From NCBI GenBank assembly GCA_050874285.1, contig JBNMKJ010000002.1:16374-80373 (forward strand): a DNA stretch of 64,000 bases. The letters are read 5' to 3'. How positions within the stretch are numbered: position 1 is the first letter of the stretch; every line of letters starts with the position of its first letter. The stretch is from Helicobacteraceae bacterium (lineage in GTDB: Bacteria; Campylobacterota; Campylobacteria; Campylobacterales; Helicobacteraceae). This document shows, in pieces, positions 1-64,000 of this stretch. The position numbers were made by a program, and so were the translations under genes. The notes under the pieces were generated by a model. That model had not been told where the DNA came from and did not search any database. It saw nothing but the letters and a program-made list of their open reading frames with translations.

Positions 1-872
1 AGGGCAAAGATTATGAGATTTTGGAATGCACCGATGAAGTTTTCGCCCAAAATGGCGTAGAAATCGCATTTTTCTCCGCAGGTGGAAGCGTGAGTGAGCG
101 ATTCGCTCCAAGCGCGGTTAAGGCAAATGCCGTAGTGATTGATAATACAAGCCATTTTAGAATGCAAGAGGGCGTCCCACTCGTTGTCCCTGAAGTCAAT
201 AGCGAGGATATTTTCACACACAATGGCATTATCGCAAATCCAAACTGCTCTACTATCCAAATGGTGCAGGTTTTAGCACCTTTGCATAAGGCTTTTGGCA
301 TTAAGCGCGTAGATGTAGCCACTTATCAAGCCGTCAGTGGCGCGGGTAAAAAGGGTATGGAGGCGTTATTGCGCGAGACAAAAGAGTGCTTGGAGGGCAA
401 AAGCGTGGGTAGCGAAAGTAGCGTTTTCCCTTACAGCATTGCGTTTAACCTATTTCCGCACATTGATATTTTCCTAGAAAATGACTACACAAAAGAGGAA
501 GTCAAAATGATAAAAGAAACGCAAAAGATAATGCACACCGACTTTGCAGTGAGTGCGACTTGCGTTAGAGTGCCTGTGTCGCGCTCTCATAGCGAGGCTG
601 TTAGCATTCATTTTGCGCGTGAAGTGAGCGCAGATGAGGCTCGTGCGGTGCTACAAAACGCAGAAAATGTCGTGGTGGTAGATGAACCTAAAAGCCACAA
701 ATATCCTATGCCAAGCATTGCGTCCAATACGGACAGCACTTTTGTGGGGCGGATTCGTAGTGATTGCTTTGATAAGAAAATATTGCATTTATTTTGCGTG
801 GCAGACCAGATTCGCGTGGGTGCGGCGACAAATGCCGTGCGAATCGCACAGAAATTGATTGCGGGGAAATAA
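1..872 (+). CDS. asd: aspartate-semialdehyde dehydrogenase (5' truncated by window edge)
   Basis: Motifs IIANPNCSTIQM, TYQAVSGAG, TCVRVPV, DQIRVGAATNA; frame is open to the window start. Confidence 0.97.
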   Translation, partial: GKDYEILECTDEVFAQNGVEIAFFSAGGSVSERFAPSAVKANAVVIDNTSHFRMQEGVPLVVPEVNSEDIFTHNGIIANPNCSTIQMVQVLAPLHKAFGIKRVDVATYQAVSGAGKKGMEALLRETKECLEGKSVGSESSVFPYSIAFNLFPHIDIFLENDYTKEEVKMIKETQKIMHTDFAVSATCVRVPVSRSHSEAVSIHFAREVSADEARAVLQNAENVVVVDEPKSHKYPMPSIASNTDSTFVGRIRSDCFDKKILHLFCVADQIRVGAATNAVRIAQKLIAGK

Positions 873-993
873 TTCAATGATTAAGATTTTAGGTGGGATT
901 ATAGCACGATTCGCACAAGATTCACAACTCTTTGACAAATCATCGCTATGATTCCGCCTACAAATTTCAACTCATAATTCAAAGGATAAAAAT

Positions 994-1605
994 ATGAAAA
1001 TTTTTAGCAGTATGGTAGTTTCGTTTGTCGCAGGTAGTGTGCTATTTGCGAGTGATTTTAGTCAGTATAGCAACGATGAGCTGGTGAATCTAGCTGGTAG
1101 TGTCGAGGATATTTCAGGCTATATCAGCGAGGTTGAAAATCGCGTCAGCAAGATGAGCGAAAAGGAAGTCATTGAGTTTAGAAATAAGCTAAATGTTAAA
1201 GAAAAACAAATTGTAATCGCTATGAATGATGATGAAAAAGCAAACTACAAAAAAGACATTCAAGAGGCTTTGCAAACCAAAGCTACAAGCTCACGAAGCG
1301 TCATCAAAGAGGGCGCAGACAGCTTGGAAACCAAAGGCGAGGAAATCATCAAAAAAGGCGCGGATAAGCTAGAAAAAGGCAAAAAATCTCTTAGCAAAGG
1401 TGCGTCAAAAGCAAAAAGCGCGACTGAAAAAGGCGTAGAAAAAGGCACAAAAGCCATAAAAGACGGCGCAAAGAAAGGCAAAAATGCCATTGAAAGTGGC
1501 GTAAAAAAGGGCAAAAACACCATTGAAAAAGGTATCGAAAAAGGCGCAGATGAAACCGTCAAAGCGATTCAAAAAGGCGTGGAGAAATTAGAATCTAGCA
1601 ATTAA
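994..1605 (+). CDS. secreted DUF1104-like protein with C-terminal 11-aa Lys/Gly-rich repeats
   Basis: Signal peptide, [15 protein letters not shown] start resembling Helicobacter DUF1104 proteins, then about 9 imperfect 11-mers (e.g. [22 protein letters not shown]). Confidence 0.55.
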
Positions 1606-1630
1606 GATAATAATTTTATTAAGGAGTAAG

Positions 1631-2743
1631 ATGAAAAAAGCTTTAATCACAGGCATTACAGGACAAGATGGTGCGTATTTGGCTGAGCTATTGTTAGGGG
1701 GGGGGGACTATGAGGTGCACGGCATTAAAAGGCGCTCATCACTCTTTAATACTGACAGAATCGACCATTTGTATAAGGACTATCACGAGGAGGATTGTAA
1801 ATTATTTTTGCATTATGGGGATTTGACAGATTCGATGAATCTAACGCGCATTATCCAAGAAGTGCAACCTGATGAAATCTACAATCTAGCCGCGATGAGT
1901 CATGTGGCAGTAAGTTTTGAAACCCCTGAATACACCGCAAATGCAGATGGCATAGGCACACTGCGAATCTTAGAAGCGGTGCGACTACTAGGACTCACAC
2001 AGAAAACAAGAATCTATCAAGCCTCCACAAGCGAACTTTATGGACTTGTGCAAGGAATTCCGCAAAACGAAAAAACGCCTTTTTATCCGCGTAGCCCTTA
2101 TGCTTGTGCGAAACTTTATGCGTATTGGATAACGATAAATTACCGCGAGGCTTATGGTATGTTTGCGAGTAATGGCATTTTATTTAACCACGAGAGTCCC
2201 ATTCGTGGCGAAACCTTTGTAACGCGCAAAATCACAAGGGCTGCGGCAAAAATCGTGCTAGGATTGCAAGATAAACTCTATCTTGGTAATCTCTCAGCCA
2301 AAAGAGACTGGGGACACGCCAAAGATTATGTGAAAGCAATGCACCTTATCTTACAAGCACAAAAACCTGATGATTTCGTCATCGCCACAGGCATAACGAC
2401 AGAGGTAAGAGAATTTGTGCGCCTTGTCTTTGATGAACTTGGCATAGAGCTTGAATTCAAGGGCAAAGGCGTAGATGAAAAGGCTTTTGTGTCTGCTTGT
2501 AAGGGCGAATTTAAACTTCCACTTGGTAAAGAAGTCGTATGTGTGGATAGTGGGTATTTTCGTCCAACGGAGGTGGATTTACTCATCGGTGATGCGAGTA
2601 AAGCAAGGGAAAAACTAGGCTGGACGCTTGAATATGATTTGCATTCACTCATCAAGGATATGGTGCAAAGTGATTTACATTTGATGAAAAAAGACAAATA
2701 TATACAAGATGGCGGCTATAAAATTTTTAGGTATTTTGAATGA
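1631..2743 (+). CDS. gmd: GDP-mannose 4,6-dehydratase (in-frame G10 tract near 5' end)
   Basis: [69 protein letters not shown]. Confidence 0.97.
1697..1706 (+). repeat. G10 homopolymer, putative phase-variation tract in gmd (ON)
   Basis: ttgtta-GGGGGGGGGG-actat at codons 23-26. Confidence 0.85.
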
Positions 2744-3777
2744 AAAGATTACTTATCACAGGCTCTAGCGGAATGGTGGGGCGCAATGTCAAAGAACACC
2801 CAAAGGCACAAGATTATCTCGTGCTTTCCCCCACAAGCGCGGAGTTAGACTTACTAGATAAAAGCGCGGTTGATTCATACATAAAAACTCATAAGCCCGA
2901 TATTGTCGTGCATTGCGCGGGGTTAGTGGGAGGAATTGTCGCAAATATGAATAATCTCTCAAAATTTCTCACGCACAATGCATATATGGGGTTAAACCTC
3001 ATCAATTCCTGCCACCAAAATGGTGTGAAATATTTTCTAAATCTCGCAAGTTCGTGTATGTATCCGCACTCCGCGCCAAATCCGCTAAAAGAAGATATGA
3101 TTTTGCAAGGCGCGTTTGAGCCTACAAATGAGGGCTATGCTTTGGCAAAAGTGCTAGGCACTAGGCTTTGTGAATATATCAGTGGCGCGGATAAAAGTTG
3201 CCTTTATAAGACGCTAATCCCTTGCAATCTTTATGGTAAATATGACAAATTTGACACACATAGCGCACATATGATTCCCGCTGTGATTGCGCGAATCTAT
3301 AAGGCAAAGTTAGAAGGCGTGAGAAAAGTTCCTATTTGGGGCGATGGAGAGGCAAAGCGCGAATTTATGTATGCTGGGGATTTGGCGGAGTTCATATTTT
3401 ATGCAATCGCGCATTTTGGCGATTTGCCACAGAATCTAAATGTCGGCACGGGCATAGAATATAGCATCGATGAATATTACCGCGCAATCGCTAGTGTGGT
3501 AGGATTTAGCGGGGAATTTACCCACGATTTAAGCAAACCTGTAGGAATGAAACGAAAGGTTATTGATGATACGCGTTTAAAGGCTTTGGGTTGGAACGCA
3601 AAAACGCCTTTAGAGGAGGGCATAAGAAAGACTTATGAGTATTATCTAACTATAGCTGATTCCTTAGGGGGGGGGGAATCTCTATCTAGTTTTCAAGCTA
3701 GATTTAGCACTAACGCTACACGCACCACAATCGCTACAAATCTCGCCATTTGCGCAAGTCGCATAAAGGTGGCGTGA
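2740..3777 (+). CDS. fcl: GDP-L-fucose synthase family epimerase/reductase (ColC-like subgroup) with G-tract-dependent C-terminal tail
   Basis: [47 protein letters not shown]; catalytic Cys and His are present. Confidence 0.9.
3667..3676 (+). repeat. G10 homopolymer in the 3' tail of fcl
   Basis: tcctta-GGGGGGGGGG-aatctc, located after the end of the catalytic domain (KTYEYYL). Confidence 0.85.
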
Positions 3778-4322
3778 TGATAGACTTTAATATCACACAA
3801 AGTGCCACACTACACGGCGTTTATATTATCACACCTAGCATAGCTACCGATAATCGTGGCAATATCTACACTTCATTTTTAAAAGACGAGATAGACAAAC
3901 TATTGCCAAATGGGCTATGTTTTAAACACGATAAATTTTCACACTCAATTCAAAATGTCTTGCGTGGAATCCACGGCGATACAAAGTCATATAAGTTTGT
4001 CTCGTGCGTATATGGTGAGATTTTGCAAGTCGTAGTAGATATGCGCGAAAATAGCCCTACTTATTTGCAATACGAGAAATTCTACATTAGCAAAGATTCC
4101 CAAAAATTTATTTTAATCCCACCAAATATGGGGAATGCGTATTTTGTCAAAAGTAAAGAGGTTATATATCATTACAAGTTGGCTTATGAGGGCGAGTATA
4201 TAGACGCGCCCGAGCAGTTTTCACTTGCCTATAATGATGAGCGAATCGGCATTGATTGGGAGCTAAATGGTATAGAGCCCATTCTTTCAAAGCGAGATTT
4301 AAAAAGTTTAAATAAAAATTAA
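3777..4322 (+). CDS. RmlC-like NDP-4-keto-6-deoxy-sugar 3,5-epimerase (resembles C. jejuni Cj1430-type epimerase)
   Basis: NVLRGIHGD, QVVVDMRENSPTY, YHYKLAYEGEYIDAPEQF, WELNGIEPILSKRD; start ATG overlaps the fcl stop (TGATG). Confidence 0.85.
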   Translation: MIDFNITQSATLHGVYIITPSIATDNRGNIYTSFLKDEIDKLLPNGLCFKHDKFSHSIQNVLRGIHGDTKSYKFVSCVYGEILQVVVDMRENSPTYLQYEKFYISKDSQKFILIPPNMGNAYFVKSKEVIYHYKLAYEGEYIDAPEQFSLAYNDERIGIDWELNGIEPILSKRDLKSLNKN

Positions 4323-4338
4323 CAAATAAGGAGTAAAA

Positions 4339-4743
4339 ATGAGAGAAATAAAAGAGGGCGATTTAGTGTTAGCAAGGCATATTAGCGAATCTGATTGCAA
4401 AGATGGATTAAACTTTTTTTCAAGTGATGATGAGTTTATCCAAGTGGGATTTTGGGGCTATAATGAGGGCAAAAAGCTCCTTGCACACATTCACAATGAA
4501 GTTGAGCGCAAGGTGTATTGGACACAAGAAGTGCTTTTTATCAAAAAAGGTAAAATCAAAGCGAGAATCTATGATACAAAAGAAAACTTTGTCGAGGAGT
4601 TTGAGGCAGTCGCAGGGGATATTTTAATAATGCTCCGCGGGGCGCACGGCTATGATATACTTGAAAATGACACACAAGTTTTGGAGGTAAAAAATGGACC
4701 TTATGTCGGCGCAGAGCGCGATAGAAAGAGGATAGAGCAATGA
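4339..4743 (+). CDS. cupin-fold protein of sugar-nucleotide clusters
   Basis: AHIHN...TQEVL...GAHGY...EVKNGPY His/Glu cupin pattern; Shine-Dalgarno aggag upstream. Confidence 0.6.
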   Translation: MREIKEGDLVLARHISESDCKDGLNFFSSDDEFIQVGFWGYNEGKKLLAHIHNEVERKVYWTQEVLFIKKGKIKARIYDTKENFVEEFEAVAGDILIMLRGAHGYDILENDTQVLEVKNGPYVGAERDRKRIEQ

Positions 4744-5298
4744 AACTTCATCTTGGTTGTTGGCATAGGAATATCCCTGATTTTATCAATGTGGATTTGT
4801 GCGATATGCCACATATCCATTATAAAAGCAATATAGATGATTTGTCTATGTTTAAAGATGAAAGTGCAGAGCTTATTTATAGCTCACATAGTTTTGAGTA
4901 TTTTGATAGATTTGAGGCTGTGAATGTCATAAAAGAGTGGCATAGAGTGCTTAAAAAAGGTGGCACTTTAAGACTTGCCGTGCCAGATTTTGATAAACTC
5001 ATTGAAGTGTATCATTTAAGTGGAGATTTAACTAAAATTTTAGGACCACTCTATGGCAGAATGAGTATTCAAAATGCTGTTGGGGGGGGGGCAGTCTATG
5101 ATATATCATAAAACGGTGTGGAATTTTAAGCTTTTAAGCGAATTTTTAGAACAAAACGGCTTTTGTGATGTGAGGCGATATGATTGGCGAGAAACAATAC
5201 ATAAAGACTATGATGACCATTCACAAGCCTATTATCCACATATGGATAAGGAAAATGGCATTTTAATTTCACTTAATGTGGAAGCAACAAAGATTTAA
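4740..5298 (+). pseudogene. class I SAM-dependent methyltransferase, phase-OFF (frameshift at G10)
   Basis: ORF 4740-5111 (KLHLGCW, SHSFEY, WHRVLKKGGTLRLAVPD) joins ORF 5074-5298 (YHKTVWNF...SLNVEATK) if the tract is G9, giving 185 aa. Confidence 0.85.
5082..5091 (+). repeat. G10 phase-variation tract in the methyltransferase (OFF)
   Basis: gctgtt-GGGGGGGGGG-cagtct. Confidence 0.9.
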
Positions 5299-5325
5299 AT
5301 AAAAATCAAAATATAAGGAAGTGTA

Positions 5326-6417
5326 ATGGAATTTATTATGCAAATGCGTCCTTGGTTTGGGAGTGAGGAAAAACAAGCATTGAGCGAGTATATGGACGAA
5401 GATGGCTTTTTGACCGAGTTTAAGCGCACGGCAAAATTTGAGGAAATGATAGCAAATTTCATAGGGGCAAAGCACTGCATAGTGGTAAATAATGGCACTA
5501 TTAGCCTTACTCTAGCTGCTCTAGCGGTAGGAATCAAGGCAGATGATGAAGTTATCGTGCCAAATTATACGATGATAGCTACGCCAAATTCAGTGAAGAT
5601 GTTTGGCGCAAAGCCTGTGTTTGTCGATGTGGAACGCGAAACTTTGTGTATGGATATACAAAAGGCAAAAGAGGCGATTACACCTAAAACAAAGGCTATA
5701 ATGTTGGTTAGTGCAAATGGGCGGTATCCAAAGGTAGGGATTGAAGCGTTTGTAAATCTTTGCAAAGAATACAATCTCGCACTGATAGAAGATTCCGCAC
5801 AATCACTTGGCTCATTTTATCCAAATGGTAAGCATATCGGTTCGGTGGGAATCGTGGGAAGTTTTTCTTTTTCAGCCCCTAAAATCATCTCTACAGGGCA
5901 AGGCGGTGCGCTTATAACTAATGATGATGATTTAGCGAGCAAGATTCGCAAACTTAAAGACTTTGGGCGAAGCGGTGGTGGTAATGACATACACGATAGT
6001 ATAGGCTATAATTTTAAATTCACAGAGCTTCAAGCCTGTGTGGGTATAGAGCAGATGAAAAAGTTAGAATCTCGCATAGCGCGTAAAAAAGAAATCTATC
6101 AAATTTATGAAAAGGGCTTACGCAATATAAATGGTATAGAGCTTTTTAAGCAGGATTTAACTTGCACGGTGCCGTGGTTTTATGATACACTTTGTGAGAG
6201 GCGTGATGAGCTACAAGAGTTTTTAAAACAAAATAATATCGGTTCGCGTGTAATGTATCCACCGATAAACAAGCAAGTAGCTTATCAGGTAAGTGGCGAG
6301 CATACAATTTCAAATTTAGTTGGGCAAAAAGGGCTTTGGTTACCATCAGCTACGCAGCTTAGCAATGAGGAAGTGCAATATATTTGCACTAAAATCGCGG
6401 AGTTTTATGGCAGATAG
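5326..6417 (+). CDS. DegT/DnrJ/EryC1/StrS PLP-dependent sugar aminotransferase (perosamine synthase-like)
   Basis: NNGTISL, DEVIVPNYT, LIEDSAQSLG, SFSAPKIISTGQGG with the Schiff-base Lys. Confidence 0.9.
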   Translation: MEFIMQMRPWFGSEEKQALSEYMDEDGFLTEFKRTAKFEEMIANFIGAKHCIVVNNGTISLTLAALAVGIKADDEVIVPNYTMIATPNSVKMFGAKPVFVDVERETLCMDIQKAKEAITPKTKAIMLVSANGRYPKVGIEAFVNLCKEYNLALIEDSAQSLGSFYPNGKHIGSVGIVGSFSFSAPKIISTGQGGALITNDDDLASKIRKLKDFGRSGGGNDIHDSIGYNFKFTELQACVGIEQMKKLESRIARKKEIYQIYEKGLRNINGIELFKQDLTCTVPWFYDTLCERRDELQEFLKQNNIGSRVMYPPINKQVAYQVSGEHTISNLVGQKGLWLPSATQLSNEEVQYICTKIAEFYGR

Positions 6418-6546
6418 TTTGTAATATAAAAAAGTGCAAGGTAATATAATTTTTGATAAAAAATTTCTAAAAAATATTGAATTATCTTATTTTTTTGGCT
6501 AGAATTTCGATTTTTAAATTTACAAATTTGTGATTTTAAAATTTTT

Positions 6547-6621
6547 GCGGGAATAGCTCAGTGGTAGAGCGCGACCTTGCCAAGGTCGAGGCCGCGGGTT
6601 CGAAACCCGTTTCCCGCTCCA
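6547..6621 (+). tRNA. tRNA-Gly(GCC)
   Basis: GCGGGAA/TTCCCGC acceptor stem, anticodon loop CT-T-GCC-AA, GGTTCGAA T-loop, encoded CCA. Confidence 0.97.
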
Positions 6622-6668
6622 AGAAATAAATCTTTATTAAATCATCATTTTTTTATACGCGAAATCAA

Positions 6669-6756
6669 GCTCGGGTGGTGGAATTGGTAGACACAAGGGA
6701 CTTAAAATCCCTCGGATATTGCTTCCGTGCCGGTTCAAGTCCGGCTTCGAGCACCA
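6669..6756 (+). tRNA. tRNA-Leu(TAA)
   Basis: GCTCGGG/TTCGAGC stem, AGGGA-CT-TAA-AA-TCCCT anticodon arm, long variable arm, CCA. Confidence 0.96.
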
Positions 6757-6765
6757 CGATTTTGT

Positions 6766-6840
6766 GGCGACATAGCCAAGTGGTAAGGCGTGGGCCTGCA
6801 AAGCCTTGATTCCCCAGTTCGAATCTGGGTGTCGCCTCCA
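6766..6840 (+). tRNA. tRNA-Cys(GCA)
   Basis: GGCGACA/TGTCGCC stem, CT-GCA-AA anticodon loop, CCA. Confidence 0.96.
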
Positions 6841-6864
6841 AAGATTTTATATTTAGCAAAAAAG

Positions 6865-6952
6865 CGGGAGATGGCTGAGTGGTTGAAAGCGGCGGTCTTG
6901 AAAACCGTTGAGGGTAACACCTCCGGGGGTTCGAATCCCTCTCTCCCGGCCA
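6865..6952 (+). tRNA. tRNA-Ser(TGA)
   Basis: CGGGAGA/TCTCCCG stem, GCGGT-CT-TGA-AA-ACCGT arm, long variable arm, CCA. Confidence 0.96.
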
Positions 6953-7061
6953 CGAAACTACAAAAATAAATCCACCCACATTAAAACCAAAATAAATTGT
7001 ATAATTTAGCAGTTTTTTGTGCTACAATTTCGGCACATTTATATAAAATTCACATAAAGGA

Positions 7062-7553
7062 ATGATAATGAAAAGGCTTATTTTAGGCATTTTGGTATTT
7101 TGTGGTTTGATAGTTTGCGCTGAGGCTGGGCGTTTGAGTGATAGAGAAACAAAAAAATACCAGCACTATATGAAAAGGTGGTCGATTCTAAAGAATGATA
7201 ATTTAGATTTTTATAATGGTTGCAAACAAGATGGCACTTTCAAGGGTTGTGAGGAACGCACAGAAATTGTGAAGCGTTTGATTTGGCTACAACACGCTGA
7301 TAAATACGGCAAACCTGCGGCAAATAAGATACTTACTGAAAAATGGGGCGAGTGGTTTGAGCTAAAATGGGGAACTGAGGGCAATGATAGAAATAATGTA
7401 TTTGTAGTGTTGGAGCAGGATTTGAAGTTAGAGGAGATTCGCCGTGGCAAAAATGCCGCTGCAAAAGCCCACTATAAGATTAACAAAGATGATATAAAAA
7501 CAAAAAACAAAAAGAAAAATGCGGATAAAAAGAGCACAAAAAACGCGCAATGA
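7062..7553 (+). CDS. hypothetical secreted protein, Trp-rich core and Lys-rich tail
   Basis: aagga Shine-Dalgarno, N-terminal signal peptide (MKRLILGILVFCGLIVCAEA), no recognised family. Confidence 0.65.
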   Translation: MIMKRLILGILVFCGLIVCAEAGRLSDRETKKYQHYMKRWSILKNDNLDFYNGCKQDGTFKGCEERTEIVKRLIWLQHADKYGKPAANKILTEKWGEWFELKWGTEGNDRNNVFVVLEQDLKLEEIRRGKNAAAKAHYKINKDDIKTKNKKKNADKKSTKNAQ

Positions 7554-7600
7554 TTTGCTCATAAAAGATTCGCGCGATTCGTCCCACAATGACAATTATG

Positions 7601-7618
7601 TTGGAATCCTTTTTGCTT
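7601..7618 (+). promoter_or_regulatory. sigma-54 (-24/-12) promoter upstream of the flgJ-like gene
   Basis: TTGGAATCCTTTTTGCTT = GG-N10-GC, about 40 nt upstream of a flagellar gene. Confidence 0.7.
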
Positions 7619-7658
7619 TGATTATTGCGAAAATAACGCCATTTTAAAGGATAAAGCA

Positions 7659-7961
7659 ATGCGAATCGATTCCACCACTGCGCTATATAACCCCGCCATT
7701 TTAAATAAGCCCATAAATTACATTAGCAAAGCCACTGATGACACGAAATTGCGTGAGCAAACAGACGCATTTGAGGCGTTAATATTAAAGTTTATGCTAG
7801 ATATTGCCATAAAATTCGACAATCCGCTTTATCCTAAAGAGGCTGGGAGCGCGATTTATGAATCTATGTATAAAGATAGCGTTGCAGACGCGCTTAGCGG
7901 GAGTTTTGGGTATAGCGAGTTGCTTTATAATTATCTCAAAGATTTGCAAAAAGAAGCCTAA
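7659..7961 (+). CDS. flgJ: flagellar rod-binding protein (single-domain FlgJ-like)
   Basis: KLREQTDAFEALILKFMLD...IYESMYKDSVADALSGSFGYSELLY rod-binding pattern. Confidence 0.8.
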   Translation: MRIDSTTALYNPAILNKPINYISKATDDTKLREQTDAFEALILKFMLDIAIKFDNPLYPKEAGSAIYESMYKDSVADALSGSFGYSELLYNYLKDLQKEA

Positions 7962-8995
7962 TGGAAAATCTCGATGAGGTTTTTAAGCAAATCATAAGCG
8001 AGTATAGCACTCACAGCACGGCTAAAGAGCGGGATTCCGCGCTAAAAATATTAGATGCTTTTATCAAGCAAATTGATTCCGCACAGTGCGAATATAATGA
8101 ATTGCAAAACACCTTTAATCTCGTGCTAGAGGCACTTCCTACGCCTATTTGGGTAATCAATAGCGATGGGAGCTTTTTTTACCACAATAGCGGGGCAAGG
8201 AAGATTCATAGCATTTTGGAGCTTTGTCCGCAGGATTTTAGCGAGTTTGAGGTGGCATTAGGCGATGAAAGCTACCTAATGCACAAAATCATCAAAAACG
8301 ACAAAATCATCATAACAGCCACAAATATCACAAACGAAAAGCAACGCGAGAGATTAGCGAATATGGGGCAGATTGCAGCGCATTTGGCGCACGAGATTCG
8401 CAATCCTGTGGGCGCAATCACGCTAATGATTTCAAGCCTATTAAATGAAAATTTGGAGCTAAAGGCGAAACTTTGCATTTTGCAGATGAAAAAGGCGATT
8501 TGGCAGGTGGAGCGACTGATAAAGGCGACTTTAATGCTAAGCAAGGGCATTCAATCCACGCGCACTAGGCATAAAAGTGAGATTATCCAAAATTGCATAG
8601 AGGACTGCTTAAGCTATTTTGACTATGCCAAAAAAATCGATTTTTCCTTTGACATAAGGGCTGAATGGATTGTCTGCGATGGCGAATTGCTAAATATTTT
8701 GCTCCAAAATCTCATCTCAAATGCGATTGATTGTATCGAGGAGAGCGAGAGCGCAACGCGTGGCGAAATCAAAGTCGCCTTTGAATGCGTGTGCGAAGTG
8801 CAGATTTTGCGCGTGTATGACAATGGCGAGGAAGCGCGTGAAGTGGAAAATCTCTTTACCGCCTTTAAAAGCACAAAGGCAAAGGGTAATGGACTAGGAC
8901 TAGCACTCTGCAAACAAATCGCAGAGGCGCACAACGGCGAGATTCTCTACCAAAAAGAGCCAAAATGCTTTGTGGTAAGGCTAGGGAAATCATAA
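7961..8995 (+). CDS. flgS: cytoplasmic sensor histidine kinase, FlgS-like
   Basis: H-box LAHEIRNPVG, N-box QNLISNAID, STKAKGNGLGL; no TM segments; follows flgJ as in Helicobacter. Confidence 0.8.
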   Translation: MENLDEVFKQIISEYSTHSTAKERDSALKILDAFIKQIDSAQCEYNELQNTFNLVLEALPTPIWVINSDGSFFYHNSGARKIHSILELCPQDFSEFEVALGDESYLMHKIIKNDKIIITATNITNEKQRERLANMGQIAAHLAHEIRNPVGAITLMISSLLNENLELKAKLCILQMKKAIWQVERLIKATLMLSKGIQSTRTRHKSEIIQNCIEDCLSYFDYAKKIDFSFDIRAEWIVCDGELLNILLQNLISNAIDCIEESESATRGEIKVAFECVCEVQILRVYDNGEEAREVENLFTAFKSTKAKGNGLGLALCKQIAEAHNGEILYQKEPKCFVVRLGKS

Positions 8996-9153
8996 AGTCA
9001 AAAATACAAATATTAAATGCGAATCGCACACATTAAAAAAGTAGCAAATTTTGCCACAAAGCTACTCAAAATAAGCATAAAAATATAAATTTTAACGAAT
9101 CTTAAAGCCCAAATGACTATATTTTCAGCATATTTTAAACCCAAAGGATAAAA

Positions 9154-9609
9154 ATGGAAAATGTATTTGACAGAAAATCGCTTAGTATGACGATTTTGAT
9201 GACGCCTGAGCTATCGAACTTTAGCGGTGTGGTGCACGGAGGGCATATTATGCGAATGCTCGACCAAGTGGCTTATGCGTGTGCTACGCGCTACTGCGGG
9301 GTAGATGTCGTAACGGTGTATGTGGATAATATCAGCTTTAAGCACCCTATACCTATCGGCAATCTCGTAACATTCCTTGCGAGTGTTAATTACACGGGCA
9401 AAAGCTCTATGGAAGTGGGTATAAAGGTAATCGCGGAGGATATAAAAAACCGCACCGCCACGCACACAAATACGAGCTACTTTACAATGGTGGCTTTAGA
9501 CCCTGATGGAGTGCCGTTTGAAATAGAGCCATTAGTGCCAGAAACTGAGGAACAAAGGCGGAGGTATGAGGCAGCAGAGAAGCGCAAAAAGGCAAGAATG
9601 GGGAGGTAG
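9154..9609 (+). CDS. hotdog-fold acyl-CoA thioesterase (YciA-like)
   Basis: NFSGVVHGGHIMRMLDQVAY, SMEVGIKV, YFTMVALD. Confidence 0.9.
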   Translation: MENVFDRKSLSMTILMTPELSNFSGVVHGGHIMRMLDQVAYACATRYCGVDVVTVYVDNISFKHPIPIGNLVTFLASVNYTGKSSMEVGIKVIAEDIKNRTATHTNTSYFTMVALDPDGVPFEIEPLVPETEEQRRRYEAAEKRKKARMGR

Positions 9610-9739
9610 AGAGCGCTTTTTTTGAATGCGATTCGTGGTTGTGAAGTTTTTTGGTAATTATAAAATTGCCAAAAAACTTGCAATTTAATTTTATTTCGAT
9701 ATAATCGCGCTTTCAATTTCAATTTTTAAGGAGATTTTA

Positions 9740-10447
9740 ATGGCTTTGTATGATAGAAATTATACGCAAGATATTGGCATTGAGGCGGTGGCGGAAAATG
9801 CGCTTGTGCGCTTTGTGAAAGAGACTTATAAGTTTTTTGCGGCGAGTTTGCTTTTTGGCACGATTGGCGCGTATATCGCACTTCCTTTTGCGCCTATGAT
9901 AAGCGGTGGCGCGATGTTTGGCATTTTCGCAGTTGAAATCATCTCGCTAATCGCGCTTGTTTTCTTAAAAGAAAAACCTATCGTAAATATGATTTTGCTA
10001 TTTACCTTCACATTCCTTACAGGCGTGGCGTTAGTGCCACTTTTATACAGCGTCCTTGCGCTTCCTGCGGGTGTAAGCATAGTCGCACAGGCACTTTTAG
10101 GCACAACAATCGTATTTGGCATTATGTCGCTTTATGCTATCAAAACAAAGAGCGACCTTTCAAGCTGGGGGAAAATCCTATTTATCGCGCTTATCGGCAT
10201 TGTCGTGGCTAGTTTGATAAACCTAGTGGCTGGATATTTCTTTAATTTTCAAAACGCTGGGCTTGTAAGCGTGGTGATTTCTGGCATCGCAACGATTGTA
10301 TTTACGCTATATATCGCCTATGACACGCAAAATATCATTCGCGGACGCTATGATAGCCCGATAATGGCGGCAATCAGCCTATATTTAGATGTCTATAACC
10401 TCTTTGTGAGCCTACTAAACATACTTGGATACGCTAATAGAGACTGA
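9740..10447 (+). CDS. Bax inhibitor-1/YccA family membrane protein
   Basis: 7 TM segments, YIAYDTQNI, AAISLYLDVYNLFVSLL. Confidence 0.92.
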   Translation: MALYDRNYTQDIGIEAVAENALVRFVKETYKFFAASLLFGTIGAYIALPFAPMISGGAMFGIFAVEIISLIALVFLKEKPIVNMILLFTFTFLTGVALVPLLYSVLALPAGVSIVAQALLGTTIVFGIMSLYAIKTKSDLSSWGKILFIALIGIVVASLINLVAGYFFNFQNAGLVSVVISGIATIVFTLYIAYDTQNIIRGRYDSPIMAAISLYLDVYNLFVSLLNILGYANRD

Positions 10448-10970
10448 GAAACGCCTAATTGACGCAAATCTTAATCGCATACGCGAGGGGATTCGCGTCA
10501 TAGAGGACATTGCACGATATATTTTAAATGATTTATCTTTGGCTACAAGCCTAAAAACTCTGCGCCACAAAGCGCGAATCGGCGATTCCAAACTCTTAGA
10601 ATTGCTACTGCAACACCGCGACATAAAAAACGACATACTTAAAAAATCCACGCCTAGCGAAAATACACGCGCGAATCTGCGTGAAATCGCCATAGCAAAT
10701 TTTAAACGAAGTGAAGAATCTGCAAGGGTTTTGGAGGAAATATTTAAGCTAGATTCGATGAATGATTTGGCGGTGGATTCGGTGGATTTATGCGAATCTA
10801 GTGCGAATCTTAGTGAAACTAATGCGAATCGTGGCGCAGATTCGCGTGAATCTAGCGAATCTAGCGTGAGTGATAATTGTGGCACAATCGCCGAGACATT
10901 CAAAGCGATTCGCTATGAATTATATGACATTGAAATCGCGTATTTTAAGGCGTTAGATAAAATCATTTAG
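10425..10970 (+). CDS. ThiD2-like helical domain protein (stand-alone N-terminal domain of thiamine-phosphate synthase) with low-complexity insert
   Basis: RLIDANLNRIREGIRVIED, ANFKRSEESARVLEE, FKAIRYELYDIE; Ser/Asp/Glu-rich insert between the last two motifs. Confidence 0.75.
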   Translation: MDTLIETEKRLIDANLNRIREGIRVIEDIARYILNDLSLATSLKTLRHKARIGDSKLLELLLQHRDIKNDILKKSTPSENTRANLREIAIANFKRSEESARVLEEIFKLDSMNDLAVDSVDLCESSANLSETNANRGADSRESSESSVSDNCGTIAETFKAIRYELYDIEIAYFKALDKII

Positions 10971-11083
10971 CAGAATACATAATTACAATTTGTGTAAATC
11001 ATAATTGTGCAATTTTTTTTAATATTTTTTTAAAATTTTATGCTATCATTTCGCTTTTATTTTTAAAAATTTAGGAGATTTTC

Positions 11084-11497
11084 GTGGAAAGGACACTTTC
11101 GATTATCAAGCCAGATGCGGTGAAAAAAAACGCTATCGGCAAAATCATCGATAGATTCGAGAGTAATGGACTGAAAATCGCGGCGATGAGAAAGATTCAG
11201 CTTAGCGAGAAAAACGCCCAAGATTTTTATGCCATTCACAAAGAGCGACCATTTTTTAAAGATTTGGTTAGCTTTATGATAAGCGGACCTGTCGTGGTTA
11301 TGGTGCTAGAGGGCGAAAATGCCGTGAAAAAAAATCGTGAGCTTATGGGCGACACTGACCCTAAAAAGGCGGCGAAAGGCACGATTCGCGCGGATTTTGC
11401 GGAGAGCATTGACGCAAATGCGGTTCACGGTAGCGATAGCTTGGAAAATGCGAAAAATGAAATCGCCTTTTTCTTTTCGGCTACGCAAATAAGCTAA
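11084..11497 (+). CDS. ndk: nucleoside-diphosphate kinase
   Basis: [28 protein letters not shown]. Confidence 0.98.
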
Positions 11498-11517
11498 AAT
11501 GCGGAAATTTTGGCGAT

Positions 11518-11946
11518 TTGAAAATCGAATTTAGAAAAATCGCGCTAGAGCCAAAAAACTTTGCCTTAAATCTAAAAGATAGCGATTTTGACATTCAAAT
11601 CAAAGGCAAAATTTTGCGGACAAGCGATGATTTGGTTAAAATCGATTCGCAAATGAGTGGCACGATACAGCTAGTTTGCGATAGAAGTGGCGAGGAATTT
11701 ATCAAGGATTTAGATTTGCATTTGGTTTTGTTTGCCAAAAATGGCAAATGGAGCGATACAAATCACAAATCGCACAAATCACGCTACGAATCGCTCGGAG
11801 ATTCGCTTATCGAATCAAACGATTTTAGCGAATCTGATGATGAAAATCTCGCGGTGATTGAGATTTTTGATAATTTTGTGGATTTGGATTCTATTTTTTT
11901 AGGCGAGATTGAATCCATAAGGCTTGATTATCACACGAAAGATTAA
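11518..11946 (+). CDS. YceD/DUF177-like protein upstream of rpmF
   Basis: Position directly before rpmF; LVCDRSGEEF motif; acidic low-complexity insert. Confidence 0.65.
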   Translation: MKIEFRKIALEPKNFALNLKDSDFDIQIKGKILRTSDDLVKIDSQMSGTIQLVCDRSGEEFIKDLDLHLVLFAKNGKWSDTNHKSHKSRYESLGDSLIESNDFSESDDENLAVIEIFDNFVDLDSIFLGEIESIRLDYHTKD

Positions 11947-11967
11947 CTTTAAATTAAGGAGGTTAAA

Positions 11968-12120
11968 ATGGCAGTTGTTCCAAAGAGACGCGTTAGCAAG
12001 ACTAGAGGTTTAAAGCGCAGGACGCATTATAAAGTGAAGCTACAAATGCCCGTGAAAGACAAAAACGGCAATTGGAAACTCCCGCACACAATCTGCAAAG
12101 AAACAGGCAACTACAAATAA
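11968..12120 (+). CDS. rpmF: 50S ribosomal protein L32 (not in ORF track)
   Basis: [50 protein letters not shown], 50 aa, aggagg Shine-Dalgarno. Confidence 0.93.
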
Positions 12121-13097
12121 TGAAAATAGTGCTTGATGCAATGGGTGGCGATAATGGCGTAGAGCCGATTATCGCAGGGCTAAAGGCTGCGCTGAAAAAT
12201 CGCGATTTTAGTGCTATTGTTGTGGGGAATCGCAGTGAAATTGAGAAATATATCAGCGTGGATTCGTTTGGCGGACGCGTGGAGATTCATCATTGTGATG
12301 ATTTTATTAGAATGGAGGACAGCGCGACAAACGCCCTAAAGAAAAAGGACAGCTCGATTTACCAAGCAGTTGAGCTAGTGCTGGAGGGCAAAGGCGATGT
12401 GGTGATTTCTGCTGGGCATAGCGGGGCGAGTATGAGCCTTGCCACCTTGCGATTTGGTAGAATCGCTGGTGTGTCGCGTCCTGCGATTTGCACGACAATG
12501 CCACGAGTTGATGGCATTCCTAGTATTATCCTAGACGCTGGGGCGAATGTCGATTGCAAGGCGGAGCATTTGGTGCAGTTCGCACAAATGGGCTACGAAT
12601 ACGCAAAGTCCGTGCTAGGCTATGAAAATCCGCGCGTGGGGCTTTTGGCAAATGGCGAGGAAGATTCCAAAGGCAATGAGCTGACAAAAGATGCGTTTAA
12701 ATCGCTTAAAAATTTTCCTTATTTCAAGGGCAATGTCGAGGGCAACGACATTTTTAATGCGAGTGTCGATGTCATCGTATGCGATGGATTCGATGGAAAT
12801 CTCGTGCTAAAGGCAAGTGAGGGCGTGGCAGAAGCGATAAGCAAAATTTTAAAAGAAGAGATTAGCAAAAGTTTGAAAAACAAAATCGGCGCGTTGCTAC
12901 TAAAAAGCGTTTTTGCCACGCTTAAAAAACGCACACATTACGCAGAATATGGTGGTGCGCCTTTGCTTGGCGTAAATAAAAATCTCATCATTTGCCACGG
13001 CAAAAGCAACGCACGGGCGATTGAGTGCGCGATTTATCAAGGCATAAGCGCGATAGATTCGCGTGTGGTTGAAAAAATCGCACATATTTTTAAATAG
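12120..13097 (+). CDS. plsX: phosphate acyltransferase
   Basis: [46 protein letters not shown]; start placed at the TAATG overlap with rpmF. Confidence 0.96.
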
Positions 13098-13105
13098 GAT
13101 TTTAA

Positions 13106-14074
13106 ATGAGTGCGCCAAGCCCCAGAATATTTGCCTCGCTAAAGTCCATAGCGTCCTTTGTGCCAAGCCGAAGCGTGAGTAACGCGGAGTTTGAAAAGAC
13201 GCTAGATACAAGCGATGAGTGGATTACCAAGCGCACGGGCATAAAAAGCAGATTTTTCGCTGATAAATCCCAAAGCACGAGCGATATGGGCTACGAAGCT
13301 GCCAAAATCGCCTTGCAACGCGCGAATCTAAAAGCAGATGACATTGATATGCTAATTTGCGCGACTTTATCGCCAGATTATCTTTGTATGCCCTCCACTG
13401 CGACAATTATTTCACATAAGCTAGGCATTGAAAATAAACCCGCATTTGACATTTCTGCGGCGTGTAGCGGATTTATCTACTTGCTATCGATTGCAAAGGC
13501 GTATATCGAAAGTGGCGCGTATAAAAATATTTTGCTTGTGGGCGCGGAAAAAACAAGCTCGGTGCTTGATTTTAGCGATAGAAGCACCTGCATTTTATTT
13601 GGCGATGGCGCAGGTGCGGCTGTGGTTGGGCAGACGGATAATATCAAAAAATCTATTTTGGATATTTCCATAAGTGCCAATGGCAAATACGCGCATTTGC
13701 TCTGCACACCGCGCGATTCGACGATTCAAATGAAAGGCAACGAAGTCTTTAAACTCGCTGTAAAGACGCTTGTAAGCGATGTGAGCGAGATTTTACACAA
13801 AAATAATATGAGCGCGGAGGATATTGACTTTTTTATTCCCCACCAAGCAAACTTGCGGATTATCAACGCGGTGGGCGAGACACTTAAAATGGATTCGCGT
13901 AAAATCGTGCTGACCGTGCAAAAATACGGCAATACTTCAGCGGCGAGTATTCCTATGGCAATCGATGAGATTTATAATGATGGGCGGTTGAAAAATGGCG
14001 ATTTGTTGCTTTTGGACGCGTTTGGGGGAGGGCTGACTTGGGGGTCAAGTTTGGTTTATTTTAACGGAGAATAG
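13106..14074 (+). CDS. fabH: beta-ketoacyl-ACP synthase III
   Basis: [37 protein letters not shown]. Confidence 0.97.
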
Positions 14075-14081
14075 CGGTTTG

Positions 14082-14231
14082 CAATTTGTTCTGGGGTAAT
14101 CATTTGCGTTATTTCGGCGACAAAATTTCGCTCAATGAACGCCAAGTTCTATTTCGCTCATTTCGCGCCAAAATAACGCAAAGCACTACCGCCATTACTT
14201 CGATTGTCGTAGCTTTTGCCACGAATCTAAA
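14082..14231. repeat. 150-nt structured repeat element, copy 1
   Basis: Shares its first 27 nt and a 34-nt block exactly with 25921-26070; inner helices covary. Confidence 0.85.
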
Positions 14232-14235
14232 AAAA

Positions 14236-14332
14236 TGTCATTGCGAGATTCGGCAACGCCAAATCGAAGCAATCCAAAAAAATAAAAAAATAGATTGCCA
14301 CGATTTTGCTAATGTAAAATCTCGCAATGACG
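14236..14332. repeat. CGTC-type palindromic repeat doublet (inverted pair)
   Basis: tgtcattgcgag..gaagcaatcc followed by agattgccacg..ctcgcaatgacg. Confidence 0.85.
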
Positions 14333-14443
14333 GCGTGGGACGAATCTTTGCAAAAGTTTTGCTTCGTTTGGCTTTTGCCAAAAGTAGAGTATCATCTATT
14401 TCGCTATCGTGGGGGCGAATCAAATCGCAAATAAAGGAAATTT

Positions 14444-15001
14444 ATGGGAATCTTAAGTGTTATTTTATTGTCGTGTGCCTTAGCGGCGGACGCCTTTGCC
14501 GTGAGCCTTTGCAAGGGCTTTAGCGTGAAAAAAGTAGAGGTGCGCCACTGCGTAATCGTGGGGCTATATTTTGGCGGATTTCAGGCGTTAATGCCACTTT
14601 TGGGCTATTTCTTAGGCGTGGCTATCGGCTCATTTATTGCAACGATTGACCACTTCATCGCATTTGGCTTACTCGCGCTAATCGGGGCAAAAATGATTTA
14701 CGAATCCTTCTCACCGCAAACCTGCGAGGAAAACAGCGCGGAGTTTGGCTACCGCGCAATGCTTCCACTCGCCCTAGCCACGAGCATTGACGCTTTGGCG
14801 GTGGGCGTGAGCCTAGCTATCGAGGGTAGCAACATAGTGCTATGTGCCACGATTATCGGCGTCATCACGGCTTTGCTCTCAATCATCGCGCTAAAAATCG
14901 GCAATCGATTCGGACTATTTTTAGGCAACAAAGCCTCGCTACTAGGCGGGATAATCCTAATCGCACTGGGCGTAAAAATCTTGTGGGAACATTTGGGATA
15001 A
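14444..15001 (+). CDS. mntP: manganese efflux pump MntP family
   Basis: [32 protein letters not shown]; 6 TM segments. Confidence 0.9.
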
Positions 15002-15052
15002 ATTTATGCTAAAATTGCGCTTTTTAAATTTTAATCACAAAGGACAAATTCG

Positions 15053-15673
15053 ATGAAAAATCTAAGTGAAATCTTTAAGTTGCCCAAATGGGCGAAAATA
15101 TCTTTGGTGGCGTTAAGCGCAATCGCTTTTTCGCTTTTGGTGGCGGTGTTTGCTTTGCAAAGCTGGGCAGATTCGCAAGTCGAATCTGCGAATCTAACAT
15201 TTAGCAAAATAGATAGAGCAAAAAGCGCGGAGTTAGAAAATGGCTACGCTTATGAAGCAAAAGTGCATTTTCAAAGATTAGAATTTTTGCTCCGCTCAAA
15301 GTCTATCTCAAAAATCAACATAACAAATATTGCGTGGAGTGGCGTAGATTCAAGCGCAATTACTAGCTACGAATCCCACAATAATCGCCGAGTGAAATTC
15401 ACTACCACGCAAAATCTAGCCTTAGATTCAGGCGCGAATCTAGGCACTATGAGCTATAAAATAGATTTTAGTCCGTGTGCAAATGCGATTTTGTTTTATT
15501 ATATTAGCATTGTTTTTGCGGTGATTTTTGCTTATTTTGTTTTGGCAATTAGCGGAATCTCTATGCAACAAAAAGCAGAGGCGTCTTTAGGGGGGGGGGG
15601 AATTGCACTCTCAATCGCACCTCAATGCAAATCGCCCTCTTTGCTTCGCTCTACCTACTATTTTTCACGCTAA
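15053..15673 (+). CDS. membrane protein, N-terminal part of a G-tract-split gene
   Basis: TM-periplasmic domain-TM, then SLGGGGI and an unrelated frameshifted tail. Confidence 0.65.
   Translation: MKNLSEIFKLPKWAKISLVALSAIAFSLLVAVFALQSWADSQVESANLTFSKIDRAKSAELENGYAYEAKVHFQRLEFLLRSKSISKINITNIAWSGVDSSAITSYESHNNRRVKFTTTQNLALDSGANLGTMSYKIDFSPCANAILFYYISIVFAVIFAYFVLAISGISMQQKAEASLGGGGIALSIAPQCKSPSLLRSTYYFSR
15590..15600 (+). repeat. G11 phase-variation tract
   Basis: tcttta-GGGGGGGGGGG-aattgc; G9 or G12 fuses 15053 and 15625 into one frame. Confidence 0.9.
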
Positions 15674-17145
15674 ATTTTATCTTTCCCACGCAAAGCGATA
15701 ATTTAGGTAAAGGATTCGGCGGATTAAGCACGGCATATAGCTTTTATATGACTTGGAATGGGCGTCTAGGCGAACTTTTTTGCGTTGCTATTGGCTCACA
15801 TATCGCGCACACGCCACTTTATCCATTTATAAGCGCACTTTTTGGCGTGGCATTTATATATCTCTTTTTTATTTTGATTTTCGCAAGGTTGCCGTTTATG
15901 GGCGATTGCACTAGCGATTCGCGCGTGGATTCGCATAGCCACGATATATCCGTCATTTGCTTTATTTTGATTTGCCTTTTTGCGTTTAAGGGCTTTGGCT
16001 CGGTGTTTTATTGGGCGTGTGGAAGTTTTAACTACCTTTGGGCTTGGGTGCTTATAATGGCGTGGTGTGTGCCTTTTAGGCTATTTTGGGGCGAAATTTT
16101 TGCAAAAGATTCGGGCAATTTAGGCGAATCAAAAACGGATTCAAGCAAATCAAACACAAAATCGCATATTTTCTCTATGCTATTTTTGGGGCTAATCGCT
16201 GGGTGGGGAAGCGAATTTGGCATCGTGCTAATCGTTTTCCAAGTCGCGTTGATTGCCTTTGCGTTGCAAAAGCGCGTCAAATTGCCATTGTGGTATTATG
16301 TCGGCGTGGTAGGATTTATCGCGGGGTGGCTTATCTTATATCTGTCGCCCGGACACGCCGCGCGTGGCAATATCGTAAATGCCCTAAATAACGACACTAG
16401 CTTTGTAACTATATGCGAATTACTCGCAATGCCTTTGGCGGATATTTTCAAGCGATTTGCTGGGACTTTTAGCAAAGACCCAATGGGGCTAACTTGGATT
16501 GCTGTGGTGGGGCTTTTGGCGTTTTTGCGATTTGGGCTAAATATGCGAAAACGCAACATTGCAATTGTGGGAATCGTGCTATTAGTCGCCTACGCCGTGC
16601 CGATTACAAAATTTATCTTTGTGATTTTGTTGGGAATATTATGTCTTTGGGGCGGATTCGCACTACAACGCGCAAATCCCAAAAGCGCGAATCGCACATA
16701 TCTATTTGCGCTATTTGGGCTATTTGTGGCGTATTTTTTGGCAACCGCAGCCACGATTCAAGTAGGCGTCCCCGCAAGGGCAAAACTGCCATATCTACTA
16801 CTAGGAATGGCGCAAGTCATCATCGTGTGGCTGTTGCTAAAGCCGTATTTGGCGCGATTTGCCCAAACGATATGCGCGGGGCTATGTGCAATATGTGCGA
16901 TTTACGCGCTATTTGTGGTAAGTGAGGGCATAACTATGCGCCTAAAATGGGAGCGAATGTTAGCCTCCATAGAAGCGCAAAAGGCGTTAGGAAGCGACAC
17001 TGCCATAGTGAGCGCGGATACATTTCGCTCAAATTATCGTGGTTACGGCGATTGGGGCAATCCTAGCCAAAGCACAAACGAGTGGCCCAATACCACTTAC
17101 GCAAAAGTCTTTGGCGTGGAAAAGTTTATCGTAAAGGACAAATAG
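15625..17145 (+). CDS. DUF6056-like polytopic membrane protein (putative lipid-carrier-dependent glycosyltransferase)
   Basis: FPTQSDN...YMTWNGRLGELF, FYWACGSFNYLW, YLSPGHAARG; about 12 TM segments plus a periplasmic C-terminus. Confidence 0.65.
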   Translation: MQIALFASLYLLFFTLNFIFPTQSDNLGKGFGGLSTAYSFYMTWNGRLGELFCVAIGSHIAHTPLYPFISALFGVAFIYLFFILIFARLPFMGDCTSDSRVDSHSHDISVICFILICLFAFKGFGSVFYWACGSFNYLWAWVLIMAWCVPFRLFWGEIFAKDSGNLGESKTDSSKSNTKSHIFSMLFLGLIAGWGSEFGIVLIVFQVALIAFALQKRVKLPLWYYVGVVGFIAGWLILYLSPGHAARGNIVNALNNDTSFVTICELLAMPLADIFKRFAGTFSKDPMGLTWIAVVGLLAFLRFGLNMRKRNIAIVGIVLLVAYAVPITKFIFVILLGILCLWGGFALQRANPKSANRTYLFALFGLFVAYFLATAATIQVGVPARAKLPYLLLGMAQVIIVWLLLKPYLARFAQTICAGLCAICAIYALFVVSEGITMRLKWERMLASIEAQKALGSDTAIVSADTFRSNYRGYGDWGNPSQSTNEWPNTTYAKVFGVEKFIVKDK

Positions 17146-17264
17146 CGATTCGCCAAAAGTTGCCGAATCTACCGCGATTCGCGCTTAAAATTAACCCTAC
17201 AAAATGGAATCATTCTTGCTTATGTAGAAAAAGCAAAATTCCGCATTTTTAAGGACGGCGTATT

Positions 17265-18056
17265 GTGAGAGTTGAGGCATTTAGTCGATTCGTGCAAATA
17301 AGCATTGAGGAGTATAATCCAGCGTTAGAGCGCGTTATAAGCTATGCAAAGAAGCATTTTCAGCAGATTTCGCATCTCTCTAGCTCGATTTTGATTTTAG
17401 ATGATGGGGCGCGGTTTAAGAAGGATTATTTCATCACTTGGGTTTATCATCTATCCACGCAAGGGGCTTGTGATGAGATTGGCGCGGATTTAGACCCGAT
17501 TTTGGAGATGAGTTATTTGCCGATTCGCATTAAGATTTTATCGACAAATGCCCTTGTGGAGTGCGTCCGCATATCGTTTCGCATTTTAGGGACGAATCGC
17601 GCCGTGCTAATTTTAGATAGACCAAATCACATTGCAAAGCGATACATTGGCGCGATTCTCTCGCACTTAGTGGTTAGTAGCGATTTGAATCACATTTATT
17701 TGGATATGCAAAATAGCGCGTTTTGGAGCTCGATTATGGATATAATCGGTAGCAAAATTATCCACAATGTCCGAATCGAGTTTGATTATGAGAGCTTTAA
17801 GCCAAACTCCAAAAAATATCCATCATATCTCACAAAGGCAGAGCGCAATCTTAAAAACGCCTACCACACTTTGGGCTGCGATGAGCAAATGAGCTTTTTT
17901 GAGATTCGCGGCAAATATTTGGAGCTAATCAAGCAATATCACCCCGACAAAGTTTTTGGCAAAGATGAAAAAATCGTGCAATCTTACAATATAAAATTTA
18001 TCGAATTGAAAGAAGCGTTCGATATTGTAAAGCGAAGTTTTGAAATTGCAAGTTAA
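17265..18056 (+). CDS. C-terminal J-domain (DnaJ-like) protein
   Basis: AYHTLGC...YLELIKQYHPDKV...FIELKEAFD with HPD motif. Confidence 0.8.
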   Translation: MRVEAFSRFVQISIEEYNPALERVISYAKKHFQQISHLSSSILILDDGARFKKDYFITWVYHLSTQGACDEIGADLDPILEMSYLPIRIKILSTNALVECVRISFRILGTNRAVLILDRPNHIAKRYIGAILSHLVVSSDLNHIYLDMQNSAFWSSIMDIIGSKIIHNVRIEFDYESFKPNSKKYPSYLTKAERNLKNAYHTLGCDEQMSFFEIRGKYLELIKQYHPDKVFGKDEKIVQSYNIKFIELKEAFDIVKRSFEIAS

Positions 18057-18099
18057 TGGGCGATTTTGAAATTATTATTTAAATTGCAAGGAGCATAAA

Positions 18100-18876
18100 A
18101 TGGGATTATTTAGTAGTTCCGAAGAAAATGAGGACAATAAAAAAGCAACGCTCGTGCTAGGGCTAATCGCCATAATGGTGATTATTTTGGGGATTGTTAC
18201 ATATCTATTTTTCTATAATCAGCAAGGCGTGGCGTATGAAAACGAAGCACCTATGGATTTCGCGCAACCAGCGATTGCACCAGCAGTAGATTCGGGCGAT
18301 TCGAGTGCTATGGATTCGCTTAGCACAGATTCGCAACCCATCGCAGAGGCTACGCCAAGTGCGCCTGTGGTGGATTCAACGCCTGAGCCTGTGGCACAAC
18401 CCGCACCGACTCCAGCACCAGAGCCTATCGCGCAACCCGCACCTATGGCACAGCCCACACCAGCACCACAAGCTAAGCCTGTGGCGACAACTGCGCCAAA
18501 GGCAAAATCCACTATCGCAAGTCTAAAATACACCATTAAGCCCAATAACGCAGATATTTATGAATGCGTAAATATGCGCAATGGGCGGTGGATTATGCCT
18601 AAAAAATGCGAAGAGGATATTTTAAACGCGGTGCAAAGGCTTATTGACGCTAATAATGAGCTAATCGCCATAGAAGTTAGCGGGATTGTCGATGGCAATC
18701 CGTATTCGGGTCCCAGTGCAGAGTTAAAGCAAGAGGGCTTAGCGTCTTTTCGCGCTAGAGAGGGAATCATATCCATTATGAAAGGATATTCAAATGTCGC
18801 GGCGTTTGAAGGTCCAAGTCAGCAAGTGCGAGGAAAAAGAGGATTCCAAGTTAAAGCCTACTATCTCGCAAAATAG
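18100..18876 (+). CDS. membrane-anchored protein with Pro/Ala linker and a degenerate OmpA-like C-terminal domain
   Basis: One TM segment, PAPTPAPEPIAQPAP repeats, C-terminal IEVSGIVD...GLASFRA resembling a peptidoglycan-binding fold. Confidence 0.5.
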   Translation: MGLFSSSEENEDNKKATLVLGLIAIMVIILGIVTYLFFYNQQGVAYENEAPMDFAQPAIAPAVDSGDSSAMDSLSTDSQPIAEATPSAPVVDSTPEPVAQPAPTPAPEPIAQPAPMAQPTPAPQAKPVATTAPKAKSTIASLKYTIKPNNADIYECVNMRNGRWIMPKKCEEDILNAVQRLIDANNELIAIEVSGIVDGNPYSGPSAELKQEGLASFRAREGIISIMKGYSNVAAFEGPSQQVRGKRGFQVKAYYLAK

Positions 18877-18894
18877 CCGTTTAAGGGCGCATTT

Positions 18895-19773
18895 ATGGAG
18901 CGTGGAGACATATCAAAAATCCAAGCTAGTAAAATCGGCGTTGTTTTGCGCCCAAATACGCCAAATCTCAAAGATTCGCTTGAATCTTTTACGCGAATCG
19001 CACGGGATTTTGGCATAGAAACGCGTTTAGAGCTAAAAAGTGCGGAAATGATAGGTGCGAATCGCGGAGTAGATTTTGATGAATTATGCGCGTGGAGCGA
19101 CATATTAGTAAGCATAGGTGGCGATGGGACGCTAATATCGCTAATCCGCCATTCAATCGACTACAACAAGCCCATTTTTGGCGTGAATATGGGGCGTTTG
19201 GGATTTCTCACAAGCATAAAAATCGATGAATTAAGCGCGTTTTTATCCAAGCTAAAAAGTGGCGATTACGCGCTGTATGCGCATTTGTTACTAAAGGGCG
19301 AGATTGTAGGAGCGAATCCAAAAGACACAAAAATCCTGCGCTGTGTGAATGAATTTCTCATCTCCAAGCAAAATGTCTCGGGTATGATTAGCATTGAGGC
19401 AAAAATCAACGGCAAATATTTCAACACCTATCGTAGCGATGGACTAATCATCGGCACTCCCACAGGCTCAAGTGCTTATAATATCAGCGCGGGGGGACCC
19501 ATTGTCTATCCATATAATCGCAACATTTTGCTAACGCCCGTGTGTGCGCACTCGCTCACGCAAAAGCCACTTATTTTAAATGATGAGTTTAGCTTGGAAT
19601 TTAGCGTGTTAGAGGGCAACGCAAAGATTATCATCGATGGGCAAGACATTATCGACTTTGAAAAAGGGGCGAAATTTTGCGTGAGTGCTTTGAATCAAAA
19701 CGCACTTTTGATTTATGACAAGGGGCGTGATTATTTTGCGGTTTTAAGAGAAAAATTTGGCTGGGGCGATTAG
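18895..19773 (+). CDS. nadK: NAD kinase
   Basis: SIGGDGTL, GVNMGRLGFLT, VNE, DGLIIGTPTGSSAYNISAGGPI. Confidence 0.96.
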   Translation: MERGDISKIQASKIGVVLRPNTPNLKDSLESFTRIARDFGIETRLELKSAEMIGANRGVDFDELCAWSDILVSIGGDGTLISLIRHSIDYNKPIFGVNMGRLGFLTSIKIDELSAFLSKLKSGDYALYAHLLLKGEIVGANPKDTKILRCVNEFLISKQNVSGMISIEAKINGKYFNTYRSDGLIIGTPTGSSAYNISAGGPIVYPYNRNILLTPVCAHSLTQKPLILNDEFSLEFSVLEGNAKIIIDGQDIIDFEKGAKFCVSALNQNALLIYDKGRDYFAVLREKFGWGD

Positions 19774-19821
19774 ATTCGCCTAAATTTGCTTTGGCGATTC
19801 GTGGCAAAAATAAGCCCGAAT

Positions 19822-19860
19822 CGTCATTGCGAGACTTGCTTTAGCAAGTCGTGGCAATCC
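19822..19860. repeat. CGTC-type palindromic repeat, single unit
   Basis: cgtcattgcga-gacttgc-ttta-gcaagtc-gtggcaatcc. Confidence 0.85.
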
Positions 19861-19914
19861 AAAAAAATTTGATATAATTTTGCAAAAATTTTAAGGCGAC
19901 ATTAAGGTTAAAAT

Positions 19915-21435
19915 ATGATTGAGCGACTTTTGATTAAGGATTCTATCACATTTAGGGAGGTTTGCATTACGCCAAGCCCTGCGTTTAATATCTTTAGCGG
20001 TGTGAGCGGAAGCGGGAAATCCGTGCTGATGGAGAGCATTCTCGCGCTTTTTGGGCTAAAGGAAACAAACGCGAATCTTATCGAAGCCACACTGCAAAAT
20101 ATCCCACTGCCAGAGGAAATCGAGGCGGATAGCGAAATCGTGCTAAGCATTGTGAAAAAGGACAAAGTCAAGTATTTTCTAAACGCGCAGAGTTTTTCTA
20201 AAAGACGCGCAAAAGAGCTTTTTGGCGAGTATGTGAAGTATATCACGGCGCATTCGGTAAATGAGCTAAAGGCGGAAAATCTGCTTAACACGCTTGATTC
20301 GCTAATCAAAGATACGCGTTTTAGGGCATTGCGCGAAGGCTTTGCGATGGATTTTGGCAATTTGGTGGCAAAGCAAAATGAATTAGCGACTTTGGAAAAT
20401 GAGGAGCGCAATGTCGCCTCTTTGCGCGAATTTGCAGCGTATGAAATAGCACAGATTGAATCTGTGAATCCAAAAGTTGGCGAATACGAGGAACTTTTAG
20501 AAATCAAAAAAGATTTATCCAAAAAAGAAAAGATTTTAGAAAAAATTGCGGTTATAAAGCCCCAGCTTGAGGGCTTTAGCGGGATTGTGGCGTTTTTGGA
20601 AAGCATTGATAAATCAAAGGAGATTTATAGCGAGATTTTGCGCGAGATTGAGGGCGTTATCATCGATGAGGAGGAGCGATTAGAAAATCTATCAAGCGAA
20701 TCTATTGAAGAAATCCTAAATCGCCTCGAATCGCTGTCAAATTTCGTGCATAAATATGGCAGTATTGAGGCGACGCTCGAGCATTTGGCGCAGAAAAAGG
20801 CGGATTTGGAGCGGTATGAAAATCTATCATTTAATAAAAGTGCGATTGAAAAGGAACTCGCTATTTTGCGCGAATCTACGAGCAAAAAGGCTACTGAGCT
20901 AAGCGCATTTAGGCAAAACGCACTTGAATCTTTTAACGCCAAGCTATCCACATATTGCGATAAGCTAAAGCTAGTAAAGCCAAAAGCCACGCTAAATAGG
21001 GTGCAAATGAGCGCAAGTGGTGTGGATAGCATAGAAATCGTGCTAAAAAATTCACATATCGCCACGCTAAGTAGCGGTGAGTTTAATCGCTTGAAACTTG
21101 CCATTATGTGCGTTGAAGTGGAGGGCAATGCGGAGTGCGGGATTTTGATTTTAGATGAAATCGATGCGAATCTAAGCGGAAGTGAGAGCGAGGGCGTGGC
21201 GGAAGTATTGGCATTTTTATCCAAAAACTATCAGATTTTTGCTATATCTCATCAATCGCAAATGCCTAGTTTCGCCAATAATCACTACCTAATCACCAAA
21301 AGTGCCAATGGTAGCGCGGTGAAGTTGCTTGATAAGGAAGGGCGAGTGAATGAAATCGCTAGAATGATAAGTGGCGCAAATATCACGCCTAAGGCACTAA
21401 ACTTTGCGCGAGAAAAATTGGCGCATTTAAAATAA
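19915..21435 (+). CDS. recN: DNA repair protein RecN
   Basis: SGVSGSGKS Walker A, coiled coil, LSSGEFNRLKLA, LILDEIDANLSG, ISHQSQ. Confidence 0.93.
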   Translation: MIERLLIKDSITFREVCITPSPAFNIFSGVSGSGKSVLMESILALFGLKETNANLIEATLQNIPLPEEIEADSEIVLSIVKKDKVKYFLNAQSFSKRRAKELFGEYVKYITAHSVNELKAENLLNTLDSLIKDTRFRALREGFAMDFGNLVAKQNELATLENEERNVASLREFAAYEIAQIESVNPKVGEYEELLEIKKDLSKKEKILEKIAVIKPQLEGFSGIVAFLESIDKSKEIYSEILREIEGVIIDEEERLENLSSESIEEILNRLESLSNFVHKYGSIEATLEHLAQKKADLERYENLSFNKSAIEKELAILRESTSKKATELSAFRQNALESFNAKLSTYCDKLKLVKPKATLNRVQMSASGVDSIEIVLKNSHIATLSSGEFNRLKLAIMCVEVEGNAECGILILDEIDANLSGSESEGVAEVLAFLSKNYQIFAISHQSQMPSFANNHYLITKSANGSAVKLLDKEGRVNEIARMISGANITPKALNFAREKLAHLK

Positions 21436-21466
21436 TCGCTAAAATTTAAAGAAGTCGGCGCGAAAA

Positions 21467-22822
21467 ATGAATATCTTTGTCCTAAAAGAAGTCGCAAGGC
21501 TCTTTAGTGGCTTTCAAAATATAAACTACTGCGGACGCGTGGGCGATAATCTAATAAAATTAGTGTTAGATTCAAAGGTATTTTTTGTGGATTTGACAAA
21601 GGGGCAAAGTAGGATTTTTTGCGATGAGGGCGCGGATTTTGGGATTAAAACCTATAATGCGCCTTTTGATTTGGCACTCAAAAAATACTGCATAAAGGCG
21701 CAAATCATTGATTGCCAAACGGACGGCAATAATCGAATTTTGCGCTTAAAATGCAAAAAAAATATGCAATATAAAATGCTTGAAACTACGCTACAGCTTG
21801 AATTTACGGGCAAATACACTAATGCGATTTTAGTGGATTGCAATGAAGTGATTTTAGAGGCACTGCGCAAAATCGCCCAAAATAGTCGTGTAATAAAAAA
21901 TGGAATCATTTTAACTCCCCTACCACAGCAAGATAGCGCGAAAATAAAGCCTTTTAAAATTGAGTGCGATATTATGGAATTTTTAGCTAATAATAAAGGC
22001 GATGAAAATACAAGTAATTTGACAAATGCTAAAAGCGTGGCGATTCAAAATTTGGAGCAAAAAATCAAAAAACTAATAAATTTAAAAGATTCACTGCCAC
22101 CTAAAAATACGCTAGAGATTCGCGCCAAAGATTACGCTAAAATCGGCGAATTACTGCAAATAAATCCTAATGCAAAGATTAAAAAAAATGGTAGCCAAAA
22201 CGGCGCAATTACACTAAATGATTATGATGGCAAAAAAATGATATTTAGTGTGGGAGATGACATAGATTCGCGCAAAAATCTTATAAATGAATTTTTCGCC
22301 AAAAGCAAAAAGCTAAAGGCAAAAGCGCAAAATATTTCGCTCCAAGTGCAAAATATCGCTGAAAATATCGCATTTTTGGAATCTAAAATTAGCTTTATAT
22401 CTAACGCCAAAAATGCCAATGACATAAAAATCATTATGCAAAAAAATGATAAATTTTCGCCCAAAAATACCACACAAAATCCCAAAAAATCCCCTAAATA
22501 TGAGAGCTTTTTCATCGAAAATACTAAAATCTCTATCGGCAAAAATGCTAGTGAAAATATCGCGCTTTTGCACGATGCGAGGAGCGAGGATTTGTGGATG
22601 CATATCCGCGACATTCCAAGCTCTCATCTAATCATTCATAGTGCGAAAAATGCGACTATCAAAGCTGAGATTTTACGCAAGGCGGGGGAGATTTTGGTGG
22701 GATTTGCGAAGCTAAAGGGTGGGAATTTTTTAGTCGATTATACAAAGCGCAAGTTTGTGAAAATCAAAGATGGCGCAAATGTCGTGTATAGCAACTACGG
22801 GAGCATTGCGATAAGGGCATAG
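21467..22822 (+). CDS. NFACT family protein (RqcH/Rqc2, fibronectin-binding protein family)
   Basis: NRILRL..LEFTGKYTNAILVD; C-terminal IGKNASENIAL..DLWMHIRDIPSSHLII..VDYTKRKFV. Confidence 0.88.
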   Translation: MNIFVLKEVARLFSGFQNINYCGRVGDNLIKLVLDSKVFFVDLTKGQSRIFCDEGADFGIKTYNAPFDLALKKYCIKAQIIDCQTDGNNRILRLKCKKNMQYKMLETTLQLEFTGKYTNAILVDCNEVILEALRKIAQNSRVIKNGIILTPLPQQDSAKIKPFKIECDIMEFLANNKGDENTSNLTNAKSVAIQNLEQKIKKLINLKDSLPPKNTLEIRAKDYAKIGELLQINPNAKIKKNGSQNGAITLNDYDGKKMIFSVGDDIDSRKNLINEFFAKSKKLKAKAQNISLQVQNIAENIAFLESKISFISNAKNANDIKIIMQKNDKFSPKNTTQNPKKSPKYESFFIENTKISIGKNASENIALLHDARSEDLWMHIRDIPSSHLIIHSAKNATIKAEILRKAGEILVGFAKLKGGNFLVDYTKRKFVKIKDGANVVYSNYGSIAIRA

Positions 22823-22859
22823 CGCGGTTTTCACACCATTTTGTATCACGGAGGAGAAA

Positions 22860-23174
22860 ATGGCTATAACTCAAGTGGGCAATATCGCCTATATCAACCA
22901 AAATACGCTACTAAACTCGCAAATGCAAGCGGCGAATCTAAATGCGGCAAACGCCCAAACGGCAATCAATATGAAAGAATTTAGCGAAAAAATGCAAGAA
23001 AATTTAGAAGTCCGCGCCACAGAGGAAAGCAAGGCGATTGACAAAGATGGGCAAAATTCAAACAAGCAGGAATATGAAAGCGATTCAAACAATAGCGAAT
23101 CGCCACCAAAGGCGCACAAAAAAGAGCATTTAAATATTTATGGCGAAGATGGAATTTTGGATATTGATGTATAA
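22860..23174 (+). CDS. hypothetical protein
   Basis: ggagaa Shine-Dalgarno, 104-aa ORF ending ILDIDV. Confidence 0.7.
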   Translation: MAITQVGNIAYINQNTLLNSQMQAANLNAANAQTAINMKEFSEKMQENLEVRATEESKAIDKDGQNSNKQEYESDSNNSESPPKAHKKEHLNIYGEDGILDIDV

Positions 23175-23324
23175 AACGCCACTTATTTATCGGTAATTTG
23201 ACAATTCGTAATGCTAATATAAAATTATAAATTTTTTGAAATAATCGCTTTAATATCAAACCGCTTTAAATATTTCATTAGCAAAATTTTGCAATAATTT
23301 CGCCTTTGCATAATTTTACATAAG

Positions 23325-23768
23325 GTGGGAGCAATGGATTCTTTGTATCTTAGCATTAAAGCCCTGCATATCGTGGCTTTTTCTTCGTGGATGGCGGTGC
23401 TGTTTTATTTGCCAAGACTTTTTGTCTATCATACGGAAAATAAAGACAAAGCGGATTTTGTTAGCGTGGTAAAAAGGCAAGAGGATAGGCTGTATTATTT
23501 CATCGGCACACCTGCGATTGTGCTTACGATTCTAACGGGCATTGCGATGATTGCGATGAATGTGGATTTGTTTAAAAGCGGTGGGTGGCTTCATCTAAAG
23601 CTACTTTTTGCGTTTTTTCTAATCATCTACCACATTGATTGCGGACGACATTTGAAAAATCTAAAAAATGATATTTACGCAAAAAGTGGCAAATTCTTTC
23701 GCATTTATAATGAATTTCCTACGATTTGCATTTTTGTCATCGCATTTAGCGCGATACTAAAATTTTAA
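23325..23768 (+). CDS. hemJ: protoporphyrinogen IX oxidase HemJ
   Basis: IKALHIVAFSSWMAVLFYLPRLFVYH, WLHLKL, FRIYNEFPT. Confidence 0.92.
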   Translation: MGAMDSLYLSIKALHIVAFSSWMAVLFYLPRLFVYHTENKDKADFVSVVKRQEDRLYYFIGTPAIVLTILTGIAMIAMNVDLFKSGGWLHLKLLFAFFLIIYHIDCGRHLKNLKNDIYAKSGKFFRIYNEFPTICIFVIAFSAILKF

Positions 23769-23777
23769 GGACGATTC

Positions 23778-25157
23778 GTGGCAAAGCTATGGGGAGGGCG
23801 ATTCGCGCAGGATAGCGCAAAAATTTTAGAGGAATTTAATGCCTCCATTCATTTTGACAAAGAGTTGTATAGGCAGGATATTTTTGGTAGTAAGATTCAC
23901 GCCCAAATGCTAAATAAAATAGGCATTTTAAACAATAGCGAGAAAAATTTTATCTTAGGCGGACTAGATAAGATTCAAAGTGAGATTGAAAATGGCGAGT
24001 TTAGCTTTAAGATTAGCGATGAGGACATTCATATGGCAATCGAACGGCGACTCGTGCAACTAATCGGCGATGTGGGCAAAAAGCTCCACACTGCGCGTTC
24101 GCGTAATGACCAAGTCGCCCTTGACACGCGCCTTTATGTCCAAGAGAAAAATTTGGCACTGCAAAATCTGTTAAAAGAGCTAATTATCACGCTTTTAAAT
24201 ATCGCCAAAAATCACACGCAAACCATTATGCCCGGTATGACGCATTTGCAACACGCACAGCCAGTGAGCTTTGCCTTTCATATCCTTGCGTATTGCTTTG
24301 CGTTTCGGCGTGATATTTTGCGCCTAAAAAGCGACTATGAGCGCAATGATTTTTGTCCGCTGGGTAGCGCGGCTTTGGCTGGAAGTCCGTATAAAATTGA
24401 TAGGGAATTTTGCGCTAAAGAGCTAGGATTTTCCGCGCCTAGTTTTAATGCGATGGATTCGGTAAGTGAGAGGGATTTCGCACTTGATTTGCTCTACGCC
24501 ATTGCGATGATTATGATGCACACTTCACGCTTTAGTGAGGAGCTGATTTTGTGGAGCAGTAGCGAGTTTGCTTTTGTAACAATTAGCGATTCCTTTGCTA
24601 CGGGTAGTTCCATAATGCCAAATAAGAAAAACCCCGATGTGCCCGAGCTGATTCGAGGCAAAAGCGGTAGGATTTATGGGAATCTAATCGCGCTTTTAAC
24701 CACAATGAAAGCCCTGCCACTCGCATATAATAAAGATATGCAAGAGGACAAAGAGGCACTTTTTGATAGCGTGAAAAATGCTACGATTTGCTTACAGGTG
24801 CTTAACGCAATGCTAAAAGAGATAAAAATTAACGCCGATTCGATGATGGAAAAGGCTAGGGTAGGGCATTTGAGTGCGACTGATTTGGCAGACTTTTTGG
24901 TGCAACAAAAGGGTGTTAGTTTTAGGGACGCTCATCATATCGTGGGAAAAGTCGTGGCAGAGGCTGAATCGCGCGGTGTGGATATTAGCGAGTTAGATGA
25001 GGATTCACTAAAGGCGCAAGATACGAATTTAGAGGGCGCAAAGGCAGTGCTAGACTTGCAAACCTCGCTAAATAGCCGTGATTCCTATGGTGGCAGTGCC
25101 GAATTGCGCGTAAAAGAGCAAATAGAAATTATGCAGGATTTTTTGGATTCATTATGA
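23778..25157 (+). CDS. argH: argininosuccinate lyase
   Basis: [41 protein letters not shown]. Confidence 0.97.
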
Positions 25158-25912
25158 GTGTAGAAAATAATGCAATAGGGGTGCAAAACAAACAGCGCGA
25201 AATCGTGGCAATGTTTGATGAAATTGCGCATAATTATGACTTGGCAAATCGCATTTTAAGTTTTGGAATCGATACGCGGTGGCGCAAAGAGGCGTGTGAA
25301 AAGGCAATAAAGTTATGCGACAAAAAGGCACTAGATATTTTAGATGTAGCCTGTGGGACGGGCGATATGATAGCGCAATGGCTTAAAAGCGCGGGCGGCA
25401 ATTCGTCTCGGACGCGACCTTCGCGGGAGGTTACAAAAGTTATTGGCATTGACCCGTCCGCTGAAATGCTTAAAATTGCGCGTCAAAAGCTACCGTCAAG
25501 CGTAATCTTACAAAATGGCGAGGCAAAGGATTTGCGTGTAGATAGCGACAGCGTGGATATTCTCTCTATCGCTTATGGTTTGCGCAATGTTGTGGAGGTG
25601 GATTTGGCACTGAGTGAATTTCATCGCGTGTTGCGCAAAAATGGCATTTTGGTGATTTTAGAGTTTAGCAAAAAGGACAACGAAAATATTTTTGATAAAA
25701 TCGCTCGGTTTTACACAAAGCGGATTTTGCCCTATATCGGGGGCTTTATCTCACGCAATTATAAGGCATATAAATATTTGCCTGATTCGGTGGAGGATTT
25801 TTTAAGTTTGGAGCAAATCGCTTCCAAACTTCGCGCCTTAGGCTTTGAAATGAAAATTAGTAAGCGATATTTTGGAAATGTTTGCTCACTTATAATTGCA
25901 CAAAAGATTTAA
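25154..25912 (+). CDS. ubiE: ubiquinone/menaquinone biosynthesis C-methyltransferase
   Basis: [46 protein letters not shown]. Confidence 0.93.
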
Positions 25913-25920
25913 TTTTTATT

Positions 25921-26070
25921 CAATTTGTTCTGGGGTAATCATTTGCGCCGTTTTCACACAAAACCACGCTCAATAGACACCAAGTCTTATTTCGCTTGTT
26001 TCGCGTAAAAACGGCGCAAAGCACTACCGCCATTACTTCGATTGTCGTGGCTTTTAGCCACGAATCTAAA
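25921..26070. repeat. 150-nt structured repeat element, copy 2
   Basis: Homologous to 14082-14231 with compensatory substitutions. Confidence 0.85.
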
Positions 26071-26081
26071 ATTAACCTTAT

Positions 26082-26287
26082 TGTCATACTGAGCGAAACG
26101 CAGTGTAGCGAAGTATCCAAATCGAGCAAATCTAAACAAATAACGAATCAATGTTACAAAAAGTGATTCAAAAAAATAAATCAAAAATCCTTATTAAAGT
26201 TTTTGCTACTTTTGGCTTTTGCCAAAAGTAGAATCCTCTCTACTTCGTCATTGCGAGGGCGAATCGCAGATTCGCGCGAAGCAATCC
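26082..26287. repeat. palindromic repeat cluster (GTCATACTGAG variant, an 11-bp hairpin, one CGTC unit)
   Basis: 26082-26118 tgtcatactgag..gaagtatcc; 26206-26231 ctacttttggc-tttt-gccaaaagtag; 26246-26287 cgtcattgcgag..gaagcaatcc. Confidence 0.8.
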
Positions 26288-26358
26288 AAAAAATAAAAAT
26301 CCGCGAATCTTTAAGCCACTAAATGCTAATCTTTTACCAAAAAATACGGAGTAGTGCG

Positions 26359-26853
26359 ATGAAAAGAATATGCTTGTTTTGCCTTGTGGCGTGGTTGTTT
26401 AGTGCGTGTAGTAGCGAGTATGCTATCACTTATGCTACGAATCCTTCAGGGGCAAATATTATCTGCAATGGCGTGGGAATGGGCTTTTCACCACTTACGC
26501 TAAATTACGATATGAGCAGTGTAGGCGAAGATGGCATTTTGCATACTGCGCCTTGCAAGGGCGTTTTTGTCAGCGGATATGAAGTGCATTTCAACACCCA
26601 GTGGGATACTAACGCATTTAAAGATGGCGTCCAGCAAACGCAAACGCGTCCGCAAGGCGTAGGATACGAGCAGGATATGGCATTTTCTCTTGAATATGAG
26701 CGCAATAGAATGATGCAACAACAAGTCGAATTGCAAGAAATGCAACTATGGCAACAGCAAAGAGAGGCAACAAGGCAAAGGCAACAGCAACAAATGCAAC
26801 AAAATAAAAGCGTATTTTGCCACACCGTTGGAAATATGACGGTGTGTAATTAA
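26359..26853 (+). CDS. lipoprotein with PEGA-like beta domain and Gln-rich tail
   Basis: Lipobox FSAC, TNPSGANIICNGVGMGFSPLTL PEGA-like pattern, QQQREATRQRQQQQMQQ; start moved to the ATG after ggag. Confidence 0.65.
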   Translation: MKRICLFCLVAWLFSACSSEYAITYATNPSGANIICNGVGMGFSPLTLNYDMSSVGEDGILHTAPCKGVFVSGYEVHFNTQWDTNAFKDGVQQTQTRPQGVGYEQDMAFSLEYERNRMMQQQVELQEMQLWQQQREATRQRQQQQMQQNKSVFCHTVGNMTVCN

Positions 26854-26866
26854 ATAATGCGCGTTT

Positions 26867-28426
26867 TTGAAATTTACTCACAAAGGCATAATTTTGGGTG
26901 ATTCGCCATTGAGTTTGCTTGTGCCGTTAATGGTTATCGCGCTGGTGTTTATCACGCGCAGAGTGGCATTGTCGTTGCTGTGCGGTATCGTGGTGGGTGG
27001 CATTTTGCTGTTTTATGACAATCCTTTGGAAATTTTTATCTACACATATAATAAAATTTCTAGTGTTTTTTACACCATTGAATCAAGCCCCGATTTCGCC
27101 CAAAGCGCGATTATTGCGAATTTAGATAGCATTTATGTTTTTGGATTCCTAATCATTCTTGGCATTTTAAGTCAGCTCATTTTATATTCTGGCGCGGTAA
27201 ATGCCTTTGTGGAGTGGGCACATAAAAAGGTAGCAAGTCCGCAAGGCTCGGAGTTTATCGCATTTGTGGCGGGAATTGTGATTTTTATCGATGATTATTT
27301 TAATGCGCTCACCGTGGGGCAAATCAGTAAGTCGCTAAATGACACAAATAAATCCTCGCGTGAGAGGCTCTCATATATCATCGATTCGACTTCCGCGCCT
27401 ATTTGCATTCTAATGCCGATTTCAAGCTGGGGCGCGTATATTTTGGGCGTAATGGATAAAAATGTGCCAAAAGACTTCGGCGATAGCTTTTTTGTGCTGA
27501 CACAAAGCATTTGGAGCAATTATTATGCGTGGTTTGCCTTGCTGTGCGTGTTTTTGACGATTTTGTGGCAAATCAATTTGGGCGCAATGCAACGCAATGT
27601 CAATGTCGGCGTGAGGGAGCTAAGCCACTCGCACACGCATAGCAAGATTAGCTCCGTGTGGCTTTTAATCGTGCCTATTTTGTTGCTTATGATTTCAATC
27701 GGGGTGATGATTTTGTATAGCGGTTACAAGGCAAGTGAATCGCGCAAGATAATGGATATTTTGGCAAATACCAATACGGCGTTTTCGCTATTTTGGGGCG
27801 GTGCATTGACGCTAATTGTCAGTTTTGTGCTATCTCATAGGCATTTAAAACCTGCATATTATTTTCCTATAATCCGCGCTGGATTTTTGGGAATGCTACC
27901 TGCGATTGTGATTTTGGTTTTGGCGTGGGGAATCGGACCCGTGATTCGCGATGATATGCAAACAGGCATATATTTGGCAAATGTCAGTAGGGGCTTTTTT
28001 GATTCTAATGCGGCGATTTTCACACCTGCGATTTTGTTTTGTATTGCGGCGTTTATCGCCTTTGCCACTGGCACTAGCTGGGGAACATTTGCGATTTTGA
28101 TTCCTATCGGTGTGGAGGTTGTGAGTGCTGGTGGCGTGGATACCACGCTTTGCATAAGTGCGATTTTGGCTGGAGCGGTGTTTGGCGACCACGCTTCGCC
28201 TATCAGCGATACTACGATTTTATCCGCCACAGGGGCTGGTTGCTCGGTGCAAAGCCACTTTATCACGCAGTTGCCTTATGTGTGTAGCGTGGCGGTGGTG
28301 GCTTTGTGTAGCTTTATCATCGCAGCCCTAAGCAATGTGCTAGTGGGCTACCTCATAGGAATCGCGCTTTTGGTAGGACTGCTATATTTTTACAAAAAAG
28401 TGATAAGTAAACCCTTGGCACTATAG
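26867..28426 (+). CDS. NhaC family Na+/H+ antiporter / amino-acid transporter
   Basis: IFIDDYFNALTVG, LSYIIDSTSAP, AFATGTSWGTF, GAVFGDHASPISDTTILS. Confidence 0.9.
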   Translation: MKFTHKGIILGDSPLSLLVPLMVIALVFITRRVALSLLCGIVVGGILLFYDNPLEIFIYTYNKISSVFYTIESSPDFAQSAIIANLDSIYVFGFLIILGILSQLILYSGAVNAFVEWAHKKVASPQGSEFIAFVAGIVIFIDDYFNALTVGQISKSLNDTNKSSRERLSYIIDSTSAPICILMPISSWGAYILGVMDKNVPKDFGDSFFVLTQSIWSNYYAWFALLCVFLTILWQINLGAMQRNVNVGVRELSHSHTHSKISSVWLLIVPILLLMISIGVMILYSGYKASESRKIMDILANTNTAFSLFWGGALTLIVSFVLSHRHLKPAYYFPIIRAGFLGMLPAIVILVLAWGIGPVIRDDMQTGIYLANVSRGFFDSNAAIFTPAILFCIAAFIAFATGTSWGTFAILIPIGVEVVSAGGVDTTLCISAILAGAVFGDHASPISDTTILSATGAGCSVQSHFITQLPYVCSVAVVALCSFIIAALSNVLVGYLIGIALLVGLLYFYKKVISKPLAL

Positions 28427-28472
28427 AGTAAAATCTACACCTAAATTGCGTGGATTTTTAATGTAAAAATCG

Positions 28473-28826
28473 CTATTTGAGTTTGCTTTTTATCGTTTTT
28501 ACGATTTCGGCAAATGCGCTTGGATTTTGCACTGCCATATCCGCTAGGATTTTTCTATCTAGCTCGATATTTGCGAGTTTTAGCCCATAGATAAATTTCG
28601 AGTAGCTAATGTCATTGATTCGACACGCTGCGTTGATTCGCACAATCCATAGTCGGCGGAAGTCGCGTTTCTTACGCTTTCTATCGCGAAACGCATAGCA
28701 CAAACTGCGCTCTAGTTGCTCTTTTGCTTTTCTAAAGTGCTTTCTGCGCCCACTATAAAAGCCTCGCGCTAATTTTAAAATCTTTTTATGTCGTCTCCTG
28801 CGGACGATTCCAGTCTTTACTCTCAT
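28473..28826 (-). CDS. rplT: 50S ribosomal protein L20
   Basis: [37 protein letters not shown]. Confidence 0.98.
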
Positions 28827-28929
28827 TTTTTCTCCTTTACCTTATTTTAGATTTTTAGGTGGTGGCTTGAAAATCTTATCTTTTAAGCCTCACTTGCCCG
28901 ACTTTGCGGGGGAACTCATACTCTTACAC

Positions 28930-29124
28930 TTACGCCAAACAAAGCAGTTTTTTTACCTGCAATTCGTTTGTCTTATCCACATATTGCGGGGCATTTAGTC
29001 CAGCCTTGCGCTTTGGCGATTTTTTCGTCAAAATGTGGCTTTTAAAAGCCGAGCCGCGTTTGATTAGATTTTTTTTAATCTTAAACCGCTTCGCAGCACC
29101 GCGATTTGTCTTCATTTTTGGCAT
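28930..29124 (-). CDS. rpmI: 50S ribosomal protein L35
   Basis: [22 protein letters not shown]; start moved to the ATG after aggagag. Confidence 0.97.
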
Positions 29125-29240
29125 TTGCGCTCTCCTTTTAAAAAATAAAATCGCAATCCTATCATAAAAATGCAAAATCTTATCTTAAATGATTTTAGAT
29201 TCGCAAATTTATTTAAAATTACCTTGAGATTCATAACCAC

Positions 29241-30536
29241 TTATACATTTTTATAAAACTCCCTCACAATTTCCCTATCATCAAAAGGAATTTTTTCGCC
29301 ACCTATGATTTGGTAGGTTTCATCGCCTTTGCCAAGTATTAGCAAAATCTCATCATCGCCTAACGCGCTAAGCGCGTCTATTATGGCTTTTTTGCGATTC
29401 GCCTCTACCACGACTTTGTCTTTATTGCTAATTCCACCTAAAATCTCATTTATTATGTCTTCTGCGTTTTCATCGCGCGGATTGTCGCTTGTTAGGTAGA
29501 TTTTTTGTGCGTAGATTTCGGCGACTTTGCCCATTTTGGGGCGTTTTGTCCTATCGCGATTCCCACCTGCGCCAAAAAGTGCGACTATTTTTGCGCCCAA
29601 AAACGCCTCAAAGACATTTTTCATTCCCTCCGCCGTGTGCGCGAAATCGACTATCACAAGCGGTTTTTTATGCACCACTTGCAATCGCCCCTCCACACCG
29701 CCAAATTCGCCAAGCGACTGCGCGATTTGCTCCAAGCTCACGCTACTAAGCACGATTCGCACTGCCGCGATTGCAGCGATGATATTGTAGAGATTATACT
29801 TGCCTGTGAGGTTTGATTCGATGCTGACGCGCGTGAAAGATTTGGCACGAAAGTCATTCCACGAAATCATCGCGTGGATATTTGGGTGCAGACCAAACGC
29901 CTCGACTTTTAGATTCGCGGTGTTTTCTATGCCGTAAGTGTAGGCATTTACGGGGTTGAATCGCGCGAGTTCGCAGTCTTTATTGATAAGTTTTGCGCCC
30001 TCATCGGTAAAAAACGCATTTTTTGTCTCAATATAATTTTCCAAAGTTTTATGAAAGTCCAAGTGGTCGCTTTGGATATTTGTCAAAATCTTTAGGGCAA
30101 ATTCCAGCCCCTCCACGCGCTTTTGGGCGATTGCGTGTGAGCTGACTTCCATTATCACAAAATCGCACTGCGCCTTTGAGGCAATGTGGATAAAATTATA
30201 CAGCTCAAGCAAAGTGGGCGTGGTAAGCCCCTTTGGCGCGATATTTTCATCATTCATAAAAACCCCGCGAGTGCCTATTAGCATAGCTTTGCGCCCAAGC
30301 GTCAAAAGCATAGAGTAAATGCAACTCGCAGTCGTTGTCTTGCCGTTTGTCCCCGTAATGCCGATGATTTTGGGCGTGTGGAGCAAATATTTTTTTAGCT
30401 CTAAAGGCGCGATGACTTTGCAGCTAAGGTTTTGTGCGTATTTTTCATTTAACGCCGTTTTTACAAAAATGCTATTTTCATCGATTTCACTCGTGTTGTC
30501 CGTGATATTTGCGCCGTTTTCTAGTGTGATTTTCAT
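29241..30536 (-). CDS. murE: UDP-MurNAc-tripeptide synthetase
   Basis: GITGTNGKTT, MEVSSHA, VEGRLQ, VDFAHT, FGAGGNRD, DNPR, GKGDETYQ. Confidence 0.96.
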   Translation of the reverse strand: MKITLENGANITDNTSEIDENSIFVKTALNEKYAQNLSCKVIAPLELKKYLLHTPKIIGITGTNGKTTTASCIYSMLLTLGRKAMLIGTRGVFMNDENIAPKGLTTPTLLELYNFIHIASKAQCDFVIMEVSSHAIAQKRVEGLEFALKILTNIQSDHLDFHKTLENYIETKNAFFTDEGAKLINKDCELARFNPVNAYTYGIENTANLKVEAFGLHPNIHAMISWNDFRAKSFTRVSIESNLTGKYNLYNIIAAIAAVRIVLSSVSLEQIAQSLGEFGGVEGRLQVVHKKPLVIVDFAHTAEGMKNVFEAFLGAKIVALFGAGGNRDRTKRPKMGKVAEIYAQKIYLTSDNPRDENAEDIINEILGGISNKDKVVVEANRKKAIIDALSALGDDEILLILGKGDETYQIIGGEKIPFDDREIVREFYKNV

Positions 30537-30556
30537 TGTGGATTCCTTAAAAAAAT

Positions 30557-31162
30557 CTATGAATCTTTATTATTTTTAGAATCTTTTTCCATTTTTTCTA
30601 ATGCCTTTTTCAAAATCCCCTGAATCTTGCTGTCATAGATTATATCGCCCTCCAGCGTTTCGATATATTGCAGTGAAATATGTGGCAAGTCATTTTCTAC
30701 CAGCAAGTCCAAAAACTCCACGAAATCGCCCTTATTTGTGAAAACAATCTTTGTGCTAAACATAGCGTATTCAAAGATTTTCTTAAAGCTACTCGCGCTT
30801 ACCATTTTCTTAAAATCGCTATACAAAATGCCGTCAATATCATTGATTCGCGCTTCCTCAAAGTCATTTACAAGCGTGGCGAAATGATTCGTATTTTTAT
30901 CCAAAAGATTGATGATATTTAGGATATTGTCGTCCGCACCACTAATTTCTTGGAGTTTTAAGATTTGATAATATTCAAAGAGTTTTTGCGCTTGTTCCTC
31001 ATTTTCCACCGCGACATCACTTAAAAGCACACCGATTTTTGCCTCTTTGTTTTCGTCATCTTCTAGCACGACATCGTTATATAATCGCAGTGAAAGCCCG
31101 TAGTCCTTTGCCAAAAACGCCTTTTTTGCTTTTGATAATTTCGCTAGTGTTTTTCTATCCAA
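30557..31162 (-). CDS. conserved hypothetical helical (TPR-like) protein between nifU and murE
   Basis: Conserved Helicobacter position; start moved to TTG after aagga, because the ORF-track N-terminus is translated repeat DNA. Confidence 0.65.
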   Translation of the reverse strand: MDRKTLAKLSKAKKAFLAKDYGLSLRLYNDVVLEDDENKEAKIGVLLSDVAVENEEQAQKLFEYYQILKLQEISGADDNILNIINLLDKNTNHFATLVNDFEEARINDIDGILYSDFKKMVSASSFKKIFEYAMFSTKIVFTNKGDFVEFLDLLVENDLPHISLQYIETLEGDIIYDSKIQGILKKALEKMEKDSKNNKDS

Positions 31163-31176
31163 ATTTGTCCTTTTTC

Positions 31177-31217
31177 TGTCATTGCGAGATTCGGCGAATG
31201 CCGAATCAAAGCAATCC
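31177..31217. repeat. CGTC-type palindromic repeat, single unit
   Basis: tgtcattgcga-gattcggc-gaat-gccgaatc-aaagcaatcc. Confidence 0.85.
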
Positions 31218-31231
31218 AAACAAAATAAATC

Positions 31232-31477
31232 CTAATTTACGCTCACCACTTCAATCTCAGGGTGAATCTCATTGCGCAATGTGCGCTCTATGCCGTTTTT
31301 AAGCGTATTATTGCTACTTGGACAGCCCTTACACGCGCCCTCTAGTCGCACAAAAACCTTGCCCTCTTTTATACTATCAAGCGTGATATTTCCGCCATCA
31401 AGCAAAATGCTAGGACGAAGTCGCTCTAGCACACTCTCCACAGGCTCTAAAAGCTCCTCATCGCTAAAAATCATCAT
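31232..31477 (-). CDS. NifU C-terminal (Nfu) Fe-S scaffold
   Basis: LRPSILLDGGNI, LEGACKGCPSS CxxC motif. Confidence 0.92.
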   Translation of the reverse strand: MMIFSDEELLEPVESVLERLRPSILLDGGNITLDSIKEGKVFVRLEGACKGCPSSNNTLKNGIERTLRNEIHPEIEVVSVN

Positions 31478-31594
31478 CTCTATTCTCCCTAATTTTTGGG
31501 TAATTCTAGCATAAAAATGTCAAATCATATTTACGATTTTACAATAATCTTAATATTCTCCACACGATAAGACGATATTTTAAGGATTCATAGT

Positions 31595-32163
31595 GGATTG
31601 CTTCGTCAGCTTCGCTTCCTTGCAATGACAATATGGCAGATTATTCGTCATTGCAAGATAATCTTTGATGTGCCAAAGCAATTTAGTTTGCTCCGTCATT
31701 GCGAGAATTGCCTTTAGGCAAGGCGAAGCAATCTAAAAACAATATAAATTACCACGACTTGACTGCGTCAAGTCTCACAATGATAAGAAAAGAATCATTA
31801 TCACACAGACAAAGCCAAAATCAATTTGCCTCCACTTTGTCATTGCGATGGCTTACCCGAAGCAAAATTCATATTTTACAATTCTAGTATAAGTTAATGA
31901 AATAGATTGTTTCGTTGTTTTTGCCAACGCTCAAACTACTTCACAATGACGATTCAAGGCACCACTTCGTCATTGCGAGACTTGCCTCTAGGCAAGGCGA
32001 AGCAATCCACAAACGCAAATAAATATATAGGCTACAATATTGCAAATAAAACCAAACGGATTGCTTTGGTCGCGTTGCGATTCTCACAATAACGATTTTT
32101 GTCCATCCACTTTGCCTTATTCACAATGACGAAGTGGCATTAGCTTTGTTGCATTGCAATGAC
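31595..32163. repeat. array of about 8 full and 2 partial CGTC-type palindromic units in mixed orientation
   Basis: Units at about 31595, 31646, 31694, 31746, 31838, 31904, 31968 and 32058; 31694 and 31968 are nearly identical. Confidence 0.85.
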
Positions 32164-32218
32164 TATGCAAGTGAGCCATTTCGTATTCGTGTCGAATCTC
32201 ACACTAACAAAACCTACC

Positions 32219-33391
32219 CTACTTTTTGCCCTTTATTTTCTCTATCCATTCTTTGAGCGTTTTTTCAAAGCCTGTGTCGCTAAATTCCACGAATTTTGCA
32301 TTCACATTTTTGGGCAAATATCTTTGCTCCACAAATCCGCCAAATTCGCCCTTGCTATCGTGCGGATAGCGGTAGTTTTTGCTAAATGGCTTGATATGTT
32401 CGGGTATTTCAAGCGTGGGGTGCGCTTTGACAAAATCTAATGCCTTGTCGATTGCCTTATAAGCGGTGTTTGACTTGGGCGAGGCACACAGATATAGCAC
32501 ACATTGCGCCAAAATTATGCGCGATTCGGGCATTCCTATCTTTGAAACGCTCTGCATTGTGCTGTTTGCGAGATTTAGCGCGTTTGGATTCGCGTTGCCT
32601 ATGTCCTCACTCGCTAAAATCACAAGCCTCCGCGCGATAAATTCCACGCTCTCACCCGCGCTAAGCAGACGCGCCAAGTAATAAATACTCGCATTTTCAT
32701 CGCTCCCGCGAATGCTCTTTATCATCGCGCTAATTAGCTCATAATGCGTGTTTGATTCGCCCACGCCCTCGCTATTTGGCTTGATTTGGCGGAGCGATTT
32801 TAAACTCAAATTTTCCCCCGCGATTTGCAAAAGATTTAGCATAGCCCTCGCATCGCCGTTGCACGAATCTAACAAGTAATCCCGCGCGTCTTTTTCAATG
32901 CTAAAATTACGCGCCTTTAGGCGCGAATCAAGGATTTCGCTTAGCTCACTTCGACTAAGCGCGTGAAATTCAAATATGAGCGAACGAGAGCGAATTGCGC
33001 TGGTTAGGGCAAAGTAAGGATTTTGTGTAGATGCGCCGATGAAAATCGCGCTAAAATCCTCCATAAAAGGTAGCAAAACTTCCTGCTGTGCCTTATTTAG
33101 ACGATGAATCTCATCGATAAAAATTAGTGGCTTAGCGATTGAATCCTTCGCATTTGCGACACATTTGCGCAATTCATCAATTTTTAGCGAAGTGGCGTTA
33201 AACTCAAAAAATTCCATTGCGAGTTCGTTACTCAAAATCCGCGCAAGGCTCGTTTTGCCACAGCCCGGCGGTCCAAAGAAAAATAGATGAATGAGATTTT
33301 TTGATTCAATCATTTTGGTAATGGGCGCATTTGCGCCAAGCAGGTGCTTTTGCCCGATAAATTCGCTTAGATTTTTTGGCTTTTGGTGCAT
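32219..33391 (-). CDS. rarA: replication-associated recombination protein A (MgsA/RarA AAA+ ATPase)
   Basis: GPPGCGKT, FIDEIHRLNKAQQ, ISAMIKSIRGSD, ASEDIGNANP, YRYPHD. Confidence 0.95.
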   Translation of the reverse strand: MHQKPKNLSEFIGQKHLLGANAPITKMIESKNLIHLFFFGPPGCGKTSLARILSNELAMEFFEFNATSLKIDELRKCVANAKDSIAKPLIFIDEIHRLNKAQQEVLLPFMEDFSAIFIGASTQNPYFALTSAIRSRSLIFEFHALSRSELSEILDSRLKARNFSIEKDARDYLLDSCNGDARAMLNLLQIAGENLSLKSLRQIKPNSEGVGESNTHYELISAMIKSIRGSDENASIYYLARLLSAGESVEFIARRLVILASEDIGNANPNALNLANSTMQSVSKIGMPESRIILAQCVLYLCASPKSNTAYKAIDKALDFVKAHPTLEIPEHIKPFSKNYRYPHDSKGEFGGFVEQRYLPKNVNAKFVEFSDTGFEKTLKEWIEKIKGKK

Positions 33392-33413
33392 TTTGTTTTT
33401 CCTTTTTTTATTT

Positions 33414-33794
33414 GGATTGCTTCGTCAACTTCGCTTCCTCGCAATGACGAGTGGGACAATTCCACGCTTTCGCGTAGAATCTCGTAATGATAATTAGGCA
33501 TACGATTCTACGAATCAAACTTGCGATTCTATCAAATTTCTACACTTTTTAGATTCGAGTATTTTGCCACTAAATATTTAGGAGAATAGAAGCCATCAAT
33601 AGTTGTTTGTTTTCGTCAAAATTTATTTTATATAGATTTTTAAAATGAAATGCGCGATTGTATAAATTGTTTTACAATGATGACTCTCTACATTGTCATT
33701 GCGAGATTTTGCGTAGCAAAATCGTGGCAATCCAAAAAATCAAGCAAATTCACAAGTGGATTGCTTCATTTCACTTCGTGCGCCTCGCAATAAC
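33414..33794. repeat. CGTC-type palindromic repeats between rarA and hspR
   Basis: Reverse unit 33414-33449, degenerate unit about 33458-33491, inverted doublet 33694-33794. Confidence 0.8.
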
Positions 33795-33888
33795 AAATAA
33801 AATATGATTTGATTCTACGATTCGCCACAGCATTGACGAATCAAAATGTGATTCCGCTAAAGTCTACGCATTTATTTTATGCTCAAAC

Positions 33889-34239
33889 TCACTTTTTAAA
33901 AATGATGACATCATAGGAATTGCGCTTTACACTGACATTGCTAGAGCTTTGTGAGTGCTGTTGCTGGAGATTTTCAATGGTTATATCTAGCTCATCTAGC
34001 TTATCTTTTAGGCGCAGGATTATATCCACACCTGCTAGATTCACGCCCAAATCACGCGTGAGGCGCAAAATCACTTTGATTTTATCAATGTCTTTTTGCG
34101 AGTAAAGGCGCATTTTGCCGTCCGTCCTGCTTGGCTCAATTAGCCCCTCTTTTTCGTATTGACGCAAAGTCTGCGGGTGAATGGATAGGATTTTTGCCAC
34201 CACGCTTATCAAAAATACAGGTTCTTCGTAGCTATACAT
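33889..34239 (-). CDS. hspR: heat-shock transcriptional repressor HspR (MerR family)
   Basis: YEEPVFLISVVAKILSIHPQTLRQYEKEGLIEPSRTDGKMRLYS; follows cbpA. Confidence 0.95.
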   Translation of the reverse strand: MYSYEEPVFLISVVAKILSIHPQTLRQYEKEGLIEPSRTDGKMRLYSQKDIDKIKVILRLTRDLGVNLAGVDIILRLKDKLDELDITIENLQQQHSQSSSNVSVKRNSYDVIIFKK

Positions 34240-34252
34240 TTTGCTCCCCTTT

Positions 34253-35152
34253 TTAATCTGGTAATTTTTTGAGTGCTTCCACAAGCGCGGAATCTAGGCT
34301 TTCCACAAGCGGATTTTCAATATTTGCGATAAGATACAAATCGCCAATCACACTATTTTTGCGATTTTTTAGCCCCTGCTCTTTGACGCGAAATTTTTGG
34401 TTATTTTTCGTATTTTGCGGAATGGTTAGGGTAACTTCTTTATAAGGCGTTTGCACTTTCACTTTGCCCCCAAAGAGCGCGGTTTTTAGCGGAATGGCGA
34501 TGCGTTTTGTGAGCGCGTCATCTTTTATTTCATATTCATTGCTTGGTGCGATATTTACGCGCAAAAACAAATCCCCCGCGCTATTTCGCCCCCTTTTGCC
34601 CTTGCCTTTGACGCGGAGTTTTTCGCCACTTTTGATTCCAGCTGGAATCTTCACATCAAAATTGCCCTCCATATAGTGATAATTCCCGCCAAGCAGGGCA
34701 GATTCAAAAGGAATGGTAATGTCTTTTTGAATATCAAGCGATTCGCCAAAGTCCCCAAAGTCGCTAAACCCGCCAAATCCTCTATTTCCGCCAAAATTTC
34801 CGCTAGAAAAGCCACCACTTGAAAAGCCACCAAATCCGCCACTTCCGCCGAATCCTCCGCCAAAAATCTGGCTTAAAATGTCATCTAAATTTACGCTTTG
34901 ATTGCTTCGTGCAAAGTCGCTGAAATTTTGTCCGCCAAACATCGAATCGCCAAATTGGTCGTATTGTGCGCGTTTTTTCTCATCGCTCAAAATCTCGTAA
35001 GCTGCGTTAATCTCTTTGAATTTTTCCTCCGCGTCCTTTGCTTTGTTTATGTCGGGGTGATATTGCCTTGCTAGTTTGCGATAGGCTTTTTTGATTTCAT
35101 CTTGGGTGGCATTTTGCGCCACGCCTAGCGTTGTATATAGACTTTTTTCCAA
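34253..35152 (-). CDS. cbpA: DnaJ-class co-chaperone CbpA
   Basis: J-domain with HPD, G/F-rich region, DnaJ C-terminal domain, no zinc finger. Confidence 0.92.
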
Positions 35153-35187
35153 AACTAAACTCCATTTTTATAATAAAATTAAGCGTA

Positions 35188-35222
35188 ATTATATCATAAA
35201 ACTTTATAGCTTTAGACTAAAG
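35188..35222 (-). promoter_or_regulatory. extended -10 promoter (TGnTATAAT) and HAIR-like HspR operator for cbpA-hspR-rarA
   Basis: Minus-strand TGATATAAT at 35196-35188; CTTTATA-N7-ACTAAAG at 35202-35222 has the 7-7-7 spacing of the HAIR consensus CTTGAGT-N7-ACTCAAG. Confidence 0.5.
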
Positions 35223-35245
35223 TTTTTTAAATGTGAGATTAAAAT

Positions 35246-35418
35246 AGATTGCTTCGTGCTATCGCACTCGCAATGACGATGTAGGGGAGTCGTCATTGAG
35301 AGAGTTGGCGAATTGCGTCCTTCTTTTGTCATTGCGAGTGAGTGAAACGAACGAAGCAATCCACAAATCGAAATTATGGTTTGAATTGCTTCGTATTCTA
35401 CGAATACTCGCAATGACA
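35246..35418. repeat. CGTC-type palindromic repeat cluster (3 full units and 1 degenerate)
   Basis: 35246-35278 reverse, 35291 degenerate, 35327-35362 forward, 35383-35418 reverse. Confidence 0.8.
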
Positions 35419-35535
35419 GGTTGTGTAAAGATTAAAACTAAAAATGTTAAACTTTACAAAATGCAGAATTACAACAAAGAGATTAAAATCACAGGTGACA
35501 AATCTGCACCAAGCGTAGATTTGCATTTTTAAGAT

Positions 35536-36182
35536 TTACCACTCAATAGTGCCACTTGTAGATAGTGGGATAATCCTATTGCCCCAATCACCACTACTTT
35601 GATATGAGGCTTTTAGCCCATCGCAAAAATCTCCTCTGCCTTTTTGTATATCCGTTTTATTTGTTTGTCCAAGGTTATTTGGAGCAAATATCATAAATCC
35701 ATTAAATACGCCAAGCATAGCTCCACAACCAGCCTTACCTGACGCTCCATTGCTTTGTATTACATTGCCGATAGGTTCAACGGCTCTATTTTCAAATGTC
35801 CCATTAAATGTAGTCCCAACATCTTGAGCCATTTGTCCAAATACGCCTGTGTTTCCACCACCAACTTTCCATCTATCTCCAGCGACACCACTAATCATTA
35901 GTATCCATTCGCCCCAAGGTGTTGTGAAGCCAGTTTGTTGGTCTGCTACTTTTTTGTTTGGGTCAGGTGCAAAGTTTGCTGCAGTGTCGATATTATCTGC
36001 AAATACTTTTGCTACGATTTGTTTTTGCATAGTGGAAGCATCGCTCCTTGCTGAAGCTATTTGAGCATCTGTCCTACTTGCAATGAATCTAGGCACAGCA
36101 ACCGCCGCCAAAACCCCTAGTATTACGATAACGAATACTAGCTCAATCATACTAAAACGCGTCTTTTTACATTTGCTCTCAT
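35536..36182 (-). pseudogene. prepilin-type N-terminal cleavage/methylation protein (pseudopilin) with a 1-nt frame break in the leader
   Basis: FSMIELVFVIVILGVLAAVAVPRF; the ATG after aaggag (36182) is 32 nt from the in-frame Met at 36150 and reads into TGA. Confidence 0.65.
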
Positions 36183-36363
36183 TTTATACTCCTTTTTGTT
36201 AGATTTTCTAAGAAAGCAAAACGCATTTTACCCTCCCCTAAATTAAATTTAGCTTAAATATAAAGTAAATATATTATTCTATAAAAAATACGAAGACATT
36301 AGAGTGGTAAGACGCGGAAATGAAAGTTTTTAATAAGTGATTGCTATTGTGATTTGTGCGTTT

Positions 36364-37338
36364 TCATTCGATGATTTCCTCCACAAAATATAGCGGTCTT
36401 CGTTTGGTTTCGCGGTAGATTTTGCCTATGTATTCGCCGATTATGCCTAGCCCTAAGAGCTGAATCCCGCCTAAGAAATACATTGAGACTACCATTGATG
36501 TCCAGCCGCTTACCGCCTCGCCCATTGCTTTTGTGATGAGTGCCCACACGCCCACGCAAAAGCTAAAAAGCGCGATTGTTGCGCCCATAAAGGTTAAGAT
36601 TCGCAGTGGTTTTACGCTAAAGCTAGTTATGCCGTCAATCGCAAAGCTAAGCATTTTTAAAAATGGATATTTGGATTGCCCTGCCACACGCGCGGAGCGT
36701 TTGTAATATAATTTAGTGGATTTAAATCCAAGCAATGGCACGATGCCACGCAGAAATAAATTTACCTCGCTAAATTCTAGTAAATGCCCTAGTGCGCGGT
36801 TTGATAGCAGTCGATAATCCGCGTGATTATACACAATATCTACGCCCAAAATTTTCATCAGCCGATAAAACGCAGTCGCGGTGAATCGCTTAAAAAAGCT
36901 ATCCTCTTTTCTATCATTGCGGACGCCATAGACCACCTCATAGCCACTTGCATAAGATTCTACGAATCTATCAAGCAAATTTATATCATCTTGCAAATCA
37001 CAATCCATACTCACCACGCAATCGCATTTATCTTTGGCGTAAGCTAATCCCGCGAGTAGCGCATTTTGGTGTCCTTTGTTTGTGCTTAGGCTCACAATCT
37101 GCATTAGCTTTGTTTTGTGCTTTTTTAGCAAGTCTAGCGTTGAATCTTTGCTTCCGTCATTTACAAAAATGATTTTGCTTTTTTTGCTAACCGCGCTACA
37201 ATCGATTAAATCTGTCATTTTTGCGCCAATTTTCTCCATACTTAGCTTGATAATCTCCTCTTCATTGTAGCAAGGAATCACTAAGTATAAAATAGGACTT
37301 GTTTTTATTTTTTTGATATTCTTTGCTGAATCTTTCAT
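36364..37338 (-). CDS. GT2 polyprenol-phosphate glycosyltransferase (GtrB/YkcC-like)
   Basis: VIPCYNEEE, VNDGSKDST, NKGHQNALLAG, MDCDLQDD, two C-terminal TM segments, GEYIGKIY. Confidence 0.92.
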   Translation of the reverse strand: MKDSAKNIKKIKTSPILYLVIPCYNEEEIIKLSMEKIGAKMTDLIDCSAVSKKSKIIFVNDGSKDSTLDLLKKHKTKLMQIVSLSTNKGHQNALLAGLAYAKDKCDCVVSMDCDLQDDINLLDRFVESYASGYEVVYGVRNDRKEDSFFKRFTATAFYRLMKILGVDIVYNHADYRLLSNRALGHLLEFSEVNLFLRGIVPLLGFKSTKLYYKRSARVAGQSKYPFLKMLSFAIDGITSFSVKPLRILTFMGATIALFSFCVGVWALITKAMGEAVSGWTSMVVSMYFLGGIQLLGLGIIGEYIGKIYRETKRRPLYFVEEIIE

Positions 37339-37422
37339 ATTTTGCTCCGTAATTTCACAAACATTTCACAAATATTTTATTAGAATTCCGCTTTGTAAAT
37401 ATTTAAAAATTAGGATAAATTT

Positions 37423-38985
37423 ATGAAAAATATCATTTTAGCAATTTTATTTAGTGTGTTTTTTGTGGCGTGTAGTGCGACTTACACAGAGGAAGCGTTG
37501 CGTGGCGATTTTCAAATGGAGAATTTTAGAAATGCTTATAGCCAAAGCGCGGAAAAGACAGATTCGCTATATGAAGTCTTTGATGATAGCGAGTTAAAAA
37601 GCCTGATTCGCACTGCGCTTAGCCAAAATAGCGATATTTTCATCTATGAGACGCGAATCAAATCCGCCGAATCGCAGGTGAGATTAGCCATTTCAAAGCA
37701 GATTCCTAGCATTGATGCGAGTGCAAGTTATAGCTACAATGGCGATTCGACAATCAATACGAGCCTTATGGCGTCTTGGGAGTTAGATATTTTTGGCAAA
37801 TATGCCTCTGCAACGGACGCGCAATATGAAAATCTATCCGTTGCCAAAAGCAATCTAAAATACTTTCAAATCTCGCTAATTAGCGACATTGCCCTAGCGT
37901 ATTTCAATCTCAAATATATGCAAAATAATATCATTGTTACCAAAGAGCGCATTGTGAATTACCGCGAAATGCTTAATATTATGGATTCAATGTATAAGGG
38001 CGGATTGGTTAGCTTTAGCGACTTTTTGGAGCGAAAAATGGATTTGCAAAGCGAGGAGCAAAGCCTAAATACGCTACTAAATGAATATGAGGCGCAGAAA
38101 AATGAGATTCGCGTGTTAATAAATAAGCGCGATTATGGCTTTAATGATGAGGGCGTTTTGGCAAAAGTCGATGATAATGCCTTGCAGGACGGATTTTACG
38201 GCGGACATTTTGATAATCTGCCCAATGCGGAAGTGCCAAATTTCAGCGTAAATCTTAGCTCAAGCGCGAATATCATTTTAAATCGCCCTGATATTTCCGC
38301 GCAAATTGCGTCTCTAAATGCCGCTGTGTATAATCTAAACTCCGCCAAAGCGCAAATGTATCCCACGCTAAATCTTAGCGGTTCGCTGGGCAAGGCATTT
38401 TTGCAACCTGCGGAATTTGTGTATAGTATCGTGGCAAGTTTGGCAATGCCACTCTTTTCGCGCTTTGAGATTTATGAAAATGTAAAAATCAGCGATTACA
38501 CGCGCTTAGAGGCTTATTATACGCTTCAAAAGGGCGTAAATACGGCGTTTAGCGAGATTGAAAATGCCATTTATTCGCTTGAGACAAATAAGGCGAATCT
38601 AAAAACGAGCTTTGAGATTCTCTCACAAAACAAGGAAGTTTTAGAGCTACTAAGTGAGAGTTTTAAACTTGGGCTAATTGACAGCGCGGAATATCTCTTA
38701 GCAATCAACAATCACCTTGCAATGGTGAAATCAAGCAACACCGCGCATTTTAACACCATTAGCGCGATAATTTATTTGTATCGCTCTATCGGTGGCAATG
38801 ATAACGATATAAAAATCGCAGATTCGGGCGAATCTGATGTGTATTCGAGTGCGAATCCAAGTGATTCGAGCGAATCAAGCGAATCTAATGCGGATTCAAA
38901 CACGAATCCTAGCGATTCAAGCGATTTAAATGGCGAATCCGCCGAATCTCAATCAAATTCAACAAAAGGACAAAACAATGAATAA
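37423..38985 (+). CDS. TolC/OprM family outer-membrane efflux lipoprotein with acidic Ser-rich tail
   Basis: Lipobox FVAC, ASWELDIFG, RPDISA, LYRSIGG. Confidence 0.9.
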   Translation: MKNIILAILFSVFFVACSATYTEEALRGDFQMENFRNAYSQSAEKTDSLYEVFDDSELKSLIRTALSQNSDIFIYETRIKSAESQVRLAISKQIPSIDASASYSYNGDSTINTSLMASWELDIFGKYASATDAQYENLSVAKSNLKYFQISLISDIALAYFNLKYMQNNIIVTKERIVNYREMLNIMDSMYKGGLVSFSDFLERKMDLQSEEQSLNTLLNEYEAQKNEIRVLINKRDYGFNDEGVLAKVDDNALQDGFYGGHFDNLPNAEVPNFSVNLSSSANIILNRPDISAQIASLNAAVYNLNSAKAQMYPTLNLSGSLGKAFLQPAEFVYSIVASLAMPLFSRFEIYENVKISDYTRLEAYYTLQKGVNTAFSEIENAIYSLETNKANLKTSFEILSQNKEVLELLSESFKLGLIDSAEYLLAINNHLAMVKSSNTAHFNTISAIIYLYRSIGGNDNDIKIADSGESDVYSSANPSDSSESSESNADSNTNPSDSSDLNGESAESQSNSTKGQNNE

Positions 38986-40258
38986 CATTTACAAAACCAT
39001 AAGACCCAGCTATAAAGGTAGCAAGAAAAGAATTATCGCCATTATCGTGGCGGTGGCAGTTGTGGCGATTGTGGCGATTTTTATCGCGCTAAAATTTGGC
39101 AAAAGTGAGACGCACTATATCACAGAAAATCCCGTGATTGGCGACATTAGCCAAGATGTAAGCGCAACAGGCACACTAGAGCCTACCGACACCGTTGAGG
39201 TGGGTAGCCAAATCTCAGGCACGATTTATGAAGTGCTTGTCGATGTGAATGATGAGGTGAAAAAGGGGCAAGTTTTGGCGAAAATCGACCCAGAAAAATT
39301 AGAGCAATCCGTGGATAATTACGAGGCGCAGTTGCAAAGTGCCAGAGCAGAGCTGACAAGCGCGGAAGTTACGCTAGAGAATAAAAAATGGACTTATGAA
39401 AACTATAAAAATCTCTTTGATAGCACGGGAGGCAAGTCGCCTTCACAGCTCCAGCTAAAAACTGCCGAGCTAGAATACAAAAGCGCGTTAGCAAATATTG
39501 ACATAAAAAAGGCTTCGATTCGTCAGCTAGAGACTTCGCTAAAAAGCGCGAAAATCGATGTGAAAAACTCTATCATCACAAGCCCTACAAATGGCATTAT
39601 TTTGGCGCGTTCAATCGACCCGGGGCAAACTGTGGCAGCGAGTTTCTCAACGCCGACACTTTTTACAATCGCCCAAGATTTAACCAAAATGAAGCTAACT
39701 TCAAGCGTCCTAGAGGCAGATGTCGGGCGCGTGAAAGTCAATCAAGAAGTGGAATTTAGCGTAGATGCTTACCCTAATGAAAAATTCATAGCAAAGGTGG
39801 CAAAGGTGAATTTCGCGGATTCAAGCTCGACAAGCAGTAGTAGCTCATCTAGCTCCACTACTAGCTCAAATATCATAAGCTACGAGGTTACCACCTATGT
39901 GGATAATTCGCAGTTATTGCTCCGACCCGGAATGAGCGCGACAGCCACCATAAAAACAGCAGCGGTTAAAAACGCGCTAATTATTCCTTATCAAGCATTG
40001 CTTTTCACGCCAAGCAAGACAGAAAGCAAAAAAAGCAATGGTGGTGGCGGAATGCCGATGATGGGACCGCCCAAACGCGATAGGCGTTCGTATTCTGGCG
40101 TGGGAAATAAGGGCAGTGTGTGGATTTTGGAAAATGGTGCGCCTAAGCAAGTAGAGATTGACATAGGCATTACAAACGGCAAAAGTGCGCAGGTGTTATC
40201 AAATAATCTAAGCGCGGATTCGCTAGTGATTATCCAAAAAGATGATAGTAAAAAATAG
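38978..40258 (+). CDS. MacA-like periplasmic adaptor (membrane fusion protein)
   Basis: VGSQISGTI, ITSPTNGII, GQTVAAS, LRPGMSA; start moved to the ATG after aagga. Confidence 0.92.
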   Translation: MNNIYKTIRPSYKGSKKRIIAIIVAVAVVAIVAIFIALKFGKSETHYITENPVIGDISQDVSATGTLEPTDTVEVGSQISGTIYEVLVDVNDEVKKGQVLAKIDPEKLEQSVDNYEAQLQSARAELTSAEVTLENKKWTYENYKNLFDSTGGKSPSQLQLKTAELEYKSALANIDIKKASIRQLETSLKSAKIDVKNSIITSPTNGIILARSIDPGQTVAASFSTPTLFTIAQDLTKMKLTSSVLEADVGRVKVNQEVEFSVDAYPNEKFIAKVAKVNFADSSSTSSSSSSSSTTSSNIISYEVTTYVDNSQLLLRPGMSATATIKTAAVKNALIIPYQALLFTPSKTESKKSNGGGGMPMMGPPKRDRRSYSGVGNKGSVWILENGAPKQVEIDIGITNGKSAQVLSNNLSADSLVIIQKDDSKK

Positions 40259-40277
40259 CGATTTTGGCATTCTGCTC

Positions 40278-40372
40278 GGTCATTGCGAGGCGATTTTATA
40301 GAATCGCCGAAGCAATCCACAAATACAAAAATGGATTGCCACGACTTTGCTATGCAAAGTCTCGCAATGACG
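40278..40372. repeat. CGTC-type palindromic repeat doublet inside the efflux operon
   Basis: ggtcattgcgag-gcgattt-tata-gaatcgc..gaagcaatcc and ggattgccac-gactttgc-tat-gcaaagtc-tcgcaatgacg. Confidence 0.85.
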
Positions 40373-40409
40373 AAGTGGGGTAAGATTCGCTAAATTATGG
40401 GAGCAAAAA

Positions 40410-41132
40410 ATGTTTATCAAACTAAGCAATATCACCAAAACTTATGGTGAGGGCGAAAACGCATTTCGTGCGCTAAAGGGCGTGAATCTAGAGATTGACA
40501 AAGGCGATTTTGTCGCGCTTATGGGACCAAGTGGCAGTGGCAAAAGCACAATGGCAAATATTTTGGGTTGCCTTGATGTTGCCACAAGTGGCGAGTATCT
40601 CTTTGAAGATGTGAGTGTTTCAAAGCTAACGCGCAATGAAAGGGCGTTGCTGCGGCGACATTTTATTGGATTCATATTTCAGGGATTCAACCTTTTGCCA
40701 CGCACCACCGCGCTAGAAAATGTCGAATTGCCCCTTTTATATCGTGGTGTGCCAAAGGCAGAGCGACAAAAAATTGCAATGGATTCGCTAAAAATGGTGG
40801 GATTGGATAGCTGGGCGAATCACACTTCAAATAAACTTAGTGGCGGACAGCAGCAGCGCGTGGCGATTGCAAGGGCGATTGCAAGTAAGCCGTTATTTTT
40901 ACTCGCCGATGAGCCTACGGGAAATTTGGATACAAAGCGTAGCGTGGAGATTATGCAGATTTTGCAATGGCTAAATAAGGACTTGGGAATTACTATTTTA
41001 ATGGTTACGCACGAAAGCGAAATGGCAGCTTATGCGAGTAGGGAAGTGCATTTTTTGGACGGCAATATCGATGAATCCAAAGGGCGCGATAGTAAAAATA
41101 ATGCCGTTGTAAGCCAAAGTGCGACAAATTAA
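40410..41132 (+). CDS. MacB-type ABC transporter ATP-binding subunit
   Basis: GPSGSGKST, LSGGQQQRVAIARA, LADEPTGNLD, VTHE. Confidence 0.95.
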   Translation: MFIKLSNITKTYGEGENAFRALKGVNLEIDKGDFVALMGPSGSGKSTMANILGCLDVATSGEYLFEDVSVSKLTRNERALLRRHFIGFIFQGFNLLPRTTALENVELPLLYRGVPKAERQKIAMDSLKMVGLDSWANHTSNKLSGGQQQRVAIARAIASKPLFLLADEPTGNLDTKRSVEIMQILQWLNKDLGITILMVTHESEMAAYASREVHFLDGNIDESKGRDSKNNAVVSQSATN

Positions 41133-41144
41133 AAGGAGAATGCG

Positions 41145-42374
41145 ATGATTTTAAATGCGTTTGCGTTGGCGTTTCGGCAGATTCGCCGTAATGCTTTGAG
41201 GGCATTTTTGACAATGCTAGGCATAATAATTGGCGTAAGTAGCGTGATTGTGATGATTACGCTGGGTAATGGAATGAGTGTGCAGGTGAAGCAAAATATC
41301 GCTAGTCTAGGCAATAATTTGCTTATGCTTATGCCAGCGCGTGGGCTTGATACGGCTGGGCAGAGTTTAAAACGATATTTTAACGAGCAAGAAGTAGATA
41401 TGATTCGCAATCGAATCTATGGTATTAACGCGCTAAGTGCCGTAGGGCAGGGGACTTCACTCGTGCAATATATGCAAAGTTCGCGTGAGAGCGAGACTTT
41501 GGGCGTTGAGAGTGAGTATTTTATCGCGGCGAATTGGGAGATTGAAAATGGGCGCGAATTTTTAGACACCGAGTATAAAAGTGGCGCAAATGTCTGTATC
41601 ATCGGCTCTAGCGTAAAAAAAGAGCTTTTTGCGAGTGCGAATCCGCTAGGCAGCAAACTAAAAATCGGCAACAAGCACGGAAGCCTAATTTGCGAAGTTG
41701 TCGGCACATTAAAGGAAAAAGGGCAGGGCGGAATGAATGACCAAGATGAAATCGTGCTTTTTCCGCTAAAGTCCTACCTGCGCACTTTGGGTAAAGAAAA
41801 AAGCTCTATCAATAATATCAAGCAGGTGCTGATTTCACTAAAGGACGGCGTGGATTCAAAGCAAAAAACGCAAGAGATTAAGGAACTTTTGCGCGAGATT
41901 CGAGGCATTGATAAAAGTGGCAAGGTGGATAACTTTGAGATTCGCGATACCAAGCAATTTGAAGAGGCGATGACTAGCACAATGGCTATGCTGACGCTTT
42001 TTATCGGCTCGATTGCGGGAGTTAGCCTGATTGTGGGCGGAATTGGCATTATGAATATTATGTTAGTCTCCGTAACCGAGCGCACCAAAGAAATCGGCAC
42101 ACGCCTTGCAATCGGCGCACTTGAAAGCGAAGTGCTACTGCAATTTCTAATCGAATCCATTGTGATAAGCTCGATAGGCGGGGTAATTGGCATAATACTA
42201 GCATTTATTATATCGCTGGTGCTTTGTATCGTAATGGAGATTCCATTCGTATTTGGCGTAGGAATCGCGATTGTGGCGTTTGTATTTTCGGGCTTTTTAG
42301 GAGTGCTATTTGGCTATCTACCCGCAAGACGCGCATCAAAGCTAAATCCTATTGACGCATTACGGCACGAGTAA
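41145..42374 (+). CDS. MacB-type ABC transporter permease
   Basis: LTMLGIIIGVSSV, GGIGIMNIMLVSVTERTKEIG, PARRASKLNPIDALR. Confidence 0.95.
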   Translation: MILNAFALAFRQIRRNALRAFLTMLGIIIGVSSVIVMITLGNGMSVQVKQNIASLGNNLLMLMPARGLDTAGQSLKRYFNEQEVDMIRNRIYGINALSAVGQGTSLVQYMQSSRESETLGVESEYFIAANWEIENGREFLDTEYKSGANVCIIGSSVKKELFASANPLGSKLKIGNKHGSLICEVVGTLKEKGQGGMNDQDEIVLFPLKSYLRTLGKEKSSINNIKQVLISLKDGVDSKQKTQEIKELLREIRGIDKSGKVDNFEIRDTKQFEEAMTSTMAMLTLFIGSIAGVSLIVGGIGIMNIMLVSVTERTKEIGTRLAIGALESEVLLQFLIESIVISSIGGVIGIILAFIISLVLCIVMEIPFVFGVGIAIVAFVFSGFLGVLFGYLPARRASKLNPIDALRHE

Positions 42375-42430
42375 AGGCGTGGGTGTGCTTTGTGCGTGGC
42401 GATTTGCTTTTGATTTGTGATTTGCTAAAA

Positions 42431-42747
42431 TGGATACTTTTAGCTGAAGCCCTTAGTATGACGGAATTTTTTGCTTTGTCATACTGAGCGAATAAATCTA
42501 AATTATATGAATCCTTGTTATCTATCGTCATTGCGAGACTTGCCTTTTGCAAGTCGTGGCAATCCAAATGAATCACTTTTAGATTTGTGTAAAGTAGGTG
42601 AAACACCTTTGGTTTTAAGTGTCTAAAATAGATTGCTTCGGGCATTGCCCTCGCAATGACGAAATTTATCGCCTTGCCATTGCGAGACTTTTTCAAAAAG
42701 TCGAAGCAATCTAAAATAAACTTTTGAATGTATGTGTGGATTGCCAC
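42431..42747. repeat. palindromic repeat cluster with GTCATACT and GTCATTGC variants
   Basis: 42431-42463 reverse ATACT type, 42477 partial, 42526-42565 forward, 42630-42661 reverse, 42675-42712 forward, 42738 truncated. Confidence 0.8.
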
Positions 42748-42807
42748 TGCTTTTTCTTAAAAATAAATTTGCAATTCTAATTATCTTAGATTTAAAATCG
42801 ACTTAAT

Positions 42808-43500
42808 TCACTCCGCCTCTTTTTGCAAATCTATGCTTTGTGCGTTTTGTAGCTCCGCTTGGCATTCTTTTAAAAATGCCTCTCTAGTGGCGATTCTATC
42901 CTTGTCATTTTCATTTTTTAGGCGCAATTCCGCTTTGGCGCACTCATCTTTTAGCAATTCGATTTCGCGATTCAAAGCCCAAAGCACGACTTTTTCATCG
43001 AATCTCGGCGCAAATCTTGTCTCGCCATCTACCTCAATGTTAGCCCCACTCGCGCGATTTGCCACGATATGGCTACACGCAAACGAATCGCCGTATTCGC
43101 AGCCCTTCACCGCAAAATCATCATTGCCTTGCAATATTCCCAGCGCAGAGCAACCACTGCCATTTTTGCCCTCACACGCGGTTTTGAAAAGTGCTATCGC
43201 TTTGTCCTCTTTGGCGCGATAATCATCAGTGGGGACATTTAGGTGATTTGTGTATGTGTAGCCAAGCAAAGTGCAGTTGTGGTAGTCTCCAGCCTCGCAG
43301 GTGGATTGCAGGATTTCCTCGCATTGTGTGCCTGACTCCACGCTCCAGCAGACTTCGCGCATAGCCTCATCAATCCATCTTGGCGATGAAATGGAATTAG
43401 AGCGCAAATCTTGCGTGGCACAAGCGGTAAAAAATATGGTGGCAAAAAGTGCGATTATAGCGGATAAAAGCGCGAATCGTGGGAATCTAAAGATTTTCAT
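42808..43500 (-). CDS. Cys-rich lipoprotein with Sel1-like repeats (Hcp-like)
   Basis: Lipobox FTAC, CEAGDYHNCTLLG, ACEGKNGSGCSALG, GCEYGDSFAC. Confidence 0.75.
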   Translation of the reverse strand: MKIFRFPRFALLSAIIALFATIFFTACATQDLRSNSISSPRWIDEAMREVCWSVESGTQCEEILQSTCEAGDYHNCTLLGYTYTNHLNVPTDDYRAKEDKAIALFKTACEGKNGSGCSALGILQGNDDFAVKGCEYGDSFACSHIVANRASGANIEVDGETRFAPRFDEKVVLWALNREIELLKDECAKAELRLKNENDKDRIATREAFLKECQAELQNAQSIDLQKEAE

Positions 43501-43656
43501 TTGGCACTTCCTTGTAGTAAATTTTGCGCGGATTCTACCAAAAATATCATTTAAGATTCGCCACTGCCAAATCGCAAAGCATTATTATGGCTTTGCTATG
43601 GGGCGCGAATCCTAAAAATCCATTGACTTTATGGGCAAAACTGCCCATAAAAATTT

Positions 43657-44487
43657 TTACAATTTTGGTTCGATGATGATAGATTCGGGGCTGATTTTTT
43701 CGCCATAGACTTCTTTTAGCTCTGCGTTGTAGGCTTCTTTGATAAAGCCCTCACTGCCTAGCTTTACTAAAATCTCATTTAGCGCATTTAGTAGCTCTGT
43801 ATTACCCTTTTTTACCGCTGGAGCTATGACATCATCGTTTCCTAAATGTTCAATTCCCACGCCGTAGCCTTCATTGCTCTTTGCCCACGCAAAAAGTAGC
43901 AAATTATCGTGCGCCAAAGCATCGCCTCTGCCGTCCTTTAGAGCCATAAATGCCTCTGTATTTTGGTCGAATTTTAGCAATTTAATCTCAGGATGATTCT
44001 TGCTAAAATACGCGTCCGCCGTAGTTCCCTTATTTACAATAAGCGTTTTGTCCTTTAAATCCTCTACGCTTTTGATTGCGCCGTCCTTTGACACCACGCC
44101 AAGCGCGACTTTCATATATGGCAGTGCGAAATCCACTTTTTCCTCGCGCTCAGGCGTTTTGGTAAAGTTTGCAAAGACAATATCCACGCGATTTGAGTTT
44201 GGATATTCCACGCGGTTTTGCGCCTCTACAAGCACAAATTCCGCCTTGTTCTCATCACCCAAAAGTTCCTTTGCCACGCGCTTTGCGATATAGACATCAA
44301 AGCCCACGCTTACGCCATTTTCCACATAGCCAAAGGGCGGTTTGTCGCCAAACACGCCGATAACGACTTTGTCTTTTTCTTTGATTTGCGCTAAGGTGCT
44401 ACTTTGCTGCTTTTCACACGCGCTAAAAAACGCGCCAAATAATACGCCCATTCCTAATACTAACGATATTTTTAAAAATTTCAACAT
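43657..44487 (-). CDS. amino-acid (cysteine) ABC transporter substrate-binding lipoprotein, CjaA-like
   Basis: IGVFGDKPPFGY, ANFTKTPER, PYMKVALGVV, DALAHDN, IAPAVKKGN. Confidence 0.9.
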   Translation of the reverse strand: MLKFLKISLVLGMGVLFGAFFSACEKQQSSTLAQIKEKDKVVIGVFGDKPPFGYVENGVSVGFDVYIAKRVAKELLGDENKAEFVLVEAQNRVEYPNSNRVDIVFANFTKTPEREEKVDFALPYMKVALGVVSKDGAIKSVEDLKDKTLIVNKGTTADAYFSKNHPEIKLLKFDQNTEAFMALKDGRGDALAHDNLLLFAWAKSNEGYGVGIEHLGNDDVIAPAVKKGNTELLNALNEILVKLGSEGFIKEAYNAELKEVYGEKISPESIIIEPKL

Positions 44488-44629
44488 TTTTTGTCCTTTG
44501 ATTTTAGATTTTTTAAAAAGCGCAATTTTTTCACAAATAAGTTAAATTTTTGTTAAAAATCGCTGATTTTTTGCATATTTTTACAAATTGTAACTATTTG
44601 CTACGAATCTAGATTCATAAATTTTAGAT

Positions 44630-45361
44630 TCACGCCTTTTTATGCTTTTTGCTAATGTAAATATTGATAGATTCCACAGCTAAAGAAAACGCCATAGCAA
44701 AATAAATATACGCTTTTGATATGTGAAAATCAAGCCCATCAGCGATAAGTGTAACGCCCACAAGGATTAGAAATGCGAGTGCTAGGACTTTTATGCTGGG
44801 ATTTTCATCGACAAATTGCGCGATATATTTTGAGGCAAACATCATTATAAATACCGCGATAATTACGGCTAAAATCATCACAGGCAAGTCTTTTGCCATT
44901 CCCACCGCCGTGATGACGGAATCAAGCGAAAATATAATATCCAAAAGCGCGATTTGGATTAGTGTGCCACCAAAACTCGCCTTTTTAGTCGAATCAAATT
45001 CATCGTGGGATTCGCCCTCTATTTGGGCGTGAATTTCAATCGTGCTTTTCCAAATCAAAAATAATCCGCCCCCGATTAAAATCAAATCTTTGCCCGAAAT
45101 ATCTACGCCAAATACGCTAAATAGTGGCTCTACTAGCTTCATAATCAAAAAGATTGAGGTAAGCAAGGCGATTCGCGTTAGCATTGCCAAAGAAAGTCCT
45201 AAGATTCGCGCTCTATCGCGTTGCACTTGAGGCAGACGCGTAACCAAAATGGCGATAAATATGATATTATCAATGCCAAGCACAATCTCTAAAAACGTAA
45301 GCGTAACAAGCGCAACCCACGCTTCAGGCGACAAAAGCCACGAAAAATCAAGTAAATCCAT
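44630..45361 (-). CDS. TerC family membrane protein
   Basis: LEIVLGIDNI, DIIFSLDSVITAVG, YIYFAMAFS. Confidence 0.93.
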   Translation of the reverse strand: MDLLDFSWLLSPEAWVALVTLTFLEIVLGIDNIIFIAILVTRLPQVQRDRARILGLSLAMLTRIALLTSIFLIMKLVEPLFSVFGVDISGKDLILIGGGLFLIWKSTIEIHAQIEGESHDEFDSTKKASFGGTLIQIALLDIIFSLDSVITAVGMAKDLPVMILAVIIAVFIMMFASKYIAQFVDENPSIKVLALAFLILVGVTLIADGLDFHISKAYIYFAMAFSLAVESINIYISKKHKKA

Positions 45362-45455
45362 CGCGAATCCTTAAAAATTTTTTGCTAAAGAAACTTGCAT
45401 TATATAATATTTTTTGTGAATGTATTTGGCTGTTGTGCCGTCATTGCGATGATAG

Positions 45456-46391
45456 CTAAATCAATACGCTTTCATCTTTTTTGCCACCAAAATTTGTTAC
45501 AAAGCCCTGCGTTAGGCGCATTCCATACAGCACCACAACCCAAGAGCAATAAATCCACAAGATAAAAAACATTAGAATCGAAAATGAGCCATAAATCGTG
45601 CTATACGCCTTATTGAAAAATACATAATACACAAACGCCCATTTCAACACACTCCACACAATCATAGTGATGAGCGATGACGCAAGTAGCGAGAAAAATG
45701 GCAGTGGCTTGTTTGAGAGAATTTTAAATAGCACAAAAAACAGCACCCAAATGGACAAAAATGGCAGTAAATCCGCGAAATTCACAAATGAAAGCGTGGT
45801 GTTGTTAATAATACTTTGCACTTCACTGCTGAAATACACGCTCACGCCAATGCCAATGGGTGAAAGTGTCATCAACGCCCAATACACCACCAGCGCGTCA
45901 AAAAATCCGCGCTTTTTAGATTCAAAGACTTTGACGCTAATGTCCTCTAAGTTGCGAAAAAATAAGATTGAGGCAAAGATTGCATAGATGAGTGCGCTCA
46001 TTCCTAGCCCTTGCGAGTTTCGCATAAATTCATCTAAATAGCGCGAGATTTCCTCTGTGTTTGCGGGAGAAATGTTTGATAGGATTATGCCACGCACTTC
46101 GTCCATTTGGTTTTGAAAGTTTGGAATCGATGAGAGCGTGGGCAAAATCACAATGATGACAGGCACGATGGCTGAAAGCGTGTAAAAGCTAAGCGAAGCG
46201 GCGTAAGTCTCTACATTGCTAAAAAACGACAAAAAGTCTAAGATTCGCTGTTTTATGCGCCCTATAACTTTGCAAAACGCGTTTTTAACCTCCACGAATC
46301 GCCAAAAAATTCTCCCAAAAATTGATTTTTGTCCTTTCAATACTTGCCCCTTTGTAAAATCTAAAAGCGCATTATAGCGTGAATCTTGCAA
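45456..46391 (-). CDS. YihY/virulence factor BrkB family protein
   Basis: YAASLSFYT, YSTIYGSFS, LWIYCSWVVVLYG; start uncertain. Confidence 0.88.
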   Translation of the reverse strand: MQDSRYNALLDFTKGQVLKGQKSIFGRIFWRFVEVKNAFCKVIGRIKQRILDFLSFFSNVETYAASLSFYTLSAIVPVIIVILPTLSSIPNFQNQMDEVRGIILSNISPANTEEISRYLDEFMRNSQGLGMSALIYAIFASILFFRNLEDISVKVFESKKRGFFDALVVYWALMTLSPIGIGVSVYFSSEVQSIINNTTLSFVNFADLLPFLSIWVLFFVLFKILSNKPLPFFSLLASSLITMIVWSVLKWAFVYYVFFNKAYSTIYGSFSILMFFILWIYCSWVVVLYGMRLTQGFVTNFGGKKDESVLI

Positions 46392-46403
46392 AATATTTAT
46401 AAA

Positions 46404-47228
46404 TTATTTTGCCCCTTTGCCTTTTTTAAAGTTGATTAAATCGCGCACGGTGCGCACTTCGCTAGGCAGACTTAGCAAACTTGTCTCAAAGACTTTTATG
46501 GCGATTTCGCAGTCTGCTAACGCGCGGTGGCGCACGGGGCTGTTTATGCCTAAAAATCCATTTAAAAATCCAAGCCCATATTTTTCCGCAACAATGGTTT
46601 TTCGTGCGAGTTCAAGGGTGCAGATTCGCGCATTTTTCATCAACGGAATCCCACAAAGAGCGAGTTTTTCGTTGATAAAATTAAAGTCAAATTTTATGTT
46701 GTGCGCCATAAAAATGCTAGATTCCAAAAACACCTTAAAATCGCGTAGCACGGCGTTTAAACTCGGCGCACCGATTAGCGAATCGCTTGTAATGCCCGTG
46801 ATTTCGGTGATTTTGGGCGGAACAATGGGCGCGAAAATATAACTCTCAAATCGCTCTAAAATCTCGCCGTTGCGGTATTTTATCGCGCCGATTTCGATGA
46901 TTTCATCGCTTTGCGGGGAAAATCCTGTGGTCTCAATATCCACAATGCAAAAAGTGCTATCAAATATATCCTTGCTAATGTCGCAAAAAATCGCGTTATC
47001 TTGCGTGTAAAGCGGGATTCCAAGCGATTTGGCGATTTCAAACTCCACCGCAAAATCGCCCACCAAATCCTCAAACTCCGCTATACTAAGGCAATCGCGC
47101 TCCATAAATAGCGCGAATAAATCATCGTATTTTTGTAGTTCATCGCGCAAATCTTGCGAATCTTGCGCTGATTCGTCTATATTGCGCGATTTTTGCGCGG
47201 TTTTTCTCTGCCCTAAAATCTGTGTCAA
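46404..47228 (-). CDS. DnaQ-like DEDDh 3'-5' exonuclease
   Basis: VDIETTG, IIEIGAIK, AHNIKFD, CTLELA, HRALAD. Confidence 0.9.
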   Translation of the reverse strand: MTQILGQRKTAQKSRNIDESAQDSQDLRDELQKYDDLFALFMERDCLSIAEFEDLVGDFAVEFEIAKSLGIPLYTQDNAIFCDISKDIFDSTFCIVDIETTGFSPQSDEIIEIGAIKYRNGEILERFESYIFAPIVPPKITEITGITSDSLIGAPSLNAVLRDFKVFLESSIFMAHNIKFDFNFINEKLALCGIPLMKNARICTLELARKTIVAEKYGLGFLNGFLGINSPVRHRALADCEIAIKVFETSLLSLPSEVRTVRDLINFKKGKGAK

Positions 47229-47236
47229 ACGCGCCC

Positions 47237-47887
47237 CTAACGCAACGAATCTATTGCCTTTTGGTAATTTTTGCTACCAAAAATATAGCTTCCGCTCACC
47301 ACCAAATCCACGCCCGAATCTTTGACTAAAGAGATATTTTTATCGCAGATTCCGCCGTCCATTTCCAAAATACAGCTAGGATTTTGCGCATCTATCATTC
47401 CGCGCACTTTGATTGCCTTTTCTAGTGTGCTTGTGATGAAACTCTGCGCGGCAAAGCCCGGATTCACGCTCATTAAAAGCACCAAATCCACATAGCGCAA
47501 AATGTATTCTAAACATTCCTGCGAAGTGTGCGGATTTAGGACGATTCCAGCCTTTATGTCATAGCTTTTGATGAGATTTATCGTGCGGTTAATGTGCGAT
47601 TCGCGCTCCGCGTGAAAGCTAATAAACGCAGGGCGGAGCGGGGCAAAATAGTTGATGAAAAACTCCGCATTTTCCACCATCAAGTGAATATCAAGTGGCT
47701 TGGTGCTTTTTTGCGCGATAGATTCGACAATCGCTTTACCAAAGGTGAGATTTGGCACGAAATGCCCGTCCATTATGTCGATATGCAAAAACTCGCAATC
47801 GCTTTGATTTAACGCTTCAATTTCCTCATTTAGCCGCCCAAAGTCCGCTGAGAGCATACTTGGCGCAATCATCATCTTTTTTGTCAT
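47237..47887 (-). CDS. rpe: ribulose-phosphate 3-epimerase
   Basis: IAPSMLSADFG, HIDIMDGHFVPNLTFG, MSVNPGF, EMDGG; start moved to MTKKMM. Confidence 0.96.
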   Translation of the reverse strand: MTKKMMIAPSMLSADFGRLNEEIEALNQSDCEFLHIDIMDGHFVPNLTFGKAIVESIAQKSTKPLDIHLMVENAEFFINYFAPLRPAFISFHAERESHINRTINLIKSYDIKAGIVLNPHTSQECLEYILRYVDLVLLMSVNPGFAAQSFITSTLEKAIKVRGMIDAQNPSCILEMDGGICDKNISLVKDSGVDLVVSGSYIFGSKNYQKAIDSLR

Positions 47888-47951
47888 ATAGTCTCCAAAA
47901 AATGCTAAAATAAAGCGCAATTATAGCATTAAAATTTTTGCAATATATAAT

Positions 47952-49487
47952 TTAAGAAACTACGCTATCTATCCAGCCTAAATCCCGCACCACAAGGCTA
48001 GGGAATCGCCCCTTTGTGCTTTGCAAATCCGCTCTTTGCGTCTCGCCTGTGAGAGTGCAGATAAAATCGCAATCCATATTATCCGCTAATGCCTTATCCG
48101 TGTAGATTCTATCGCCTATGATAGCGATTTGGCTTTTGTCATATTGGCTTAAAAGCGATTCCACCAAAGCGATATTTGGTTTGCCAAAAATTATGCTAGG
48201 TGTTCGCGTAGTCGTAGATGACAAAAGCTCTATGTAGCTACCAATATCTGGCATAGCTCCCCACTCTGATGGGCAAAATATATCCTTGTGCGTGGCGATA
48301 TACTCGGCGTTTGTGTTATTTAGCAAAATGCAAATATTTTGTAATTTACTATAAGTGATTTGCGTATCATAAGTGAGTATCACGGCTTGATTTTGCGATT
48401 TATCAAAGCTAAAATCGATATTTGGCAAATTTGATTCTAAAAAGTGCGTAACTTTATCATTTGCCACCAAATACGCGCTTTTGATTTGCTGTGAGCGCAA
48501 ATACTCTATGAGTGCGTTTAGCGGGGTTATGATATGATTTATGTCTGTGATGATTCCAAAGGATTGTAGCTTTGCCACATAGTCGCTTGGGATTTTAGAA
48601 GTATTATTCGTTAGGAAATACACTTGCAAGTCGCCTTGTGCGCGTTTGATAAAATCTATGGAGTTTTGCAAGGGCTTATCTCCCACGCATAAAGTGCCGT
48701 CCATATCGCATATAATAGCCCTTTTGCTACCCAAATCAAAATCGCTAAAGACTCTATCAGCCAATGCCAAATCATATTCATTATCCACTTCTACCCATTT
48801 TTTAGAATCTATGTCGTGCGGATAGACTTTGACTTGGCGAAATAACGGCGGAAACGCCACTTCGCTCCATTGTGTCAAATCCTTTTTGACTTCGATAAAA
48901 TCTTTGATGATTTCAAAAAGGGCATTTGCCCCAAGTGCGGAGAATTTATACAAATCCGTAGAGATTCCATCGCTTTTGCTTGGCGGTATGTCTTTGGCGA
49001 TATTGCATAGAGATTTATCGGTGTTTATAGAGATTTTCATTGATTCGTCATTGTAGATTCCACTCTCAATCGCGATAGAATCTATCAAAGCGCAATGCAC
49101 AAAATCTTTGATTAGCGATTCTTCATACAAGCAATCCGCATTATTGACAAAAAGTGTGCTAAGCGTATCTAGTGGCAAAGATTTTAGTGCTAGATAAAGT
49201 GAGTGCATATTATTTGTGGTGGCATAATCACTATTCCTAATCGTGCGGATTTGCGGATAGTGTCGCGCTAAAAAGGACTCTATCATATTGCTTTTATATC
49301 CTGTAACGACTAGGATATTTTTTTGAGCCAATCCAGCGTTTAGATAGCCTCTAATTTGATAATCCAAAATCGCCCTGCCATTTACTAAAATCAAAGATTT
49401 TGGACAACTTTTAGTAATGCTATGAAGCCTAGAGCCAAATCCAGCGGATAAAATAATGGCGAAAGATTCGTTGAGAGTTATTTTCAC
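47952..49487 (-). CDS. fused sugar/alcohol-phosphate nucleotidyltransferase (LicC-like) and HAD IIA (NagD-like) phosphatase
   Basis: N-half ILSAGFGSRL..PKSLI..NNADCLY..WVEVDNEYD; C-half CDMDGTL..LTNNTS..GKP..IGDRIYTD. Confidence 0.85.
   Translation of the reverse strand: MKITLNESFAIILSAGFGSRLHSITKSCPKSLILVNGRAILDYQIRGYLNAGLAQKNILVVTGYKSNMIESFLARHYPQIRTIRNSDYATTNNMHSLYLALKSLPLDTLSTLFVNNADCLYEESLIKDFVHCALIDSIAIESGIYNDESMKISINTDKSLCNIAKDIPPSKSDGISTDLYKFSALGANALFEIIKDFIEVKKDLTQWSEVAFPPLFRQVKVYPHDIDSKKWVEVDNEYDLALADRVFSDFDLGSKRAIICDMDGTLCVGDKPLQNSIDFIKRAQGDLQVYFLTNNTSKIPSDYVAKLQSFGIITDINHIITPLNALIEYLRSQQIKSAYLVANDKVTHFLESNLPNIDFSFDKSQNQAVILTYDTQITYSKLQNICILLNNTNAEYIATHKDIFCPSEWGAMPDIGSYIELLSSTTTRTPSIIFGKPNIALVESLLSQYDKSQIAIIGDRIYTDKALADNMDCDFICTLTGETQRADLQSTKGRFPSLVVRDLGWIDSVVS

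Positions 49488-64000: not shown

Follow-up and report, generated by a model that had tools for sequence, protein, structure and literature searches.

The established routes from GDP-mannose to 6-deoxysugars pair Gmd either with Fcl, which yields GDP-L-fucose, or with Per, which yields GDP-D-perosamine, and the capsular heptose loci of Campylobacter jejuni, which act on GDP-linked heptoses, are typically phase variable through poly-G tracts. Amination at C3 is known from dTDP-sugars, where the FdtA/FdtB/FdtC, QdtA/QdtB/QdtC and WlaR (C. jejuni 81116) systems form the dTDP-3-acetamido-3,6-dideoxyhexose pathways and Tyl1a/TylB/TylM1 the dTDP-mycaminose pathway. For GDP-sugars, a 2022 review states that a 3,4-ketoisomerase for GDP-4-keto-6-deoxymannose has never been identified; in mycosamine synthesis no isomerase gene is known, and conversion to the 3-keto sugar is taken to occur spontaneously (PMC8944477). 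Here we describe an operon from a 64,000-nucleotide stretch (the window) of a Helicobacteraceae genome (GCA_050874285.1, contig JBNMKJ010000002.1, positions 16,374 to 80,373), which by its gene content is a local variant of a widespread, uncharacterised cassette.

A six-gene operon with three poly-G tracts

Open reading frame and family searches of the window confirmed all six genes of a tightly packed operon, in the order gmd, Fcl-like SDR, Cj1430-like epimerase, small cupin, methyltransferase and Lys-type DegT aminotransferase (Table 1). The operon is preceded by asd and a DUF1104 gene and followed by four tRNAs and flgS, and no glycosyltransferase was found among the flanking genes inspected. 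Both the gene list and this absence agree with the initial annotation, as do the intact catalytic Cys/His pair of the SDR, the separate Cj1430-like epimerase and the Lys-type aminotransferase that it had described. Judged by its sequence, Gmd is a GDP-mannose 4,6-dehydratase of the canonical type (577 bits on TIGR01472, where the cut-off is 415; match to E. coli Gmd, 1DB3, at 2e-154), and ManC, encoded elsewhere in the genome, would supply GDP-mannose. The SDR matches E. coli Fcl at 1e-63 and reaches 297 bits on NF047922, whose equivalog cut-off is 500; in the alignment its Ser104, Cys106, Tyr133, Lys137 and His177 correspond to Ser107, Cys109, Tyr136, Lys140 and His179 of E. coli Fcl, so that all Fcl catalytic residues are retained. 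Fucosyltransferase families PF00852 and PF01531 had no match in the genome, nor in any control genome. The epimerase matches PDB entries 8DB5, 8DCO, 7AN4, 8DCL and 7M14 at 3e-72 to 8e-69, among them the C. jejuni GDP-heptose epimerases 8DB5 (3e-72), 8DCO and 7M14 (Cj1430, 8e-69). In the aminotransferase, Lys186 takes the position of the perosamine synthase PLP lysine, the residue mutated in 3DR4.

Table 1. Features of the operon, in window coordinates.
Feature	Position	Strand	Basis or effect
gmd, GDP-mannose 4,6-dehydratase	1631..2743	+	TIGR01472, E. coli Gmd; in frame at G10
Fcl-like SDR with frame-dependent C-terminal tail	2740..3777	+	epimerase/reductase residues intact
RmlC-like C3/C5 epimerase, C. 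jejuni GDP-4-keto-sugar type	3777..4322	+	PF00908 1.5e-37, PDB matches
134-aa metal-type cupin, candidate GDP-4-keto-6-deoxyhexose 3,4-ketoisomerase	4339..4743	+	invariant residues, fold, linkage
SAM methyltransferase, broken at G10 (off)	4740..5298	+	PF08241
DegT/DnrJ/EryC1 PLP aminotransferase, Lys type	5326..6417	+	PF01041 2e-94
G10 tract 1, in gmd	1697..1706	+	on/off switch of gmd by frame
G10 tract 2, past the Fcl domain	3667..3676	+	sets Fcl stop relative to epimerase ATG
G10 tract 3, in methyltransferase	5082..5091	+	on/off switch of methyltransferase by frame

Runs of at least 8 G or C occur 117 times in the 1.99 Mb genome, which gives a Poisson probability of about 0.003 for three in 4.8 kb. 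All three tracts are homopolymers of at least 8 nt within coding sequence, with an effect on frame in gmd and the methyltransferase and on the tail only in Fcl, and we predict from these sequences that the operon can be switched through slippage in its G runs. Tract 1, which would switch the entire pathway, leaves the full-length gmd frame intact only at G10 among G8 to G12, the other lengths truncating Gmd to 26-65 aa; the operon carries LLGGGDYE where relatives have LL(N/D/K)KGYE, and because it is thus one residue longer, the tract represents a lineage-specific insertion. Tract 3, which would switch methylation, splits the methyltransferase at G10, while G9 or G12 restores a frame of 185-186 aa (185 at G9). 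The states gmd on and methyltransferase off had thus been read correctly. The initial annotation had also counted three independent slippage tracts; the three G10 runs are there, but tract 2 cannot turn Fcl off, as the Fcl domain is whole at any length (315, 316, 341 or 345 aa), the variation being confined to the tail and to the spacing from the epimerase start, so that there are fewer phase states than three independent switches would allow. At G10 the Fcl stop (TGA, 3775-3777) overlaps the epimerase ATG (TGATG), whereas it lies about 11 nt before that ATG at G9 and about 90 nt before it at G8 or G11; tract 2 therefore moves the end of Fcl translation and probably alters the efficiency of epimerase translation. 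A sister species, our single comparator genome for tract length, has the same three sites in DNA only 90% identical, with lengths of 10, 9 and 9 against 10/10/10 here and a methyltransferase frame that is intact at G9. Helicobacter apodemus carries a G11 at the same SDR/epimerase junction as tract 2, after a different SDR, and the methyltransferase gene of that species bears a separate tract, placed at a different codon from tract 3.

The cassette and its cupin in other genomes

Orthologues of the cupin, aminotransferase and methyltransferase with 60-78% identity lie in cassettes across bacterial and archaeal phyla, whose general order is gmd, Fcl-family SDR, cupin, an acetyltransferase or this methyltransferase, and then the aminotransferase; the enzyme mix, which had been taken as unusual, is therefore not peculiar to the locus but shared by many phyla. 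Among the 57 cupin loci with enough flank, gmd was present in 50, the SDR just upstream in 52 and the aminotransferase downstream in 44. Fifteen have only an LbH acetyltransferase, 15 only the methyltransferase, which occupies the acetyltransferase slot, and one has both. Where the aminotransferase was missing from the locus, an orthologue of 65-68% identity was encoded elsewhere in the same genome in four of five cases, the other being a 59% match that ends at a 126-aa open frame. Distant cupins (35-39% identity) directly precede a DegT aminotransferase in 8/8 loci, two of which read dehydratase-like SDR, cupin, aminotransferase and 250-aa methyltransferase, an arrangement that mirrors the logic of Tyl1a-TylB-TylM1. 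The Fcl-family SDR accompanies the cupin in almost all phyla, and 56 of 62 cassette SDRs have Y-x-x-x-R at the position of the Fcl catalytic Lys, and in these the Cys and His for epimerisation are retained. Another Campylobacterales genome (G205) carries gmd, an RmlC-like epimerase, the cupin, an LbH acetyltransferase and the aminotransferase in a row. As this set has the epimerase and no SDR, the cassette SDR of other genomes seems replaceable by a pure epimerase; as it has no reductase, the keto group would be consumed by amination. Its arrangement fits an epimerised (L-series) amino-6-deoxy sugar.

The initial annotation gave the cupin no role, yet it is the aminotransferase's most tightly linked partner. 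It matched no Pfam family and no PDB sequence, and the Pfam FdtA model (PF05523) found neither the 21 nor the 106 family members searched, even at lax thresholds. Three residues, His50, His52 and Glu64, are invariant; with the nearly invariant His103 they form a putative His-His-Glu-His metal site that matches that of cupin metalloenzymes; such a conserved site is, to our knowledge, no feature of RmlC-type epimerases. The AF2 model (pLDDT 97) found its best folds in FdtD (Z 8.2), WbcA (8.0), a dTDP-sugar isomerase (3EJK, 7.7), the H. canadensis ketoisomerase (HCAN_0198, 7.5) and RmlC (7.5), where the tool rates Z below 8 as common for a best match; Foldseek gave no match better than E 0.01, and the nearest named ESM Atlas clusters include D-lyxose isomerase. 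Profile comparison with hhalign gave probabilities of 2% for FdtA (alignment of 12 sequences) and 48% for the RmlC family, which leaves room for an epimerase role. The cupin's own family comprises 2306 representative clusters in bacteria and archaea, and look-alike clusters carry a viral label in the ESM Atlas. Identities of 65-70% across phyla, together with the invariant residues, indicate strong selection. We tentatively propose, at somewhat less than even odds, that this large unnamed metal-dependent family provides the 3,4-ketoisomerase that is missing for GDP-4-keto-6-deoxyhexoses and further sugar nucleotides, of an origin independent of FdtA/QdtA/Tyl1a and giving GDP-3-amino-3,6-dideoxy-L-hexoses undescribed in surface glycans.

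Proposed pathway and alternatives

The most likely products of the operon are L-fucose and a rare amino sugar with optional methylation, for use on the cell surface. Gmd would yield GDP-4-keto-6-deoxy-D-mannose, which Fcl would turn into GDP-L-fucose in one branch. In the parallel branch the RmlC-like epimerase would invert C5 (and C3), giving the L-4-keto sugar, the metal-dependent cupin would shift the carbonyl from C4 to C3 via an enediolate, and the aminotransferase would form GDP-3-amino-3,6-dideoxy-L-hexose, to be N-methylated with tract 3 in frame and N-acetylated in other organisms. We put the probability of this joint reading at roughly 45%; the methyltransferase could target oxygen instead of nitrogen. 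The initial annotation had likewise let the epimerase feed the aminotransferase, which gains support from the G205 set, where both occur with no reductase, and had made methylation optional, as the off state here and the on state in the sister species suggest. The second tract does not hold as a switch, and amination at C4, as the initial annotation had assumed, found no support: QdtB, a C3 enzyme, scores almost equal to perosamine synthase (4.5e-51 and 5e-54), and such scores do not tell C3 from C4 aminotransferases apart.

Amination at C4 of the epimerised 4-keto sugar by a perosamine synthase-like enzyme, giving a GDP-4-amino-4,6-dideoxy-L-hexose with the cupin as second epimerase or accessory, is nonetheless the alternative that survives best, and we regard it as unlikely. 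Among solved proteins the aminotransferase is closest to perosamine synthase, a C4 enzyme; the LegC family is its top NCBIfam match, and hhalign puts the cupin closer to RmlC than to FdtA. A second epimerase would, however, be redundant in cassettes that already have one, whether an SDR with Cys/His or an RmlC-like enzyme, and distant cassettes keep the cupin-aminotransferase pair with a dehydratase and an enzyme of N-methyltransferase size and no other epimerase; the conserved metal site of the cupin also speaks against this role.

Were the cassette Fcl-family SDR to work as a reductase, a different pathway would follow. The 4-keto group could be kept to the end, with a further carbonyl made by the cupin, by 2,3-dehydration for instance, amination at C3, and epimerisation and C4 reduction by the SDR, to give a GDP-3-amino-2,3,6-trideoxy-L-hexose as in the daunosamine and vancosamine routes. 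This would account for the SDR found just upstream of the cupin in most loci and for the reductase-type SDR directly before the epimerase in both Helicobacter versions. We consider it improbable: the G205 cassette combines cupin, LbH acetyltransferase, aminotransferase and epimerase with no such SDR, most cassette SDRs do not keep the canonical catalytic Lys position, and we know of no 2,3-dehydratase that is a cupin.

The ordinary outcome would be GDP-L-fucose and GDP-D-perosamine only; the epimerase and cupin would then be carried along without activity, and the G tracts would be neutral or artefacts of assembly. On paper Gmd suffices with Fcl for the one and with a Per-like enzyme for the other, but the selection on the cupin, its co-occurrence with the aminotransferase genome-wide, the tract sites shared with the sister species at two changed lengths and the separate evolution of tracts in the same genes of H. 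apodemus make this very improbable. Least probable is the modification of GDP-heptose instead of GDP-mannose, as in C. jejuni capsule synthesis (the Ddah/Mlgh routes), for although the solved enzymes nearest to the epimerase are all GDP-4-keto-heptose epimerases of C. jejuni, Gmd is of the GDP-mannose type and ManC is present, the only small NTP-transferase in the genome (96% complete) scores 27 bits on the HddC equivalog for GDP-heptose supply against a cut-off of 300, the SDR is nearer E. coli Fcl than Cj1428 (3e-43), and the cassette of other phyla also begins with gmd.

Significance and comparison with known systems

The operon and its relatives in dozens of phyla offer a concrete, easily expressed candidate 3,4-ketoisomerase together with its natural partners. 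If the proposal is true, a large protein family for which Pfam lacks a model would gain a name, lipopolysaccharides or capsules would be expected to contain a new group of GDP-derived amino sugars, and enzymes to make them would be at hand. The tracts suggest that this Helicobacter can turn on and off both a charged surface sugar and the methylation of that sugar, which is relevant to immune and phage evasion.

Like the Fdt, Qdt, WlaR and Tyl systems, the operon combines a 4,6-dehydratase with a cupin of about 135 aa that adjoins a DegT aminotransferase, and with a presumed N-acetyl- or N-methyltransferase; QdtB is almost the best solved relative of its aminotransferase, and the top fold matches of its cupin include FdtD and the H. 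canadensis ketoisomerase alongside WbcA and RmlC. Unlike them, it uses GDP (gmd) where they use dTDP, has an epimerising enzyme before the cupin, and carries a cupin that falls outside Pfam FdtA and bears the His-His-Glu-His site. With the GDP-perosamine pathway (Gmd and Per/RfbE) it has in common that it starts from GDP-mannose and that its Lys-type DegT aminotransferase is a relative of Per; here, however, that enzyme is never found alone with gmd but always together with the cupin and an epimerising enzyme. The C. jejuni heptose modification enzymes (DdahB/MlghB/Cj1430 with DdahC/MlghC/Cj1428) resemble it in an epimerase that matches at about 1e-70 and directly follows an SDR; in contrast to those routes as described, substrate supply here points to GDP-mannose, the SDR is nearer true Fcl, and a cupin and an aminotransferase are part of the operon. 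Finally, in the GDP-mycosamine biosynthesis of polyene macrolides (AmphDIII/NysDIII with AmphDII/NysDII), as in the pathway proposed here, GDP-4-keto-6-deoxymannose is converted to a 3-keto sugar before transamination; unlike in that route, a conserved candidate isomerase adjoins the aminotransferase in this operon, and the epimerase suggests an L-sugar.

Gene content of the operon and its counterparts in other genomes

The operon comprises six ORFs on the + strand whose ends overlap or nearly touch, to the point that the start of the epimerase gene overlaps the stop of the SDR gene in the sequence TGATG. Comparison at the sequence level makes the family assignments firm. The Fcl-like SDR scores below the curated Fcl cut-off, and the aminotransferase is about equally close to two characterised families, perosamine synthase and QdtB. 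The initial annotation had described an Fcl with intact catalytic Cys and His next to a separate Cj1430-like epimerase, and both descriptions are borne out by the active-site residues and structural matches listed below. It was also right that no glycosyltransferase adjoins the operon, because four tRNA genes and flgS lie downstream. A search for a solved relative of the methyltransferase found none, and a promoter and terminator scan gave a signal no better than shuffled sequences.

Genes of the operon and its upstream flank (coordinates in the window)
Gene	Position	Strand	Remarks
asd	3-872		upstream flank
DUF1104 gene	994-1605		upstream flank, after asd
gmd	1631-2743	+	passes the equivalog model; E. 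coli Gmd, 2e-154
Fcl-like SDR	2740-3777	+	E. coli Fcl, 1e-63; keeps the Fcl active-site residues (Ser, Cys, Tyr, Lys, His)
RmlC-like epimerase	3777-4322	+	eight structures of C. jejuni GDP-4-keto-heptose epimerases, ~1e-70
cupin, 134 aa	4339-4743	+	without a Pfam family or a solved sequence relative
methyltransferase	4740-5298	+	split at tract 3
DegT aminotransferase	5326-6417	+	PLP lysine present; perosamine synthase, 5e-54; QdtB, 4.5e-51

The cupin has 662 close homologues, with 65-70% identity across Proteobacteria, Bacteroidota and other groups, and a profile search returned 2306 representative clusters. We took 72 cupin loci from species genomes, 57 of which had enough flanking sequence for gene counts. 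The recurrent order is gmd, an Fcl-family SDR of ~305 aa, the cupin, an LbH acetyltransferase or a methyltransferase, and an aminotransferase that is 60-78% identical to that of the window. Gmd was present in 50/57 loci, the SDR in 52 and the aminotransferase in 44; LbH alone and the methyltransferase alone were found in 15 loci each, both together in one, and the RmlC-like epimerase in two, both from Helicobacter. For each of five genomes in which the aminotransferase appeared to be missing from the locus, an orthologue was located elsewhere (four whole, one cut at a contig end). Given this recurrence, what had been taken as an unusual enzyme mix belongs, as a local variant, to a widespread set that is uncharacterised and of which our literature searches found no description. 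A decayed copy is found in Campylobacter troglodytis (L069:8587-13201), with gmd intact and the cupin and methyltransferase genes in pieces.

Among the cassette SDRs, 56 of 62 keep the Cys and His required for epimerisation by Fcl and have Arg at the position of the catalytic Lys, which fits enzymes that epimerise without reducing. The E. coli Fcl K140R mutant (PDB 1E7S) is reportedly impaired. Moreover, in G205, another member of the Campylobacterales, gmd, an RmlC-like epimerase, the cupin, an LbH acetyltransferase and the aminotransferase stand in a row (L108:7991-11640, 27% GC) without any Fcl-type SDR, suggesting that no reductase is needed and that a pure epimerase can replace the SDR.

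H. apodemus also carries a 695-aa ORF (L016:5179-7266) in which an Fcl/ColC-like SDR is fused to a DegT enzyme, and similar fusions of 700-752 aa form seven clusters in the protein collection. We considered this fusion as a link between Fcl and the aminotransferase and rejected it: with only 30% identity and a His in place of the PLP lysine, its DegT half is assigned as a ColD-type dehydratase. The fusion probably represents a fused pathway to a 3,6-dideoxyhexose (colitose-like). We likewise discarded a ColC-type partner role for the Fcl of the window, as the genome has no His-type DegT.

The cupin and the proposed pathway

The most economical pathway, judging from sequence, structural models and analogy, runs from Gmd through the epimerase, the cupin and the aminotransferase to N-modification. 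Gmd would make the 4-keto sugar, the epimerase would set C5 to the L-series, the cupin would shift the keto group to C3, and the aminotransferase would aminate C3, after which the amine would be acetylated or methylated. As isomerisation would erase the configuration at C3, what the epimerase usefully contributes would be its action at C5, and an L-sugar is predicted accordingly. The methyltransferase probably acts on nitrogen, because its gene and that of LbH stand in for each other at a single position of the cassette. In Helicobacter, Fcl (in the window) or a Cj1428-like reductase (in H. apodemus) precedes the epimerase and probably yields a second product, a 6-deoxy-L-hexose such as L-fucose.

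Four residues kept by the cupin, His50, His52, Glu64 and His103, line up with the residues that bind the metal in quercetinase, and the family profile matched only metal cupins in the PDB (quercetinase, oxalate decarboxylase; E 0.002-0.009), while the cupin sequence itself gave only noise against the PDB. An AF2 model built with 21 close homologues reached a pLDDT of 69, and one built with 106 diverse sequences a pLDDT of 97. The latter is closest to the FdtD ketoisomerase domain, WbcA, a dTDP-sugar isomerase, an H. canadensis ketoisomerase and RmlC, with Z scores of 7.5-8.2, a range that the tool rates as common; Foldseek against the PDB returned only generic cupins for both models (E 0.01 or worse). 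Enediol shifts are a known reaction of metal-dependent cupins, for example mannose-6-phosphate isomerase and D-lyxose isomerase, and the latter name occurs among the closest named ESM Atlas clusters. At least half of the taxon-recorded members of the nearest Atlas clusters are labelled as viruses (Uroviricota), which hints that phages carry a cupin sugar-modifying gene.

A live rival to this pathway is amination at C4, with the cupin acting as an epimerase: hhalign places the cupin family nearer RmlC (48%) than FdtA (2%), although in the FdtA alignment the two His-x-His motifs are paired. A less likely rival is a route that keeps the 4-keto group up to a last SDR reaction. A heptose substrate is unlikely, as Gmd is canonical, ManC is present, a search for an HddC equivalog found none, and the cassette opens with gmd in other phyla too. 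Our literature searches found no GDP-linked ketoisomerase, in agreement with a 2022 review stating that none is known (PMC8944477). Should the cupin turn out to be the isomerase that is missing, the locus would be clearly more interesting.

Poly-G tracts

G10 runs are found at 1697 (gmd, tract 1), 3667 (SDR, tract 2) and 5082 (methyltransferase, tract 3), and beyond these the 64-kb window has just two G/C runs of ≥7 nt. Although the genome is run-rich (117 G/C runs ≥8 nt), three tracts in 4.8 kb have a P of ~0.003. Reading the frames, the gmd ORF is complete at G10 alone, and the methyltransferase ORF is broken at G10 and complete (185 aa) at G9. The stop codon of the SDR overlaps the epimerase ATG at G10; at G9 it lies 11 nt upstream of that ATG, and at G8 or G11 the gap is ~90 nt. 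As tract 2 lies past the conserved domain, the Fcl enzyme is complete at every length. Thus, of the three slippage tracts described initially, the ON state of gmd and the OFF state of the methyltransferase stand, but tract 2 shifts a stop codon and leaves the Fcl domain unaffected.

The sister species, of the same genus (90% DNA identity), is the only close relative carrying the operon and the only genome available for comparing lengths. It keeps all three tracts at lengths of 10, 9 and 9, with an intact methyltransferase. Other relatives lack the gmd tract, having LL-x-KGYE where the window, one residue longer, reads LLGGGDYE. The H. apodemus cluster (L016:7251-11214) has five G10-G12 runs, one of them in the C-terminal tail of its Cj1428-like SDR, a different SDR from that of the window, just before the epimerase ATG. 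Another lies between the cupin and LbH genes, and a third, at another codon of the methyltransferase than in the window, leaves that gene off at G10 and complete at G11. Conservation of the window's three tracts in the sister species, the extra residue at the gmd tract and the separate tracts of H. apodemus point to contingency switches kept by selection, and away from noise.

Elsewhere in the window, a G11 tract (15590-15600) falls within two paired ORFs for membrane proteins (15053-17145) that have no NCBIfam match and could encode a transferase for the sugar of the operon. A G10 tract was also observed in a gene for a small sugar-phosphate nucleotidyltransferase in this genome (G000:C19:29212-29221; L091:1381-1923).

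Relation to known 3-amino sugar pathways

Distant cupins (35-39% identity) directly precede a DegT aminotransferase in eight other Campylobacterales, and this distribution indicates that the pairing of cupin and aminotransferase predates the GDP cassette. Two such loci (L109:6661-9881 and L110:5677-9770) encode a 4,6-dehydratase-like SDR, a 143-aa cupin, a DegT aminotransferase and a 250-aa methyltransferase; the second adjoins a sulfotransferase and glycosyltransferases. Their enzyme order is the same as in mycaminose synthesis (Tyl1a/TylB/TylM1), where the position of the cupin is held by a 3,4-ketoisomerase. Our reading is that the locus may follow the logic of 3-amino-3,6-dideoxyhexose synthesis on GDP sugars, adding epimerisation and poly-G control, and that its cupin would be unrelated, or very distantly related, to the known ketoisomerase cupins.

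Follow-up and report, generated by a model that had tools for sequence, protein, structure and literature searches.

The run of ten G residues near the end of an fcl-like gene (positions 3667–3676 of the window, by which I mean the whole 64,000-nucleotide stretch of Helicobacteraceae DNA analyzed) is probably a phase-variable gate on translational coupling. Its target would be the epimerase gene that follows (3777–4322), and its selected job would not be the switching of fcl. More tentatively, with slightly less than even confidence, I propose that the parts of this gate form a portable cassette, made up of the poly-G run, a leader open as an ORF in just one frame, a hairpin over the start, and a stop codon that overlaps the ATG. 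The cassette would move with Cj1430-like epimerase genes through the Helicobacteraceae and Campylobacteraceae and make of any upstream ORF a stochastic, heritable translational gate, by which the stereochemistry of a surface sugar might flip without loss of the sugar. All features of the window described below lie on the + strand.

Reading frames at the end of the fcl-like gene

As assembled, with its tract at G10, the fcl-like gene is an ORF of 345 aa (2740–3777). It scores 297 bits with the GDPFucSynFcl profile, short of the 500-bit cut-off at which the equivalog test for GDP-L-fucose synthase (Fcl; NF047922) would be passed, and in a profile search the NCBIfam Fcl model (308 positions) is matched over residues 2–305. 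The product is an Fcl-like reductase of the SDR family and may be the C4-reductase of another GDP-sugar, as with the capsule "fcl" genes of C. jejuni. The profile is matched no further than residue 305; the tract begins at the first base of codon 310 (3667) and occupies codons 310–313. An earlier note on this DNA had held that the tract lies beyond the catalytic domain and cannot switch fcl off, and this is borne out, since the domain is kept in all three frames and the tail alone is altered.

What changes with tract length is the place where translation stops. At G10 (or G13) the ORF runs to a TGA at 3775–3777, which shares one base with the ATG of the epimerase gene (3777–3779) in the sequence TGATG (3775–3779). 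At G9 or G12 the stop is a TAA at 3764–3766, 10 nt 5' of that ATG, and at G8 or G11 it is a TAG at 3687–3689, leaving 87 nt untranslated up to the ATG. I call these the fully coupled, near-coupled, and uncoupled states. The frames, when re-read, agree with those given in the earlier note, as does its statement that no tract length fuses the two proteins: the frame of the epimerase meets stops at 3687, 3699, and 3705, which rules out an Fcl-epimerase fusion. On the minus strand, no ORF of at least 60 aa was found across the tract.

Fcl homologues that have no tract provide a guide to the native frame. They are 316 aa in length and end in PEFVACKGIVE. When the tract of the window is set to G11, the product is exactly 316 aa, ending in SLGGGGISI, and the tails of the short frame (GISI, GVVI, GIII) resemble the ends found in the family (KGIVE, KGIVV, KGIEL). 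The ancestral frame of fcl is that of G8/G11, with its TAG directly 3' of the tract, and G10 is a read-through state, so that G9 and G10 read through what was formerly an intergenic spacer of 87 nt. At either of these two lengths, the conserved last three residues of Fcl are replaced and a long tail (29–33 residues) is added. The idea that the tail is a conserved peptide was rejected: tails differ across lineages and appear to evolve roughly neutrally, over 20 codons, those of loci L031 and L055 differ by 4 changes that are synonymous and 7 that are not. As a separate observation, P0014 ends in RGEGIEL and P0013 has RGGG.

The proposed target gene, its neighbors, and the tracts of the genome

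The gene downstream of the tract encodes a protein of 181 aa in the rmlC family (94 bits). Its closest solved relatives are the C. jejuni GDP-D-glycero-4-keto-D-lyxo-heptose epimerases 8DB5, 8DCO, and 7M14 (E about 1e-70). The structures 8DB5, 8DCO, 8DCL, and 7M14 are matched at E values from 3e-72 to 8e-69, whereas true RmlC structures give 1e-21 or weaker. By this comparison the product is a Cj1430-like 3,5- (or 3-) epimerase of GDP-4-keto sugars, matched well above the dTDP-RmlC enzymes. Cj1430-like epimerases set the C3/C5 stereochemistry of GDP-4-keto sugars in the capsules of C. jejuni.

The first gene of the pathway, gmd (GDP-mannose 4,6-dehydratase; 1631–2743), has a G10 of its own at 1697–1706 (codon 23), in frame and ON. 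On the 3' side of the epimerase gene come a cupin gene (4339–4743), a methyltransferase gene split by a G10 at 5082–5091 into two ORFs (4740–5111 and 5074–5298) and OFF here, and a gene for a DegT-type aminotransferase (5326–6417). G008, L006, and L032 have an unbroken methyltransferase gene (185 aa). The genes from 4339 to 6417 are likely affected as well, by polarity or by coupling.

The 2.0-Mb genome contains 117 runs of G or C at least 8 nt in length. Run lengths are bimodal (37 of length 6, 3 of 7, 12 of 8, 61 of 9, 25 of 10, 12 of 11, and 7 of 12), with tracts clustered at 8–12 and a gap at 7; the G10 at 3667–3676 is not a chance run and falls within the hypermutable range of lengths. 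By position, 51 of the 117 tracts fall within the opening 20% of an ORF and 41 in mid-ORF; 22 are in intergenic regions or small ORFs, and the last 15% of an ORF, an unusual place, has only 3. The two 3'-proximal tracts other than that of fcl (C7:29363 and C11:25736) were set aside as ordinary, going with a real C-terminal domain or with no downstream coupling. The repair background is permissive: in this genome, which is 96% complete, a profile search found no match to mutL, and the sole mutS-like match reached 66 bits against a cut-off of 642, so that mutS1 is lacking as well.

Variation in tract length against constant flanks is seen at homologous loci only, as in L034 (G11) and L035 (G9), which are identical over flanks of 2 kb and differ in the tract alone. 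The homologous tracts are G10 in the window, G9 in G008, G10 in L006, G11 in L011, and G10 in L031, and a second assembly of the organism of the window (L053) also has G10, with the caution that homopolymer lengths from short-read assemblies can be wrong. As one part of the coupling-gate reading, and sharing its standing, the tract is probably a hypermutable contingency repeat.

Epimerase loci across the Campylobacterales

I surveyed 46 epimerase loci across the Campylobacterales, counting as a tract any run of at least eight G residues within 225 nt upstream of the epimerase. At 33 of them, the upstream ORF has a run of G8–G13 at its very 3' end. In 30 of these 33, one length class terminates between -1 and +10 nt of the ATG and the other classes stop 37–187 nt upstream; TGATG or TAATG is present in most tract-bearing loci. 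The distance from tract to ATG ranges from 51 to 195 nt. Three loci with tracts (L061–L063) have no frame that reaches the epimerase start. In the assemblies, 16 loci are in a coupled state and 14 in an uncoupled state; both occur in nature.

Short leaders (51–60 nt) are often open by chance (P 0.8–0.97). A first test of openness was weak taken alone, giving a product of 0.003 for the specific frame in four lineages and 0.008 for any frame in nine, and it took the survey of the whole family to make the case convincing: a frame is open to the start in 23 of 26 distinct leaders there, where shuffled sequences give an expectation of 13.7 (P = 3e-7).

Two kinds of ORF are found upstream of the tract-bearing epimerase genes, one for an Fcl-like reductase and the other for a PLP enzyme unrelated to it (RfbH/ColD-like in L045–L047, L055, and others), and the leaders are homologous between L031, where the leader lies behind fcl, and L055, where it lies behind the PLP enzyme. 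In Campylobacter sp. MIT 12-8780, Fcl is 35% identical and the epimerase 80% identical, and the 3' tract is present. Loci in which fcl is followed by a fucosyltransferase gene have no tract. The tract evidently goes with the downstream epimerase and not with fcl.

The leader of the window (3677–3776; 100 nt) is a former intergenic spacer, and ribosomes would read into it only when the tract is G9/G12 (as far as 3766) or G10/G13 (as far as 3777). In the G10 frame it has no internal ATG or TTG start, and its only GTG lies one codon 5' of the stop. The Shine-Dalgarno-like sequence of the epimerase gene, AAGGTGG (3765–3771), is recognizable, and because of this some independent initiation is likely; the context AGG[CT][TG]GCNT[GA]ATG is common to tract-bearing loci. 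Folding predicts a hairpin over the initiation region (3740–3778; -15.4 kcal/mol) whose 5' arm, 3744–3750 (CGCCAUU), pairs with 3768–3774 (GGUGGCG, including part of the Shine-Dalgarno sequence). An inner helix joins 3751–3754 with 3760–3763, an outer helix joins 3740–3742 with 3776–3778, and the TAA of the near-coupled state falls within the internal loop. In this predicted fold, the Shine-Dalgarno sequence or AUG of the downstream gene has its pairing partner within the part of the mRNA that is translated from upstream. The hairpin is moderate by comparison with shuffled sequences (z -2.43, with 5 of 200 shuffles as good; z -1.7 in a 75-nt context; hence a range of -1.7 to -2.4), and a test of structure focused on the Shine-Dalgarno sequence gave 0.15 for the window alone, not significant. 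G008 keeps the helix, with changes of U.G to C-G and of U.G to U-A.

A contrast is seen across the family. The probability that positions -14 to +3 are unpaired is 0.28 at loci with a tract and 0.56 at those without (Mann-Whitney p 5e-5), and the minimum free energy of the start region is -20.1 against -7.0 kcal/mol (p 9e-6), although the loci are related, so that these p values overstate independence, and start regions without a tract are also more AT-rich. A second sample gave unpaired probabilities of 0.32 and 0.64 with and without the tract, and comparison of start regions with their own mononucleotide shuffles gave Fisher p values of 2e-4 and 3e-8. Natural controls are provided by L059, where the tract has decayed to G6, and by L030 and L032, where the gene has its own promoter behind tonB: in all three the start region is unstructured and the Shine-Dalgarno sequence strong. 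The folding models thus place the ribosome-binding site in a predicted hairpin at tract-bearing loci, unlike tract-less ones. As to other contents of the leader, membership in the palindromic repeat family of the genome was rejected, there being only word matches of 12–19 nt, and Rfam gave no match in 3400–4000 at E values up to 1, a stretch in which the gene of a RepG-like sRNA would not be expected to lie.

The proposed mechanism runs as follows. Slippage during replication, in a genome without MutS1 or MutL, would alter the length of the tract. At G8 or G11, Fcl would end at the TAG with a C-terminus typical of its family, and ribosomes would come off the message 87 nt short of the epimerase start; the epimerase would be poorly translated (OFF or low) because its Shine-Dalgarno sequence stays paired with 3744–3750. 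At G9/G12 and G10/G13, ribosomes from fcl would translate the leader and melt the hairpin, and termination either 10 nt before the ATG or overlapping it would permit reinitiation (ON). The assembled G10 would represent the fully coupled state. Coupling would then raise translation of the epimerase and change the surface sugar that is made. That the effect would be activation and not occlusion is judged solely from the predicted burial of the start region.

The earlier note had suggested that slippage works through translational coupling, as a rheostat rather than an ON/OFF switch. The first part of this is supported as the most likely, on strong comparative evidence: the layout found behind two unrelated genes, the frame kept open to the start, and the predicted hairpin confined to tract-bearing loci. 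The second calls for revision: so far as the epimerase is concerned, the switch looks ON/OFF, with two ON-like frames and one OFF in the window.

Alternative readings, known systems, and implications

An unlikely alternative places the mechanism at the level of RNA, with no translation of the leader. A C/U-rich small RNA like RepG would bind the G-repeat of the mRNA in a way that depends on its length, or the repeat would alter the folding or stability of the mRNA or the loading of Rho, giving graded control downstream. The leader of the window does have more C than G (27% and 18%), but L031 does not (18% and 19%). The skew was for this reason dropped as a general feature, and the polarity suggested in the earlier note, taken as Rho-type, lacks consistent support. 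Nor does control by RNA explain one frame open to the start codon or states that recur every 3 nt, and with 117 tracts in the genome the regulon of a RepG-like RNA would be very large. I consider it quite unlikely that the run is a neutral by-product, tolerated at the end of an ORF because it is harmless there and changing tail and coupling to no selected purpose. Such a view gains from the number of tracts in a genome that lacks mismatch repair, from a catalytic domain intact in all three frames, and from the modest structural signal of the window itself. It does not account for 3'-terminal tracts that are so rare in the genome (3 of 117) and yet present at 33 of 46 epimerase loci, behind two unrelated genes, nor for the openness of the frame at P 3e-7 or a start region that is structured only where a tract is present.

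Phase variation of the C-terminus of Fcl itself, the tails of 29–33 residues altering folding, oligomerization, or turnover and in this way tuning the output of GDP-sugar, appears very unlikely. Conserved residues are indeed lost at G9 and G10, and an effect on the enzyme could coexist with coupling. But tails that are unconserved between lineages, with near neutrality between L031 and L055, and the same tract plus leader behind a PLP enzyme in other species speak against it, as they do against the effect on Fcl stability that the earlier note had offered, and the stop that overlaps the ATG and the buried start region are left without a reason. To the remaining alternative I give very little credence: the run would be a recombination scar, a microhomology junction joining an epimerase cassette to different upstream genes, or else an internal promoter element. 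The cassette is mosaic: it combines epimerases of 80–91% identity with upstream genes that share 35% identity or no relationship, and homologous leaders are found behind different genes, and the ends of P0014 and P0013 suggest that the run is exactly at the joint. A scar would decay, however, and the runs are kept at G8–G13, the hypermutable range of the genome. The idea of a promoter or terminator in the leader was rejected, since nothing resembling a sigma-70 promoter or a terminator is found on the + strand in 3667–3777 and the variable distance from tract to ATG argues against a role in spacing. Origin as a scar is compatible with a function in coupling.

Standard phase variation by intragenic poly-G in the surface-glycan genes of Campylobacter and Helicobacter involves a tract early in an ORF or midway through it that truncates its own protein. 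The fcl tract is the same kind of repeat at the same kind of locus, where the tracts in gmd and the methyltransferase gene show the standard form, but it spares the catalytic domain of its own protein, and the gene it most likely acts on is the following one. Classical coupling, in which ribosomes unmask a sequestered start, is found in MS2 coat-replicase and E. coli rpmI-rplT. There, as predicted here, the downstream Shine-Dalgarno sequence or AUG pairs with upstream translated sequence and the stop adjoins or overlaps the start, but coupling in those systems is constitutive, whereas that proposed here would be heritable, stochastic, and reversible by slippage in a hypermutable repeat. The target of RepG also has a length-variable G-repeat upstream of a Helicobacter surface-glycan gene, and its control is post-transcriptional and not a plain ON/OFF of a repeat-bearing gene. 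That repeat is in a 5' UTR and acts by sRNA pairing, the RepG authors arguing against direct translational coupling; the repeat considered here is inside the end of an ORF, and its states follow the reading frame.

For C. jejuni cj0045/cj0044, a 3' G tract was proposed in work from 2012 to affect coupling or polarity of the next gene, an effect that the relevant passage of a review describes only as possible (PMC8355987). [quoted passage not shown] The same is seen here, with the functional domain intact and one length class that overlaps or abuts the next start (TGATG at G10; 30 of 33 loci). The pair is described there as a single locus, whereas the layout reported here recurs, within one enzyme family, at about 30 loci whose upstream genes are unrelated, and is set apart by a leader of 51–195 nt translated in one frame only and by the predicted burial of the start region. 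A phase-variable coupling gate was thus previously no more than suspected, for this pair; new here are the ancestry of the G8/G11 frame and the association of the tract with the epimerase rather than with fcl.

Phase variation is normally read as the ON/OFF switching of the gene that bears the repeat, and tracts at the ends of ORFs are usually dismissed as nearly inconsequential. If the coupling-gate reading is true, a tract at the 3' end of one gene switches the gene that follows, working through the traffic of ribosomes, and the mechanism suspected for cj0045/cj0044 would gain about 30 natural replicates. The annotation of phasomes would change, since tracts that precede coupled genes, whether at 3' ends or "intergenic," would have to be counted among the switches. 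If the cassette is indeed portable, phase-variable translational coupling would have its first well-supported example as a mechanism that is conserved. The switch would be conserved across many species of Helicobacteraceae and Campylobacter, at the enzyme that sets the C3/C5 stereochemistry of capsule or LPS GDP-sugars, and would explain the presence of non-stoichiometric sugar epimers in surface glycans.

Reading frames at the end of fcl

The fcl-like ORF (2740–3777, forward strand; 345 aa in its G10 state) contains a G10 tract at 3667–3676 on the same strand, base 3667 being the first base of codon 310. The earlier note placed this tract after the catalytic domain, in agreement with the NCBIfam Fcl profile, whose match ends at residue 305. 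The frames, re-read after the tract was swapped in silico for G8 to G12, came out as the note had described them: G10 (like G13) runs to the TGA at 3775–3777, whose A is common to the ATG (3777) of the epimerase gene, G9 and G12 run to the TAA at 3764–3766, and G8 and G11 to the TAG at 3687–3689. No tract length can fuse the two proteins, as was claimed, because stop codons at 3687, 3699, and 3705 interrupt the epimerase frame.

The closest tract-free Fcl homologues (73–81% identity) are 316 aa long and end in ...PEFVACKGIVE*, ...KGIVV*, or ...KGIEL*. The G11 version of the window's fcl is also 316 aa long, ending in ...SLGGGGISI*; two other lineages have short-frame ends of GVVI* and GIII*. 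Since the lengths and ends match in this way, G8/G11 is the ancestral frame. G9 and G10 are read-through states, in which a former 87-nt intergenic spacer is translated. The tract is G10 in the window's assembly, G9 in the sister species (G008), and G9–G10 in a further compared locus, L006. An 8-bp hairpin at 3684–3703 (AUCUAGUU/AGCUAGAU, with one G-U pair and the loop UUCA) has the native fcl stop inside it; it is kept in G008 and weaker in L006.

A whole-genome count gave 117 G/C runs of at least 8 in the source genome (Helicobacteraceae, 2.0 Mb in 50 contigs, 41% G+C; closest named matches Helicobacter spp. and a Helicobacteraceae MAG). The distribution of run lengths is sharply bimodal, with length 7 nearly absent (6:37, 7:3, 8:12, 9:61, 10:25, 11:12, 12:7), and the G10 at the end of fcl is no chance event. 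Neither mutL nor mutS1 was found in a search of the genome. Tracts within the window lie at 1697, 3667, 5082, 15590, and 50801, so that the first 16 kb holds three besides the one at the end of fcl, two of them in the same operon. The flanks of the runs, read on the G strand, are strongly biased: A stands second 3' of the run in 98 of 117, A or C stands first in 104, and the four bases 5' are A/T-rich and nearly free of G. GGGGGGGGGAA occurs 52 times. Only two other tracts in the genome are 3'-proximal, C7:29363–29371 and C11:25736–25746, and the layout of read-through to the next start was seen at neither. One lies in a glycosyltransferase-like ORF, whose 33 post-tract codons resemble, by eye, a genuine C-terminal segment; the other is 12 codons from the end of a 270-aa ORF.

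Association of the tract with the epimerase gene

The best solved relatives of the product of 3777–4322 are the C. jejuni heptose epimerases 8DB5, 8DCO, and 7M14 (E about 1e-70); true RmlC enzymes match it at 1e-21 or weaker. I class it by similarity as a Cj1430-like GDP-4-keto-sugar C3/C5 epimerase. Close homologues of fcl lack the tract, and have a gap of only 25–60 nt behind them, where the next gene encodes a fucosyltransferase; they carry it where the next gene is a homologue of 3777–4322 (the window, G008, and loci L006, L011, and L031). In one Campylobacter species the epimerase is 80% and the Fcl only 35% identical to its counterpart in the window, and a G9/G11 tract again stands at the very end of the Fcl. 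In other genomes the upstream gene encodes an unrelated RfbH/ColD-like PLP enzyme, with the tract likewise at its end, and the leader (the stretch between tract and epimerase ATG) that follows fcl in L031 is homologous to the one that follows the PLP enzyme in L055. Because of these three observations, tract and leader are judged to move with the epimerase gene and not with fcl.

The usable sample, drawn from one genome per species over the order and family plus metagenome and assembly contigs, came to 46 epimerase loci. A G8–G13 tract lies no more than 225 nt 5' of the epimerase in 33 of them, in every case at the very 3' end of the preceding ORF. For 30 of the 33, there is one tract-length class (two in the window's clade) that brings this ORF to a stop -1 to +10 nt from the ATG, mostly as TGATG or TAATG, and the remaining classes stop 37–187 nt upstream; the other three loci are off-pattern. 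A frame open to the start region is found in 23 of 26 distinct leaders, as against 13.7 expected from composition-matched shuffles (P = 3e-7), a signal carried mostly by long leaders of 165–195 nt (each P 0.02–0.07). On the epimerase tree, tract-bearing and tract-less loci are interleaved, the former occupying at least three clades. Sixteen assemblies are in the coupled state (upstream ORF ending at or near the ATG) and 14 in the uncoupled, and two whose flanks are identical over 2 kb differ solely in the tract, G11 vs G9, homopolymer lengths from short-read assemblies being subject to error.

Other features of these loci may be recorded here. The GT10 fucosyltransferase after tract-free fcl is called as 229 aa in two assemblies (L007, L009) and 367 aa in two others (L008, L010) of otherwise similar context, and is probably another phase-variable gene. 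RelB/ParE-type toxin-antitoxin genes lie directly 5' of fcl in two relatives (L012, 2415–2947, between an rmlC-like gene and fcl; L011, 164–445), insertions that suggest cassette shuffling at the fcl locus. In contigs like those of Campylobacter sp. MIT 12-8780 (L034–L036, 1–1397), a product of 706–732 aa, apparently a fusion enzyme with SDR epimerase/dehydratase and DegT aminotransferase domains, precedes the Fcl-like reductase.

Predicted structure over the epimerase start

The predicted fold of tract-bearing loci pairs part of the leader with the Shine-Dalgarno (SD) sequence or AUG of the epimerase, in a sequence and register that vary by clade: CGCAACCU/AGGUUGCG in L051, a 14-bp helix in L046, CUAUCGCCAUU/AAUGGCGAUAG over the AUG in L045. 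The mean unpaired probability from -14 to +3 is 0.28 at tract-bearing and 0.56 at tract-less loci (Mann-Whitney p 5e-5; 0.32 and 0.64 in a second sample), and the mean MFE of 75-nt windows is -20.1 and -7.0 kcal/mol (p 9e-6), comparisons that overstate independence because the loci are phylogenetically related and the tract-less start regions more AT-rich. Nine lineages set against shuffles of their own leaders give combined p values of 2e-4 (accessibility) and 3e-8 (energy). The window's own predicted hairpin (3740–3778; 3744–3750 paired with GGUGGCG at 3768–3774) has -15.4 kcal/mol and z -2.4, with 5 of 200 shuffles folding equally well; it is weaker in a wider context (z -1.7), and an SD-focused test gives 0.15. 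Natural controls agree with the pattern: the start region is unstructured and the SD strong in L059, where the tract has decayed to G6, and in L030, L032, and L054, where the epimerase lies behind tonB with its own promoter.

In that last lineage (with L033), the epimerase operon lies behind exbD-tonB without a G tract, and a T10 run adjoins an extended -10-like TGTTAAAAT some 60–75 nt upstream of the ATG. This may be a repeat that acts on the same operon at the promoter level; T10 did not vary in length among three sequences (L030, L032, L033).

A putative gate on the epimerase

The best explanation, and on sequence comparison a fairly probable one, is a phase-variable translational-coupling gate. 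Slippage of the tract would fix the frame in which ribosomes exit it. In the native frame they would stop at once, leaving the leader to fold over the epimerase start region; in a read-through frame their translation of the leader would melt the hairpin and bring them to a stop on or beside the ATG, where reinitiation is possible. By this scheme the window would have G8/G11 as its OFF-like class and G9 and G10 as its two ON-like classes, and most other lineages one ON-like and two OFF-like. I infer the direction of the effect on the epimerase. Some leakiness could also come from ribosomal or transcriptional slippage along the run. The earlier note had read slippage as adjusting either coupling to the downstream gene or Fcl itself: the former part is supported, and the latter is not, the tract being tied to the epimerase rather than to fcl.

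According to a review of phase variation in Campylobacter, the gene that follows an ORF with a terminal repeat may be subject to a polar effect; the non-truncated form of cj0045 overlaps cj0044, with coupling one possibility and the effect only suspected (PMC8355987). Graded post-transcriptional control by a G-repeat is described for RepG/tlpB-hp0102, but that repeat is in a 5' UTR and acts via an sRNA, its authors arguing against direct coupling (PMC8295292), whereas the present tract is inside the end of an ORF. The literature searched, with incomplete coverage, held no description of the epimerase-linked module.

Two further tracts lie in the same operon. A G10 at 1697–1706, at codon 23 of gmd and in frame in the window, would act as a master switch of the whole GDP-sugar pathway. 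Another, at 5082–5091, splits a 185-aa methyltransferase (4740–5298; ORFs 4740–5111 and 5074–5298), a phase-variable gene of the standard ON/OFF kind that lies second after the epimerase, OFF in the window and L031 and intact in G008 (G9), L006, and L032. In C. jejuni the pairing of epimerase with reductase determines the stereochemistry of the sugar, a statement that draws in part on the titles of PDB entries. Since the gmd tract could close the pathway altogether, and that of the methyltransferase would toggle a decoration, the tract at the end of fcl would toggle the epimerase branch independently.

Follow-up and report, generated by a model that had tools for sequence, protein, structure and literature searches.

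Two sequences in a 64,000-nucleotide stretch of DNA from a Helicobacteraceae bacterium (the window, at its full length) probably belong to a family of non-autonomous palindromic interspersed repeats of about 125 nt, which is MITE-like, restricted to the Helicobacteraceae and in its behavior closest to the Rickettsia palindromic elements (RPE). The family is multi-copy, and both its copy number and the occupancy of its sites differ between related genomes. The copies survive either just past the stop codons of co-oriented genes or in frame within housekeeping proteins, where they are found between domains or in loops. The original prediction, which was made from the letters of the window, had offered a non-autonomous mobile element or a new ncRNA as the identity of the repeat. 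The former is borne out by a high and variable copy number, by identical subfamily copies at unrelated loci, by orthologous sites that are empty or filled depending on the species and by covarying terminal inverted repeats. The latter is not favored because 39 of 96 copies are placed in frame in protein-coding genes and because the copy number ranges from 0 to about 100 among related species, making a free-standing ncRNA gene unlikely.

The two copies in the window and their surroundings

The repeat unit had been assigned a length of 150 nt, which is too long, as the family core comprises 125 nt in copy 1 and 124 nt in copy 2 (Table 1). The blocks described as exactly common to both copies were recovered, with identity over the initial 28 nt and over some 50 nt at the 3' end, and across the 98-nt interior the two copies show 84% identity (repeat family D4). 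Moreover, all compensatory differences that had been quoted are present, i.e., the outer helix reads TTGCGTTATTT/AAATAACGCAA vs. TTGCGCCGTTT/AAACGGCGCAA and the apical helix GAAC..GTTC vs. AGAC..GTCT. Both copies start less than 10 nt past a stop codon, as was stated before: the distance to the head is 7 nt from the fabH stop codon for copy 1 and 8 nt from the ubiE stop codon for copy 2, and the identity of both genes was confirmed by Pfam. The 3' hairpin that had been counted as part of the element does exist, yet it is a separate module carried by some copies only; elsewhere GATTCGCNTTGCGAATC or other modules are found in its place.

Both window copies fold as a single long hairpin, and copy 1 does so on either strand. 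Its head CAATTTGTTCTGGGGT reads on the plus strand, and the minus strand is the better-folding one with a folding energy of -52.7 kcal/mol (z -8.07) compared to -39.1 kcal/mol (z -4.95) for the plus strand; on both strands, none of 200 shuffled sequences was as stable. Copy 1 is part of a mosaic repeat cluster between fabH and mntP, to which also an inverted pair of a different, REP-like repeat belongs. Through this cluster and into mntP one frame of the plus strand is open for 145 codons (14086-14523), so that none of its different modules contains a stop codon in this frame. No such continuous open frame runs through the second cluster (25921-26322).

Table 1. Features of the window in the surroundings of the two palindromic elements.
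Feature	Position in the window	Strand	Support or remark
fabH, co-oriented gene upstream of copy 1	13106-14074	+	Pfam ACP_syn_III, ACP_syn_III_C
Copy 1, palindromic element, 125 nt	14082-14206	-	Match of covariance model R1, G000:C2:30455-30579(-), 95.4 bits; folds
Small hairpin module TCGTAGC-TTTT-GCCACGA, then ATCTA	14207-14229		Outside the family core
Inverted pair of a different REP-like repeat, GTCATTGCGAG..hairpin..CGAAGCAATCCA	14236-14333		Repeat search (families D1/D2; pairs I4, I5, I10)
mntP-like gene downstream of the copy-1 repeat cluster	14444-15001	+	Pfam Mntp, 8.2e-49
ubiE-family methyltransferase gene, co-oriented, upstream of copy 2	25154-25912	+	Pfam Ubie_methyltran, 1.1e-46
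Copy 2, palindromic element of another subfamily than copy 1, 124 nt	25921-26044	-	Match of covariance model R1, G000:C2:42294-42417(-), 98.9 bits
Small hairpin module after copy 2, TCGTGGC-TTTTA-GCCACGA	26045-26068		Sequence, alignment

Family size, common plan and accompanying repeats

The genome from which the window is taken (G000; 1.99-Mb assembly, 50 contigs, 40.8% G+C) was searched with BLAST, nhmmer and a covariance model (R1) built from an alignment of copies (A3). This resulted in about 114 matches in all, among them about 95 strong full-length copies with a length of 122-128 nt. The copies are spread over at least 40 contigs and occur in both orientations. The statement that the element is present twice holds inside the window and fails genome-wide. 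The strand on which the head reads (plus in the window) is termed the head strand and its complement (minus in the window) the reverse strand. Read on the head strand, the copies follow a common plan consisting of a head [C/A]AATTYGTYCTKGGGT, a long stem that varies between subfamilies, an apical stem-loop and a tail ACCGCMAWTACTWSRATT[G/T]. About 20-25 nt are conserved at each end of the element, including asymmetric internal loops, and the apical (R)GAC-N5-GTC(Y) stem-loop is moderately conserved, whereas in the upper stem the sequence is free to vary and the pairing is kept. The terminal inverted repeats covary, with CAATT..RATTG and AAATTC..GAATTT in G000 and ACATTC..GAATGT and AGATTC..GAATCT in other genera. 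Both window copies are members of a subfamily that ends in CAATTTGT..TTACTTCGATTG.

A further family of palindromes, about 125 nt long and termed the sister family, has the ends GCGCGTTTGT...ATACTTCCGCGC and a similar apical AGAC-N5-GTCT loop. Examples are located in G000 (C24:33311-33480 and C1:27428-27600) and downstream of fabH in the genomes G006 and G008 (L072, L074), and in-frame copies encoding RGSIFRRFCGFSSARRGNRTDSSIDEAEREESRKSVKKTNAQ occur in CarB, NuoG and PurF. A chimera in G008 consists of the ends of the main family and the core of the sister family. In the purF gene of G000 (C8:37631-37776) a truncated head CAATTCGTCTTTAGATTCGCA lies directly before a complete copy, suggesting a nested insertion or a partial replacement at one site.

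Taken over the whole G000 assembly, 7.1% (142 kb) was masked as short interspersed repeats, each with at least two other matches, and these comprise at least five or six module types arranged in BIME-like mosaics. In many 3' flanks of the elements the small hairpin GATTCGCGTTGCGAATC is followed by RRCTAC (C7:45600-45627 and C1:46240-46269 in G000; L031:500-535). Seen from the opposite strand, this unit has the classical REP layout of GTAG followed by a palindrome, yet no RAYT gene is found in these genomes.

Range and turnover between genomes

An exact-pattern scan of 185,579 species genomes gave one outside match, a Helicobacteraceae MAG; an exact pattern is too strict to measure the range of such a variable family, and the covariance model R1 was used instead for 173 Helicobacteraceae genomes and 16 genomes of the same order outside this family. 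Within the genus of G000, 62 to more than 85 copies were found in three sister species and 0-4 copies in six other species. At least one copy was found in 56 of the 173 Helicobacteraceae genomes (1-20 copies) and in seven of 14 genera. With the same model, one large Helicobacteraceae genus and all 16 genomes from the other families gave no copy. No similar sequence was found in phage and plasmid collections. Several of the carriers are single-contig genomes and one of these has an in-frame intragenic copy, which shows that the in-frame placement is not an artefact of assembly.

The occupancy of orthologous sites changes between these genomes. Downstream of fabH, the main family is present in G000 and G007 and the sister family in G006 and G008, and the site is empty in G001. 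No element is present at site A of carB in G007 or at the purF site in G001. The site at C23:8911 carries one in G000 and G008 and none in G006. Other orthologous sites are occupied by clusters that differ in size and make-up. These changes in occupancy, the identical copies at unrelated loci and the chimera in G008 support gain, loss and replacement, i.e., an element that is mobile or was so recently. A single conserved master locus was considered as well, as the copies of low-copy genomes (G001, G024) seemed, from flanks inspected by eye, to lie all after the tag gene. This idea was dropped because the single copy of G157 sits inside a different gene.

Placement, orientation and in-frame inserts

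For the placement of the elements a census of 96 strong copies was performed, in which the in-frame class was defined by an ORF of 200 aa or more that extends for 40 aa or more to both sides of the element. By this definition 39 copies are in frame and free of stop codons within an ORF, 43 start 0-32 nt (median 8) past the stop codon of a co-oriented gene and 14 are placed elsewhere or at contig ends. The post-stop class consists almost wholly of the CAATTTGT..TTACTTCGATTG-ended subfamily. A phmmer search with the 41-aa reading of the window copy returned 23 protein clusters, mostly short spurious ORFs, and the window subfamily is therefore rarely coding.

In the in-frame class the sense strand is the head strand in 31 copies and the opposite strand in eight. 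For each orientation one fixed frame is used, adding about 42 residues (e.g., NSSLGASCGDLANFECSQTTSLVSHSKFAKNTTTSTANTRI or NSSLGASCGDLANFECSQT...). The host genes comprise carB (two sites), nuoG, priA (two copies), purF and a phosphoglucosamine/phosphomannomutase gene, and furthermore hypF, an ArnT-like transferase gene and an ABC ATPase gene. In CarB, NuoG, PriA, PurF and the phosphoglucosamine/phosphomannomutase Pfam domains flank the insert on both sides in a single frame; the inserts sit between domains or interrupt a domain at a single position, and orthologues without the insert keep the same frame.

The orientation of the elements follows the adjacent gene. Of the 47 copies with the head within 30 nt of a gene boundary 43 are co-oriented with that gene, and other repeat modules are always found on the tail side of the element. 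Replication-strand bias was tried as the cause of the orientation: in 48 of 66 copies (73%) the strand that folds better is also the one with negative skew. This proportion equals the gene-strand bias, so that the orientation follows the gene and not the replication fork, a behavior that is also predicted by a role at the RNA level.

A role of this kind would be that of a cis-acting RNA at the 3' end of mRNAs, acting in termination, in blocking 3'-5' exonucleases, as a site of RNase III cleavage or in modulating translation termination, with the spread of the element being secondary. Some such effects on mRNA 3' ends are exerted by REP, ERIC and Correia elements in other bacteria. The 43 post-stop copies and the co-orientation of 43 of the 47 near-boundary copies would agree with such a function, as would the very stable hairpin on both strands, and transcripts are known to be affected in a comparable manner by ERIC and Correia elements (PMC10969869). 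Nevertheless, we regard this explanation as improbable. A 3'-end role makes no sense for the 39 copies located within coding sequence, the mRNA strand is the worse-folding one in 75 of 75 copies, the window copies have no T-run after the hairpin on either strand, and related genomes manage with 0-4 copies. Moreover, the proximity to stop codons is imposed by the compactness of the genome: native spacers in relatives are as short as 3 nt (C23 site, G006) or about 35 nt (downstream of fabH, G001), and any intergenic insertion between co-directional genes thus lands near a stop codon. In the C23 case, the final seven codons of the gene were replaced by the insertion, and the head is directly preceded by a new stop codon. 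The geometry of short spacers leaves the constant orientation and the tail-side position of the other modules unexplained.

Structure, covariation and strand asymmetry

The covariation of the paired positions was analyzed for 67 distinct copies with a 46-pair consensus structure and 500 column shuffles. Standard pairs occupy 83.6% of the cells compared to 34-50% if the partners are slid by 1-3 columns, 36 of the 46 pairs vary on both sides, and none of the 500 shuffles matched the observed values. The covariation that had been recognized from two copies thus became stronger with more copies instead of being lost. One pair of orthologous copies shows coordinated differences on both arms, with GTAGAAAATTTTGGG/CCCAAAATTTTCTAC in G000 vs. 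GTGAAAATTTTGGGG/CCCCAAAATTTTCAC in G008. Between G000 C23:8911-9033 and G008 C173 (L089), which are orthologous, GTAG..CTAC stands against GTG..CAC and GGG..CCC against GGGG..CCCC. Covariation alone is no proof of selection on the folded strand, because such coordinated two-arm changes can arise by template switching in quasi-palindromes or by conversion by paralogous copies.

The strand asymmetry of the fold is a further property of the family. The minus strand had been proposed to be the structured one, and in agreement with this the reverse strand has the more stable fold in every one of 75 copies (on average -54.1 kcal/mol compared to -40.6 kcal/mol for the head strand). In the 75 folded copies 250 G-U pairs are found on the reverse strand and 80 on the head strand. 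If the consensus structure is kept fixed, 225 G·T pairs are opposed to 93 A·C pairs, with a binomial p of about 1e-13. Of the column pairs, 24 lean in one direction and eight in the other. The head strand is the coding, leading strand in most copies, and it is on this kind of strand that the usual deamination biases would be expected to accumulate wobble pairs. The observed asymmetry opposes this expected mutational bias, suggesting that the antisense strand is under selection.

A structured minus strand with strong covariation, an excess of G-U pairs and conserved unpaired positions might also be expected for a family of free-standing small RNA genes, or for a guide or scaffold RNA of a nuclease or recombinase, transcribed from this strand. 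We consider it very unlikely that the elements are of this type, since 39 copies lie inside ORFs, neither a TnpB nor a Y1 partner accompanies them in the genomes tested and the copy number varies from 0 to about 100 among relatives. Comparison with Rfam, which had been put forward as a check, gave no match to a known family: with Rfam 15 at the gathering threshold the whole window contains five tRNAs only, and a permissive scan of 14040-14460 returned miRNA-precursor models only, with 14-26 bits far below their cut-offs of 51-211 bits. Nor do the copies have a conserved promoter-like sequence in common, because the other repeat modules that precede them on the minus strand vary from copy to copy.

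The folded antisense strand could in principle also serve as the substrate of a recombinase, as in structure-specific recombination sites of the integron attC type. With attC sites the elements have in common the conserved structure at variable sequence, a length of about 125 nt, the position just past a co-oriented ORF, the better-folding strand being antisense to this upstream ORF, and a conserved unpaired base in the basal stem. That they are such sites has hardly any probability, as the ends CAATTYG...CGATTG/GAATTK do not match the R''/R' consensus RYYYAAC...GTTRRRY (compared by eye), as the copies, instead of forming cassette arrays, follow core housekeeping genes on numerous contigs and in either orientation, and as 39 of them lie inside genes.

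Search for a mobilizing enzyme and sequences next to the elements

Enzymes of two transposase families, PF01797 (Y1 HUH, comprising RAYT and the TnpA of IS200/IS605) and PF07282 (TnpB), were searched for in element-bearing genomes, and no partner was found, either of the RAYT type or of the IS200/IS605 and TnpB types, with which the original prediction had suggested a comparison. PF01797 gave no match in G000 and in its three copy-rich sister species (G006, G007 and G008) and none in 23 further element-bearing genomes, several of which are single-contig; control genomes scored positive in this search. PF07282 was absent from 11-12 element-bearing genomes tested, i.e., G000 and G006-G008 next to G105, G114, G128, G112, G120, G163, G011 and G019. 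It was found only in G015, a member of the bacterial family without the element, which also has a Y1 TnpA. By self-BLAST no kb-scale repeat was detected in the G000 assembly, the smallest contig of which is 9 kb, so that collapsed IS copies were possibly dropped. A regex search for an autonomous parent element composed of head, ORF and tail was noisy and gave nothing convincing. As for a MITE in the strict sense, the elements have the terminal inverted repeats, and no autonomous IS with the same ends was found.

The flanks of the 96 copies show no visible direct repeat. Three comparisons of empty and filled sites are 8-30% diverged and blurred at the junctions by neighboring modules, and the insertion points are therein not placeable to the base. 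A word GATT[CT] starts 1-2 nt past the tail in 42 of the 96 copies and 0-3 nt past it in 46, and the head is preceded by G in 53 copies and by C in none. Throughout G000, GATTC and GAATC together occur 7.7 times per kb, which is 3.6-fold above the expectation from base composition. These words cluster at the tail side of elements. The adjacent word, the strand-specific fold and the absence of a visible duplication resemble single-strand transposition of the IS200/IS605 type; membership in this group fails because its defining enzyme is absent.

For the interspersed repeat as preferred here, the following course is proposed. The elements would spread, or would once have spread, by means of a trans-acting enzyme, and this enzyme might recognize the conserved base of the hairpin on the folded single strand that is antisense to the neighboring gene. 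Insertion would often take place next to a GATTC word. Thereafter survival would act as a filter, keeping those copies that neither break a reading frame nor put the stronger hairpin into an mRNA; in the preferred reading the mRNA would carry only the weaker version of the hairpin and a stop-free frame. A narrower version, by which an unrecognized enzyme that is neither a Y1 HUH nor a TnpB protein mobilizes the element as folded ssDNA, reads the base of the hairpin, inserts it by GATTC and also moves the sister family and the chimeras, is for the time being rather doubtful.

Comparison with known elements

No description of such repeats in Helicobacter was found in the literature. The repeat family is new for the Helicobacteraceae, and the kind of element is already known. 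RPE comprise several families of about 150 bp, are inserted in frame in unrelated genes in nearly half of the cases and have no known transposase (PMC10969869). The present family resembles them in being a set of palindromes of about 100-150 nt that form several families, are scattered over a small genome, are restricted to one lineage and lack a known transposase. In both, nearly half of the copies lie in frame in unrelated housekeeping genes and add a peptide to the protein, and the rest are intergenic. This likeness is one of behavior only, and by behavior the present repeats are coding palindromes, with 39 of 96 copies in frame next to intergenic ones. The hosts differ, being Alphaproteobacteria for RPE and Campylobacterota here, and the post-stop co-oriented class, the covarying termini and the strand-asymmetric wobble pairs may set the present family apart.

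ERIC sequences (enterobacterial repetitive intergenic consensus; IRU) are imperfect palindromes of 127 bp in transcribed spacers at gene 3' ends, again with no known transposase (PMC10969869). Nearly equal length, a hairpin formed by the whole element, the location at gene 3' ends, the species-variable copy number and the missing transposase are common to both families, and also ERIC has intragenic copies, which are occasional there. The two are not related in sequence, and here 41% of the copies are intragenic and in frame and compensatory changes distinguish the subfamilies over the entire stem.

Similarly to REP, BIME and REPIN, the elements are hairpin repeats in mosaic clusters after genes with a strand-specific fold being implied, and the small hairpin with the GTAG motif on the opposite strand (GATTCGCGTTGCGAATC-RRCTAC) lies beside many copies. 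In the REP/REPIN-RAYT system the RAYT gene (PF01797) is typically flanked by the repeats, whereas PF01797 is absent in 27 element-bearing genomes; moreover, the present element is far longer than a REP and many of its copies are intragenic. The Correia elements of Neisseria are defined by a TA target duplication and an IHF site, neither of which was seen here, where the base before the head is mostly G and that after the tail mostly T. Correia elements are likewise about 100-150 bp long and have terminal inverted repeats in transcribed spacers, as is observed here, and their transcribed hairpin is a substrate of RNase III (PMC10969869).

With the palindrome-associated elements (PATE) derived from IS200/IS605 and the omega-RNA of TnpB the family has in common a hairpin specific for one single strand and no obvious target duplication, and GATTC/GAATC beside one end resembles the penta-nucleotide target of this IS family. 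The differences are that the element is one long hairpin instead of separate left-end and right-end hairpins, and that neither TnpA nor TnpB is present in the element-bearing genomes tested, whereas G015 has both and no element. As a summary, the tests that define Rfam families, RAYT-REP systems, IS200/IS605-TnpB elements and attC sites all came out negative for the present family.

Significance

Palindromic repeats inserted in frame into essential genes are best known from Rickettsia, which are obligate intracellular bacteria and hard to manipulate. The same in-frame behavior is now seen in the Helicobacteraceae, and the single-contig genomes that carry the element presumably come from cultured isolates. 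To our knowledge, the question how RPE-type elements move has been open since their description. As the copy number varies from 0 to about 100 among related species, the mobilizing enzyme can be sought by comparing gene content with copy number. Furthermore, CarB, PurF or PriA with and without the 42-residue insert offer simple test cases. The repeats are also of relevance for annotation, since the short interspersed repeats, which make up about 7% of this genome, yield spurious small ORFs, lengthen real proteins and break assemblies. If the elements are indeed mobilized as folded ssDNA, the genus would be a tractable model for how coding palindromes spread and are tolerated in essential proteins.
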